Assembly: GCA_034780895.1 (NCBI GenBank) | Contig: JAUZTB010000070.1 | Coordinates: forward strand, 15,486,103 to 15,550,102 | Length of the DNA: 64,000 bases | Direction: 5' to 3' | DNA from: Rhynchobatus australiae | Taxonomy: Eukaryota | Shown here: in pieces, positions 1-64,000 of the stretch | Position numbering within the stretch: the first letter of the stretch is position 1 | Layout of the letters: the number at the start of each line of letters is the position of its first letter | Made by a program: the position numbers and the translations under genes | Notes under the pieces: model-generated | The model's database searches: none | Told to the model about the DNA's origin: nothing | The model's input: only the letters and a program-made list of their open reading frames with translations

Positions 1-100
1 AGAGAACAATAGAAACACGGAAGAGATGAAGAAGAGAAAGGGGAGAGAGAAATTTAGGGAGAGAGAGAGAGAGAGAGAGAGGATAGAGAAGGGGAAGAAA
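1..100. repeat. GA-rich tract / (GA)n microsatellite
   Basis: Visible directly. Confidence 0.85.
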
Positions 101-456
101 TGTGGGTCTGACCAGTATAACAGTTTGGAATTTACAACTACCAGCAGTTACTAAGGTACAGTGTTGACATATACAAGGGAAAGCTGGATAAACATGAGTG
201 AGAAAGGAGGAGGAGGTTATTCTATTTGAAAGACCAGCGATTAATTGAAGATATAATATCAGTTGAACATAAAATGGCCAATAACAATATTTTACCTGTG
301 ACCACATTGCAATTTCCGATCTCTTATATGTCCATTCCATTGGCATAGGATCACAGGGTCAATGTTAAACGTAAATTCTAAGGGCTTGGAGACTGCAAGT
401 GGCTCCCATGGATCCAACATACAGTCCTGATTAAAAAATATCAACTGAAGTTTCAC

Positions 457-544
457 CTGTTCTAGACTCTCCACATCTGCTCGGAACCCCGACAGGAGAG
501 GGACCTCCAGGACTGCCATGTTCGAAGAGCCAGAATGTAGCCAC
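457..544 (-). CDS. CPAMD8: CPAMD8 exon 36 ([29 protein letters not shown]), start of A2M receptor-binding domain
   Basis: [13 protein letters not shown] motif; cctAG / CAG|GTGAAA; 88 nt. Confidence 0.96.
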
Positions 545-3500
545 CTAGGGAAGAATCATTGGTTAGATATGGAGAACTCTCCCTTCACAGCTGTCAAATA
601 CTGCTTGGGCAGGAAGACTGACGGGGTGGACTGCGATGAAGGGCGGAGTGACGAGCAGTGAGGCAGTATTGGGTGGAAGGCTGTATACCTGGCACAGGCC
701 TCCACCGTGAGCTTGTACTCCTGATGATCCTGGTCTGAAGCTGGGTCATCATCATGGTGCAGTGCCCGCTCCTGGCGTGACCTCTTTGACCGGTTGTCAC
801 TCCTAGATGCAGGCCTGGCGAGGTGTCGGTGTTGGTCCCCCTCATGGTTCGGTTCCTTCAGATTCACCGACAGCTGGAACGCCGGTTTGGCCACTGGATC
901 CGGCACGTTGTAGCTCACGTCAATCTACGAAGATTGAGACTAATTTACAGTCAGCACAAACTTTGTCAGCACTCTTCCTCCACTGTCCCAGAACATAGGT
1001 TTCCCAATCCAGCTGCTACCAATCACAGCTTCCAGCTTCCACAAAATATGCATTTGTTCCCTGAAGTTATTTTATTTTCTCTAGTTAGACCTTAAGGCTT
1101 TTGGAGCAAACATTTCATTCATCACTGACTCTTAATGGGACATGGATTCCACAGATACTGATCTTCACTGGGGGATGAGTCCCACAGGCACCGACTCTCT
1201 CTGGGGTACAGTTCGTCAGACTCATTTCTAATTGGGGTTCGCGTCCCACACATACCAACCCCCACTGGAGTCTGAGGCCCACAGACACCATCTCTCTCTG
1301 GGATGTGTGTCCCACAGACAACGACTTTCATTGGGTATATGTTCTACGGAGGTAGGTCCCATATACACCAACTCAGACTGAAGTACAAGTCCAACTGATG
1401 CTAACTCTTCAATTGAATCCTATCCCATTTTTTTTGCAATCTATTATCAGACTTTTCTTAGTTGGAGTCAGTGGAGTGTGAACTGGGCATGTGGCTTCAT
1501 TCTCTCTTCCTTCCACTCTTGGCCCAATAACCATCCCTAGATGCTGATGTGGCCACAGTCAATAAAGACAAGGATTGGATCAGTCTTCTCACATGCAAGG
1601 TGTCAGCTGCAAGTCACTGGCAGGGTGCCAAGCTCATCACAATGATGTGCTGTCTTAAAGGAACTGTGCATGTAGATTCTGTGGGAACTTTCAAAATGGA
1701 AATAGATCAATATTGAAGGGAAATCATTTCCAGGGCAAGTATGTATAACCAGTTGGGCAGTTTCTTGGAAAGCACAGTCACAGTAGGGCAAGTGACCTCC
1801 TCTGTACTGATTCAATGATTACTTGGTATTCAGGATCTCAGGCAGAGAAGGCAAAGGACTCAAATATGACACTGCTATTTCTCTGCCTTACCTGCATCAA
1901 ACAGCAGCCTTCTCCCTTGGCACTAACAAACAGACCAGTCGGAACTCTTGGGATCTAGAAAGACAGGGAACAGACAGAAATATCAGAACATCTTCAATGG
2001 TGTTACTGCAGCAGTTGAGAGAATTCAATAAACACTGAGCCTCACCGACGGACACTCCTCAGGCTGACCCTGCCCCGTTACAGCACAATTTCATTTGGGT
2101 ATAATGATACTCCCAGATTCCCTGTTTATCCCAAGATAAGACTTCTTCCCACCACTGCTATGAATCCATTAAAATCTCTGCCATTAGTTCATGACGACCT
2201 TTACTTCAGCATATGCCTCAATGCCTCACTGAAAACTACTTCAGCAAAGCCCATCAGCATTGTATCATCATTGCCCCGTGGCTGCATCAGTGCCAACCAA
2301 TGTCTTCTCCAGAGAACTGACTTCATTCCTTTATCCTAATCTTCAAAATCCTCTCCAACTTTACGACATAAGAAACAGAACTTGTAATAGGTCATTTGGC
2401 CCCTTGTGCCTGTTCTGTCATTCAATTAGATCATGGCTGATATTCTCCCTCAGTCCCATCTTCTTGCACTAACCACAATCTCCTTGATTCCCTTAATTTC
2501 TAAAATCCTGCCAGTCTAAATGTCTTGAATGTACTCAACAGCTGAGCCTCCACAGCACTCTTGGACTGGGAATTCCAAACATTCACCATTCTCTGCATGA
2601 CAGCATTTTTTCTCAGTCTATCAATCTCTGATTCCTTATTTTGAGACTGTGATCCCTGGTAAGCATCCATGGCCAGGGGAAACTTCAATTCTGAACATGC
2701 TCTGTGAAGCCCCCTTAGCCTTTTGTACATTTCAATGAGATCACCTCTCATTCTTCTAAACTCTATAGGAATCTGGTGAACCTTCACTGTACATCCTCTA
2801 TCATATGTCTACCTTTCCTTAGGTAGAGAGACCATACTTGAACACAATATTCCAGTTGGGCTCCAGATACTGCAGCAATATTCATCAGGACTAGATCCCC
2901 ATGGCAACTTGGGGATCCCAACTTAATTCCCTCATCCTAATCTTCAAAATTCCCCTTGGCCTTGCTGCCTTGCCCACCAGAAGGTTTTCCCTCTACTCTT
3001 CTAGCTCGTGGCTTCTTCCCTCATCCACAATTGCAATGTGATGGTCAAACACTGCCTTCCAGCAGCCTGAAGTCTCCCTCCAAGGACCCTTTCACCTCAC
3101 CAACCTCTCCAGCTCTGCACTCTGGACCCTATACTCTGGACTTCACCTCAAACCTTTCTTTAATCCCCCCCCCACTTGATCTCCACCTCCTTCCTNNNNN
3201 NNNNNNNNAGACAATAATTTCTCTACCCACTAACCTCACACAGTTGCCCTACTCTCCAGAGTTAGCTACAGACAGTGACCCTCAAGAGAATTTTGGTGGC
3301 AAGAACAGACATAATTGACTAATTTTCCCCATCAATCACTACAGTGGGTGATTGGGATTGATTTTGTGTACTTTATTTATATTCTACAGCTCCCCTCAAC
3401 CCCATGCAATTTTCTGAGAAATAATCCTGCCTTTATCTGAAGACATTCCTGGAGATTTAGTCAGGAGTTCTGTTTACTGTATTTTATAGAAACTCAGTTG

Positions 3501-6500
3501 AAGTGAACTCTTCTCTTTGCTCAGCCTTGCTCTTCCTTTCTAACTCATTGACTAATGCTCCCTTCGCGTTTAGACTACTTGACAATACATATACACCACT
3601 TCCTTTGCACAGATTTAGCCAGTCTACACACTCACACGCTTTACTCTTTCACGTGTAGAAGTGTGAGATTGAAACGTGTGTTTTCACAACAGGACACTGA
3701 CTGCTTCTCACCGCCGCTGTCTGCAGAATCTTCTTATTGTCCCTGTTGAGCTCGAAGGATTCCTGGAAGTCCAAATTAGTTGATGCGAGAGAGATAGTGA
3801 GATTGACCCCTCCAACATAGGAGAGAATGGCATACTCCGACAGTGCCTGCAGAGCTACGCAGGTATCCTAGAGAGAGATTAAACAGCAACAGTTCCACTG
3901 ACTGTGGGCCACACATTCAGTTCATAGACTTCACCAAACAGAACAAAGAGGGAAAGGGAAGGAGGTGCCTGTGCGCGTGCACTGAGGGAATGTGTGACTG
4001 TTTGCACGCTTACCAGTACCGACAATCGGTTTACATGTTTATCCATGTAAGACTTGCATGTTTCCCCATTATTGGTCTGCAGTTTGTTTACTGTATAGTG
4101 TCCAGTGGTTTGCATTTTTACCCACTACAAACGAATACATTGAAAATTTACCCACAGACAGGCTGAGACCTTGCTTGTACACCCTGCAGTTTGCATGTTC
4201 ACCCATGAATTGCAAGTTATTGGTGTGTTTACCTGTGTGGATGAGAATCCTCCCAGTGCGTTGCGCTGTTGAGAGAGCCATTTCACAACAGGAAGGGCTG
4301 ATGCCACATCCCCAAGGGAGGTGTAGGTGAGGAGGGCATAGGCTGTCATCTCCACCTCTGCTGACACAACTGTGCATGGGAGACACGAGAGGCAGATTCA
4401 CAGAACAATCACTTCACATTGTAATCAGCTTCCTGGCACAGGTTCCTGCTCATGAAGTGACCACCGAGTTACATGAAGTAATCCAAAACCACTGCATGGC
4501 TTGAGCTCCCCCCCATTATTGTAAACCCCTCCTCCCCCAAAATAGGAGTCCTGGACCTAAAGAGGCAACCCTATTCTCATAGAGTAACTCACACCCCCAC
4601 CCATAGTTTACGCCCCGTTCATATCTCAAATCACATTTTCCCCCACATATTGCTCACTCCTCCCCATGTGAGCCTCTCCCCACAGTGCAAGTACTTCCCC
4701 TACAATGCAACTTCCTTCCTCATAATTTAAACCCTTCCCATGGCGTGAGATGTCTCTTACTGCACAATTCCCAATTCTTCTACAAAAACAGAAAATGCTG
4801 GAAATACTTAGCAGGTCAGGCCACATTTCTGGGAAGAGAAAGAGATGAGAGAAATGTCTTCCCACAGATATGGCCTGAACTGCTGAGTATTTCCAGCATT
4901 TTTAGTTTTTACCTCTGATTTACGTCATCATTCTCAATTCCTCCCCTATGGTGTAGACACCTTATGCTCCCTGCCTTAAAGCTGTCACCACCACCACCCT
5001 CCCCACATCCCTGATCAGTGTTTGAGCCTCACCAGTTGTCACTGAGGATGGGGACATCCTTTGCAGGGACAGCTGGCACAGAGGACATGTCTCAAAACCC
5101 ATGCACCAGTTACATATATAAACAGCAGGCAGGGGCTGTATCCCAAAGGTGTCCCTTACCTGACTGCGAGAGGCCATCATTGAAACCCATAAATGTATCC
5201 TCATCCGTGACTGTGGTGCCCATCAGACTCCAGTGTGTGAAACCATCTACAATTCAGAAAGTAAATGACTGCACTCACATACCAGGTTTAGCTTGCAAAA
5301 AGAGACTGGAAACAAGGAGAGACCTTTTCCTCACGTATGATAGGTATGATCTGGGATGCCCTCCTGAAAGGTTGGTGGAATCAGATTCGATAAGAGCTCT
5401 TGGAAGGTGTGATTGAAGAGATCTAATTTACAGGGTTGTAGGGAAACAGCTCAGGGTGAGACCAGTACAGGCACCTTGGAATGAATGGCCTCTCCTCTGC
5501 TGTGAGATTCTAAAACCATCCCTGTGTTTGGCTGGTTATTCATTCTGGAAACAATTGAGTGCATCGGGCCTTCATTTAGTGGGTCTGAGACTAAATCCAG
5601 GCTATGTCAGTGGGTATGAAAGATTCTTCTGATTGCTCAGCCACTTGAAACAATCCAGAGCTCTGCTTTCCTGAACTAGCTGGTGTTAGGGGAAGGTCCC
5701 TATTCTCAATCTATCCAGCACTCCATCACATCATCGCAAACAGCCAGTAAACACAGAGAGCCAGCTTCCCTTTCAGCAACCAGATAAACGCTTCCTCACT
5801 GTCCTAAAATCTACAAATGCACATATAATGATAGCCACAGAAATTGGTAGGGCCACACTTTATGTATTACATGACAAATTTCAATGAGAATGGAAAATCA
5901 GGGGTTGATGACAATCTGCACAAAGTTGATCATTTTCTTTCTTTCATAGACATGTATGCAATATACCCTCAATACCCAGGGCTCAAAACTACCTCCAGAA
6001 TTTTCATCCATAATACTCATGAGGCCTGCTTTGTTGTTATTTTTAAAAATCTCCCTGAGCAGACGCAGTCCGTGAAGCCTGGTTCTGTGAATCTACCTCG
6101 GGCAGCTCCCCATTAAATAACATTTACCTGGATCTCCCTTGGGACCCTGCCATTCACTCTACCTATTGGTAATAACATCCATCCAACCCCTCACCCCCAC
6201 AGCTCATAACACTCACCCAAATCCCATCCCGTCAACTACTGACCTGCCCCTCCCACCACCTCCAAACACCCAGTATTGATCTGACCCCCTGCTCCCTGCT
6301 GACTCAACCTCCACTACTATCCAATATCTGTGTATACGTAACCTCCCCCCCACCCCCCTCAGTTCCACTCTTCCTGCACAGACTTTAAAAATATACTATT
6401 TACTTTATAGTGTCTCTCCTCACTCTTCCTACACCACCAATCCTGGGTAACCGTGACATGATTGATAATNNNNNNNNNNNNNNNNNNNNNNNNNNNNNNN

Positions 6501-9500
6501 NNNNNNNNNNNNNNNNNNNNNNNNNNNNNNNNNNNNNNNNNNNNNNNNNNNNNNNNNNNNNNNNNNNNNNNNNNNNNNNNNNNNNNNNNNNNNNTCAATG
6601 TAACTGCACTGTGTAATGAATTGACCTGTACGATCGATTTGTAAGACAAGCTTTTCACTGTACCTTGGTACAAGTGACAATAATAAACCAATACCAACAC
6701 CAAGTCATTCCAAAGCTTTTGTGCCTGGCCTATCTTATACTACTCTCTGCACATTTCAAATCACACAAAACCTTGCTGACTGTGTCATACCTCGCACCAA
6801 GTCCCATTCTCCCATTACCTTGTGCTCACTGACCTGCCCTGGTTAAGCAATGCCTATGTTTCAAGTACTTCCACACCTCATCTCTTCTTATCTCCCTTCT
6901 GCCCGACAACCCTCTGACATCTCCTCATTCTACCTCTTCTTCACTACCAACTTTAATCGCTTCATCATTCAGAGCTGTAGCTTCATTTCTTAGGTTCTGT
7001 GTTCCTGGATTCTCTCCTAAGTCCCTTAGTTTCTCTATCTTTCTCCTGTCCTTTAAGATACTCTTTAAACCTTTCAGTCACTTGCCCAAATACCTCCTTA
7101 AGTAACTTTGACAATTTATTTGTTGGAGTTTTTCAGAAACTCATCTGGATTTGTTGCTGTGTTAAATGAAGTTGTTGTGGTTGAATTTATCCACATAGCC
7201 CAGGATTGGACGCACCTTGCATGATGGCCATGTTGTTGAGTTTTCTCAGTGCGGCTGAGGCGTGCTTGCTCCGGAGCAGGGTCAGTGCATAGGCAGAGAG
7301 GGCTGTGGTGTAAGGATCATCTGCCGAGTACATGTTTGCTTCCAGGAAATGTTTAGCTTTTCCAACCGCAGCTTTTTCCTCCTAAAACCACAAAATATAG
7401 AGGGAAAAGCAACAACTAAAAGTGTACAATCTTCACTCCAGACACACTAGCCTCCCCTGATAAACGTCATTCTTCTTTCCTGGATTGAGAAAACAGCACT
7501 CCCTCTCACTGCTACAACCAGCAGACACTCTGTCTATCAGATTGATAATACTTTCCCCCCTCTCTCTCTCTGGCTTTGTCAATCAGGCACACGACACTCT
7601 TGTTTTCATTGTACTGTATACATGGTGCTCTTTCTTTCTCACTCTCTACGTATTAGGGGACCAGCAAAGTCTCTCTCTCCATCTTTCAGACAGTTGGATC
7701 ACTCTCTCCCTCTTTTGCGTACATGACCTCCCCCACCACCCGAACCCCTCTCTCAGGTGGACGGCACTTTTCCCCTCTCTCTGTCAGGCCCATGTCATTT
7801 TGTCTCTGTCTATTAGACCAGCAGCTCTCTCTCTCTCCCCACCTCTCTATTAGACAAACAGCAAGCTTTTTCTTGCCATCTCTCTCCTTTTCTCTGTCTA
7901 TGATGCAACCATTAGGCAACTCTTTTTCTCTATCAGGCACTTGTTATCCTCTCCCTCCTCCCTCTGTCCATCAGCATGCTTGCTTTCTCACTCTATTAGA
8001 TACATAATGTGTGTTCTCCTCCGCCTCTCTCTCTGTCTTTATCTATCAGCCAGCTTGCTTTCTCACTGTCCATTAAGTACATGAGGTATGCTCTCCCGTG
8101 CCCCCCCACCTCTCTCTCCATTTATTGTGTACATTGTTGTCTCTCTCACTCTCTTGAACGAGCACGGTTCTCTCAGCCTGAGCCCACAGTTGTTTGGAGG
8201 GAGTACCAACAATGTCATTTAATCACAAATATTCCAGAGTTGGGCACACATGGGAAAGACAGGGTATATCGGAGTTCATTGTCCTATTGAGGCATGAGGT
8301 TGGACTGTACGAGCAGGTGAATCTTGCTGCTCTTCTGATCACTGCCAGCTCCCTGTCTCCTGCTGGTGAGGACACAGATTTAAGAGCTGTAGTTTCTTCC
8401 TGTTTCCTGACCCCTCCAGAGTTGATGTGGAGAGGGAGAGAGCAGCAAATGCCTGAGAAAACAGGAATTCAAGGAATTCATACATTCCTCCATCTCCCTG
8501 TTAAAAACCCCATGGAATCCCCTCTGGCCCTTGTTAACCTGTGTCCGTTCCCCTGCAAACCTCTTCAAATTACAATCAGTGACTGAAACAGGATTAACTC
8601 TACCTAATTAGCGTTCACCTGTCAAATCCTATTAACCCTTTCATTCCACTTACCCTAAAGACAACTAAACAGAGTAGTGGGTCACACTCATGTGTTCAAA
8701 CATCTGGATCAGAACATTACAGGGGCTGTGCTGTTCCTGCCCTGAGAGAATTTAATGGGACAATGTTGAGCAAGCTTCTGTGTCTAAACTGTGCTGTCCT
8801 TTCATTGGGCATGTTTGATGACACAGTGTACCTATATCCTCTTTGCCCGATGACAATTCCCTCTGGTTACCCTCCATATTAGGAACTTTGAATGATATGT
8901 AAAAGATATGTTCCACTGGATGACTCTGGAGACAAGTAACATGGTTTAGACGTTCTCTCATCACATTGGGATTTTTGGCTTTATCGTTTTCTGTCTATAA
9001 ACAAACCTTAAACCTGTCATTCATCCCATTGTATCTCATGTTATTGGGAAGAGGAACTGTACCTCAGGGATTGGGAGCCTATTAGAGAGCAGGTTGGCTT
9101 TGGGTAACTCTGAAGACCTTTTGGCCAGAACTTTGCAGAACAATGTCAATTTGGCCAATATAGCTTTTCCTGGATTTTCTGCTTCTAAAGGTGGTGGCAT
9201 AGCCCAAGTCTGATGAGAGTCTTCCCAACCCCTTCTCATCCACACTTCAACCAGTCACCATAATCCAAATGTGAGCCACTGCAAGGGCCGGGTGAGGAAC
9301 TCGACCCTACCTCAGAGGTGATGCCTGTCTCCAGAAGTGCAGCAACAACGTAGGCAGTCAGTGAGATCTTGCCATGGATTCCACCCTGAAAAAATTGGAA
9401 TAAGGAATTCACTGCTGATGCCAAGTTTGGTCCTGGAACTTAAAGAGGTCAACAGTACAAACAGGCAATCACACACAGAAAGATCCCACAAACAGCAATC

Positions 9501-12500
9501 TGATCACTGACCAGCCAAACTGCTTTGGTTGTGTTGGTGGAGGGAGGAATGTCGGCCAAAACACCCGAAGGACTCCCCTGCTCTTCATCGATTAGTTGCC
9601 GTGGGATCTTTAACATCCACCTGAACAGGGAGATGGACCTTGTTGTAACGCAGTGTTGGCCAACAGAAATCACTGACTAGCCACAGCTGGGGGCTATGGT
9701 GACTGTTTTAGCCGAATGCACTAATGTTAGTAGATCCTACCTGACACACAGTCACACAACACAGATAAACATACTTCATATGTGCTCATTTATGTAATAA
9801 TTGTCACCATTTGGTATCCAAAGATGTAAACACTCATCCACCTTGCTTGTTGTTGATGATTTTAATCAAAAAATGCACAAAACAATTGAAGTTCACTGAC
9901 ACACAAAGGCATATACAGATTGCATGCCAATGGAGTCGAGTCCCTTCACTTTCCCGACCTACCCTTTCCCTCTTCCTCTACCTCTCCCAGATGCCTTGTG
10001 CTGGTGAATGTGATGTTATTTCTCGGGGAGAGGCCGTGTGGAATTACCTGGATGTCCTTGTTCAGAATGCGCCCGACCGCAGGGAATGAGCCATCTTCCT
10101 GCTGATGTTGTATAATCCATTCCTTGGCAGTGGCGAGTTCCTTCGGGTCAATGTAAATAAACCCACGGGACTGTGCAAAGGATTTCAGTACGAATGCCGT
10201 CAGCCTAGGAGAAACATTGGAGACACAGGAGGGAGACATTAGTTCTGCTCTCCATGACTCCAAACATGACACATTGGTGGAGTTTAACATTACTGAATTT
10301 TAAGTGGTGCCCTTAACATTTGATCACTAATTCATCAAGGGAAAGTGTGGATATTGGCCAATATTAGTGATATGATGGGGAGAGGGCCAGTGATGTAGGA
10401 ATTCACTTTGACCACTTTTCAAAGCCAATTTACACACATACATACACACGCACTATACATATACATAGATGCACAAATCCTCAATATACTTAATGATTGT
10501 TTGGAAGGGGATACCTGCTGTTCTACTCAATCCCAGGGAGGGCTGACATTGATGGAAGTTGAGTGGGTGAATTGGGAATGAGGGGGTAAAACCTCCCTCC
10601 TGACCAGCTCAAGGTTCAGACTGGCACCAGCAAACTCCCACCCAGTGAGAGGTTGTTGCAAATTGTCAGTGTGGCTGGAGCCAATCCGATTGGAAGCTTG
10701 GATTCAGGCCGAGATTAAACTCTCTGAAAATGAGCTGTGTGTGTTTTTTTATAAAGTGACGTCAACATACTGAGTGCTCAGAAAGGCTTATTTAGGAAAA
10801 CAGAACATTCACAACTGAACTGGCATCTCGGGTTAAATGTTAAAATTGCAAGATTAGGGCTGTGCTTTAAAACTCCCCTGAGGCCCCAAAACCTATTAAG
10901 AAAACTGCTGCTAATGACTCCTGGGCCTTTGCAGCTCACACCAGAGTGAGAGAGTTGAGAGAGTGAGAGAGTGAGAGAGTGAGAGAGTNNNNNNNNNNNN
11001 NNNNNNNNNNNNNNNNNNNNNNNNNNNNNNNNNNNNNNNNNNNNNNNNNNNNNNNNNNNNNNNNNNNNNNNNNNNNNNNNNNNNNNNNNNNNNNNNNNNN
11101 NNNNNNNNNNNNNNNNNNNNNNNNNNNNNNNNNNNNNNNNNNNNNNNNNNNNNNNNNNNNNNNNNNNNNNNNNNNNNNNNNNNNNNNNNNNNNNNNNNNN
11201 NNNNNNNNNNNNNNNNNNNNNNNNNNNNNNNNNNNNNNNNNNNNNNNNNNNNNNNNNNNNNNNNNNNNNNNNNNNNNTAAGTAACGGCCTGTCACAATCT
11301 TTCACGGTGAGGGACTGAATCGCGCCAGGCATTGTGTAAGGGGTTGCTACCTCTCTCAAATGATTTACTCTGGTATTTTACATTGACCTGGCTGTGGGGG
11401 GGCAGGAAAGGTCAGTGGCTCTGCAACAGAACTTAAAGTGTGCCTCCACAATAGCTGTTTACATCTGGTTTTGTGTGCTGTGTTGGTCAATGTTCTGATG
11501 CAGTTTATTCCATTTCAGTGACTAAAGAGAATCGCCAAATCTTTATGGAATGGATTAGGTTCCAATGATGAAGACATCGGACCCTTTCCTACAGCTCAGA
11601 GTTGAAGATCGTCACCGTATCATTGTTTGTTTAGTTCATGTCACGTTTAAACGTAGCAATTGAGCCCCGAGAGCTTAGTCACTCATTCAACAGCACCATG
11701 ACTCCTCTGTGTTTTAACTTTACCTACCTGACTCGGTTCTGTAACCAATAAAACATCTTTGGCTGAATAAAGGGAAACCTAAAAGTTACTCAGGCCCTTC
11801 CTATATCATATCCTGGGAGTTCGCTGAAGAAGCCAATTCACGTTTTGCTTAAAAACTGTCCATCTCAAAGGGCACTACATTACCCCATGTCCAAATCAGA
11901 GGCCACAATTCCCCTGTGTCCAGCTTCAAGGGCATTGTCTTCCTGTCAAGCAGCTCTGAGGTTACAGGGCTCTTTGGGATACATGTTTTAGAGCAAATAA
12001 ATAGCCCATCAACTCTGCCACTGGGACACACCCCTGCCCATTGATCTGGTTGTCAGGGGTTTTGCTGTTCAGCATTCTTCTATCCACTGCAATAACTAAA
12101 GGGAGGCCATTTATAGCCCCCATCACTATACACAAAAAGCACTGCAAATGTTTGCCCAAGGTATCTATTGAGCTTGCTGCAGGTGCTTCAAGAGTCTGTG
12201 TCTTGCTGGAGCCTCACCTGAGAAGCCAAACAACTTGTAATACCTGACAATGAATGTTGAACAACGGAGGACATAGCATCAAAGCCCAAGCTGCTTCACC
12301 TGAACCACACACACTCATAGTTAGTGTGTCAGGAGTGTGAATCCAAACCAATCCCACCGAGTCCTAGAGTTGTATAGAACAGAAGTGGGCCCTTCAGCCC
12401 ACCATGTCCATTCCAACCATTTTGTCCACCTACACTAATCCTATTTGCCTGTGGTGACACAAGAGATTCTGCAGATGCTGGAATCTGAAGCAACACACAC

Positions 12501-15500
12501 AAAATGCTGGAGGAACTAAGCAGGTCAGGCAGCATCTATGGAGGGAAATGAACAGTCAACATTTCGGGCCAAGACCCTTCATCAGTCCTGACCTGCTGAG
12601 TTCCTCCAGCATTTTGTATGTGGTGCTCCCATTTGCCCATATTAGGTCCGTATCCTTCTATGCCTTGCCTATTTAAATGCCTGTCTAAATGCCCCCTCAA
12701 ACAGAATGATTGTATCTGATTCTAATTACGGTACACCACTAGTCACAGAATTCCAATTAGAACAAGTATCCTTCCACCACTTCCCTCGACCTGCCTCCTA
12801 TCACCGTTAATTTTGGATTGAATTAGCCAGTGTGCCTTGGATTTCATGCACCTTAAACTTCTAGACCAGGCTTCCATGTGGGACCTTGTCAAACGCCTCT
12901 CAAAAGTCAATTTAGACAATGTCTACTGCCCTNNNNNNNNNNNNNNNATCAATCTGCTTAGTTACCTTCTCAGAATTAAATTAGTGATACTGGAGTTCCC
13001 TACACAAAGCCAGCTGACTACCCCTAATCAGCCCCCACCTTTCCAATGTACATAAATCCTATCCCTTAGAATTTTCTCCAATAATTTCCCAACCACTGAC
13101 ACAAGGCTCTCTGGTCTGCAACTACCTGGCTTATTCCTAACTGCCCTTCTGAAAAAAAAGGAACATTAGCTAACCTCCAGTCTTCTGGCACCTCATTGTG
13201 GCAAAGGAAGTTGGAAAGTCCTCCAACAAAATTCCAGCTATCTCCTCCCTTACTTCCCATGGAAAGCTGGGATAGATCTGGCCATGGGAATTTATCAACC
13301 CTTGTACCACAGTAAGCTTGGTGGGGTGCAATTATAATGAGTTTGATGGGGCAAAATCTGAAAAAGTAACTGGGGTAGGTTTGGTCCAGGAAGCCCACTC
13401 CTATCCTGGGGCTCACTGTATTGCCAAGGCACAGTTCCAGCCAGGGAGAGGCTCCCTGCACCCCAAGGCTCACCCCCAGCCCAGGCAATGCCCCTTGGGA
13501 CTCACTCCCACTCTGGATGGGGTGCGAGTCCCAACTTTCCTGAGCAATACCATGCCATCACATGATAAAAGAGTCATTGCTGGGAGGAAAGCAAGTTTCA
13601 GGTCTCAGGGGATGATGAGATCGTTAAAAGCCAAGTGCAGCTGTTCCCAAGGTTCACCTGTAATCCAGAGACATTTCATCATGCATGTCACACTGGCAAA
13701 AACTTGCTTTTTTTTGTTTTTTTTTTGCCCGGGCTGAATCTCTGAATGAAATCCTGTCTGGGCCGTGAGCCAAGATTTACAAATTGTTAGCTTTTCTCTC
13801 CAGCTCCTTCACACTGATCTAACCATGAAATGTCTTGGCAAACATCAGGTTTCCCTGGACATCACTACAGTTTCAATGGTGCCCATGCATGCAGGGATGG
13901 GGCTTTGACAATGAGCCACAACACTGTTTGGTGATTGTATCCTGGGATCTGCTCCAGTCAATTTGCTCTTTTATTCATGCCCTCAGGAAGAGGCGGAGTT
14001 TTGGCACAGAGCCAATGACATCATCCAAACAGGAGACATTTCAGCATTGCACCAATCACAGACCAGCCAATTATCCAAGCCGGAATTATACCCTCGAGAT
14101 ACTGACAGTGGAATACAGGCTCAGTTTCCTGGCATTCTGGAAACATTCCTGATTGAAAGGTTATGGGAATTAACAGATCAAGCTGACCGTTATAGAAGGG
14201 TTTAAGAAAAAATAAATTACCTTTCTTACTAAAGATACAAGATGATAATTAAAGTAGGATACATGAATCAGGAGTCCCTCTCCCATCTCTAGATCCAGCC
14301 CCTTTACAAATCCTTCTCCACTCATTCACTTACAGTTCTTTGCCCACTTGCATCTCTTCTCCATCCACCCTCCAAACCACAGTTTCTTCCTGTGTCTGCT
14401 CCTAATCCACACACCCAGCCCTCCCAATCCTCACCCAGCAACATATTAATACAAGTTGTGTTAACCTTGAATCTAGAACAAAGGTAAATATCCCAAGTAT
14501 TATCAAACAAAAACTGGCACAGGTTATATAATAAGATATCAGCTAGGTTACCAAAAGCTTCATCAAAGAGGTAGGTTTAGGTGCATCTTAAATGAAGAAA
14601 GACAAGTGAGAGGTTTAGGGAGGGAGTTCGAGAACTTGTATTCCATTTTCCATTTTGTTTATTTGGCTTCCCCTTAAATACATCTCTGCTGTTCACTCTC
14701 GACCACTTCTGTTAGAAGCACATTCCACATGAACACCTCTCTGAGGAAAGTTTTCCCTGAATTCCCAAATTAATTAATACATAAGTGTATGTCTTAAATT
14801 GACCACCCTTGTTCTTGTTGCTCCACAATCTTCTCATGTCCACCCGAATGAAGCTTTTTATAACTTGAAAGGCTTTGACTGGGTCATATCACAGTCCCAT
14901 CTAGAGAAAAGAGCCACAACCTTCCCTGTTTATTCTAACCTCAGCTCAGGGACCAACCGTGTGAATCATTAACCCTCTTTCCCTGCTGCTGCTACATGTC
15001 CCCGAAATATGGAGACCAGAACTGTTCATGGTGCTCAAGTCCCAACAAATGTTGGTGAGAATTTGACAGTTTCTCTACTTATGAATCCTATTCCTGTGGG
15101 AAAGTACAGCTTGATCTGGTAGTGATCTGAACCTTAGATCCTCATTCCTATGACTGATAACACATTGGACTCTGTCCCTCAGCATCCTCTCACCACCCGA
15201 CCAACACCCAAGGAAGTCTGAGTCAATTGAACAAGAGAAGAGCAATAAAGCATCAAGTCCTAATAGCAAACCAGTTGGAAATTTGAAAGTTGGGGAAAAA
15301 ACACCAACAAACAAGCCCCATTTCCTGCTCCTTAAAACCTGTTCTACTGAAGAAATCCTCACTGACTTACACAATGCTAACCATCACCATTTTTATAAGT
15401 GGATATCGGGCTGACCATGGCAAAGATTAAGGCATTGTCTGCCTCTTCATCGCTGGGAAGATTCTTGTTAGGACCTTACTGAATCATGCACTTCCCCCTT

Positions 15501-18500
15501 GCAGAGGATGTTCTCCCAAAGTTCCAGTGTGGCTTCAGATCATCACAAGGCACCCTGGTATGGTCCTTGCAGTCAGACAGATCCAGGAATAGGATCAAGA
15601 ACAACACCTGAAGCTATGTATGGCCTTCATCGGATCAAGTTTTCTTTTGTGAAGCTTTGGCCATTCAAAGGAGGTTCCGAACTACTTCTCTGATGTTAAC
15701 AGCCCAGGGCTATCAGTGAACATTAGCAAACCAGAAGTTCTCCACCAGCCTGTCTCTGGTCAATCATTAGACACAGCAAAGATCCTCAGTGACAGTGAGG
15801 AACTGAAAAATGTCCAGCACTTTACCTACCTTGTAAACCATCTCTCCCAGAGGGCAAATTTTCATTCCTGGGATCAGAGCTCTGAAACTTTTCCCAGTCA
15901 GTGTCCCCTTCCTCATTGATTTAAACAATAGGCAATGGGGAATGAAAACTGTAGGATGGGAAATCATTGGAAGCTCAGAAAGATGAGACTGGGCCAACCC
16001 AAAACCTGATGAATACAGGGAGGACAGAGCAGGAAGCCTGACCTGGTGACCTGTAACCCTGGCACTGGTTAACCTTTCCCAATCCACCATTCCCAATGAG
16101 GAAAATTAGAATTCTCCCCCAATATTCTCGTGGTCCTTGTATTCATAGAGACTGAATAAATTCACGCACCACATACTCCCAGAAGAATCCCTCTCACCGA
16201 ATGCGCTGTATGATCCATCCTCCCGTTTGTACGTCAGCTGACGTTGATATCCTATGGGAGAGAAAATGCAGAGGAGAATCTGTCCAGAATTCCATTTTCA
16301 TTTTCCATCAGTTATCACCTTAGTGGAAAAAAATTCAACCAAACAGCAGCAAGGAAGAGGTCTACCAGAATAACGCGTTGAGATTTTGGAAATGGTGGGC
16401 TGTTTGTGTTGGAACAGAGGAGGTCAACCTTACATTGCAAAGGATGAGACAGTGGATTCAATTCTGCCCTTGCTTTCACCATTGGTGAGTTCAATGTTCA
16501 GTCCAAACCCACAATGACTCTTAACTGGCCTCTAAAGTGGCTCAGCCTTAATTGCTGCAACGTATTATAGGAGCTCTCCAACACAGCTAAGGATGGACAC
16601 TCAATTCCATTAGCCACAAAACAATGAATAACAATAATGTCACCCATAAACTTCTTTTACTGATCTCAGAAGCAGCAGTATTTGCTCGTGTCCCAAGTTC
16701 CCATGCTGACTTCATCATGTACATAGCCATACAACCTACTGGGGCATAGAACAGAGAAGATAGGTCACCCCCTGACAGGGCAGTATTGGCTGACTGGACT
16801 TTCCAGTGGTCATGGGTGGAGGAGCTAGGGCCCTTTTCCAAGTCCTGGGCTTACTTTAGAGGTCACAAGGTAGTTGCTAGTGTTCGTCTATGGGGAGGCC
16901 AGTGAGGGGAGACAAGATTCTCAGATTCTCTTTGGGGTGACAAGGGTTCTGGTCCCTCTTGGACTTTAGTTAGTGTGTGCGTGTGTTGGGGGGCGGGGGC
17001 TTTGACCCCACTGTAGCAGATATGGGGTGAAATGGGCCCTTATCAGAGTCCAGGTAATTAAACACTTTGCCTGAATGGGCCATCCCAAGATGCGGAAGCA
17101 GGGACTCACCTTGCAGCAGATAGTCGGTGGCCTCACTCTCCACCTCGGTGAACAGCTGCTTGGTCTTCTGTAGGTATCTTAACACAAAGACATTCGGGGC
17201 AAAATGGATCATGTTCTGTTCTCCACAGCCGAATGGGAGACGCAAGAGGTTGTCCAGATTATTGAGGGTGGGGCCCATCACATCTCCTGATAAAAAATGT
17301 AATAATGAGGGATAGCAGATGCAGAAAGGTTATGAGGAGGAGACACACACAGATACATGCAAACCCTACCCAGCGAGAGGCAGCACCCAAGGAGAGGTGG
17401 GTCCTTGTGCCCCAGTGAGTGTCTGCACCCTGTGGAGAGCAAAGAACCCAGACCCCAGTGGGAGTCAACATCTTAGGGAGAGGGAGAATTTGTATCACAG
17501 TGAGAGCTAGTGGCTTTAAGCGAGGATTGAGCAACACAAGACACTCANNNNNNNNNNNNNNNNNNNNNNNNNNNNNNNNNNNNNNNNNNNNNNNNNNNNN
17601 NNNNNNNNNNNNNNNNNNNNNNNNNNNNNNNNNNNNNNNNNNNNNNNNNNNNNNNNNNNNNNNNNNNNNNNNNNNNNNNNNNNNNNNNNNNNNNNNNNNN
17701 NNNNNNNNNNNNNNNNNNNNNNNNNNNNNGAGGTCACCCGTAGCAATCACAAACCTTTTTCCAATGTACCTTACCCAGCCCAACCCCTCCATCCATCCAC
17801 CAGTACTTAACTGGTAAAGGTTAGTGCACTGCATGGGACTGACTGTGCTTTTACCTATCATGGAGGCCATGGCTCTCTCTGATCCAGGAACCACATTGTG
17901 AGGGACACCAAGAGTGAAGGCCTCATTGTGGTTCTCCTCCGATTCCTCTTTTCTCCAGATCTTGAACTCGCCCACTGACCCCCAGCCTGTCGAGAAGCCG
18001 ATGTATTTGATGTCTGGAACTTTGGCCACTGCCCACTCAACAATCAGCGACTCATTGGATGGTACCGCACCATGTCCCACCTAGAATCGACAGAGACAGT
18101 GTACACCTTTACTGAGACCTGTGCCAGATTGCAGCACGGCTATTAAACACAACGTGGAGGATGATGACCCAATGAGATGGGTGAAATTCCAGCTGCTGAC
18201 TAACTCCAATGTAAATACAAAGCAGAAAATACTCCAAAATTAGAAATAGAAGGAACTTCAGTCCCATGGGAGCTCCCTCTCAGGTGAAAGGTGAAGGAGC
18301 GTGCAAGGTCAGCAAGCCAACGGCACCCTGTTTTCTGTGCATACCATGGGTACTGACCCTCACCTGGACTATTCCATCCTTCCAGCGAATCCAGAAGTTT
18401 CGGAACTCGTCCCAGGACAGGATGTGAGGTGTGTTGGCACTGATCACCGGCTCACCCATCTTGCTCACTGTGATCCACGTCCTCATGTTCTGCTGCCCTC

Positions 18501-21500
18501 CAATCACAATCTCTACCATTTCCGCCGTGTCGCGAGGACCCGTTGATAAGGCAAAGTGGGCATCATTGTGTGCTTTTACAGCCACGTCAAAGTGCGTCAT
18601 CCAGGCTGGTTTCTGAATGTACTGGTATTCATACTTGTTGGGGGTGGAGATGTGAATCTTTTCTGAGAAGACAAAGAGAATAATTTGGCCACAGTAGAGG
18701 AAGAATGTCAAGGCCTTGGCGAGGAGTGGGTAGGGAGAAGGTTCACTGGTAGGACGCTGATGTTGAAGTTTAGAGGACAGGGGAGCTTCAATGAATTCTA
18801 TTCATGTAGATTGTCAGAGGGCATTGGACAAGGACCCTCATCAGAAACCATTAGCTGTTGCTGAAGCTCATGGAATTGAAGGTAAATTGGTTGGATCAGA
18901 AACTGGCCGAGCAGCTGGATGAAATCATCTTTGGTCTCCAAATATTCAATACAAAATATTCAATATAATATAAAATAAATGATTTAGAAATGGAATAGAA
19001 AGCCACATATCCAAGACTGCTGATGATACAAAGGGAGGTGGCATTGTAAACAATGCGAATGAAACATAAATGGATATCAATAGACTGAGCAAATGGACAA
19101 AACTGTGGAAAATGAATTTCATGAGGCAAATGAGAAATAATTCCTTTTGGATCTAAAAAGGTCAGAAGGCTGTACTTTGCAAGTCGTGAAAATCTGGAAA
19201 CTGTAGAGGCTCAAAGAGGTCATTAACATTTTATGAGCAGTTACAGAACATAATCAAGACTGATAGAGTGCTTGCCATTATCTCCAGAGCACTGGTATAC
19301 AAGGGCTAAGGTTAGGGTTATACCATACCTGCTGTGGACTAGACATTACACCAACAGCAGTGAGTGCACTTGGAGCACTCACTGCTGAGGTGGTGCAAGG
19401 TGCTATAGAATTACATGACCCTTTGATCTCTGGAACTCAATGTAACTCTTCATTCAGCAACTTGGCAGAGTTGGGAAATAAATTAGCACAAGTAACAATT
19501 CAGAAGCGAGAGAATTTGGTCAACAAGTATAATGAAGTGGGTAGGATTTGGAGGAGTGATTGCGAGCACCTATAAGCAGTGTACAGTCCACCATCCACAA
19601 CCACAGATATGATGAGGACACTGTGTATTCTATCATGTCAACCAATCTAATTACACATACCGTTAGGGCAGAAGAAGATGCTGTACGTGTAGTCCCTGGG
19701 CAATCCTTCAGGCTGTGGAACACCAAGAGAGAGAGGATAAGAGAATGATCAGGGCACAGGTCTGCAGCACCAATGACCCCTCCACATTACTGTCAACCTT
19801 TGCTGAGTTCACAGACACTTCCATAGCAAATGTGAATACCTCAGGATTTCTTTACTTGCAATAACTTCAACTTCTGCAAAGAGACCAACCATCTTGTATA
19901 CGGTTTGCTAAACTGATGAGACATCATTGACCTGAGATACTAACTGTTATTTCTCTCTCCACAGATGCTGCCTGACCTGCATAGAATTTTCTGATTATAT
20001 TTCAGTCTCCAAGCCTCTAACGTTTTGCTTTTGTTCTACACTGCTTTGGGCAGTTTAAGTCCCCTAGCAGAGCACACCATGCCAGGGATCCCTCACCTCC
20101 ACCAGGACACGTCTCTTCACGTAGTCCATGCCAGCCGGGCTCCTCCTGTCCAGGTAACTTTCATCCAGGTGCCTGCCATTCTTCAGTGCCTGGAGCCCAC
20201 CCTGGCAGCAGCTGCTCCCACTGTAAGCAAACCCTTTGGCTGTGAGAATAAAGCAAGAGGGCTGTCAACACATTCTGATATTATGATACATGGCCGACAG
20301 CACACATAAGGTGCAATCACAGAACTGGGACAGGATGCTTAGCAATACCGCAGGAGAAAACCCTGGGACCCCTGGGAATTCAGAATTAACCCTTACCTGT
20401 GATGTTTGCAGGGCCCAGTTCACTGAATAAGAGTACGATGGAAGTGGGTTTGGCTTCATCCGAGTTGATGCACATCTTGCGAGTCAGGTGTCTCTTCCCT
20501 GGGTGTCCAATAAATTTGATTCCTTTTGGAACTGTAACTTTAACATGAGCCTGCAACAGGTGATGAAACGGACCTCAGTCTGGGGCACAAACTCTGCAGT
20601 CACAAATGTCCATAGAAGCATCCAGTTCACTGCCATCTCCGCTCACGACAGAAGGAGGCTGTTGAACCTGATCTCACATTCCGGTTTATCCAAATTTACT
20701 CCCAAACTCTCAATACCCTAACCCAACGAAAATCCATCAATAAAAATCAAAAAATCTGCAGATACTAAAAACTGGCTCCAGCTTTAAGATTCGACCTCCT
20801 TATTCTGGACACCACCAGCAGAGGGAAGAGTTTCTCTCTATCTACCCCATCAACTTTAATTCAATTTCTTGCCTACATCACTCTTCAGTCTTCTAAATTA
20901 ATGGATGCAAATCAAATCCATGCAATCATCCTCATATCATAACTCTTCAAGCTCTGGTATTAGTCTGGAGAATCTACATTGCATTCCCTCTAAAGAAGTG
21001 TCTTTCTTGTGGCATGGTGCCCTGGAATTCAACACAAATACTGCAGGTGAAATCTGACTACAGCTTTATGGAACTGAAGCTCGGCTTCCTTTGTGTTCCA
21101 GCCCCTGGAATCCAGGGCATTACAGAAAGTACAGACCAGGACCTAGTTCCAGGATCCTGCTGGTATTTTTACTCCTTCAGAGAAATGAACATCATAGCAA
21201 GACCAGATTTATCTTCCATTCCCAATTGCCCTCAGAAACAGTGCAGTGGTGAACAGCCTTCTTCAGCCACTAGGCTGTATAGTGAACATACACCTGCAGT
21301 ACTTTTAGAGAGGAATTCAGGATATAACCCAGTGATGAAGGAATAGCAATAAATTTACAAGTCTGGATAGTGTGTGTTTTGGAGGATGCCTTAGGGATGT
21401 TTCTTCATGTATGTAATGCTCCTGTCTTTTTAGGTGGTAGAGGTCACAGTTTTAAGTGTTATCAGAGTAGCCTAGGTGAGTAACTGCAATGTATTGTGTA

Positions 21501-24500
21501 GATGGTACACACTGCAGCTACAGTATGCTGGCGGTGGAGGGAATGAATGTTTAGAGTAGTGGACGAACTTCCAACCAATTGGGCTGTTTATCCCCCTCAG
21601 TGCACTTGGACGTGCACTAATCAAACCAACTGGAGGGTATCCTATCACATCCCTGACCTGTGTCTTGTGGAAGGCTTTTGGTGTTAAGAGGCGAGTTACT
21701 TACTACAGGATATGCTGTCTCCGTAGCCACACTACTTATCTGGCTGGTCCAGCTGAATTTCTGGTCAATGGTAAGCCCTGGGATATTGGTGGTGGGGAAT
21801 TTGGTGTTGGCAATATCATTGCATGTCAAGGCTAAGTTGGTGACCCCTCTCTTGTTGGTCAAATGTGGCATGAATGTTATTTTCCACACATCAGTTTGTG
21901 TTGAATGAAAGCTAGGTCTTCATGTATGGAGGCAGGGGCTGCTTCATTCTCTGAAAAATTGCAACTGGATATAATCATCAGCACACATCGCCACTTCTGA
22001 ACTTATGACGAAAGGAATATTGTTGAAGATGGACAAACCTAGCAAAGGAATTCCTGTAGTAATGTCCTGGGGTAGAATGGTTGACCTCCAACAACCTCAA
22101 CCCATCTTTTAAGGTGCCACTGGGGTGTTTTTTCCTTTGATGCCCATTAGTTTCAGTTTTACAAGGGCTCCTAGGTGCCACATTAGGTCAAATCCTACTT
22201 CGATATCAAGCACAGTCACTTTTATCTTTGGAATTCAGCACTTTGCTCCATGTCTGTCAGGAGGTCTGGAGCTGAGTGGCACAAGCAAAACCCAACATGG
22301 GCATTGTTATTGGTGAGTAAGCTGCACTTGATAGCTCGGTCAATGACACCTTCTATCACTTTGCTGATGACTGAGAGTAGACCGACTGGGCGGGAATTAA
22401 CCAGGGCTGGATTTGTTCTGCTATTTCTGGACAGGATTTACCTGGACAATTTTCCACATTGTTGGGTAGATGGCAGTTTTGCAACTATACTGGGGTGCAA
22501 CACTATTAACCCCGACCCATGGGTTTACTCTGATAATGCCCTCGCCCCCACCTTCCCCACTCACTCCTTCCTGATATGGCAGTCACACACGTACCTCAGC
22601 ACAACTCGGGAGGTAGTTGTGGACCATGAGAGGGATCTTGGTTTGCTCCCCACGGATCACAAAGCTGGGCAGGGTGAAATCCACAAAGAAGGCTTTGAAT
22701 GTGCGGAGCTCAGTGGGTTGCGCAAGTCCAAGGCCACTCTCCTGGGACAGGCTGACTGCCTCGGTTACCCACGTGGTGATCGAGTCTGGAATCTCCACGT
22801 GTAATCGAGCCTCGCCTGTGGAATCACTGTCAGCAAGAGGTAAAGGCAAGATACGTGCAGTTAGTCACCAAGTTTGTCAGAAAGGGATTCCCTAATGGAA
22901 TCTATGCACCTTCTCTCAATTCCACCATAGAATGACCCAATGAGAGTACTGAGAGGCAATTCCCGAAAAACGTTCTTACTGAATGACAGAGCTGGATATT
23001 TGTTATGGGATTGACACAGGAGTTCATATTGACCAGCTTTCATACAGTTTAACAGCGCAATACATTGGGAACTGTGGGTATTGGATAATGTGTTACAAAG
23101 CCAGTTGTGCATTGGATGGTGTATTATACAGGAAGCTGGGTGAATTGGCCAGTGCATTACACAAGGAGCCGTATGTACTGAGCATGCTGCTATAGGGAGC
23201 TGTGTGTATTTGGAAGATGTGTTGTATAGGGAGATGTGTACATTAGACAGTGGATCACGATGGCATATTGGTGTTTTCAACAGTGTGTTACATAGAAATG
23301 TGTGTGTATTTAATGGTGTGGTACATGATGATTTCTGTTTTGGATAATGTGCTACACAGAGAACTGTGTATATTGGCCAGTCTGTTACAGCAAACTGTGT
23401 GTACTGGATGGCATGAGACACACCAAGGTGTGTATATTGAACGGTGTATTACACAAGGAGCTGTGCTTATTGGATGGTGTGTTACACAGCAATCTGTATA
23501 TATTGGACAGTGTTACACAAGGAGTTGTGTGTACTGGATGATGTGTTACACAATACACGATGTATGCATTGGATAGTCTGTTACAGAAAGTTGTGCATTG
23601 GGCAATGTGTTACAAAGGGAGCTGTGTGTATTGGCTGGTGTGTTACACAAGGTGTTGTGTGTACTGTATTGTGTGTGGCATAGGGAGCTGTGTATACTGT
23701 ATGGTGTGTATTGAACAGAGTGTCACTCAGGGAGGTGTGTTTATTAGACAGTGTGTTATCCAGGCCATAGTGTATTGGACAAGGGAGTTCTCTGTACTGA
23801 ATGACGTAATCTATTTTGACTGGTTGTAATTTGACAGGGCATCAAACTAAAGCTTTGGTGTGCTGATTGTCAAGGTACACAGGTGTGAGAAACTGACTCC
23901 TCATTGAGACCACTGCTTTCAATCCTTCCCTCCCCCTATTCAAAACTGTGAAATGCCGTTCCACTCTGATGCAAGCTGTGCTCTCCACTGTTTGGGAGCT
24001 TTGGAAGTAAATAAACTCAAAATTCCTTTCATCCTTTGGCTCAAAAGCTGGTAATGTTTTAAATTCTCACATGGGAACACTTAGCCGAGGAATGCAGTAA
24101 TGGCAAAGCATTGGGAGATATTCTGGCAATGTGTTAAGTGCTTTGAAACAATTTACACAGTTTTTGGAAGATACAAGCTCCACCACATCCTTCTTTTTTT
24201 TGCTGCATGCACTGGCAGCCACAGTGATAACATCCTCCTTATTGTTAAGCTGTACTCCGCGCAGCTCCCAATAGTGCCTGCTCATACACTTATTCAGATT
24301 TAAGGGAAAATAAATTGAACTGTGATGTTCAGTGACACAGAATTTCTGATCTTCCCAATCCCTATCCCTCATACCCACATTTGGTTCAGTCCAGCCAGCA
24401 GACTGTAGGACCCTTGGGGGGGGGGGGGGGGGGGGTGGTGTTTAAACTTGACATTCAGCTAAGCCTTGGCAATAACCTCCAATATCCTGTGGAGAAGCTG

Positions 24501-27500
24501 GATGCTCAACTAGTTTTAGCTTATTGGGAACAGGAAATCCTATTCCCATTTTAAGTATTGTCACTAGGAATGGGATTGGCATCTATCCCGACCCACTGTT
24601 GCACTCTTGTATAAATCCCATTTTCAATGCTTCTACCTGATGTTGAGACAATGCCAGATCCAGGTTTCTGGAAAAAATGTCCTTTTCCTCTTCTCAGCTC
24701 TGAGCAGAAAGAAATTAGCTTTATATTAGTGGAGAGCAGAACATCAATGGCATCTCGCGGGACAGAATTTCTCCCAGTCACCCAAAGAATCCCACCTACT
24801 CTACACCATGACCAGCACCAACTCTCCCAGCTGTCTCTAGTTTCCTGGAGCGCCATAATGTATCTTCCACGAGGTACTCCTCCTGGCCTCAGTCATCAGC
24901 CTGTGGGTTGAAGTCCAGACCAAGCAAAAAACCTCAGGCAACCTTCCCAGTGCAGCACTGAAGGAGTGCAGCACTGCCAGAGGTGCCAGTCTTTCAATGA
25001 GATGTCTGACTAAGGTTACTACAAAAAGGCACAATTGTAAAACTACACAGCACAGGGCACCATTGACTGATCATATCTATGCTGGATCTCTGAAGAACCC
25101 CTTCACTTATTGGACTCCCCTAAACCTTGTCTCCTTTTACCCCATTCTTAACTCCTTCAATTTAGGCACAGTAGAGGAGGAATTTCTGGCTCTAAATATA
25201 TTTGTGATCATCAGCCGTTGTCTGTATTCACCACTGCATTACTGGAACCAAGCATGAAGATGACAGATACTCCAGTGGCAGAAACTTGTGAATAATTCCA
25301 TACGACATAGAAGGAGGCCATTCAGCCCACTGAATCTCTGACAACCAGAGAGCAATCCCATTCCTTCACTAAATTTCCCTGTAATCTATTCTCCCTACAT
25401 TCCCATCAATTCTACCGCCCTCCTCTGCTAGGGGCAATTTGGAGTGACCAATTAACCTGCCAACCCATGCACTTTTGTGGGAGACCCCCACACAATCGCA
25501 GGGAGAACGTGCAAAATCCACACAGATAGCACTGGAGGTCACGACTGAACCCGAGTTGCTGGAGCTGTGAGACAGCAGCTCTATTAGATGCCTCACTCTG
25601 CCAGGCATGTTAATGGCAGCAACCAAAATGTCCTGCTAGTACTATGGTCCCATTGAGGCCGAAACTTAGTTACACCAAGGGGTGTTGGACTAACTCATGG
25701 TCAGCATTTGATCCTTAAAGGACCAGCTGCAGTTTTACAATGCAGGATTAACCCCTTCAAGTAAACAGTAAGGGTAAAACGTAGAGAGTTCCTCTTACCT
25801 GGGGCTGATCCTTGGCTGTAGGGCTGCCACCAGGGTGCCAGTGTGAGGCTGGAAGCCAGGCACGGCCTCGTCAGTGTACAACCCCCCATTCTGTCTGTGA
25901 TTCAGACTCACCACATCTGTCATGACCACCAGGCCTGTTTCCTAGGTAACCAGGGAAGCAGACACAGATCAAAGAATCAGTCTTGGGTAGAGGAGCAGAA
26001 TAACACCCAATGTTCACGAGCAATACTGTCAGTATCTGTGGGACCTGTGCCCCAGTGTGAATCAGTGTCAGGGGAATCTGATTTGCAATGAGAGCTGGTG
26101 TCTGTGGGAACATTACCCAGTGAGATTCAGTATCTGGAGAACCTATCCCAGTGAATCAGTATCTGGGGGATCCAACCCAATAGCATTCAGTTTCTGGGGA
26201 ACCCCATATCCAAATGAGAGCCAGTGTCAAGTGGAGAGAAGAATGCAGGTTGGAAACAGAACACGGGAGTAGCAATGAGATGGTGCTTACACTGAAGGCG
26301 AAGTGGGCATCCTTGGTGATATCCCAGTGCCAAGGGAACACAGATGATCTCCGTCTTCGTGATGACAGACCCGGCCACCAAAAGTGACCATCCTCCTTCG
26401 GAATTCCAAAAGCGTCTGAAACATCATAATCGGCCAATTCCTGAAAAATCTGGAGAATGAGTGGACACAGTGAAAGGTTGGCTGATAGTCAGGAAACCCT
26501 GGCTATTCCCGTACATAAACGCTGCAGGACAGTAAATGAGTGACACTCCCTGGCCCAGCACAGATCCCAGTTACTCAGCACCAGGCAGCTCCCAGCTGTG
26601 ACATCCACCACCAAAAGCCCTTGCTACTGGAGTGACACCACTGGACATCACATGCTCAGACTTCATGAGACTGACTCTATAGGATTAGAATTATACCACT
26701 CTGAGAAGATCTGGGTACCAAGCGTTAGGAGGTATATATTGGCCTGAAGAGGCACACCTTAAATTTACCAGAATGAGACTCAGACTCATGACATGGGCAT
26801 CACTGACAAGGCTAACATTTACTGCGCATCCCTAATTGCCCTTGAACCCAGTGACTTGGTGGGGTATTTCAGAAAGAAATTAAGACACAGCCACTTTGCT
26901 GGTCTGGAGACAACATATGGGTCAGAGCAAGTATGGACATCAGACTTCCTTCTCAAAAGGGCATTAAAGAACCAAATGGATTTTGGTGATAATTCAGTGG
27001 TCAACATCACTTTGTATCGTAGGTTATTTAATTAAACAAGTTTCAATTCCACATCATCTGGGGTGGGATTTGAACACTCAACTCCAGAACAATAATTCAG
27101 AGCTCTGAGGCCGGTAATTTAACCACTGTGCTGCAGACCTAGTGCTGTTTTCGCTAGAATCTGTATGGCTACGGAAAGATTTAATTGAAGTCTTCAAGAC
27201 AGTAAGGGGGAAAGATGGCATGGGTGGAGATGCAAGAGCTGAATTAGCTCCTGGTTCTTTGTGTAGCTTTAGAGGCAAGCCAGCCATCCTTCTCTCTCAC
27301 ACATACACAGGGGCACACGCCTGCACGCACACATCCCCAACCGCACACTTAGGTCTGTCAAACAGCACTGGGCTGACTCACAGCTGTGACACCAGTCACT
27401 GTAGCAGCAGCTGCAGAGCAGAAAATGAGTTGGCTGTTGCTGGGAACTGGAATATAAGAGATGGCTGGTGCCCCTAGTCACAATAATCTGAACACGGGGA

Positions 27501-30500
27501 ACCAAAATCAACCAGTGTTTCCATTCCTCAACTCCAGTGATGAATCCAGAAAGAAAGTGCAAAGAATGGATAAGAAGACTGGGGCCAGCTGTGCCACCTT
27601 TCATGGTCAGCCTGAGGGAGGTGAAGGAATTGATGGAGACGGCTGGATCAAAGGAACACAAATCTTTATTTTATCCCATTCCCAGGAACAGAGACTTCCC
27701 AAAATAGGTTGGTGATTTGGGATTCAGGTGCAGCAAAGGCACGGATAAAGTTCTTGTCAGCCCCCACTCAGAGACATTGCGTTCAGTCTTGTAGATGAAC
27801 CTCAAAGGAGATTGGAGCAGTTTTAAGGACCACAGCTCAGGATTGCCAGAATACCAGTCAATTGGAGGGGATTAAAACATGAAGGCAAATTGCACAGACT
27901 GGGCTTGGATGGTGTCTGCTAGTGAAGATTGGGGCAAGCTGATCAAGGGGTTTAAAATGATTAAAGGATGTTAAAATATTAGATGGAGACAAAGTATTCC
28001 CAATGGCAGAGGAGTCCAGAAATCTTCCCACTGGTGGAGGTATATAGAAAAAGGAGGCACAGCCATAAATAGACCCAGACTGTTCAGGGGTGATATTACT
28101 TTTGATCATTTTTCAGGATGTGACTATCACTGGAAAGGCCAGCATTTATTGCCCATTCATAACTGCCCTTGAAAAGGCACCTTCTGGAACTGCTACAGTT
28201 ATGGTGAAAGTATTTCCATAGTGCTGATGATTAGAGCATTTCAAGATTTAAACCCAGTGACAGTGAAGGAACGGTGATACATTTCCAAGTCAAGAAGGTA
28301 TCCCACTGGGAGGAGGACCTGTAGGACATGGCGTTTCCATCCGCCTGCTTCCCTTGACTGTGTGTGGTAGAGATCGCAGGTTTGTGAGGTGCCATTGGAG
28401 AAGCCCAGGTGAACATTTTGTAGATGGTGTGCACTGCACCTACAGTGCATCAACAGTGGAGGAAATGAATGCTCAGGATAGTGAATGGGTGCCAGTCAAA
28501 TGGGCTACTTTGTGGGTGGAAATCCAAGCTCTCTCCCCAAGAAAGACTGTTAAGGCTGGGGGTCAACTGAGGGTTTCACACTGGAGCTGAATAGATTTTT
28601 ATGGTTGAGGGATTTAAGTTTTATGGAACCAAAGGGAATAAAAGAAGTTAAGGTACAGAATACTCTGGCCCAAATAAATAATAGATCAGTCTGAAGGGTG
28701 GAATGACCACCTCCTGTTGCTGCAGTTCAGGGAGAAATGTCAGTGAGGGAGGGCAGGCTGTGACTACCTTGTCAGTTGTGAGCTGGAAGCCAGGTTTCAG
28801 CAGGTACACACTCTTATCCACAGTTGCAACGCAAACACACGATCGTGCCTCGCCCTTCACCGCCACACTGATGAGGTCGCCAGGCATTGTTTTGTTGGAG
28901 GAGAGTGAAATCGATACCTGGACATTTAACCGGAAAGGAACACATACAATAGTTATGAATCCGGCACATTTAACGCACCCCACCCCAACACTCCACTGCA
29001 CCCCCAAAATGATTGGAGGACTTTCGCAGCTCAGGGTATCAGGCAGGCTCCTGGGGTTGCAGAGGGCCAATTTTAAAATTCTCAATCTTGTTTCCAAATC
29101 CCACCAAGGTTCTTACTCACCTTCCCATCTCGGAAATCCCTGCTATCTTTAAAATGTCCTTCTCCCAATTCTGGATATTACTGTATCTCTACTGGCAGCA
29201 AAACCTTTAGCTGCCTGGGTCCTAAACTGTGGAGTTTCCCCTCTTAAACCTCTGCATCTCTCTACCTTGCTTCCCCTTTAAAACCCTCCTTTAACCCACC
29301 ACCCTAACTATGTCATTGTGGTTCAGCACAGAAACAGGCCCACTTGCTCAGCTCCCTAAAGTGTAGCTCAGTGTCAAATTTTGTTTGGTGACACTGCACA
29401 GCAGCTTGGGAGCTTTTACATTGTTATAGATGATGTACAAATGCAGACTGATGTTGTTGCTAACCCACCTTGTTCTCATAGGATGGCTGAACTGGAATTT
29501 GGATGCTGTCGGTGATGCCCTCACCGTTTTCTCGCACATAGTACAGGAGCAGGCGGCTGAGTGGGCTCATGTCGTGCGTGACCGTGAAGTGCAAGTAGGT
29601 CGTGCACACGCCAACCTCACTGGCTGGAGACGTGGATCGCTCTGAGGAGAAAGCAGGAGCTTTAACCCTGTTCATCGGATTCCCCTTCCCTCTATCTGAC
29701 CACAGTATCCAACCATCCCTCCCTCCGACTATACATCTGTGCAATCTCCACTCCATCTACCTGATCTTCCCCCTGTCCTATCACCTTTCTCATCTAATTC
29801 TCCTTCCCTTTCACCGTCCGTAGATCTGATTCTTCCTTCCTCTGGCTGATCCTCCCTCCCTCTGTTCATTCACTTCCTCTGACCCACTCTCCCTCTGTCT
29901 AACCCTCACCCTGTCTGATTCTCTCTCCCTCCCTGTCTGGTCTTTTGACCACCCATTCATCCAGCTCTCTGTGTCCAGCCCTTGCCCCACCCCTCACTCT
30001 GTCCAATCTTCCATCCTGTCTCCTAACCCTTCCTCCATCCAGCTGATACTGCCCCTTGCCCTCTGCCTGGCTCTCACTCTGACTCACGGTTCTGCGGGAT
30101 CTGTGACGACTGTTTCTTCTTGTCGAAGGTGACGGTGGCCCTCTTACTGCGCTGCTGGGTTATGCTGGCCGGCTGTACCCCTGTCCTCACGATGTTGCCC
30201 CGCGAGGCGATCTCAAAGTGTAACGCAAACTCACAGGGGCAAGTAGATTTCACTGGAATCCAGGCCTCCTCACCCACCTGGAGAAGTCAGAGATGAAAGA
30301 GCTTCATGAGACACGGCGGATCGAGGCTGTCAATGACCCCACCCACAGGGGGCAGCTGGTCTCGGCAGGCTTTGCTAGTCAAACAGCAGGAAATGCCACA
30401 ATTGGCCTCAGCTCATCAGGCTCCAGAGAGAAATTCAGCTACATTCCTGTTCTGGTTCATGGTCCATGTGATGGAAAGATGTGCGATCCTGCTCAGCTGT

Positions 30501-33500
30501 GCAGTGGTGCAATCAGGGAAAGTGGGCCCAGGAATATTCATTAATGGCCTGGCTTGGGTATGCAGGGAATCACTTCAAAGTTGGTAAATTAACCAAAAAT
30601 CGGAAATATAATGAACAATGACCAGAAACACAAGAGAATTCAGGAGAACAGCAACTGCTTGATGAATGAACAGCCACATGGGTGACTAAATTAGAAATAT
30701 GAAGCGATTTATTTTAGTAGGAAGAATGACAGACAACATAAACTAAATGTACAATTTTAAAATGGGTCAAAGAATAGAAAGAGCTGGGGTTTTGTTACTA
30801 AAGTCTTTGAAGGTGACTGTTCAGCTTGAGAAAGGTGATTAAAAATGAACCTTCTTGACCCTATGCCTTCTGAAAGGTACCTACTTGTTATGAAGTTATG
30901 CTAAACCTTTATCAAACATTGGTTAGGTTTCAGCCAAAGGATCACATTCAGTTCTGGACAACAAATGTTGGGAATGATGTTGAACCCTTGGAGAGGATGC
31001 AGAGATGATTTACCTGAACATTCTGTGGAATGTGGAGAGACCACGGAAGTTTGGATNNNNNNNNNNNNNNNNNNNNNNNNNNNNNNNNNNNNNNNNNTTA
31101 AGGGGAGATTTAACAAGGTGTTGAAAATAATGAAAGGTTTTGGCAGAGCAATTAATGAGAAATTGTTTCCACAGGCAAGAGAGTTTGTGACCAAGGAACA
31201 CAAATTTAAGGCGATCAGATAAGAGACCTGGGGGGTTGTTTTGATTACGAATGCACCATCTAAAAAAGAGCAGGGGAATTTTCAAAGGGAACTGGATAAG
31301 TACTTGACAAAGAAAAATCCTCAGAGCTCAAGGGAAAGAACAAGGGAGTGGGACAACCAGGAAAGCTCCTTCAGAGAGGCAGCACAGATTCAATGGGCTG
31401 AATAAATCCCTTGCAGGGTGAGTATTATAATAACCAAGTCTGTGTTATTTGCAGGTGTTAATCTGTAGCTGAACGTTAGCTGAAGAGACTGACTGTAGTT
31501 TCCAGATGCTCTGCAATGTTCTTTGACTCTGGCAGTGAGAAAGGGAAAATGAAACGCTGCAGGGCACAATACCTCACCTGGAGAGCTCGCTCTGGCCCTT
31601 GCAGCTGAATATGGCACTTGCTTGGTGAATACCAGCTGCTAATAGACAGGTAGCTAGGGAGATACTGGTCACCAGCCGGGGTTCCATTGATAGCCGTCAC
31701 CTTAGTCTGAGAAAGAGCAAGAATATCATTAGTAATANNNNNNNNNNNNNNNNNNNNNNNNNNNNCAAACACTGGCTGAAGCCCACACCCTTTCTCATTG
31801 ATATCCCATTAGGTGAAAGGAATGAGAGGTGGAAAGAGACATTTCCAATTGCTCTCTATTGTCATGGTCTATTGTGTCAACTCTTGAGTGAGCAACCACG
31901 TGCACGAATATCCCATCCAGCTGCATATGTCCGTGTCTTCACACAAATTCCAATGTGTTTGTACGAGCATGAATGTTAATACACATATTTCTATGTGTAC
32001 ACATTTGTTATATGTGTGTGTGCATGAGGGAGAACATGGGGGAAGTATGAATATTTGTGTGTATGCATGCTTGTGAGAATGCATGTTCATGTGTCAATAA
32101 GTGTATGTGTAAATAAATGCATGCATGTGTAAATATATATGTGAGAGCATGTGTGCATGCATAAATACATATGTAAAAGCACATGTGCATGTGTAAATCT
32201 GCATATGCAGATGTGTAAATGTGTGTGCATGCAAGCAAATGTTTGAGAGTATTAATGTATGAAGGTGCAAGTGGCAGTGTGTGTGTGTGTGTGTGTGTGC
32301 GCGCACATATGTATGAGAATAAGGCTTCTCAGTGTCCTCCCCTCCAGTTTCTCTCACCCACGTAGTATCTTTCTCTCCTCACCTCCAGCCAGACATACTG
32401 AGCAGCGGTGGGGATGGATGGAATCTCAAACTCCACCTTGCTGTCCTCAGACACCAATTCACTCGTGTAGACGTTGTCCTTTGGCGTGAGCTCAGCTTTG
32501 ATCCGCACAGTGATGCCATTTGCAGGACTTCCATCAGGATAGGTAACCTCCACCTAAAGAAACAATATAAAAAACACAGGGACTGACAATATTGGAATTT
32601 CAGTCAACACTAAAGAACCAGGGGAGAGATTCCCAGGATTTGGCTCTTATTTCTGCAGCACCTTTTATGAAGTAAACTATCCCAAAGCCCTTTGCCAAAG
32701 AGATCTTCAAATAAAGATTGACACCAAGCCCTAGAAGGAGACATTACAACAGGTGACCAAGAGCATGTTCAAAGGGCTTGGTTTAGAAGAGCATCTTAAA
32801 GGAGAGAAGTACAAGGACAGGATGATGTATCAGACCCAGGATTGCCCAGTCTTCCAGGCCCAAGATACCCTGCCAGGTTGGGGTTGCACCAGTGTTCCAG
32901 AACTCAAGATGGTGCGCCAGGTCCTGTAGAGCCTTAGGTGCCCAGTTTTCCAGGCCCTGGATGTTGCACCAGGCCTAGGATAGGGGAGAGGAGGGAGTGT
33001 GCACCGAAAGGATTGGGGGGGGGGGGTGTCACTATGAAATTCTTCATGCCTGGAATTGAACTGCTGATGGATTGGGATTATATGGTGCTGTCCAGAGATT
33101 TGGGAGGCTTGATGAGAAGGGTTCTCCATGCCCCGGAGGTTCCCCAGTATTCCAGCATTACCTTTCCCTTGTAGGGAAGGCCTGGTTTGAACTGCTTGCG
33201 AGTGTCCTTGGAATACTTGATGTCGATGAGCTGCTTGTGAACCGGGGTTGAATCGTCAAAGGTGATCTGTGTGCTACCGTCACCACTCGACACCGAGGCC
33301 CAGATGTTGAGTGAGCCTCGGAAATGTTCCGGAACATCCACAGGCATCATTTCCTTGACACAAATGGGGAAGGAGGCCGAGCCGTCGATCTGCAGGGTTG
33401 GAAGAGGCTCATTTTCAGAGGAAGAATGAGGAAGGCAATATGAACAGAATGCTACAACTCAAGAGAGCGTACCATTAGTAAATGTGTGAACTTGGCAGGA

Positions 33501-36500
33501 CACATCAAAAAACATTTTAGCAATATTGAACTTCATTAGACAGGAGAATAAATGCACAGTACCTATGCTAAGTCTTTGTAAAACACTGGATAGATATCAG
33601 CTCTGTGCCTACCATGGAAGTGTTTGGCAGGACAGTGTATACGGAGCTTTATTCCATATCTAACCCATGCTTATCTGTCCTGGAAGTGTTTGACAGGACA
33701 GTGCAGAGGGAGTTACAATGTATTCTGCCTGACTGTCCCTGCCCTGGGAGTGACAGCATAGGGGGAGCTTCACTATATCTAACCCATGCTATCTCTTCCC
33801 TATGTGTAATGGGACAGTGTAGGAGGAACTTTACCCTGTATTAACCCATGCTGTCCCTACCCTGGGAGTATGTCATGGGAGTGACTGTATCCAACCTATA
33901 TTGTTCCCACCTCAGTGTAAATGGAGTTTTGTATCTAAGCCGTGCTGATCCTGTCCAGTTTGATGGGACAATGTAGAGGGAGCATAACTCTGTATCTAAC
34001 CCCTGTTATCCCTGCCCTGGATGTATTTACTGAATGTTGAAATGAGAGTTGATTCAGTCTATAAGACTAATATTTCCCCAGTCAATAAATTGATCTCAGC
34101 ATCCAGAGATTCCGTACCTCCATGATCTTCACCACAGGGTGTCCCAGTTCGTGCCTGTAGTAACCCACTCCATTCACTGTCATGTTCACTGTCAGCTTCC
34201 CCAATACTGGTTTACCAAACGTGTACCTCAAGAGAATGAGAGAAAGAGAGAGAGTGCACAAAGAGGAAGTGGTCTGGCATAGGCACACACACAGTTAACC
34301 ACTTCTCCTGAAGTCAGCCTATCTTCCCACCCAATACCTTTAATGAAGATCTCCAAATCAATGTTGTTTTCAAGTACATAGCAAGGCTTTGGTGGAGAAT
34401 TAACTCATTGCCCCATCCAACATTCAAAGAAACACAATTACCCACAATGATTTTATTCCCAGATTATTCCCTGATAAAGTTTTGAAGCCTTCGCTCCAAT
34501 CTGTTCCCTAATGCCCCTGTTTAATAGCGCACAGAGGGTACAGAGTCTTCAAGCAGGTTTCCTTCTAATTTGTTCCCATAGACAGATGCCCACCCTTCCT
34601 CTGATGGATCGGGTCAAGGACACTACTGTCTAGACTGGCCTTCAATGAATCTCTCCACTGCTGGGGGAAGTCCTGAATGTGGAGGCAGAATCTTGAAGTC
34701 AGGCCATTCAGTAGGATATCAGGAAGCACTTCTTCAAAGGGCAGTGGAAATCTGGAAGTCTCTCCCCAGAGGCCAAGCTCAACTGGAGATCTCAAGACAA
34801 CAGTGGATGTTATTTTGTTGTGCAGGGGAAACCAAAGACTGTGAAACACTGATAGACAAATGGAGTTGGTGACCCAGATTGGCTCGGATTTACTAGGGCT
34901 GAATAACTTCCTCCTACTGATATGCTGGGTGCTGCTGCAGGCTCAGTCTGTTCCAATCTACACCGGACAGCAGTTGGCCTCTGAGCTTGATGAAGGAGTG
35001 AGGGGTGGATTGGACCAAGATGTTCCAATTGATAGCAATCCACAGTGACTCCATTCCACACATCCTAGAGTGGGTATTAACATAAAGGTTTCATTCATTG
35101 GAATTGTCTGGGATGTTCACCGAATCCCCTTACATCAGACTCAAATAGTTAGATAGCACGTAATTAAAAAAAGAATACTTGTACATCCAGAAAACTAGCT
35201 GGGTCTAAGAAATAGATTTTTGTATATCAGCAGAACATTTACTTTGTGTAAGATTTCTTTTTATCCACTCCCCAACCCTCCTCTGTTTCCACCACTTCCT
35301 AAGCTGCCACTTGGTTCAGTTAGCAGGGCTAAAGTCTCCCTGAGATAACCAGGCTTTGAGCTCCACAGAGCAGCTTACGATTAATGCAGTCCATCTGCAT
35401 CAGAGTTTGGTTTCCTCTTTGGTTTTGTGCAGGGGTGGGGCTGTCCTTTCATCACACCCTGTTCCATATGTCCAGGCTCACTGGTATGCATCAGAGGCAG
35501 CCACTGAGGTCAGATTGGAAACGTCTCCCCAACTGACAAGCAGGAGCAAAGTTTCTGTAACTTTTAGGCCCTTGGCTGCTGGTGCCGTGAAGTTCGGGTT
35601 CTGAATGTGGAAGGTGTTTGCGTGGTCTGAGATCATAGAGCTGTTGGTAGGAAATGAAGGCTTACTGAGGAGCTGACACATATCCTTGGAGTGGAGAAGT
35701 CAAAGGTCCTGGACACCTTTACCTCAGGCTGTGTGCTGAGAGGCTCCAGTAAGGCAGCTATTTCCCGGGAGGAAGAGTAGCTTACCTGGCATGGACAGTT
35801 CCCTCCTCGCACTTGCTCAGGTCCTGGATGTACTTGGGAGGATCAATAGTGAGCTCAAACTTTGGTAGCACTACATGCAAGAAGAAAGATGCTTATTATG
35901 GTCACATGGCTAAAACATCAATGCTAAGGTAAGATAAGATAACTTTATTAGTCACATGTACATCGAAACACACAGTGAAATGCATCTTTTGCATACAGTG
36001 TTGTGCGGGCAGGCTGCAAGTGTTGCCACACTTCTGGCACCAACATAGCATGCCCACAACTTCCTCTCCAGTAAAAATACATCAACCACTCTGGGTGAAG
36101 GAGCCTGTACACAAGCTGGAAAGGAACATTCAGTAGAAATCACAGAATGATACGGCATAAGAGACCACTCGGCCCATTGTGTTTGAGCTGGGTCTTTGAA
36201 TGAATTCTCCAGTCACTGTCACTCCCCTTCCAACTCTGCAGATTTTTCCTCTTCAAGTATTTATCCAACGCCCTGTTGAAAGTTCCTGTTGAAACTGTTT
36301 CCACCGTTCTTTTAGACAGTGCATTTCAGATCATAACAAATGACTGCAAAAATATTTCTCCTCATCTTCTGTGATCTTTTGCCAATTTTAAATCTGTGTA
36401 CTCTGGTTACTAACCTCCTGCTAGTGGAAAACATTTTGCTTTATTTACTCTGCCAGAACACTCTCAGAATTGCCAATACCACGNNNNNNNNNNTTATGAG

Positions 36501-39500
36501 TGATGCAGTGAGTTACGTGTGACCAGTCACCTTTGGCACAAACAACCTGAAACCAGCCCGTAAGGACCCTCTGCCAGCTGTTAAATCCTTGGGGAGCAAA
36601 CTTGCTGAGTCTCAGCCAAGAGCCACATGAAGGGACCCTACAGTGATCCAGGTCCACAAGAAACTGATAACCTTGTTCACCTTCAGGAGGCCAGTGTTTA
36701 AGGGGACAGTGTAGGGGAGCTGTACACTGCATCTAACCTGTGTTGTTCCTGCACTGGCAGTGTGTGACGGGACAGTACAGAGGGAGCTTTACTCTGTTTC
36801 TAACCTGTGTCTGCTCTGGGAGTATTTGATGGGGACAGGGTAAAGGCAGTTTAACCCTGTATCTAAAACATGCCATCCCTACCCTGGAGCATGTGACAGG
36901 ACAGTGGAGAGGGAGCTTTACCCTGTATCAAACATGCCTCACTGATAACCCCCCCGGCTCTTATGCCTCCAACCGCACCAAGTGCTACACCTGTCCCTAC
37001 ACCTCCCTCACCGCCATTCAGGGTCCCAACAATCCTTCCAGGTGAGGCAGCACTTCACCTATAAGTCCGAGGGTGTCATTTATTGCATCCGGTCCTCCCA
37101 ATGTGGCCTCCTGTACATCAGCGAGACCCGACACAGATTGGGTGACCACTTCATCGACGACCTTCACTCCATCCGCTGCTACAGCCAGGACCTCCCGGTG
37201 GCCATCCACTTCAATTCCACATCCCACCCCCACACTGACATGTCTGTCCACGGCCTCCTCGACTGCCACATTGAGGCCAGACACAGGTTGGAGGAACAAC
37301 ACTTCATATTCAGCCTTGGGAGTCTCCTACTTGACGGCTTTCTTTAACTTCCAGTAATCCCACCCCTTCTTTTTCTTCCTCCCCCAATCCTTTGTCTTCG
37401 CTTATTCCTGTGGCTCCCTTCCCCCACCTTGACCTGCCCATCTCCTCTCCTCCCCTCTCCCTCCCTTTATTCCATGGTCCACTGTCCTCTTCTACCAGAT
37501 TCTTCCTTCTTCAGCCCTTTGCCTCTTCTACCGATCACCTCTCAGCTTATACATCATTTCCCCCTCCTCCACCCACTTACCTTCCCCCCTCACCCTGGAC
37601 TCACCGATCACCTGCCTGCATGTGCTCCTCCCCCTCCCCCCCCACCCCCCTGACCTTCTTGTTCTGGCTTCTGCCCTCTTCCTCTCCAGTCCTGATGAAG
37701 GGTCTCGGCCCGAAACGTCGACTGTTTATTTCTCTCCATGGATGCTGCCNNNNNNNNNNNNNNNNNNNNNNNNNNNNNNNNNNNNNNNNNNNNNNNNNNN
37801 NNNNNNNNNNNNNNNNNNNNNNNNNNNNNNNNNNNNNNNNNNNNNNNNNGTCTCGGCCCGAAACGTCGACTGTTTATTTCTCTCCATGGATGCTGCCTGA
37901 CCTGCTGAGTTCCTCCAGCACTTTTTGTGTATTGCTCCAGAGTCCAGCATCTGCAGAGCTTTTTGTGTCTTTGACATGCACTGTCCTTGCTTTGTAGTAA
38001 TGGAAAACAAATAAAAACTGCAGATGTGGAATTCAAAACAAAAACAGAAGTGCTGGAAGAACTCAGCCAATCTGTAGGACAGTCCTCCCAATTCTAGCCA
38101 CTAACATCTTTTACAAGCCCATAGTCTTCCATAGCTACCTTGACCATACATCCTCTCACCCAGCCTCCTGTAAGGCCACCATTCCTTTTTCCCCAGTTTC
38201 CATGTTTCCATTGTATTTGTTCCAGTGGTAAGGCCTTCCACTCTTGTGGCTTTCAAATGTCCTCCTCTTCCTGACATATGGCTTCCCCCTCTGCCATAAT
38301 GGATTGAGCTCTCCACTGCAATTCCTCTATTTCCTGCATGTCTGCTCTCACCAAACCTTCTTTCCACTTGGACAGAACAAAGATGGCACTCCCCTGGCAT
38401 TCACCTTCCACCTCACCAGCCTTCGTATTCAATCCTTTCCAATTTCCGCTGGCTCCAACACAATCCCACCATCAGTCACATTTTTCCCTTTCTGCATTTT
38501 GCAGGGGACCACTCACCTTGTGACTCCCTGGTCTGCTCTCTGTCTTCACCCACCACTCCCTGTCTCGTAGCACCTTCCCATGGAGCTGGAGGAGATGCAA
38601 CTCCTGTCCATTCCTCTTCTCCCCCACCATCCAGGGCCCCAAACTATCATTCCAGGTGAAGCAGTAATTCACTTGCACTTTGTCTAATATAGTGTTCTGC
38701 ATTCAGTGTTCACAATGTGGTCTCAACCACAATGAAGAAACCAAACACAGACTGGCTGATCACTTTGTGAAGCACCTGTGCTCAATCAGCAGAGGTAATC
38801 TTAAGCTTCCTGTTGCGTGCCACATTAATTCTCAATCCCATTCCCATTCTGACCTGTCTGTCTGTGACTTCCTTCACTGCTGCAGCAAGGCCCAATGTAT
38901 CTGAAGAATGACATCTTATCTTCCACTTGGTATTTTGCAACCTTCTAGAATGAGCATTGAATTTTCCCACATCCAGATGAAGGGCCTCAACCCAAAACGT
39001 CAACAACAGATGCTGCTCAAGTTCCTCCAGTTTCTTGTTTGTAGCAATGTTTGATGCTGACTTTAGATCTTGTATTCTATCAGTCTAAGAACTGAGCTAT
39101 CAGTAGTTATTATGAAAAGGGACCAATATTTCTCCTCCTTCCTCCTTTAAGATACACCTTAATGCTCATCTCTGGCCAAGCTTTTGGTCATCACCTTGAT
39201 ATTTTCGACGTTCTTCACTCTTGATTTGTTTGACACTTACTGCTGTGAAGCACCTTTGAAAACTTTAGAGGGTCGTAGGGCTCGGGAGATCACAGGGACA
39301 GGAAAGGCAGAAGATATTAAGGGATCTGAAAGAAGCAGCAGAATTTTAAAATCTAGGTGTTAGCAGGCAGGCAGCCAGGGTAGGTCAGGAAGGAGAATGA
39401 GCTGATGGCGGAAAGTCGCAGAGGAGATGGAATGTCAGGCAGCAGTGGCCGGGTGAGACAAAGTTTGGTTTGTACAGGGAGGGAGATGGGGCAGAGAACA

Positions 39501-42500
39501 AGAACCCTGAACCAAACAGCTTTCTTCAGCATTCCCAGCCCAAACCATTCCCAGCTGGATACGAGAGAAGGGGTTAAAACTCCTCCCCCACCTCACTGCA
39601 ACCACCCACTAAATCTGGAATCATTCCTCAAGGAATCTTTTCAACTCCCTGACCCAAATTCCTGACATAACTTGCATACCATGCAGAGAGAAAAAGAGAG
39701 AGGGAGGGAGGGAGAGAGAGCGGGAGAGAGAAAGAACACGAGGGAGACAGAGGGAGACTAAAAAGGAGTTGGTGATGGATGGAAGAGGAGAGAGTTAGAT
39801 TGAGAGAAAGAATAGAAGAGAAAAATAAGAGAGAAAGAAAAAGAGAGAATGAGAGTGAGAAAAAGAGGGAAAGAAAAGAGAGACAGAAGAGTTTGGAGAG
39901 AGAATTCCAAAGGTACTGTCTTGGTATCTGAAGATATGGTTTCAATTGCAAAGTGATTAAATTTGGGGAGGCTAGAATTGGAGAAGCAGGGTACCTGTGG
40001 GTCTAGAAGAGGTTAGGCAGAGTGACAGGTGAAGCACTGGAAGGCTTCAACACAAGGATGATAATTTTTCAAACGGATGTTGCAGCAAGACACAAGCTGC
40101 TGGGTCTGAGCTTGGCAAAGAACCAAGGGTCACGTGTGCAGACTGGGAACAGACTTGGGTCATCAAAGGATCAAAGTCTGAGACCAACAATACAGAGCAT
40201 CTGACCTTGTGCTCAGAAGCAGCTGGTCAGAACTAGTGGCTAGGCAGCTCTGCTCTTCACTAGAATCCTGAATCTGGTCTCTCACTACAGTTCCTGCACA
40301 GATAAAGAGCCATGTCTTGCTCCCTTACCCAACAGCATCTGGTTACCACAACAACACACTTTAATGAATTAAAAACAAATCCTGCCCCTTGGGTAAAAAT
40401 GCTGCCAAAATAACAAGAACCTGATAGAAGCCCACCAGAGTTTGTCTCTGAGCCTGGTCTCGCTCTCTTCCAGCCGGGGACTGTCAGCAGCCCCCGGCTC
40501 CAAGCACCAGCTGTAGGTCGGCAGTCCACGTGCAGGGCTGTGTAAGCGCAGGCAGTCCACGTGCAGGGCTGTGTAAGCGCAGGCAGTTATTGGGTTGGGC
40601 TGCACAGTGTACTTGCAGTCTATGTTTGGGGTTTGTGAGAGCAGTGCTAGTCTGCACATGGGGCAGAGTAAGCACTACCATTTTATGTGTTAGTCTGTGG
40701 ACCTTAATTGGTCTGTGTTTGGGACTGTTTAGTTCCTAGTAGTCTATGTTTGGTGTAATGCAAGTACTAACAGACTGCATTTGGGGTTGTATGGGACAGT
40801 GAACTGACAGGGTGCCACACTCACCGTATTTCTGCACTTCAAACGTTTTGTTGTACGTGTATCCTTGAAGCTCCACGAAGATTATCCACTCTCCAATCAC
40901 CGGCTGGTCCGATAGCGGGAAGCTCATATTTACAATCCCTGCAATGAAGCAAAGATGGGATGTTTCTCTCTAAAGCAGGAGAGAAGGAGTTTGCTTATTC
41001 AATTCTTTGCAGAGCTGGGCAGTGATGGACACAGAACCCCACAGATCTGAGTATCAGCCTGCAATCCCAGTGACACCAAGCAGTGAATCCCACTCTCCTN
41101 NNNNNNNNNNNNNNNNNNNNNNNNNNNNNNNNNNNNNNNNNNNNNNNNNNNNNNNNNNNNNNNNNNNNNNNNNNNNNNNNNNNNNNNNNNNNNNNNNNNT
41201 CTCCTCTCTTCACAAAGGCACTCCCCACCCTCCCACTCACCCCCTTTGTGAAGAGAGGAGAGTGGGGTTCACTCAATATTGAGGAATCTATCAACCTCTG
41301 TTTTGAATGTAATCAATGATTGAACCACCACAGCCCTCCAAAGGTGAAGAATTCCAATTTCATAATAATTTCTCCTCATCTCGGTCCTAAATGACCTACC
41401 CCCTATTTTGAGACAGTGACCCTTGATTTTAAGCTCCCTAGTCAGGGAATACCTCTTCCCTGAATCTGTCCTGTTCAGCCATGTTTCAATGAGCTCACCT
41501 CATTCTTCTAGACTCTAAAGAGACCAGTCCACTCAATAGCTTCTCACGTGACAGACCTGCCATCCCAGGAACAGATGTGGTGAAACTTTGCTACACTTCC
41601 TCCATAACATGTATATTCTATCGTTCCCCAGGGTGGGTGAAGTCTGCTGGGCCTCCATGCCTGGGTGTTTCCCAACACCACTGTCTGGAAATGTGGGGAA
41701 TTAGGTCAGGCTGGTGTGATGGCCGATGCCATCCATGGCCAAATGCCTTGACAGGCTCTCATCTTGATAGTGCACTCAGGTTCAGTACTCAGGAGTCTGT
41801 GGGACCCACCTCCCAGACACATTCACTGCCCAAGGAAGAGGGGGACTGTCAAATGGAAAGGGGGTAATTTCTATGGAGTTTAGCTACTGTTAGTGAGTTG
41901 ACTGATGATTGGGATTTGTAGGAAATCAACATTCACCCTAACAAACTGCTGTTGGGGATAATTTTATGGGAATTTCAGAAAATTAATTGCATGGCTTACC
42001 ACAACAGACAGGCTTCAGATCATTCCACTGGATCATTCGGGACCCTCGGGGATCCTGAGGAAGAGACCACAATGAGAGAGATGCAGAGGCTAATGGGACC
42101 TTACCCCATGGCAGAATATTGCCCAAACAACATCTGCCCTTCACTAAGCACACCCCTTCACATGCTGAAGGGATGGTGTCTGTGATTCCCCCACAAGGTG
42201 ATGGGACAAGGTCCATAATTGCCTGACACAAATTGAAGGGTGTTTGTGCTTGTGAATCCCCCATATGCACATCTTATTTCAATCACTTGCTCCCATTTTC
42301 TGTTTAATCCTAACCATGCACTCCCTCACAGACAGAGGCTGGGATGGGGGTGTCATGGTTCTGAGTACTGGCCCTCGATTTGGCTCCTTAGATGCCTCAT
42401 TGTCCAGCACATGGATTCCATGCTGGTCTGATTGCATAACAACACACACCTGAGCCCCATCAGGGGCCTAGCATAAGTACCTGGGTTTCTCTAGCACTAG

Positions 42501-45500
42501 TTGCNNNNNNNNNNNNNNNNNNNNNNNNNNNNNNNNNNNNNNNNNNNNNNNNNNNNNNNNNNNNNNNNNNNNNNNNNNNNNNNNNNNNNNNNNNNNNNNN
42601 NNNNCCAGCCCACAATGTTGTGCTAACATTTTACCCTGCTCTAAGATCTATCTAACCCTTCCCTCCCACATAGCCTCCCATTTCTCTATCATTCATGTGT
42701 CAATCCAAGGGTCTCTTAAATGTCCCTATCTATGGGGTATTTTTTGGTTCATTCCATTGATGCTGCATGGGATGGGTTACTCCAGATATCAGGGGAAATA
42801 TCTTTGTTTGGGAGCTCGTCTGTTGGCATGGGGAAATTCTATACTGTGCAGGATTAGGTGTGGCTGATGCCCTGAAATCACCAGATGCCAGACCCTGAGC
42901 TCAGATTTTCATTCAGGTGAGGCTCCAGGTATAGTCTTCAGCTGGGAGCCCAGCTCCCACTACTGCAGTGTGGCACAGTGCAGACTGGGGCTGTCTCAGT
43001 GAAAACTGCTGCAGTCAGCTGGTCAATGAGGTCCTGCCTCAGTGGTGTGTGTCACTGAATGCTATTGAGTGTCTTTTTCTTGCATTTAATGCACAAGAAG
43101 CCACACACACTGAAAATTATTTCAACCATTGAAACTCAATTGTGTAATCACATAACAAAATGTGCTCAACTTACATTTTCTCAGTAACCATTTCTTCCCA
43201 TTCTTTGCACTTGAGCCAAGTTATGGACAGACTTCCCCTTCTGACAGGAGGGAAGCTTGAAAACTGTGAGGCACTACCGGCTTGGCACAGCTGCTGATAC
43301 CAGCTTGGACTTGCACCATCACCGGGCACCAGGACTCTTCACGGAAACACCGGTAAGTCCTGGCATCAATAATGGGGTCAGGGAGCAAGATCTTGTCCAA
43401 ATTTTCAATCAACTTCAAGAGGCAAGTTTTGAGCTGCTGCTTCTATTGGGAATACATTTTTATAATACTGTGTTTGCTGTGCCTCAGTTATAAGTTCATC
43501 TGCATCCATAAGAAGCTTACTGAATAAAGTTTCATTGCCAATGGCAATATTACAGAGGGTGTGCTGCTGCAGTGGATATGCCAAATGGAATTGATTAACA
43601 TGTCTCCCTGGAAGTTTCCCTTTACCAACCCATGCTATGATTCTGTTAATTTTATCACTTTCTAAGTTCCTTATTTCACATGATCCTGGTGAACATTACA
43701 TGAGGTTTCACCACTTAACTCCATGTGAGCTCCATTTAGGTTTCTTACTTCTGAGACAGCTCTTTTAGATCGAGGTTGAGTTGTTTCCATTGTCATTTCT
43801 GAGGTGAACGATGAGGCCAACAAAGGACCCAAACACACTACCACAGATGTGGGAGGAGGGGATAGACGTGCTGGCGGTTTGTGAGGTGGTTCATTCTTTT
43901 CAGTGTGTGTGCTGGACTTCTGCATGTTCTCAATGCTTGAACTTGGGGTTCCCAGAGCCATCCTGTGTCATGGTTCTGAGTACTGGCCCTCAGTTTGGCT
44001 CCTTTAATGCTTTGTTGTACAGCACATGGATTCCATGCCGGACTGATTGCATAACGACACATACCTGAGCCCCATCAGGGGCCTAGCATAAGTACCTGGG
44101 TTTCTCGAGCACTAGTTGCCAGAGTATTGGTCAACCTTTGGCTCCTGGCTGCTTAGAGTTGTCTACTCTAGAGCAGTCCTGTGTTCTCTATTCCTTTTTG
44201 AATATCCAGTTTGTGTTGGGATTCCTCTTCAGATCTCTGAGGCAAGATTCCTTCCAGTTGCTGCCAGTGTTTGGTCCTGAGGAAGTATCCTGACTCCAGT
44301 CCTGTACCAGTGTGCTACATCTGGGTTGTCTGTGAGCTTGCTCTTTGCTCAACATTGTGACAGGGGTATTGCAACCCATAGATGTCCTCCCAGAGGAACA
44401 GGCCCTACTGTGTGCAGTTCCCTGGTTGATGCAGTTGCTGTGGGCAGGGCAGAACATAGTGTAAAACACCAGTTCTCTGAGGCAGCAGCAACACTGGTGG
44501 AGTCAGCCTTTGTTTGTGGATCTTTCATTGTGTCAGTCTGGTACAGTGAAAAGAAGGAAAAGCAGGAGAGAGAGAGACAGTGATGGATAATGTGGAAAGA
44601 GAAAGGTTGGAGAAACTGACAGACAGTACGCAGAATAAAGACTGGGATCGCTCTCTGTCAGAGAAGATAAAATGACTGTGGGAGACAGATGTCCAACAGA
44701 TAACAGAGTGCCTTTAACATCCAAGATGTGACCATACATGCTTCTGGTTGGACAGTAACTCCCTGGAACTCACCACGATATAGGCTTCCACCTGTAAGAG
44801 AGTGATATCTGAATGAGGATTCAATGACTCACTTCAATAACATTCCTGAATGACTAAGAGGTTCAGTCCCTATAATATATACAGGCAACATTGATACCCA
44901 TATTGCCACAAGCCTTTCTACAGAGCCCAGCAGTTGTACCCAATTTTCCCACTCACTCTAATGACTGATCCTAACAAATCCCATTTATCCTCCAACACAG
45001 CAACAAATAACACAAAATGCAAACAGGAGGCACCAGTGAATGAGAAAAACACTGAAAGGATCCAGGTACTTTATTAACACAGATTTTCTGTTCACATCTA
45101 AACCTTCTCTTCAGACTGTGTCCACTCAATAAAAGTGACCATGATGGTGTGGAATTGTGTAAAAAAAACACATCTGTCTCACTAATGCCCTTTAGGAAAG
45201 GAAACTTACCACCTTTATCCTGTCTATGGCTGTATGTGACTCCAGCCCCACAACAACCTGGCATTAAAACTGCCCTCAAAAGAGGCTTTGCAAACCCTCA
45301 TTTGCCTGGAAACAGTTACAAGGATTAACACACAAACAATGGGGAATCAAGGTAGCTCATCACCACTTTCTCAGTGTAGCTAGGCAGTGGAAAACCATGG
45401 CAGAGAATGAGAGAGACACAACGCTGACACCAAATCAACAAAACTATTGATGAGGTCCAAGAGCAATCAGAATGTCTTTCTTTTTCATTCACAGGATAAA

Positions 45501-48500
45501 AACATCACTGAAAATGCCAGCATTTATTTTGCATTCCTAATTACCCCTAAAATGAGGAAAGAGTCAACCACATTGGTAGATCTAGAGTAATACTGAAGCC
45601 AGACTTGGTCAGGATGACAGTTTCCTCCCCTGAAGGAGGGCGTTATTGACCCAGATGGTTTTACAACCATCTGCTTGTTTCATGGCCACCTTTACTAAGG
45701 CTGGCACTTTCTTTATTCCAGATTTATTTAATTACCTCAAGTTACATTCCCCAGCTGCCTTGGTGGGATTCAAACTCATGTCGCTGGAACAACAATCCAA
45801 AGCTCTGGCTGCTGAACCAGTAATTTAACCACTATGCTGCCATGCTAATCTGTACGCTTAGAAACATCACTGGCCAAGACAGGAATGCTCAAACCATCTT
45901 CAAAACTTGTGTCCTGTTAGGAGCCAGATGACAGGTTGGAACATATTTTGGGGGATAGCCAATGCAAACCACGGCTTCACAGCTGGACGTGGAGCTAACA
46001 TGGGTTTGCAGGAAGACAGTGCTTCAGTCCAAGCTCCCGATCCATTCCCAATTAATCCAGGACTTCATTTAGACTGTTGACAGTCTGAGAGTCAATCTGA
46101 GGTGAACCCAACTATTCTCAGCTCTCCTGGTACACCCAGGGTTTAACAATAGGATGGAAATGAATTCCCTGCCACTGTTGCTGCTCACATTTCATTGGAT
46201 AGGTCAGTCTTTCTGCTTATTCAATCTATGCACAAACCCAGAAGCTGGCAGAGACTGAGTGAGAAATCCTACCTTCTGATTGGTGGGTCGGAGGTCAGGG
46301 GTGACGGTGAACACATTAATCAACACTGTGAAGGAAAGAGAGGAGAAAGGCACCAGTGAAAAAAATAGCACAATTGATGCTTTTACAAAATACATATTGC
46401 ATGCTGCCTCAATCCCAGATGGGGGCTCCAGCTCTGTGATATTTCTGTGGCCCTCCCATTCTGGCAGTTTTATTACCCCCAAGTTTAATCACCCCACAAC
46501 TGGTGGCCGTGCTCTCAGTGGTCTTACCCCTAAGCTCAGGAATTCTGTCCTCTCATACCTCCTCTAAACTCTCCTTAAAATTTATCATTTTGACTAACCT
46601 TTTGGTTACCTCTCCAAACATCTCATTAAGTGGCTCAATCTGTGAAGTGCCATGAGTCACTTGATTAAGATAAAGGCACCACATAAATGCAACTAGCGGT
46701 TGTTGTGTCACATAGAGTGAAATAGGGACATAAAACGTGCGGATACTGACTGTACTTTTTCCCAATTAACTTAAATCTCTACCCTCTGGTTACCAACAAA
46801 GAGAAAGAAGAGGGAAAAAGGATAAAGAAATCCAACAAAAAGGAGAAAGCGAAATAATAAATGAGAGAGAGCAAGAGGGAGCGGGAGAAGGAAGAAAGAA
46901 TGCCAGTAAATGGGAAAAGAAAAAAAGAGAATGACAGAGAGAAAGAAGGGATGAACAAGAGAAGGGGCAGAGGCTAGAATGAAAAAGCGAGCTCGCAGAT
47001 ACAAGGTGTATGTATATAGGGCACATTAAACAGGAACATTTAGTCTTTATGGATTGAAGTAATAGAACACCAAATTCGTGCAGTTCTCCCTCAGTACAGT
47101 CCCTCCAAGGACTTAAATTCATGACTTTACAATCTGAGACGTGAGCTACATTGAAATGCTTGGGTATTGAAGGCATTCTCTCCCTCCTTCCATTCATCTC
47201 CATCCCCCTTCCCTTCCTCCTGGTATCTCAGCATTTAATACAAGGTGATGCATCCCGAGACTCAGGTCATGGGGAGTGCAGAGGTGGGTGATGGAGGTCC
47301 ACCTTTCTGCTTTGGTTTATAGACAGGTTTGTCTGTCTGGATAAACACTGACGATCCCTTAGAATCAATGGTGACTGTTGTGAAGTTGTGGAAGATGTAG
47401 CCATCGTCGGTGAGATATCGATTGCCCCACACTTTTAACTGAGCCTGTCCACTGAATCCTTGCGGCACCTAGGAGATAAAGGAGAGAGGTTAAATAGGGA
47501 GGAATTGGGTGGAAAGTGACTGCAGGTCACTTTACAATCCCTGACAGTGAACATATATTTTATTTATTCAGGATCTTTGCAATGCTGGCAAAACCTGCAT
47601 TTATTATCCATACTTAAAAGCCCATGAAAAGGTGGTGTTGAAATACCAACTTAAACTGCTGCAGTCTTTCTGATGAAACTACTCCCACAGTAGTATTGGG
47701 AAGGGAGTACAGGGGCTCTCAGGGTTACAAATGACCTAACTTGCAGAAATACGACTTTATACAAATTCTCCCATACATTTTTAAAGCATTTTTCAATCTA
47801 ATAACAAGAATAATAAAATGTTTCATGGTATTCATTAATGACTGAATATAACATATATTCCATTATTTTTGTTATGGGTAATGTTAGGGAGATTATTCAA
47901 TGAAATAAAAGTATTATAGTGTGTGTATGTAGAGCTGGGTTACTTTAGAAAATTGATGTCTCTGACAGGGAGAAATTGGCTTACATATAGTGCTCAGGTA
48001 TGGAACCTGCTGCAACTGTACAGGGTACTGGTGAGGCTGCACCTGGAGCACTGCGTACAGTCTGGTCTCCTTACTTGAGGAAAGATATACTGGCTCTGGA
48101 GACGGTGCAGAGGAGGTTCACCAAGTTGATTCCGGAGATGAGGGCATTAGCCTATGAGGACAGGTTGAGTCGCCTGGGACTATGCTCGCCGGAATTCAGA
48201 AGAATGAGAGGGGATGTTATAGAAACATATAACATTTATGAAAGAGGTAGATAAGATAGAGGCAGGAAGGTTGTTTCCACTGGTAGGTGAGACTAGAACT
48301 AGGGGAACAGATTCAGGGGAATAGAATTAGGACAGATGAGGAGAAACTGCTTTTCTCAGAGAGTAGTGAATCTGTGGAATTCTCTACACAGCAAAGCAGT
48401 AGACGCTACCTCATTAAATATATTTAAGACACAGTTAGATATTTACAGAGTAGGGGAATGAAGGGTTATGGAGAAAAGGCAGATAGGTGGATCTGAGTCC

Positions 48501-51500
48501 ACTGCCAGATCAGCTGTCAGCTTATTGAATGGCAGAGCAGGCTCGACGGGCCAGATGGCCTCCTCCTGCTCCTATTTCTTATGTTCTTAACCCTTGCGTA
48601 ACCCGGGGACTGCCTGCACCAGGATTTACACCCAGTAAAAAAGAAGGAACAACGATATATTTCCTAGTTAGGATAGTGCGCAATTTGAAGAGAAATTTAG
48701 ATGGTGATGTTCCTATGTGCCTGAACCCCTTGTCAATCTTGGGGATGGAGGTCTGGAAAGTGTTGTTGGAATAGCCAGATGAGTAACCACAATTTTCTTT
48801 TGTGGATATTCTGCAGCCACAGGTGTGCTACTGGTGACAGGAATGAACACTTAGGATGGCAGATGGAGTTTCAATCAAGCAAGCCACTGGATGGTATCAA
48901 GCTTCCTGAGAGTTGCTGGAGCTGCACTCATCCAGGCAAGCAGTGTATTCCATCACACTCCTGGCTTGTGCATTGCAGACAGTGGACAGTCAATCAGATG
49001 ATAGGAAGTGACTCACTCACTGCAGGACACCCAGTCTCTGGCCTGTTCGTGTAGTCACAGTATTTATGTGGTTGGTTCAAATGAAAATTTGGCTGGTGAT
49101 GGTTATACTAATGAACACCAAAGATCTCTAAAATAGTCCTACAAAGGCACTCAAACTCCAAGGCAACCAGTGCTGGGCATTAAAAGTGGAGCTGCAGTGA
49201 GTAAAATGATTATGGTGCCACCACTGGTGGGAGGGTACAACTGCAACACATCATGTTTACATACACGGTTTCCATTACAGACACACCTGCAGAAATTTAT
49301 AATAAGCTAAATTCAGAGTAAGTGTGTGTACACATAAGAAAGTAATCCAGTCTCAAAGCAATCTTATTTTCTCTGGGAATCCACTTTGGCCTGTTTAGAT
49401 ATTGCAATGGTGCTGTTTTGCCATTTACTACCTCACTGAGAACCTCTGTTGATAGAAACTAGTACTGCAGGCAGTTTTCAACAATGCACCAGTTTAGCTC
49501 CATCTTCTCCTGGGTCAGGAAGACTGTTTAGAGCATTGCCTGAAATTATTTATTTTCCTTATTGAAAATAACCCCCTATTAAAAACAAAATACAAAGTCA
49601 AACTATTTGTAATTTTGTGTCTGCTTTGCAGATCATAGAATCATTGGAATTGCAGCATAGAAGGTAGCCATTGGACCATAGTATCTATGCTACCCACNNN
49701 NNNNNNNNNNNNNNNNNNNNNNNNNNNNNNNNNNNNNNNNNNNNNNNNNNNNNNNNNNNNNNNNNNNNNNNNNNNNNNNNNNNNNNNNNNNNNNNNNAGT
49801 ATCTATGCTACCCACAGGTGGACTTAAGTTAATCCCAATTCTCAGCTTTTGTTCAGTAGTGAAAAGTTTCATTTTGTTCAGGTAATAGTTCTTCACCACC
49901 CTTTGATGTGTTGAGTTCCAGTCCCCCACTGAGTGAAGTAATCTTTTCTCTCAATTCTCCTCTCATCCTTCCATCAGTTAACAAGTCTATGCCTCCAAGT
50001 TACTTATCTCTTTACCAAGCGAAATGTCCTAACTTGCCACCCTGTCTAAGCCCCTTTAATTTTATACACCCTTCTGTCACATGGTGACCAGGACTGTAAA
50101 ACTGTGGCCAAACTAGTTTTAGACAATTCTAGCAAGACCTTCCTACTCTTGCATTGTATACCTTCCTAACACCTCATTGACCTGTCCTGGTACTTAAGGA
50201 TTTCAAGGTCAGCATGTTCCTTTACTTAGCATCCTACCATTTATTGCATATTGCCGTGCCTTGTTTGCTCTCTCCACATGTATTACCTCACATTTCTCCT
50301 TACTGTATTTCATCTGACCCTTTCCTGACCACCTATCTGGTTCATCAATGTCTTCCTGTAGCCTTAAACTTTCTTCCTCCCCATCCATCACACTGCTGAT
50401 TTTTGCATCAGTATCATACTTCTTCATTTTGTCTTCTACATTTAAGTCCAAATAGTTTCATCTTCTTCATCTCTCAGGAGCATAGATGACTTTCTTACTT
50501 TCCAGTTCGAGGTAGTTAGGAATTCCAATGCAGGAAATGCAGGCCCTTGAGGTGCCTATTACATTAGTCCACATCTCAGCAGCATACAGGAGGGCAGGGA
50601 TCATTACTGCTCTGCAGGCCATGAGATTAGTGCCAGCTTTGATTCTAGGTCTTTGAGCACTCTTTCCCTCAGTTGTGCTCATGCACTGAAGGTGGTAGTG
50701 CGTTTCATCATCAATATCTAACCTTCACTGATAGGTTGCTCTTAAGATATAGATGGTGATCCATGTTTGAACTTCTCTTGGACCTTGATTGATGGGGCAG
50801 GATGGGGGGGGGGGGGTGGGGGAAGAATGGGGAGGGTGCTGATGATGCCTAGTGGATCAGCTTGGCAGAGGACCTTTGTCTTCCAGATGTTTAATGCAAG
50901 GCCAATTCTCTTGTATGCTTCATAGAAGGAGTCGGTGATGACTTGGAGCTAGGTCTCCGAATAAGCACTCACACAAGCATCATCCGCATACNNNNNNNNN
51001 NNNNNNNNNNNNNNNNNNNNNNNNNNNNNNNNNNTCCCTGCTCTTCCTGTAGATTAACTCCACTTCAGCATCAATCAGTTATCCATACCAAGAAAAGCCA
51101 AGTATTGAGTCCCACAGAGCTCCACCATTGTCACTAAAACTCCCATCAACTATAACCCTGTACTTTGTCACTGTCAATTTTTAATAAAAGATGCAAACTT
51201 TCCCTTGGATCCCTCTGGATTTTTCTTTATTAACCAATCTGTCAAGTGGAAAGGGCCAAACAGGTTGATAAGAGTTGCTCTACAAGCATCTAACATTGTC
51301 TTGACTAGTTCCACCCTGAACAAAGTGGCAGCAATGTTTCCACTGCTGGAAATTACAGGCTATCCCATCCAAAACCTCGGCAGGAGCACTCGGCTCCCAC
51401 AGTAAAGCTTAGAAACTGAATCCTAATTTCTGTGGGGAGAGAATAGGCCAGGCTGGCATGTGGCTGAATCCTTCCCTCACCTTCCAGCAACAGTGACTGA

Positions 51501-54500
51501 AGACCAAAGGAAAGGAGAAACTTCACCGGGGAGGCAGAGAGGCAAAGGCTTCCTAAACAGTAGCCTTGGTGTACTCCACCATACTGTGCTCCTCTATGAA
51601 AAAGCAGTCCCCACACCAAGACACTGATTTGCAGCTAAACAGTGCTCTGCTCACTGAAGTCAATGGCTGTCAACTGGCTCCTGACACAGCTGAGTAATGG
51701 TCCTCCAGATATTAGATGGGAAGCCTCTGTCACCCTTCTCACCAACTGCACCTCTGCAACCCACCACAACTGGATCTACACAACTGGAAGGACGATGATC
51801 ACAGCTTGAACCTGGCGACTCACCATGGGAAGGACTCCAATAACGCACCTCGTTTAATGCAAGGAGCAATGGAGGTCTCAGTGGAACAACACCTCCCAAA
51901 CAAAGGCCTTGTTTCTAACCCTGTGGAGTCAGTACCTGGACGAGACCTCACAGCCAGACACAGATAGTCCCAAACTGGACAGGGAAAATGTGGCCTTCAT
52001 TTACAATGATGGAAACACCAGTTTCGACCTTGCTACAGCAATCAAAGTCAAACCATGAAACATCATCAAAATTGTTCACGCCAATCTTTTCCAGGGCATG
52101 AGGCTGACATTCCTACAGCCACACCAGACAATATAGCAGGAAGCTGATTGGCTGTGAAGCATTTTTGCATAAACCTGAGATGGTGGAAGGTACAAGGGAA
52201 AGGCAGGATCATTCTTTTCCTGGGTTCCAGGATGGTTTCAAGTCATCTCCGTGAAAACACTCACCCGGTNNNNNNNNNNNNNNCAAGCAGAAAATTCACT
52301 GGGGATTGTAACAGCCATCAGGGCCCAAAATGAAGTAGTTCAGGGCTGTGCTACACCTCACAAAACACCTGAGTAGACCAGGCTCCTATTGGATATGGGC
52401 TGGTGCACAAAATCAAGTTTGCCTCTCTGAGGTCGTCAGTGAACTTCATGAAACCCTGATAATACTACTCGAATATTCACTGTCTCAGGCCTTGGACACA
52501 TTCATCCATACCACGTGGTCAGAATCAACCCCAACTCATCACCAATTTCACTTGGGATATAGGAATCAGCAGTCACTGACTCTCCCTGGGGCACAAAGTG
52601 CATAGACACCAACTCTCCCTGGGTCATGGGGGGACACACACTTACTCTTGCTGGGCACGGATTCCACACATATTCCATCTACATATCATTAGTCACAGGC
52701 ACCACCTCTCCCTGGGTCATGGGGCTGCATGGACATAAACTCTCCCTGGGTCATAGGGACACATAACACTTATTCTCGCTGGGCACGGGTTCCACACATA
52801 TTCCATCTACATTTCACTAGAGGCTATCAGTTTGGGATGAGGAAGAATTCTTTCCTGCCCCAGTGACCCCCATTATGATTCAGGCTTCAGCTAAAAGTCA
52901 CTGTGCAACTTCAGCTTAAAGGCTTCAGCCGACACAGTTGCTGCTACAGGGGGTGGCCATACATCCTGCAATCACTGTACAACTGGCCAAGGAAATATAT
53001 TCAGTCTCAGCTGTCCTGCCTTTTCTCCCCCTCTTCTCATGGTAAACTGTCTGGCTTCATTGCACCTGTTGCTAAAGTTATGGGATCAGAGGAACAGAGT
53101 TCCCGGACCCCAGGACACTGGAGAAATCACGGGCAAAGAAAGACTGACAAGGACAAGAATTGAAGGGCTTGGCTTAAATTTCGCCTTTTGCTTTCTTCTC
53201 CAGAGGTGCTGAAGTCTCCTGAACGTGGCCAACAGCCTCAAACCAGCTGTGCTCTGTAAGCTGGAAGGGTAAGTGCTCACACAGCCAGCTCCATGTGTCT
53301 GTCAGTGTCTGTCTCTATGCCTGAAGCCAGCAGTAGGAGGAAGGATTGGAGGTCTTATGTCAGCAAGGGTCAGAACCAGACAAGGAGGGTACGTGGGCAG
53401 GGGGGTCAAGTACTGGGGGTGATATTCCTTGCCCACAGGCAGGGTGGGGAAACAAGGGCCAGTTTAACATACGAGAGCTGGAGTAAACGGCTTGGCAGAA
53501 TGTCAGAAAGGGAGAACAGCAGGGAGGCAGGGGGAGCAAGGCTGGGAGGCAGAGAATGAAACTGAACAAGAACAGTTGACAAGAAAGTAAGGAGAGAGGG
53601 CAACAGGTACAGGGAGCAGAACAAATGGAGAAAGAGGCAGAATGTTTGACGGGACAGACAGATCGAGAGGCAGTGACACAGAAACCTTCCAAATTACAGG
53701 GACAGGTTCAGAAACTTTGGAAGAAGGAGGTAAAGGGATAAAACGAGGGTGAGAAGGTGCATATTCTGGGAGAGGGGGGGGAAATACACATGCTGAGAGT
53801 CAGAGTGGGATCCACACTGTTGTCAATTTCATCATTGAAAAAATGGCCAAGTCTTTAGGCTCCCTCTCCCAGCCTTTATCTGACGGTAAATAATTGCAAC
53901 CTTACCTTTAATGTGACTGTCCCCTTTTCTGCAAAAAAAAAACAAATACCAAGTATTTTGATTATAAAATGCTCCACAAACACAAAATAACACCTTTCAT
54001 TAAAGTTGGGATGAAGCATAAAACTTGTAGCAATCTTTCTGAAGCTCAAACCACGAGAACTCACCAAAGACGGAGCCCTGACTATGAGCCACAGTTTCTC
54101 CTTTCACCACCAGCTGGACATGGACTTTGGTTTCTGACAGAGGCTTGAATATTGTAAAACTGATGACTGCATCAACCCCTGCCCTGAGAACTGAGGGAGC
54201 TGTTACCAGGTAACCCCTAGAACATAGCAGCAAAGGATAGCATCAAACTCTCTCACACACAATCTGCACCCTCAAATGCCAGAACATGCCCTGATACAAT
54301 CCCCTGCAACAGAACACTTTCTATCTCCCTCTCACGCACACTCACACACTCCCTCTCACGCACACTTTCTCTCACACAGGCACACTTACACATTTTCACC
54401 CACAGACTCACACTTTGTCTCACACACGCTCAATCTCTCACACACACATTTTCTTTCTCACATGCACACTCACATTTTCTCACACACATTTTCTTGCACA

Positions 54501-54813
54501 GTGTCTCACGCACAAGCATACTTTGTCATACACACTCACACTTTCTCTTACATATGCACTCACTTTCTCACGCATATTCACAGTTATTCACACACACGCA
54601 CACACTTATTTGCACACTCACGCTTTCTCCCTCACACCCATACTTTCTCCTGCATATACACACGCTCATATTCTCAGACAGGCATACATTCTCACACATA
54701 CACTTTCTCACACACTCACTCACAAACACTTACTGTCTTTGTTGGCACCGAGAGAGGCAACAGTAGCCCACGAGATTGGCCAAAATCCACCAGCAGCGAC
54801 TGAACTGCCTCAT
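457..54813 (-). CDS. CPAMD8: C3 and PZP-like alpha-2-macroglobulin domain-containing protein 8; coding exons 1-36, 3' end outside window
   Basis: Spliced translation of 36 GT-AG exons gives a continuous 1597-aa frame: signal peptide, MG domains, RRRR processing site, FFPETWIW, FAMeT-like insert, GCGEQ thioester, GGFSSTQDT and [14 protein letters not shown]. It is colinear with vertebrate CPAMD8 as recalled. Confidence 0.97.
689..924 (-). CDS. CPAMD8: CPAMD8 exon 35 ([18 protein letters not shown]...[21 protein letters not shown])
   Basis: tcgtAG / AG|GTATAC; 236 nt. Confidence 0.95.
1120..1410. repeat. Degenerate ~33-bp minisatellite; related arrays at ~26020-26230 (reverse) and 52570-52820
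   Basis: Unit approx. actgactctcactggggtacgggtcccacagac. Confidence 0.65.
1892..1954 (-). CDS. CPAMD8: CPAMD8 exon 34 ([21 protein letters not shown])
   Basis: ttctAG / CAG|GTAAGG; 63 nt. Confidence 0.95.
2365..2860 (-). mobile_element. CR1-type LINE 3' fragment
   Basis: [14 protein letters not shown]...QRMVNVWN in ORF 2500-2787. Confidence 0.8.
3712..3867 (-). CDS. CPAMD8: CPAMD8 exon 33 ([12 protein letters not shown]...KKILQTAA)
   Basis: ctctAG / GCG|GTGAGA; 156 nt. Confidence 0.96.
4233..4369 (-). CDS. CPAMD8: CPAMD8 exon 32 ([13 protein letters not shown]...[16 protein letters not shown])
   Basis: VEMTAYALL and GGFSSTQ motifs; 137 nt. Confidence 0.97.
4783..4920. repeat. Inverted-repeat (foldback) element related to PLE tails
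   Basis: Arms ~4792-4837 (aaaatgctggaaatacttagcaggtcaggcc...) and ~4857-4902 (...ggcctgaactgctgagtatttccagcatttt) are near reverse complements. Confidence 0.75.
5160..5246 (-). CDS. CPAMD8: CPAMD8 exon 31 ([29 protein letters not shown])
   Basis: ttgtAG / G|GTAAGG; 87 nt. Confidence 0.93.
6760..7165 (+). mobile_element. L2-like LINE 3' fragment; similar pieces at ~29100-29460, 39130-39260, 46430-46710, 59070-59450
   Basis: cccattaccttgtgctcactgacctgccctgg...ctttaagatactctttaaacc...aaatgaagttgttgt tail, repeated at several sites. Confidence 0.55.
7216..7381 (-). CDS. CPAMD8: CPAMD8 exon 30 ([14 protein letters not shown]...[14 protein letters not shown]...AIMQ)
   Basis: ttttAG / G|GTGCGT; 166 nt. 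Confidence 0.95.
9311..9385 (-). CDS. CPAMD8: CPAMD8 exon 29 ([25 protein letters not shown])
   Basis: ttttcAG / GAG|GTAGGG; 75 nt. Confidence 0.95.
9465..9630 (-). mobile_element. SacSINE1/AmnSINE-like SINE fragment; related piece at ~24945-25010 (+)
   Basis: agatcccacaaacagcaat...ctcccctgctcttc...gggatctttaacatccacctga; the second piece reads ggagtgcagcactgccagaggtgccagtctttc. Family assignment is from memory. Confidence 0.5.
10048..10204 (-). CDS. CPAMD8: CPAMD8 exon 28 ([11 protein letters not shown]...[16 protein letters not shown])
   Basis: WLTAFV completed across the junction; 157 nt. Confidence 0.96.
10681..10780 (+). promoter_or_regulatory. Candidate intronic promoter cassette (CCAAT/ATTGG pair, TATAAA, full CRE)
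   Basis: CCAATccgATTGG 10681-10693, TATAAA 10750-10755, TGACGTCA 10757-10764 in non-repetitive sequence. Confidence 0.35.
12041..12160 (+). CDS. Candidate nested gene, exon A: signal peptide-like segment + [20 protein letters not shown]
   Basis: Hydrophobic [20 protein letters not shown]; phase-0 donor AAG|GTATCT at 12160/12161; possible acceptor ttgtcAG at 12055-12056; no in-frame ATG seen (TTG at 12041). Confidence 0.4.
12455..12630 (-). mobile_element. Non-autonomous Penelope-derived foldback element with decayed hammerhead
   Basis: Reverse complement of the 37690-37970 tail (CTGATGAAGGGTCTTGGCCCGAAATGTTGACTG at 12553-12585), followed by an inverted partial copy. Confidence 0.75.
13804..13848 (+). 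CDS. Candidate nested gene, optional 45-nt exon ([15 protein letters not shown])
   Basis: Strong acceptor cttttctctccAG, donor CAG|GTTTCC (weak), phase 0-0, no stop. Confidence 0.25.
13987..14205 (+). CDS. Candidate nested gene, terminal exon (EEAEFWHRA...[24 protein letters not shown])
   Basis: Acceptor tttgctcttttattcatgccctcAG, phase 0, 72 open codons, TAA, then AATAAA at 14211-14216. Confidence 0.4.
   Translation, partial: EEAEFWHRANDIIQTGDISALHQSQTSQLSKPELYPRDTDSGIQAQFPGILETFLIERLWELTDQADRYRRV
16170..16251 (-). CDS. CPAMD8: CPAMD8 exon 27 ([27 protein letters not shown])
   Basis: GYQRQL.YK..DGSYSAF TED motif; 82 nt. Confidence 0.96.
17110..17286 (-). CDS. CPAMD8: CPAMD8 exon 26, thioester exon (GDVMGPTL...[16 protein letters not shown]...YLLQ)
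   Basis: GCGEQ at 17216-17230; 177 nt. Confidence 0.97.
17855..18080 (-). CDS. CPAMD8: CPAMD8 exon 25 ([11 protein letters not shown]...IGFSTGWGS...[12 protein letters not shown])
   Basis: ttctAG / G|GTAAAA; 226 nt. Confidence 0.95.
18364..18662 (-). CDS. CPAMD8: CPAMD8 exon 24 ([14 protein letters not shown]...[19 protein letters not shown]), FAMeT-like domain
   Basis: [18 protein letters not shown] and [12 protein letters not shown] motifs; 299 nt. Confidence 0.95.
18850..19350 (+). mobile_element. Decayed CR1-type LINE RT fragment
   Basis: ADDTK-like gctgatgatacaaag near 19019 and downstream CR1-like text. Confidence 0.5.
19661..19712 (-). CDS. CPAMD8: CPAMD8 exon 23 ([17 protein letters not shown])
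   Basis: ccacAG / G|GTATGT; 52 nt. Confidence 0.94.
19913..20045 (+). mobile_element. Decayed PLE-type tail
   Basis: CTGATGA...ctctccacagatgctgcctgacctgc, resembling the 37690-37960 tail. Confidence 0.5.
20097..20239 (-). CDS. CPAMD8: CPAMD8 exon 22 ([12 protein letters not shown]...[10 protein letters not shown])
   Basis: tcacAG / GAG|GTGAGG; 143 nt. Confidence 0.94.
20397..20550 (-). CDS. CPAMD8: CPAMD8 exon 21 ([27 protein letters not shown]...ANIT)
   Basis: ttgcAG / G|GTAAGG; 154 nt. Confidence 0.95.
21150..22480 (-). mobile_element. Non-LTR retrotransposon 3' portion; related copies at ~28120-28500 (-), 48700-49110 (-), 55730-56550 (+)
   Basis: Shared segments ([14 protein letters not shown]; 3' end ...aatgctggccttgccag) recur at several sites in the window. 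Confidence 0.6.
22595..22826 (-). CDS. CPAMD8: CPAMD8 exon 20 ([19 protein letters not shown]...HNYLPSCAE)
   Basis: PDSITTW and LPxxxIRGE motifs; 232 nt. Confidence 0.96.
23010..23800. repeat. Degenerate ~33-bp minisatellite
   Basis: Unit approx. tgtgttacacaaggagctgtgtgtattggatgg; tgttac anchors recur at roughly 29-35 bp spacing around 23511-23641. Confidence 0.85.
24637..24699 (-). CDS. CPAMD8: CPAMD8 exon 19 ([20 protein letters not shown])
   Basis: FPETWIW A2M/C3 hallmark; 63 nt. Confidence 0.96.
25305..25600 (-). mobile_element. tRNA-derived SINE, HE1/V-SINE-like
   Basis: ggggcaatttggagtgaccaattaacc...gggagaacgtgcaaaatccacacag...gaacccgagttgctggagctgtgagacagcag. Confidence 0.6.
25799..25941 (-). 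CDS. CPAMD8: CPAMD8 exon 18 (ETGLVVMTD...[17 protein letters not shown])
   Basis: cctAG / AG|GTAAGA; 143 nt. Confidence 0.95.
26291..26449 (-). CDS. CPAMD8: CPAMD8 exon 17 ([14 protein letters not shown]...SRRRRSS...FAFS), with tetrabasic processing site
   Basis: ctccAG / GTAAGC donor; RRRR at 26348-26359; 159 nt. Confidence 0.95.
28768..28917 (-). CDS. CPAMD8: CPAMD8 exon 16 (VSISLSS...[18 protein letters not shown])
   Basis: VDKSVYLL motif; gtccAG / AAG|GTAGTC; 150 nt. Confidence 0.95.
29469..29641 (-). CDS. CPAMD8: CPAMD8 exon 15 ([12 protein letters not shown]...[17 protein letters not shown]...YENK)
   Basis: cctcAG / AAG|GTGGGT; 173 nt. Confidence 0.94.
30088..30277 (-). CDS. CPAMD8: CPAMD8 exon 14 ([15 protein letters not shown]...QRSKRA...PQN)
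   Basis: ctccAG / C|GTGAGT; 190 nt. Confidence 0.93.
30680..31410 (+). mobile_element. Decayed CR1-type LINE fragment
   Basis: [30 protein letters not shown]. Confidence 0.65.
31578..31706 (-). CDS. CPAMD8: CPAMD8 exon 13 (TKVTAING...[20 protein letters not shown])
   Basis: tctcAG / CAG|GTGAGG; 129 nt. Confidence 0.95.
31970..32305. repeat. TG/ATG-rich low-complexity tract ending in (TG)n
   Basis: Visible directly. Confidence 0.85.
32383..32553 (-). CDS. CPAMD8: CPAMD8 exon 12 ([11 protein letters not shown]...QYVWLE)
   Basis: ctttAG / GAG|GTGAGG; 171 nt. Confidence 0.95.
33162..33389 (-). CDS. CPAMD8: CPAMD8 exon 11 ([10 protein letters not shown]...[10 protein letters not shown])
   Basis: ctgcAG / AAG|GTAATG; 228 nt. 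Confidence 0.95.
33605..34030. repeat. Degenerate ~65-bp tandem repeat; second array at ~36700-36935
   Basis: Unit approx. tgtatctaacccatgctgtccctgccctgggagtgtttgatgggacagtgtagagggagctttactc. Confidence 0.85.
34118..34226 (-). CDS. CPAMD8: CPAMD8 exon 10 ([10 protein letters not shown]...VVKIME)
   Basis: RYTFGKPV motif; acceptor ctcttGAG, donor GAG|GTACGG; 109 nt. Confidence 0.95.
35786..35870 (-). CDS. CPAMD8: CPAMD8 exon 9 ([28 protein letters not shown])
   Basis: YVLPKFE motif completed across the junction; AG|GTAAGC donor; 85 nt. Confidence 0.95.
35925..36065 (-). mobile_element. Retroposon 3' end with (TAAGA)n-type tail
   Basis: taagataagataactttattagtcacatgtacatcgaaacacacagtgaaatgc, a LINE-tail-like sequence with a short tandem terminus. 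Confidence 0.5.
36950..37975 (+). mobile_element. Penelope-like element 3' fragment (GIY-YIG endonuclease + tail)
   Basis: ORF 36982-37347 has [18 protein letters not shown]...[10 protein letters not shown]...[12 protein letters not shown], typical of a PLE GIY-YIG domain, followed by a pyrimidine-rich tail and a hammerhead motif. Confidence 0.85.
37687..37724 (+). ncRNA. Minimal type I hammerhead ribozyme motif
   Basis: CAGTC-CTGATGA-A-GGGT(CTCG)GCCC-GAAA-C-GTC-GACTG: stem I CAGTC/GACTG, conserved core, stem II, palindromic ACGT stem III, GUC cleavage triplet ending at 37719. Confidence 0.8.
38090..39045 (+). mobile_element. Older, decayed Penelope-like element fragment
   Basis: [13 protein letters not shown]...[10 protein letters not shown]...[17 protein letters not shown] remnant (38680-38904); decayed hammerhead CAGATGA-AGGG..CCC-AAAACGTC at 38974-39001. 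Confidence 0.75.
40520..40586. repeat. 31-bp perfect tandem duplication
   Basis: ggcagtccacgtgcagggctgtgtaagcgca twice. Confidence 0.85.
40825..40938 (-). CDS. CPAMD8: CPAMD8 exon 8 ([18 protein letters not shown]...FEVQKY)
   Basis: ttgcAG / G|GTGAGT; 114 nt. Confidence 0.95.
42000..42054 (-). CDS. CPAMD8: CPAMD8 exon 7 ([18 protein letters not shown])
   Basis: cctcAG / G|GTAAGC; 55 nt. Confidence 0.95.
42351..44362. mobile_element. Two-LTR element without recognisable gag/pol (non-autonomous LTR retroelement candidate)
   Basis: 42351-42504 is a close direct repeat of 43966-44119. The right copy runs TGTCATG...TTGTGACA (43966-44362, 397 bp). GGGG flanks both outer ends. The left copy is cut by an N gap. 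Confidence 0.6.
44774..44791 (-). CDS. CPAMD8: CPAMD8 exon 6, 18-nt microexon (VEAYIV)
   Basis: ctcttacAG / GTG|GTGAGT; matches the LEAYIL segment expected before DPRGSR. Confidence 0.88.
46273..46325 (-). CDS. CPAMD8: CPAMD8 exon 5 ([18 protein letters not shown])
   Basis: Pyrimidine tract + cacAG, AAG|GTAGGA; 53 nt. Confidence 0.93.
47303..47468 (-). CDS. CPAMD8: CPAMD8 exon 4 (VPQGFSGQ...[15 protein letters not shown])
   Basis: [12 protein letters not shown]2M motif; AG/GT flanks; 166 nt. Confidence 0.95.
48010..48588 (+). mobile_element. CR1-type LINE 3' end
   Basis: [24 protein letters not shown]...[14 protein letters not shown]-terminus, then a 3' UTR ending cctcctgctcctatttcttatgttct. 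Confidence 0.85.
50467..50990 (-). mobile_element. RTE-type LINE RT fragment
   Basis: [16 protein letters not shown], a typical RTE-clade C-terminal RT motif. Confidence 0.6.
53906..53928 (-). CDS. CPAMD8: CPAMD8 exon 3, 23-nt microexon (EKGTVTLK)
   Basis: tttttgcAG / AAG|GTAAGG; needed to restore frame between exons 2 and 4. Confidence 0.9.
54065..54216 (-). CDS. CPAMD8: CPAMD8 exon 2 ([13 protein letters not shown]...QGSVF)
   Basis: ttctAG acceptor, G|GTGAGT donor, 152 nt, MG1 N-terminus typical of the A2M family. Confidence 0.95.
54320..54727. repeat. CA/CT-rich low-complexity tract in CPAMD8 intron 1
   Basis: Visible directly; produces the spurious His/Thr-rich ORFs. Confidence 0.85.
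54734..54813 (-). CDS. CPAMD8: CPAMD8 exon 1 (signal peptide [26 protein letters not shown])
   Basis: gaaATG start, in-frame upstream TAA at 54856-54858, hydrophobic core, donor CA|GTAAGT; phase 2 joins exon 2 as Q-GYLV. Confidence 0.85.
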
Positions 54814-55560
54814 TTCCAGAGTCCGTTGAACGGCGCGGGTGGAAATGAAACCGGTTTAAAACGCGGCCAGACTGCCGTGCGCTCAGACGGCACCGAGGGC
54901 CATCGAGAGCTGTGAACCCGTAGTCCAGAGCACCTCCACTTCGTCTTCCCTCCCGGGGAATAACTCCTTCCTCCGTGGATCAAAGTTGAAGGAGGTTTTT
55001 CACTCACGGTCCCGGCCTGGCCGGCTGCTACTCCCTCACATTTACTTCCCGCACTCTCTGTGGGGACGAGGCATTCCTGCCAGCAAGTTGCAGGCTCCGC
55101 TCTGCTTTGATGGAGAAGCTTTTGTTTCTGCGAATGTCTCTCTGGTTCCGTGCGGTTGGCTGTGCCCGGGACCGATCCCTCTACCCAGCGAGGGCCAGCA
55201 TTGGCTGACTTGGCAAGAGTCACAACTCTCTTCACCAATGACATCCGTGGGCTGCAAACACCGGCCCGCCCCCGCCCCAGACCCGCCAACTTTACACCAC
55301 ACGAAATTAACAACCGCTCAGTAAATGACAGCGTCGGGAATTTCCTGCGGCTTCGCTGCGCCGCGGACCTCAGTCCTTTCGCCAGGGGCGGCTCAGACAA
55401 CGAATTTCCTCAGTAGATCACTGACAGGTCCGGGGGGGGGGAATGCAGGGGGACCCAGCCCCCCCAGCGCCCCACAACATCTCTCCAGCCCTCCCCAGAC
55501 CCCTGGATGAAGTGGAGAATCTCCAATAGTGTGCCCACCGGCTCAGGACGGGCGGACCAG
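54814..55560 (-). promoter_or_regulatory. CpG-rich promoter/5' UTR region of CPAMD8 with GC boxes
   Basis: Sharp rise in CpG and GC content directly upstream of the ATG; clustered CCCGCCCC boxes at 55261-55287; CCAAT near 55234; no obvious TATA. Confidence 0.7.
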
Positions 55561-58500
55561 GAATTCTGGAAAACAAAACTCTCCGCTTCATCTCCCACCC
55601 AGGCTCTGAAATCAGATCAGCTTCACCCCAGGCTTAAAATGTGAGCCTATTAGAACCGTAGAAAGTTGTGGCACACAAAGGAGACATTCGGCCCATCCTG
55701 TCCATACCAGCCAAAAATGGGCAACTATTTAGTTTCCAGCTGGGCTCGACAATTCCATTGTCAAATCCTCAGCAAATAAAGCAGCCCGTGCAAAATTCTC
55801 GGCAACAGTCAGGCAGGGACTAATGACAGACGGGCAACATGCACCTCACAAGGCAATGGCCACTTCCAACAAAACAGTCTAGCTATCTACCCTTGACATT
55901 CACGTGTATGTGCCGAGTCCTCCACTGTCAACATCCCGGGGCTCACATGACCAGAAACTTAACCTGACCACGTTAAAAGAGCAACTCAGAGACTAGGTGT
56001 CCTGCAGAGAGTGACTCACCTCCTGACACCCCAAAGCCTCTCTACCATCTCCAAGGCACCAATGGAATACTCTCCACTTCCCTGAATGAGTGCAGTTCCA
56101 ATATCTCTCAAGATGTCACTGTCCAGGACAAAGAAGCCCACTAGATTGGCAACCCATCAACCACCCCAAACATTCAGTCCCTCCCCCAACAGCATGCAAT
56201 GGTGCAGTATATGCCATCGACAAAATGCACTGCAGTTACTCACCCAGACACTCCAACAGCACCTCCCAAACCTGTGAACTCTTCTTCTAAGATGGACGAA
56301 GTCAGCAGGTACATGGGAACACTGCCCTTGAAGTGGCGTGCCACTCTGGCTAGGAAATATATCACCAATCCCTCAGTGTTGCTGGGTCTAAATCATGGAA
56401 CTTCCACTCAAAAGAACAGTGAGACTACCTTCATCAGAAGAATTGCAGCAGTTGTAAAAGGTGGCTCACATCACCTTCTCAAGAGCCATTAAAAATGGGT
56501 GATAATGCTGGCCTTGCCAGTGATGCCTAGATCCGAAAAATGAAGATTTAAAGAAGTTTTCATTCAAGAACCTTTCACTGTGATGAAGGTTTCTGCCTCC
56601 TCCACCCTTTCAGTCCATGAGCTTCACACCCCCATTGGTCTGAGGGAAAGAAAATTCCTCCAACCTCCTCCAATTTTTCTACAAATCTCTACATCATTGA
56701 CCTCTCTGGTTATGAAATTTGATCTTTCCTGTTCACCCCTTCCAGGAGTCTCATAATTTGAATTCCCTTAGTTCTGCTACTTCCCTTTCAGTGGTCCCTT
56801 GAGTTAGAGGGTAACTTGCTTCTGCTCGAGATGGGCGGTGTGAAAGATGCTCTGCATGAATTCTTTGAACAAGGACATATTGCTCACCAGTTACCACATA
56901 GACTAGACCAAGTGAATTCTTGGTCAAATGGTGATGAGGTCCAAGATGATTGGAGCCTAGGCTGACAGGCTTAGAGCACACACATGTGGGCACACATGCT
57001 GACACTCACAATTTAAGCACACAGTCACACTCTCATTTAAATGTGCCTTTAGTCTCTTTTGTTCCAAGGAAAATAACCCCAAGATGGGCAAATTCCCCTT
57101 GATGCTGAAATTTTCCATCCCTTGTGTCTTGCTGTTAGATCTCTGTACAATCTCATATTCTCTTGCTTCCCCCTTCCCCACTGCCATTCACTGGGATGTG
57201 GTAATCTTAATCTTTTGTGTGTTCATATAATCTGATTTCCCTTTGCTGCCTATTCTACCCATCTCTCTGGTCCACACCCCTATATCTTTTTATTTGTTTC
57301 TCCTCTACCATCTCAATCACATTCTGTCATCTCTTCAATCTCTTCACATCACCTTTCATTTCTCCCTTCTCAGAACCCAGGCTCCACTCAATCCCTGTTC
57401 ACAGGGANNNNNNNNNNNNNNNNNNNNNNNNNNNNNNNNNNNNNNNNNNNNNNNNNNNNNNNNNNNNNNNNNNNNNNNNNNNNNNNNNNNNNNNNNNNNN
57501 NNNNNNNNNNNNNNNNNNNNNNNNNNNNNNNNNNNNNNNNNNNNNNNNNNNNNNNNNNNNNNNNNNNNNNNNNNNNNNNNNNNNNNNNNNNNNNNNNNNN
57601 NNNNNNNNNNNNNNNNNNNNNNNNNNNNNNNNNNNNNNNNNNNNNNNNNNNNNNNNNNNNNNNNNNNNNNNNNNNNNNNNNNNNNNNNNNNNNNNNNNNN
57701 NNNNNNNNNNNNNNNNNNNNNNNNNNNNNNNNNNNNNNNNNNNNNNNNNNNNNNNNNNNNNNNNNNNNNNNNNNNNNNNNNNNNNNNNNNNNNNNNNNNN
57801 NNNNNNNNNNNNNNNNNNNNNNNNNNNNNNNNNNNNNNNNNNNNNNNNNNNNNNNNNNNNNNNNNNNNNNNNNNNNNNNNNNNNNNNNNNNNNNNNNNNN
57901 NNNNNNNNNNNNNNNNNNNNNNNNNNNNNNNNNNNNNNNNNNNNNNNNNNNNNNNNNNNNNNNNNNNNNNNNNNNNNNNNNNNNNNNNNNNNNNNNNNNN
58001 NNNNNNNNNNNNNNNNNNNNNNNNNNNNNNNNNNNNNNNNNNNNNNNNNNNNNNNNNNNNNNNNNNNNNNNNNNNNNNNNNNNNNNNNNNNNNNNNNNNN
58101 CAAGTGAGGCCTTTGTTTCCCCCTTGCCCTTTGGTCACTCTGAACACAACCACCCCACCCCCCCCCCCCCCCCAGGCTGCCCATGATCTATTCTGCCTAA
58201 AGCAGCACTTTGTTTTGACTCCACTGCTCTGTTTGCAAGTTGAACATCTAAGCTATTAATTTCAGATTCTGGGGTAGTCTCCCATGTGTGACAGAGTCTC
58301 CCCCTGCTGCTCAACTGGAGCAACAGCCTCTGCACTGTGTCCAACAGGGAGGCAGGCTCATCCCCTCCTCTGCTCTATGCTGTGGCCTCGACACTGCGCA
58401 TAACCACCACCACCGACTCTCTCCCACCATTCATTTCCCTCTCTCATAGTTATGCCGCTTTGCCTTAAATGTGTCTCTGCTGTTCACCTCAGCCTCTCCC

Positions 58501-60399
58501 TGTGGCAGTGAATCCAGAGTCTCCCCACTCTCCTCCTAATTCCCCTCCAGATATTTTGCTAATATTGATGGGGTTGAGTCCATCTATTTAATGTATTCAG
58601 TCCTAAGAAATGAATGTACTGGCAATCTTTGCATTTATTATTCATCACTAACAAGAAGGCAGGTAAGAGCCAACCACATTGACCAGACTGGGTAAAAGCA
58701 GCAGATTTCCTTCTCGGGACGTTATTGGCTCAAATGGGATTTGTGACAATCCAGTGGATTCATGGTCATTACTTGCTTTTCATGCCAGATCAGCTGAATT
58801 TAAATTCCAAGCTGCAGTGATGGAATTTAAACTCATCTTCCCAAATGATTAGCTCAGTAGCTTTGCCACCATACTGCTGCACCCAGGGCTCACACAACAG
58901 TAACTTGTCTCTATAACAGTGTAAAGAATAGGAGCAGGAGTAGGTCAATCAACACCCTGTGTCTGTGCCACCTTTCAGTAAGATCATGGCTGATCTATTA
59001 CCTCCGTACCACTTTCCCGCACTATCTCCATTTTTATCGAAACAAGCCTTTAAGTCAGGTAATAGATTGATTCAGAGACAAAGTGGAAATTAGGCTTGAT
59101 CAGAGATCACCTAAAGAGAGAGAAGTTGAAAGGAGGGAATTCCATAGTTTACGGCCTTGACATCTGAAGGAATGGCTACCACTGGTGGAGTGATTAAGTT
59201 CAGTGATTGTCTTCAGGCCAGCACTGGAGGAGCACAGAGATCTTTAGTAAATGGAGCTCTGGTTGAGCTTATGGAGATAGGAAGGGATAGAGACCATGGA
59301 CAGTTTTGGATGCAAGGATGAAAGCTTTGGAATTGAGACATTGCTTTAACAGGAGCCAGTGTGGGAATAAGCACAGGTGTAATGGGTAATCAGTGTGAGT
59401 TAAGACACAGTCAAGGAAGATTTGGAAGAGCTGAAGTTTAGAAATAAATGTAGAGCATCCACAGTCACTGTGTAAAATAACACCAGCTAGCACAAGAACA
59501 CACAAATTGATTGAACATATAATCTAGCTAATTTATTTTGATGATGTTTATTACGAGAAGAAATATTGACCCCAGAACCTGCAGCAAGCAGATCTGCAGA
59601 CTAGCTCAGCCCTAAGACTAGCATTGTTGAGGTAACTATTGCTCACCATTCGAGACATTATGCCTGTGCCAGCTCTTTGCAAGAGCTCCCCAGTTAGTCC
59701 CACTACCTAATCTGTCCCCATAACCCTGCACATCTTTTCCTGTAAGTAGATATCCAATTCGCCTGTGAAAGTTCCCATTCAAATGGAGCCACAGCTGACA
59801 TTGTTCCTGTTAAAATCTGAAACAATTTGACCAAATCAGCCCTTAAACTTTTGGTTTCCAGGCAGTCCAAACCTGGTTTCTGCAACTATAGAATCAAAGA
59901 AAATTTACCGCCTAGAAACAGAAGAAGACCATTCAGCCCATCATGTCTGTGCAGGTCAAACAAAGCACTTAATCCCACCTTCCAACGCTTGTTCCATTGT
60001 CCTGAAGGTCAGGATTCTTCAAGTGTGCATTCAGGTTCTTTTTAAATGTGGTGAGGGTTTCTGCCTCTACCACCCTTTCAGTAACTGAGCTCCACAACCT
60101 GCTGGGTAAAAAGACTTTTCCTCATCTACCCTCTAATCTTTCTACCAAATTAAGGATGCAGTTGTGCTGGAGAGCGTGCAGAGGAGATTCACCAGGGTGT
60201 TGTGTGGACTGGAGCATTTTAGTTATAAGGAGAGTGGATAGGTGAGTTTGTTTTTTCTAGAGCAGAGGAGACTGAGGGGTGACCTGATAGAGAGACAATA
60301 CAATTATGAGGGGGGATATACAGAGTAGACAGTGAAACTCTTTTTCTCATGGTGGGTGTGTCTAAGACAAGAGGGTATAGATTTAAGGTGAATAGTCTC

Positions 60400-61290
60400 T
60401 GACTATCTACTCTGTCTATGCCTCTTATAATTTTATAGAGCTCAGCCTCCTTCGCTCCAGGCAAAACAAACCCAGTCTGTTCAATCTCTTCCCAATAACT
60501 AAAGTCTTCCAATCCAGTCAACATGGCAAATCTCTTCTGCACTCTCTTCAGTGCAACCATATCTTTCCTATNNNNNNNNNNNNNNNNNNNNNNNNNNNNN
60601 NNNNNNNNNNNNNNNNNNNNNNNNNNNNNNNNNNNNNNNNNNNNNNNNNNNNNNNNNNNNNNNNNNNNNNNGTTCAACCATATCGTTCCTATAGTGCAGT
60701 GACCAGAGCTACATACAATACTCCAAGTGCAGTCTAACTCGTGTTTTGTAAAGTTGCAATGTAATGTCCCAAATTTTAAACCCCAAACTAGGAGTCATGT
60801 GCTTTCTTCACCCCTCCCATCTACCTGTGCTGCTACTTTTAGGGAACTCTGGACTTGGACTCCAAGGTCTCTCAAACCATCAACATTCCTTAGCACCCTA
60901 CCATTTACTGTATATGTCCTACCCCTACTTGACTTCCCAAAATGGATTACTTGGCACTTGTTGGGTTAAATTCCACCTGCCAAGGCTCTGGTCAACATTC
61001 CATCTGATTTATATCCTGCTGTAGTCTTAGACAACCTTCTTCGCTCTTCATAACACCACCAACTTTCATGTCATCTGCAGATTTACTAATCATACCTTCT
61101 AGATTAACATCCATGTTCATAATAATAAGGGTCCCACCACCAATCCCTACAGTCCACCACCAGTCACAGACGTTCGATCAGAAAAGTTTCCTTCCACCAC
61201 TCCCCTCTGCCTCGTATCACCAAGCCAATTTTGGATCCAACTAGCCAGCTCGCCTTGGATCCCTTGTACCTTCCTGATCAGCCTACCATA
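60400..61290 (-). mobile_element. Decayed CR1-type LINE RT fragment
   Basis: RKDMVALKRVQKRF...LYKIIRGIDRVDSQRL; ADD-like gcagatgac on the minus strand near 61050. Confidence 0.7.
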
Positions 61291-61339
61291 GATTCTAGAA
61301 CAATTTCCACAGATGGGAAGTTAATATACATGTAATCAC

Positions 61340-62160
61340 ACTGTTTAAGAACCCAGGGTGAGAGAAAACAAGGAACCACAGACCAGTTAACATGACATCT
61401 GTGGTTGGGATGAGGTGTATTTAGACTTTCAGAAGGCCTCCAGTAAGGTGCCACACAAAAGGTAGTTAAACAAAACTGATGCACATGGAGTTGGGGACTG
61501 GTGCAGATCGAGGACTTGCTAACAAACAGAAAATTTTCAGAGGGTAGGGTCATTTTCCAGCTGGGAAGCTGTGATTAGAGGGGGGCACAGTGATTGGTGC
61601 TGGAACCTCAACTGCTCACAATTTGTATCAATGATTTGGCTAAGAGGACCAAATGTAATAAATCCACATTACCTGATGAGACAAAGTGGAATGTCAGTGT
61701 GGGTTGTGAGAAAGCCGAGAGGCTTTGGTTGGATATGGACAAGCTAAGTGATTGGGTGAGGATGTGGTAGCTGGAATATCAGAGGTTTCTTTTGTGCTGA
61801 GAGATTTAAAAGTCTTGGTGTTCAGAGCAAACTGAGTGCCCTTCAATCACTGGAAATTAATGTGTAGTTAATGGAAGCAGTTAGGAAGGCAAATTGTGTA
61901 TTAACTTCTATTACAAGAGGAGTTGAGTACATGAATAAAGGTACAACTATTGCAACTATATAAGGTCCTATTGAGACGTACAGGTTTGTTCTCTCTATGT
62001 AATTTAGAATGACATGTGATAGAATACAACAGAGCTTCAGAGAGGATGGAGGGTCTGAATGAGGAGAGATTAAGGACCCTCTAGTTTTTAGAAGAATGAG
62101 AGATGACCTCATTGAAACCTACAAAATTCCTATGGCACTTAACAGAATAGGTGCAGGGAT
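61340..62160 (+). mobile_element. Decayed CR1-type LINE RT fragment
   Basis: gtatttagactttcagaaggcc (YLDFQKA-like) through agaagaatgagagatgacctcattgaaacct. Confidence 0.65.
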
Positions 62161-62164
62161 GATG

Positions 62165-62690
62165 TTAGGATAAGGGTGGGAGTAGACCACTTAGCCCAGG
62201 AAGCTTCCTCCACTATGCAGCAAGATCATAGCGGATCTTTTATCTCAACACCATTTTCTTGCCCTATCTCTATATTCCTCAATTCTTCTAATACCCTGAA
62301 ATCTATTGATCTGGGTTCTGAATGCAATCAATGATTGACCCTGCAAAGAGAATTCCACAAACCTTTGAATGAATATATCTTATTTCAGTCCTCAATGGTC
62401 TTGCTGTTATTTTGAGACCACGACCCTGGATCTGTCAGCAGCTGGGAGAAACATTCTCCCCATATCCACCCTGTCACGCTGTCTAAGAATTTAATGTGTT
62501 TCAATGAGGTCATCTCTCATTCTTCTAAACTCTGGGGAACAGAGGCCTGGCCTACTCAATCTTTTCTCATAGGTCAGACCTGCCATCGCAGGAACCAGCC
62601 TGTGCATCTTATGCTGCACTCCCTCCACAGCAGGTACAAAATACTCCAGGTGTGCCCCTACTCTTTTACTCAAATACCCATGCAATGAAG
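62165..62690 (-). mobile_element. CR1-type LINE 3' fragment
   Basis: [28 protein letters not shown]. Confidence 0.8.
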
Positions 62691-63769
62691 GTTAGACTCG
62701 CTTGAATCAAGCTTTAGAGTCACAAAATAAAAGGTCAGCTGTTCAGGAGTAAAATGAGGGTTATGAATCGTTAGAATCCTCGACCCAAAGAGGGCTTAGT
62801 CGCTGAGTTTATTAAAGACAGATTGATTTTTGAATACTAAGGGTTCAAGGGATATGCAGAAAAGTGGCGCTGAGGTGATAGATCAGCCGTAACCTGACTG
62901 CAGCATAGTGGCACAAGGCTCCTCCGGCTGGTTTTACGGTTCCTGGAGAGACAGCCCCACCAACTGGGAACTACAGGAATAGCGCTGCTCGGTGGTGAGG
63001 GCAGAATTCCTGGGACCACAGCAAACGTCTGCTGTTGGAGCCACCTGTTATGTTTAAACAGCGATCTCATACATTTGAATGTGGTTCCCACTCCTGTGGA
63101 AAGATACAGGTGCTCGAGTTATCACTTTGTTTGAACGATTTAATGTTTTAATTATTTGTTTGTATCCAAATGCATTTTAATTACATGTGTATACTTTGTA
63201 TTTAATTATTTAAATATATATTTAAATATCTTTGGTTGTTAGGAACATTTAAAAGCTGTTGAACTGGCTTTGACAAAAGCTGGTTGTTCCCGGAGGTGGG
63301 GCTGCCTCGGGTCTACTTGTTGCTGGGTTCCTGCCTCCTGGGTGCGGAGAGTTAGTTCTCTACATCCGGAAAAAAGTCCGGGTGGTGGAGACTGCAGGCA
63401 CCAACTTCAGGCAGCAGGTGGGGTTTTGGCCAATATACCGGGAGTGTTTGTTTCTGAATTTGCCCGAAGAAAGAAAGATGCAAATGTGAATTTCATACTA
63501 AGATTCAATCTGTAACATTTCTTTCACCCGTTCATCTAACAGCGCAAATAACTGTCAAAAACTGTTAGTGTATTCAGCCCTTGAGACTGTTCAATCATTC
63601 AGTTATCTGAACTCCATGTTAACGGCAAAAAAAAGAACCAAAGGGAAGTTGTTGCAGGGGTACAGGGAAATAAGGAGAATGGAATGGGAATAATGGGACT
63701 GCTCCCATAGGAACTGACATGGACCCAATGGACCAAATGGTCCCCTGTATCATTATTAATATAAGAGCA

Positions 63770-64000
63770 GAGGTGTTCTGCAAGGTGATTTTTTTTCTTC
63801 CTCCAGTGTAGAGGAGACCACATCACGAGCACTGAATGCAACGTAACGCAACTGGAAGAAGTGCAAGTGAATTGCTGCTTCACTTGGAGCGGGTGCTTGG
63901 TTTCCTGGAAAGTGTGAAAGGCAGAGACAAAAGGGCAGATGTTGCGTCTCCTGAAGTTGCATGGGAAGGTGCCGTGGTGGTGAAGTTGGAAGTGTGAACC
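63770..64000 (-). mobile_element. Penelope-like element GIY-YIG fragment
   Basis: KQQFTCTSS...HLAEHLCS remnant, similar to the copies at 37-39 kb. Confidence 0.6.

Follow-up and report, generated by a model that had tools for sequence, protein, structure and literature searches.

Small secreted-protein genes can lie on the opposite strand within introns of large host genes, as ANGPTL3 does in DOCK7 and ANGPTL8 in DOCK6; both are conserved, expressed and annotated. Genes of this nested antisense type are easily overlooked by annotation, and cartilaginous fishes retain or invent hormones that are absent from other vertebrates. GRLN-LP of stingray and shark comes from a 98-amino-acid precursor, and its peptide starts with GVSFHP, carries an octanoylated Ser3 and is released at an RR pair (PMC2803784). 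The reported neighbours of ghrelin are SEC13, TATDN2, IRAK2 and CCDC174 (PMC4797157).

The window analysed here, the whole stretch of 64,000 nucleotides, contains a complete in-frame exon chain within a single host intron, on the strand opposite to CPAMD8. A sequence-only reading of the window had proposed a nested antisense gene for a secreted peptide at this place, perhaps related to motilin and ghrelin. The gene remains plausible and its chain is complete, while the kinship did not hold up. We regard a real orphan secreted-protein gene as the best explanation, with about an even chance of being right. The openly accessible literature covered yielded no report of a nested gene in a CPAMD8 intron, no tie between CPAMD8 and motilin, and no work on CPAMD8 synteny or peptides in cartilaginous fishes. 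Papers that mention CPAMD8 together with sharks do not deal with such a gene, as judged from their titles and the openings of their abstracts.

Exon chain and predicted protein

In a Pfam domain search the minus-strand host gene carries Methyltransf_FA and TED domains, an architecture that we take to be that of CPAMD8. The locus is laid out as follows.

10205..16169, minus strand: CPAMD8 host intron, flanked by exons 16251-16170 and 10204-10048, in the thioester (TED) domain
10681..10764, plus strand: promoter-like cluster with CCAAT at 10681, ATTGG at 10689, TATA at 10748-10755 and a full CRE at 10757-10764
11360..11372, plus strand: predicted first coding exon of 13 nt, with ATG, 4 codons plus 1 base, and phase-1 donor CTG/GTATTT
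12057..12160, plus strand: exon A, which completes the signal-peptide-like stretch and adds a basic segment containing His and Cys; phase 1 to phase 0
12359..13278, no strand assigned: block of high-copy SINE/LINE repeats in the candidate gene's predicted second intron
13804..13848, plus strand: optional symmetric exon M, 45 nt, 15 codons, phase 0-0
13987..14205, plus strand: exon B, 72 codons and stop; acidic, an amphipathic helix being possible near its end
14211..14216, plus strand: AATAAA, 5 nt past the stop of exon B

Most of the elements named in the sequence-only reading are present as described. Exon A ends at a phase-0 donor after 12160 (AAG/GTATCT), the possible 45-nt middle exon at 13804-13848 is open in phase 0, and the phase-0 acceptor at 13987 opens 72 codons to a TAA at 14203-14205, followed by AATAAA at 14211-14216. 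Exon A indeed lacks an in-frame ATG, with an in-frame TAG at 12002-12004 and TTG as the in-frame codon at 12041-12043. The suggestion that an ATTG there is a mis-sequenced ATG is rejected, since sequence runs concur with the window at 12041: run X2, which may be the assembly's own source, shows no difference over 11663-12408, the sole gap of run X3 over that span is an insertion, and at 12041 the runs X3 and X4 share no listed change. The other suggestion, that the start lies in an upstream exon joined to the acceptor at 12055-12056, agrees with a phase-1 exon that fits this acceptor, but the predicted exon lies at 11360-11372 and not in the N gap; it is the sole phase-1 ATG mini-exon in the host intron with a donor score of at least 0.5.

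Splice-site strengths were scored on a consensus matrix. On this scale the acceptor of exon B is strong (top 0.7% of AG sites), those of exon M and at 12057 lie in the top 3% and 6%, and the donor of exon A lies in the top 4.5%. The donor of exon M is only average, that of the first exon (11372) is weak, with a score of 0.6, and the Kozak context of ATG 11360 is poor. Joined from ATG to stop and on to AATAAA, the chain is in frame and stop-free, giving 111 amino acids, or 126 with exon M. Its exons sit in single-copy DNA, exon A being single copy as DNA and exon B both as DNA and as protein. Over the repeat block at 12359-13278 depth rises about 10^3- to 10^5-fold in four of four runs, and a repeat map against unselected DNA concurs.

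The joined model has a signal-peptide-like start, with a best 9-residue hydropathy of 2.83. By the (-3,-1) rule a cut after Gly20 fits and a cut after Lys19 is a violation, so the mature chain would lack an N-terminal Gly. The front segment holds 7 K/R, 1 D/E, 4 His and 3 Cys in 35 residues, and the rear segment 13 D/E and 7 K/R. The helix moment is unremarkable, being reached by 108 of 1000 shuffles. Its sole basic pairs are KK (residue 31) and RR (residue 124); related organism D has lost the RR, and the earlier description of the product as prohormone-like is correspondingly weak.

The promoter-like cluster lies about 600 nt upstream of ATG 11360, with further ATGs between (e.g. 10914). Its TATA can be read on either strand, and its CRE is the only one in the window. 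In 327,408 bases of unselected DNA there are five CREs, none of them accompanied within 100 nt by TATA as well as CCAAT. We only infer that the cluster is linked to the candidate gene.

We propose that a small gene opposite CPAMD8 would be transcribed from its own promoter, possibly the cluster at 10681-10764, and spliced from predicted exons 11360-11372, 12057-12160, optionally 13804-13848, and 13987-14205. If that promoter is used, its CRE would make the gene cAMP-responsive. The 111- or 126-residue product would be secreted after losing a signal peptide of about 20 residues, probably cut after Gly20. Tentatively, and with low confidence, we suggest an extracellular signalling precursor whose basic, His- and Cys-containing front might be the active part, with the acidic rear balancing or carrying it. 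Since conserved dibasic sites are absent, the precursor would either work uncleaved or be processed at single basic residues.

Look-alikes, conservation and transcription

The host intron contains exactly one chain of ATG, signal and terminal exon. The strongest rival, possible although well short of an even chance, is that unrelated frames and splice-like sites resemble a gene in a slowly evolving or enhancer-bearing CPAMD8 intron, and that no protein is made. We compared the chain with a null set of 96 unselected loci of the same genome (1,595,646 strand-bases), with thresholds placed around the observed values. Under strict thresholds none of the 10 terminal exons in these 1.6 Mb owns such a chain, which argues against chance. 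Medium thresholds gave 3 chains from 33 terminal exons (0.24 per window) and loose ones 14 from 118 (1.1-1.6 per window), rates that speak for it, as does a frame inside a TATDN2 intron that resembles a signal peptide and opens like ghrelin, a look-alike from this very genome.

Conservation also cuts both ways. The relatives compared are only 1-6% diverged from the window, with a background of about 5.6% in organism D. In that organism 7 of 261 sites differ in exons M and B against this background (P 0.021), or 7 of 310 when splice signals and stop are included (P 0.004), while the intron interior between the two exons equals background (5/112). Locally, exon (7/261) and non-exon (9/270) divergence do not differ (P 0.8), and a placement test gave P 0.18; conservation is regional and not exon-specific, as chance resemblance would have it. 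Against that reading, organism D is free of differences in two blocks, one of which matches exon M together with its acceptor and the other the acceptor of exon B plus its first 20 codons. The beginning of exon M also has a 31-of-36-base match on a second contig of organism D; since the window's own genome has no such copy, we take this match as perhaps due to chance.

Across organisms A, C and D, exon B has taken 10 substitutions with no stop and no frameshift. Four are synonymous, against an expected share of 0.25-0.30, a bias that is not significant (P 0.21-0.35) and gives the chance reading some support; dN/dS is about 0.5-0.6. Over codons 48-61, whose boundaries were picked afterwards, there are five changes, of which four are synonymous and one replaces I by V. 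No difference is listed in organisms C or D for exon M, nor for the splice sites, stop or AATAAA, and their sole indels over 13765-14300 lie past the stop and shorten the A-run ahead of AATAAA. Three relatives have thus kept the reading frame across the last two exons.

The searches for relatives and transcripts came out as expected under chance resemblance, yielding neither. Among 1.84 billion protein representatives, a collection that contains shark motilins, no homologue appeared; the sole match, a 1513-aa repeat protein reached through a 5-residue word, is spurious. Word-based protein searches with exon A and with the 96-aa frame containing exon B gave no homologue, ESM Atlas returned matches below 0.9 or none, none of 566 pattern matches in metagenome contigs was confirmed, and four Rfam matches all fell far below the gathering score. 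No run recorded as RNA proved to contain this stretch, and the aligned runs, all of them contigs and none on record as RNA, contain no spliced joins. Run X1, whose RNA status is uncertain, supplied short pieces without joins, one intronic and one past AATAAA, which is evidence neither way.

An improbable alternative is a once-coding gene in decay, or an antisense non-coding transcript spliced from the donor at 11306 or 11410, in which case the RNA would hold no long reading frame. Both donors outscore the one at 11372, and the unspliced frame from ATG 11360 ends after 8 codons. Decay would likewise fit the intermediate dN/dS, the radical C-terminal changes (four amino-acid replacements in the last 7 codons of exon B in organism D) and a 1-nt deletion in the same organism somewhere in 11970-12084 (bin depth 10.6 vs 10.7), which would break the frame of exon A were its position inside 12057-12084. 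The intact record of exon B through 10 substitutions in three organisms, and of exon M with none listed, argues against it. Further upstream, organism D has no listed difference over 11338-11416 and no indel in that bin. The exon A change common to C and D, at 12071, turns Ser into Cys within the hydrophobic stretch, which we count for the coding reading.

Origin and family membership

Exon A might instead have been recruited into a young gene from the antisense frame of an old CR1-type LINE fragment, an origin that we consider very unlikely. The exon A peptide has 105 genome matches at E <= 10, about ten times chance, and inspection of the seven best non-self matches showed all to be copies of a single repeat, with an antisense frame containing a similar G-x-P-F-x-A-P run; the DNA score against 41 unselected copies beats all but 3 of 300 shuffles. 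However, nhmmer --max searches with two profiles, built from 26 and 90 unselected copies, did not match exon A and did find older copies nearby, protein profiles scored it at only 4.5 and 1.5 bits, and the repeat family was itself chosen for its likeness to exon A from among very many copies.

That the product belongs to the ghrelin/motilin family as a third, strongly diverged member, the weakest of the alternatives, is scarcely credible and the link is not supported, given the lack of a profile match and of Ser3, the probable removal of the N-terminal Gly, and a normal motilin elsewhere. Speaking for it are the overall layout of signal, basic front and acidic rear, a phase-0 intron past the front peptide as in the motilin of the same genome (a canonical gene at C65:21.259-21.263 Mb), and short motif echoes. 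Pfam assigned no family to exon A or exon B singly, with HMMER filters that drop weak matches, and genome searches with PF04643 and PF04644 (E <= 10) did not return the candidate locus, although these searches may never have scored it. A profile of six elasmobranch motilins scored the joined protein at -2.0 bits (shuffle 95th percentile 0.1), the global alignment score against motilin equals the shuffle mean, and BLAST against the ray motilin-associated exon, whose PFEIG-type motif is absent here, gave no alignment. Ray and shark motilins (Chiloscyllium XP_072419263.1 and XP_043572220.1, Hemiscyllium XP_060701005.1) are 65-68% identical (73-77/113), and the motilin family is therefore conserved at that distance. 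Nor is there a dibasic release site past the front peptide of the kind used in ghrelin and GRLN-LP: KK 31 lies inside that peptide, and RR 124 is the pair lost in organism D. A separate comparison with PTH/PTHrP 1-34, prompted by an LGKH echo in exon M, gave -1.7 bits for a profile of five members from the same genome (shuffle 95th percentile 1.7), and the PTH likeness is rejected.

Synteny does not connect the candidate with ghrelin, as it lies on contig C70 inside CPAMD8, which is not among ghrelin's reported neighbours (PMC4797157), and TATDN2 lies on C107. The family reading draws some support from the fact that a ghrelin-like gene was not located in the animal's own assembly, either by Pfam or in the 160 kb around TATDN2, 15% of which is N. 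A ghrelin-like 8-codon pattern had six matches, and the three inspected, which are all three distinct sequences, are not genes. Because the assembly is gappy, the absence of a ghrelin-like gene is not established.

Discussion

If the gene is real, it is a candidate for an orphan ligand, and its splice junctions are defined to the base. More speculatively, and doubtful as it stands, it could encode a secreted signalling peptide of a family without a known member, found in cartilaginous fishes and driven by a cAMP-responsive promoter, with a third ghrelin/motilin branch at the far edge of that idea. If it is not real, the locus illustrates that in these genomes chance or the antisense frames of LINEs give rise to signal-peptide-like frames and ghrelin-like motifs.

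Unlike ANGPTL3 and ANGPTL8, the candidate has neither a homologue nor a transcript found for it; like them in DOCK7 and DOCK6, it would be a small secreted-protein gene antisense within a large host's intron. In motilin a single exon holds both ATG and signal, dibasic sites follow the hormone and a PFEIG motif is present, whereas the candidate would split its signal over exons, lacks both such dibasic sites and the motif, and has 2-3 Cys. In place of the acylated residue in the Gly-x-Ser/Thr-Phe start that marks ghrelin and GRLN-LP, the candidate has Pro (third residue from Gly), and it has no RR release site. It nevertheless resembles GRLN-LP in that it would be a small secreted precursor, from a cartilaginous fish, whose front peptide is basic, with a loose G-x-x-F echo. 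With elasmobranch motilin precursors it would share a length of about 110-130 aa, an N-terminal signal peptide, a phase-0 intron past the front peptide and a helix-like stretch near the C-terminus.

Results

Within the host intron (10205-16169), a start codon, a stop codon and an AATAAA lie on one in-frame exon chain in single-copy DNA. The host protein on the minus strand carries Methyltransf_FA and TED domains (Pfam), and we take its gene to be CPAMD8. The sequence-only reading had described a donor closing exon A, a phase-0 exon M and a 72-codon exon B running to TAA and AATAAA, and each of these is present in the sequence.

Features of the candidate gene
10681-10764, + for the candidate: possible promoter, with CCAAT/ATTGG pair, two-way TATA box and perfect CRE
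11360-11372, +: predicted ATG exon
12160, +: 3' end of exon A (from 12057), donor AAG/GTATCT directly after
13804-13848, +: optional exon M, open in phase 0
13987, +: start of exon B, 72 codons to TAA at 14203-14205, AATAAA 5 nt past the stop

Exon A has no in-frame ATG, as had been noted, and an in-frame stop stands at 12002-12004. The suggestion that an ATTG here was a mis-sequenced ATG, or a slip of the assembly, did not hold up: among runs matched to the window, X2 shows 0 differences over 11663-12408, the sole gap of X3 there is an insertion, and no change common to X3 and X4 is among the differences listed there. Ten upstream mini-exons run from an ATG to a donor, and 11360-11372 is the only one within the intron and in phase 1, fitting the phase-1 acceptor at 12057; from sequence it is the predicted first coding exon. 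Its donor scores 0.6, with higher-scoring donors at 11306 and 11410, and its ATG has no purine at -3. Joined to exons A and B it gives 111 stop-free residues (126 with exon M), whose N-terminus is hydrophobic at its core, with a 9-residue mean of 2.83, and satisfies the (-3,-1) rule after Gly20 or after residues 14-18, violating it after Lys19. Unselected DNA (327 kb) contains five CREs, none of them in company (TATA plus CCAAT) comparable to that of the cluster at 10681-10764. This cluster may alternatively serve as an enhancer within the intron, or as a minus-strand promoter internal to CPAMD8.

A chance look-alike is somewhat unlikely. Among 96 unselected 10-kb loci (1,595,646 strand-bases), strict thresholds returned 0 chains for 10 terminal exons, medium thresholds 3 for 33 (0.24 per window) and loose thresholds 14 for 118. 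Because the thresholds were chosen to bracket what the locus shows and splice sites were scored on consensus matrices, we take the medium count as the fair one, and the exon-chain structure by itself is uncommon and not conclusive. Another exon chain with a signal peptide appears under loose thresholds at 32388-32586 (+ strand), ending antisense to the CPAMD8 exon 32553-32383; it is probably an antisense-frame artefact.

Conservation was followed in close relatives only and provides moderate evidence. The stretch is present in six public runs from four organisms, five of which were compared, and the last two exons are intact in the relatives. None of the runs that contain the stretch is recorded as RNA. 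In organism D, whose flanks diverge by ~5.6% (47/842 and 56/1007), exon M with its acceptor (13765-13851) and the segment 13943-14047 are free of differences, the intron segment 13852-13942 has 6 and exon B has 7. Taken together, exons M and B carry 7 differences in 261 sites (P 0.021); counting the splice signals as well gives 7 in 310 (P 0.004). The interior of the intron between them is at background divergence. Within 13765-14300, the sole indels in organisms C and D shorten the A-run past the stop. On the other side, neighbouring non-exon DNA changes slowly too (9/270; exon versus non-exon, P 0.8), the synonymous share of distinct exon B substitutions is only 4/10 (P 0.21-0.35), and four amino-acid changes of organism D fall within the last 7 codons of exon B. 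Around the ATG exon, 115 nt of organism D contain 2 differences (P 0.04; 0.14 if trimmed ends are allowed for). Among the 40 of 309 differences listed, exon A has one Ser-to-Cys change, common to organisms C and D. A 1-nt deletion in organism D, placed by bin depth somewhere within 11970-12084, could break the reading frame. That the locus is a decaying gene or a non-coding RNA we consider quite unlikely. Precisely where exon M begins (window 13800-13835), a second, unrelated contig of organism D agrees at 31 of 36 bases; no copy of that segment was found in the R. australiae genome.

A genome search with the exon A peptide gave 105 matches at E <= 10; the best seven non-self ones, which were inspected, are copies of one CR1-type LINE end. 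Little of this likeness is left against unselected copies: nhmmer gives no match, protein comparison 4.5 and 1.5 bits, and the DNA score of exon A, for a family selected for likeness beforehand, exceeds all but 3 of 300 shuffles. A young LINE-derived gene is very improbable. An antisense frame of the same LINE end reads much like the ghrelin echo proposed earlier; ghrelin-like motifs clearly arise in this genome without any hormone gene. At C107:44921359 (+ strand), within a TATDN2 intron and on the same strand as TATDN2, a short ATG frame opens with a stretch strongly resembling a signal peptide and contains a run loosely reminiscent of ghrelin (motilin profile E 4.3), probably by chance.

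No real homologue of the candidate emerged from phmmer over 1.84 billion representatives, from word-based searches or from Atlas; Pfam gave no family for exons A and B, and no second copy of exon B was found in the R. australiae genome. A control query with the ray motilin exon retrieved three shark proteins and 0 ray proteins, so the collection has shark annotations and its ray coverage looks thin.

Membership of the ghrelin/motilin family, also proposed earlier, is the least probable explanation. A normal motilin gene of the expected three exons, 65-68% identical to shark promotilins, is present elsewhere in the genome:

C65:21259050-21262506: signal and hormone exon; spacer exon; motilin-associated exon

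A profile of this motilin and five shark motilins gives the candidate about -2 bits, below shuffles. The stingray ghrelin-like peptide has the N-terminus GVSFHP, an acylated Ser3 and release at RR (PMC2803784), whereas the candidate has neither that serine nor that release site. Reported ghrelin neighbours are SEC13, TATDN2, IRAK2 and CCDC174 (PMC4797157), and TATDN2 lies on C107, apart from the candidate's contig. Pfam and pattern searches of this gappy assembly did not locate a ghrelin-like gene, nor did a search of 160 kb around TATDN2 (C107:44875001-45035000, 15% N). Such a gene may be hidden in a gap, relocated or diverged, and a small opening for the family link is left. The negative profile is not final, since a hormone orthologue can escape similarity searches, as zebrafish secretin can (PMC12714231).

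A possible PTH likeness of exon M failed when tested. Five PTH/PTHrP-family exons exceed the Pfam cut-off elsewhere in the genome (C33:3049799-3061510, C42:23202357, C65:34309420 and C80:2199209); the C33 interval contains a pair separated by 11 kb.

Discussion

Whether the candidate is a real secreted-protein gene we judge an even call. Transcription of such a gene would run on the + strand and might begin at the CCAAT/TATA/CRE cluster, and its product would enter the secretory pathway and shed about 20 residues. The front segment of this product, 35 residues long, is basic and includes 4 His and 3 Cys; exon B is acidic. We favour a signalling precursor in which the basic front would be active and the acidic rear would serve as balance, acting whole or after cutting at single basic residues.

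By analogy with fish antimicrobial precursors, this layout would suit a mucosal or defence peptide as well.

Papers searched for CPAMD8 in connection with gene nesting, motilin, synteny or sharks gave no account of the candidate gene. Genes for secreted proteins that lie nested and antisense in a host are already known, and it would be a new, family-less member of that kind.
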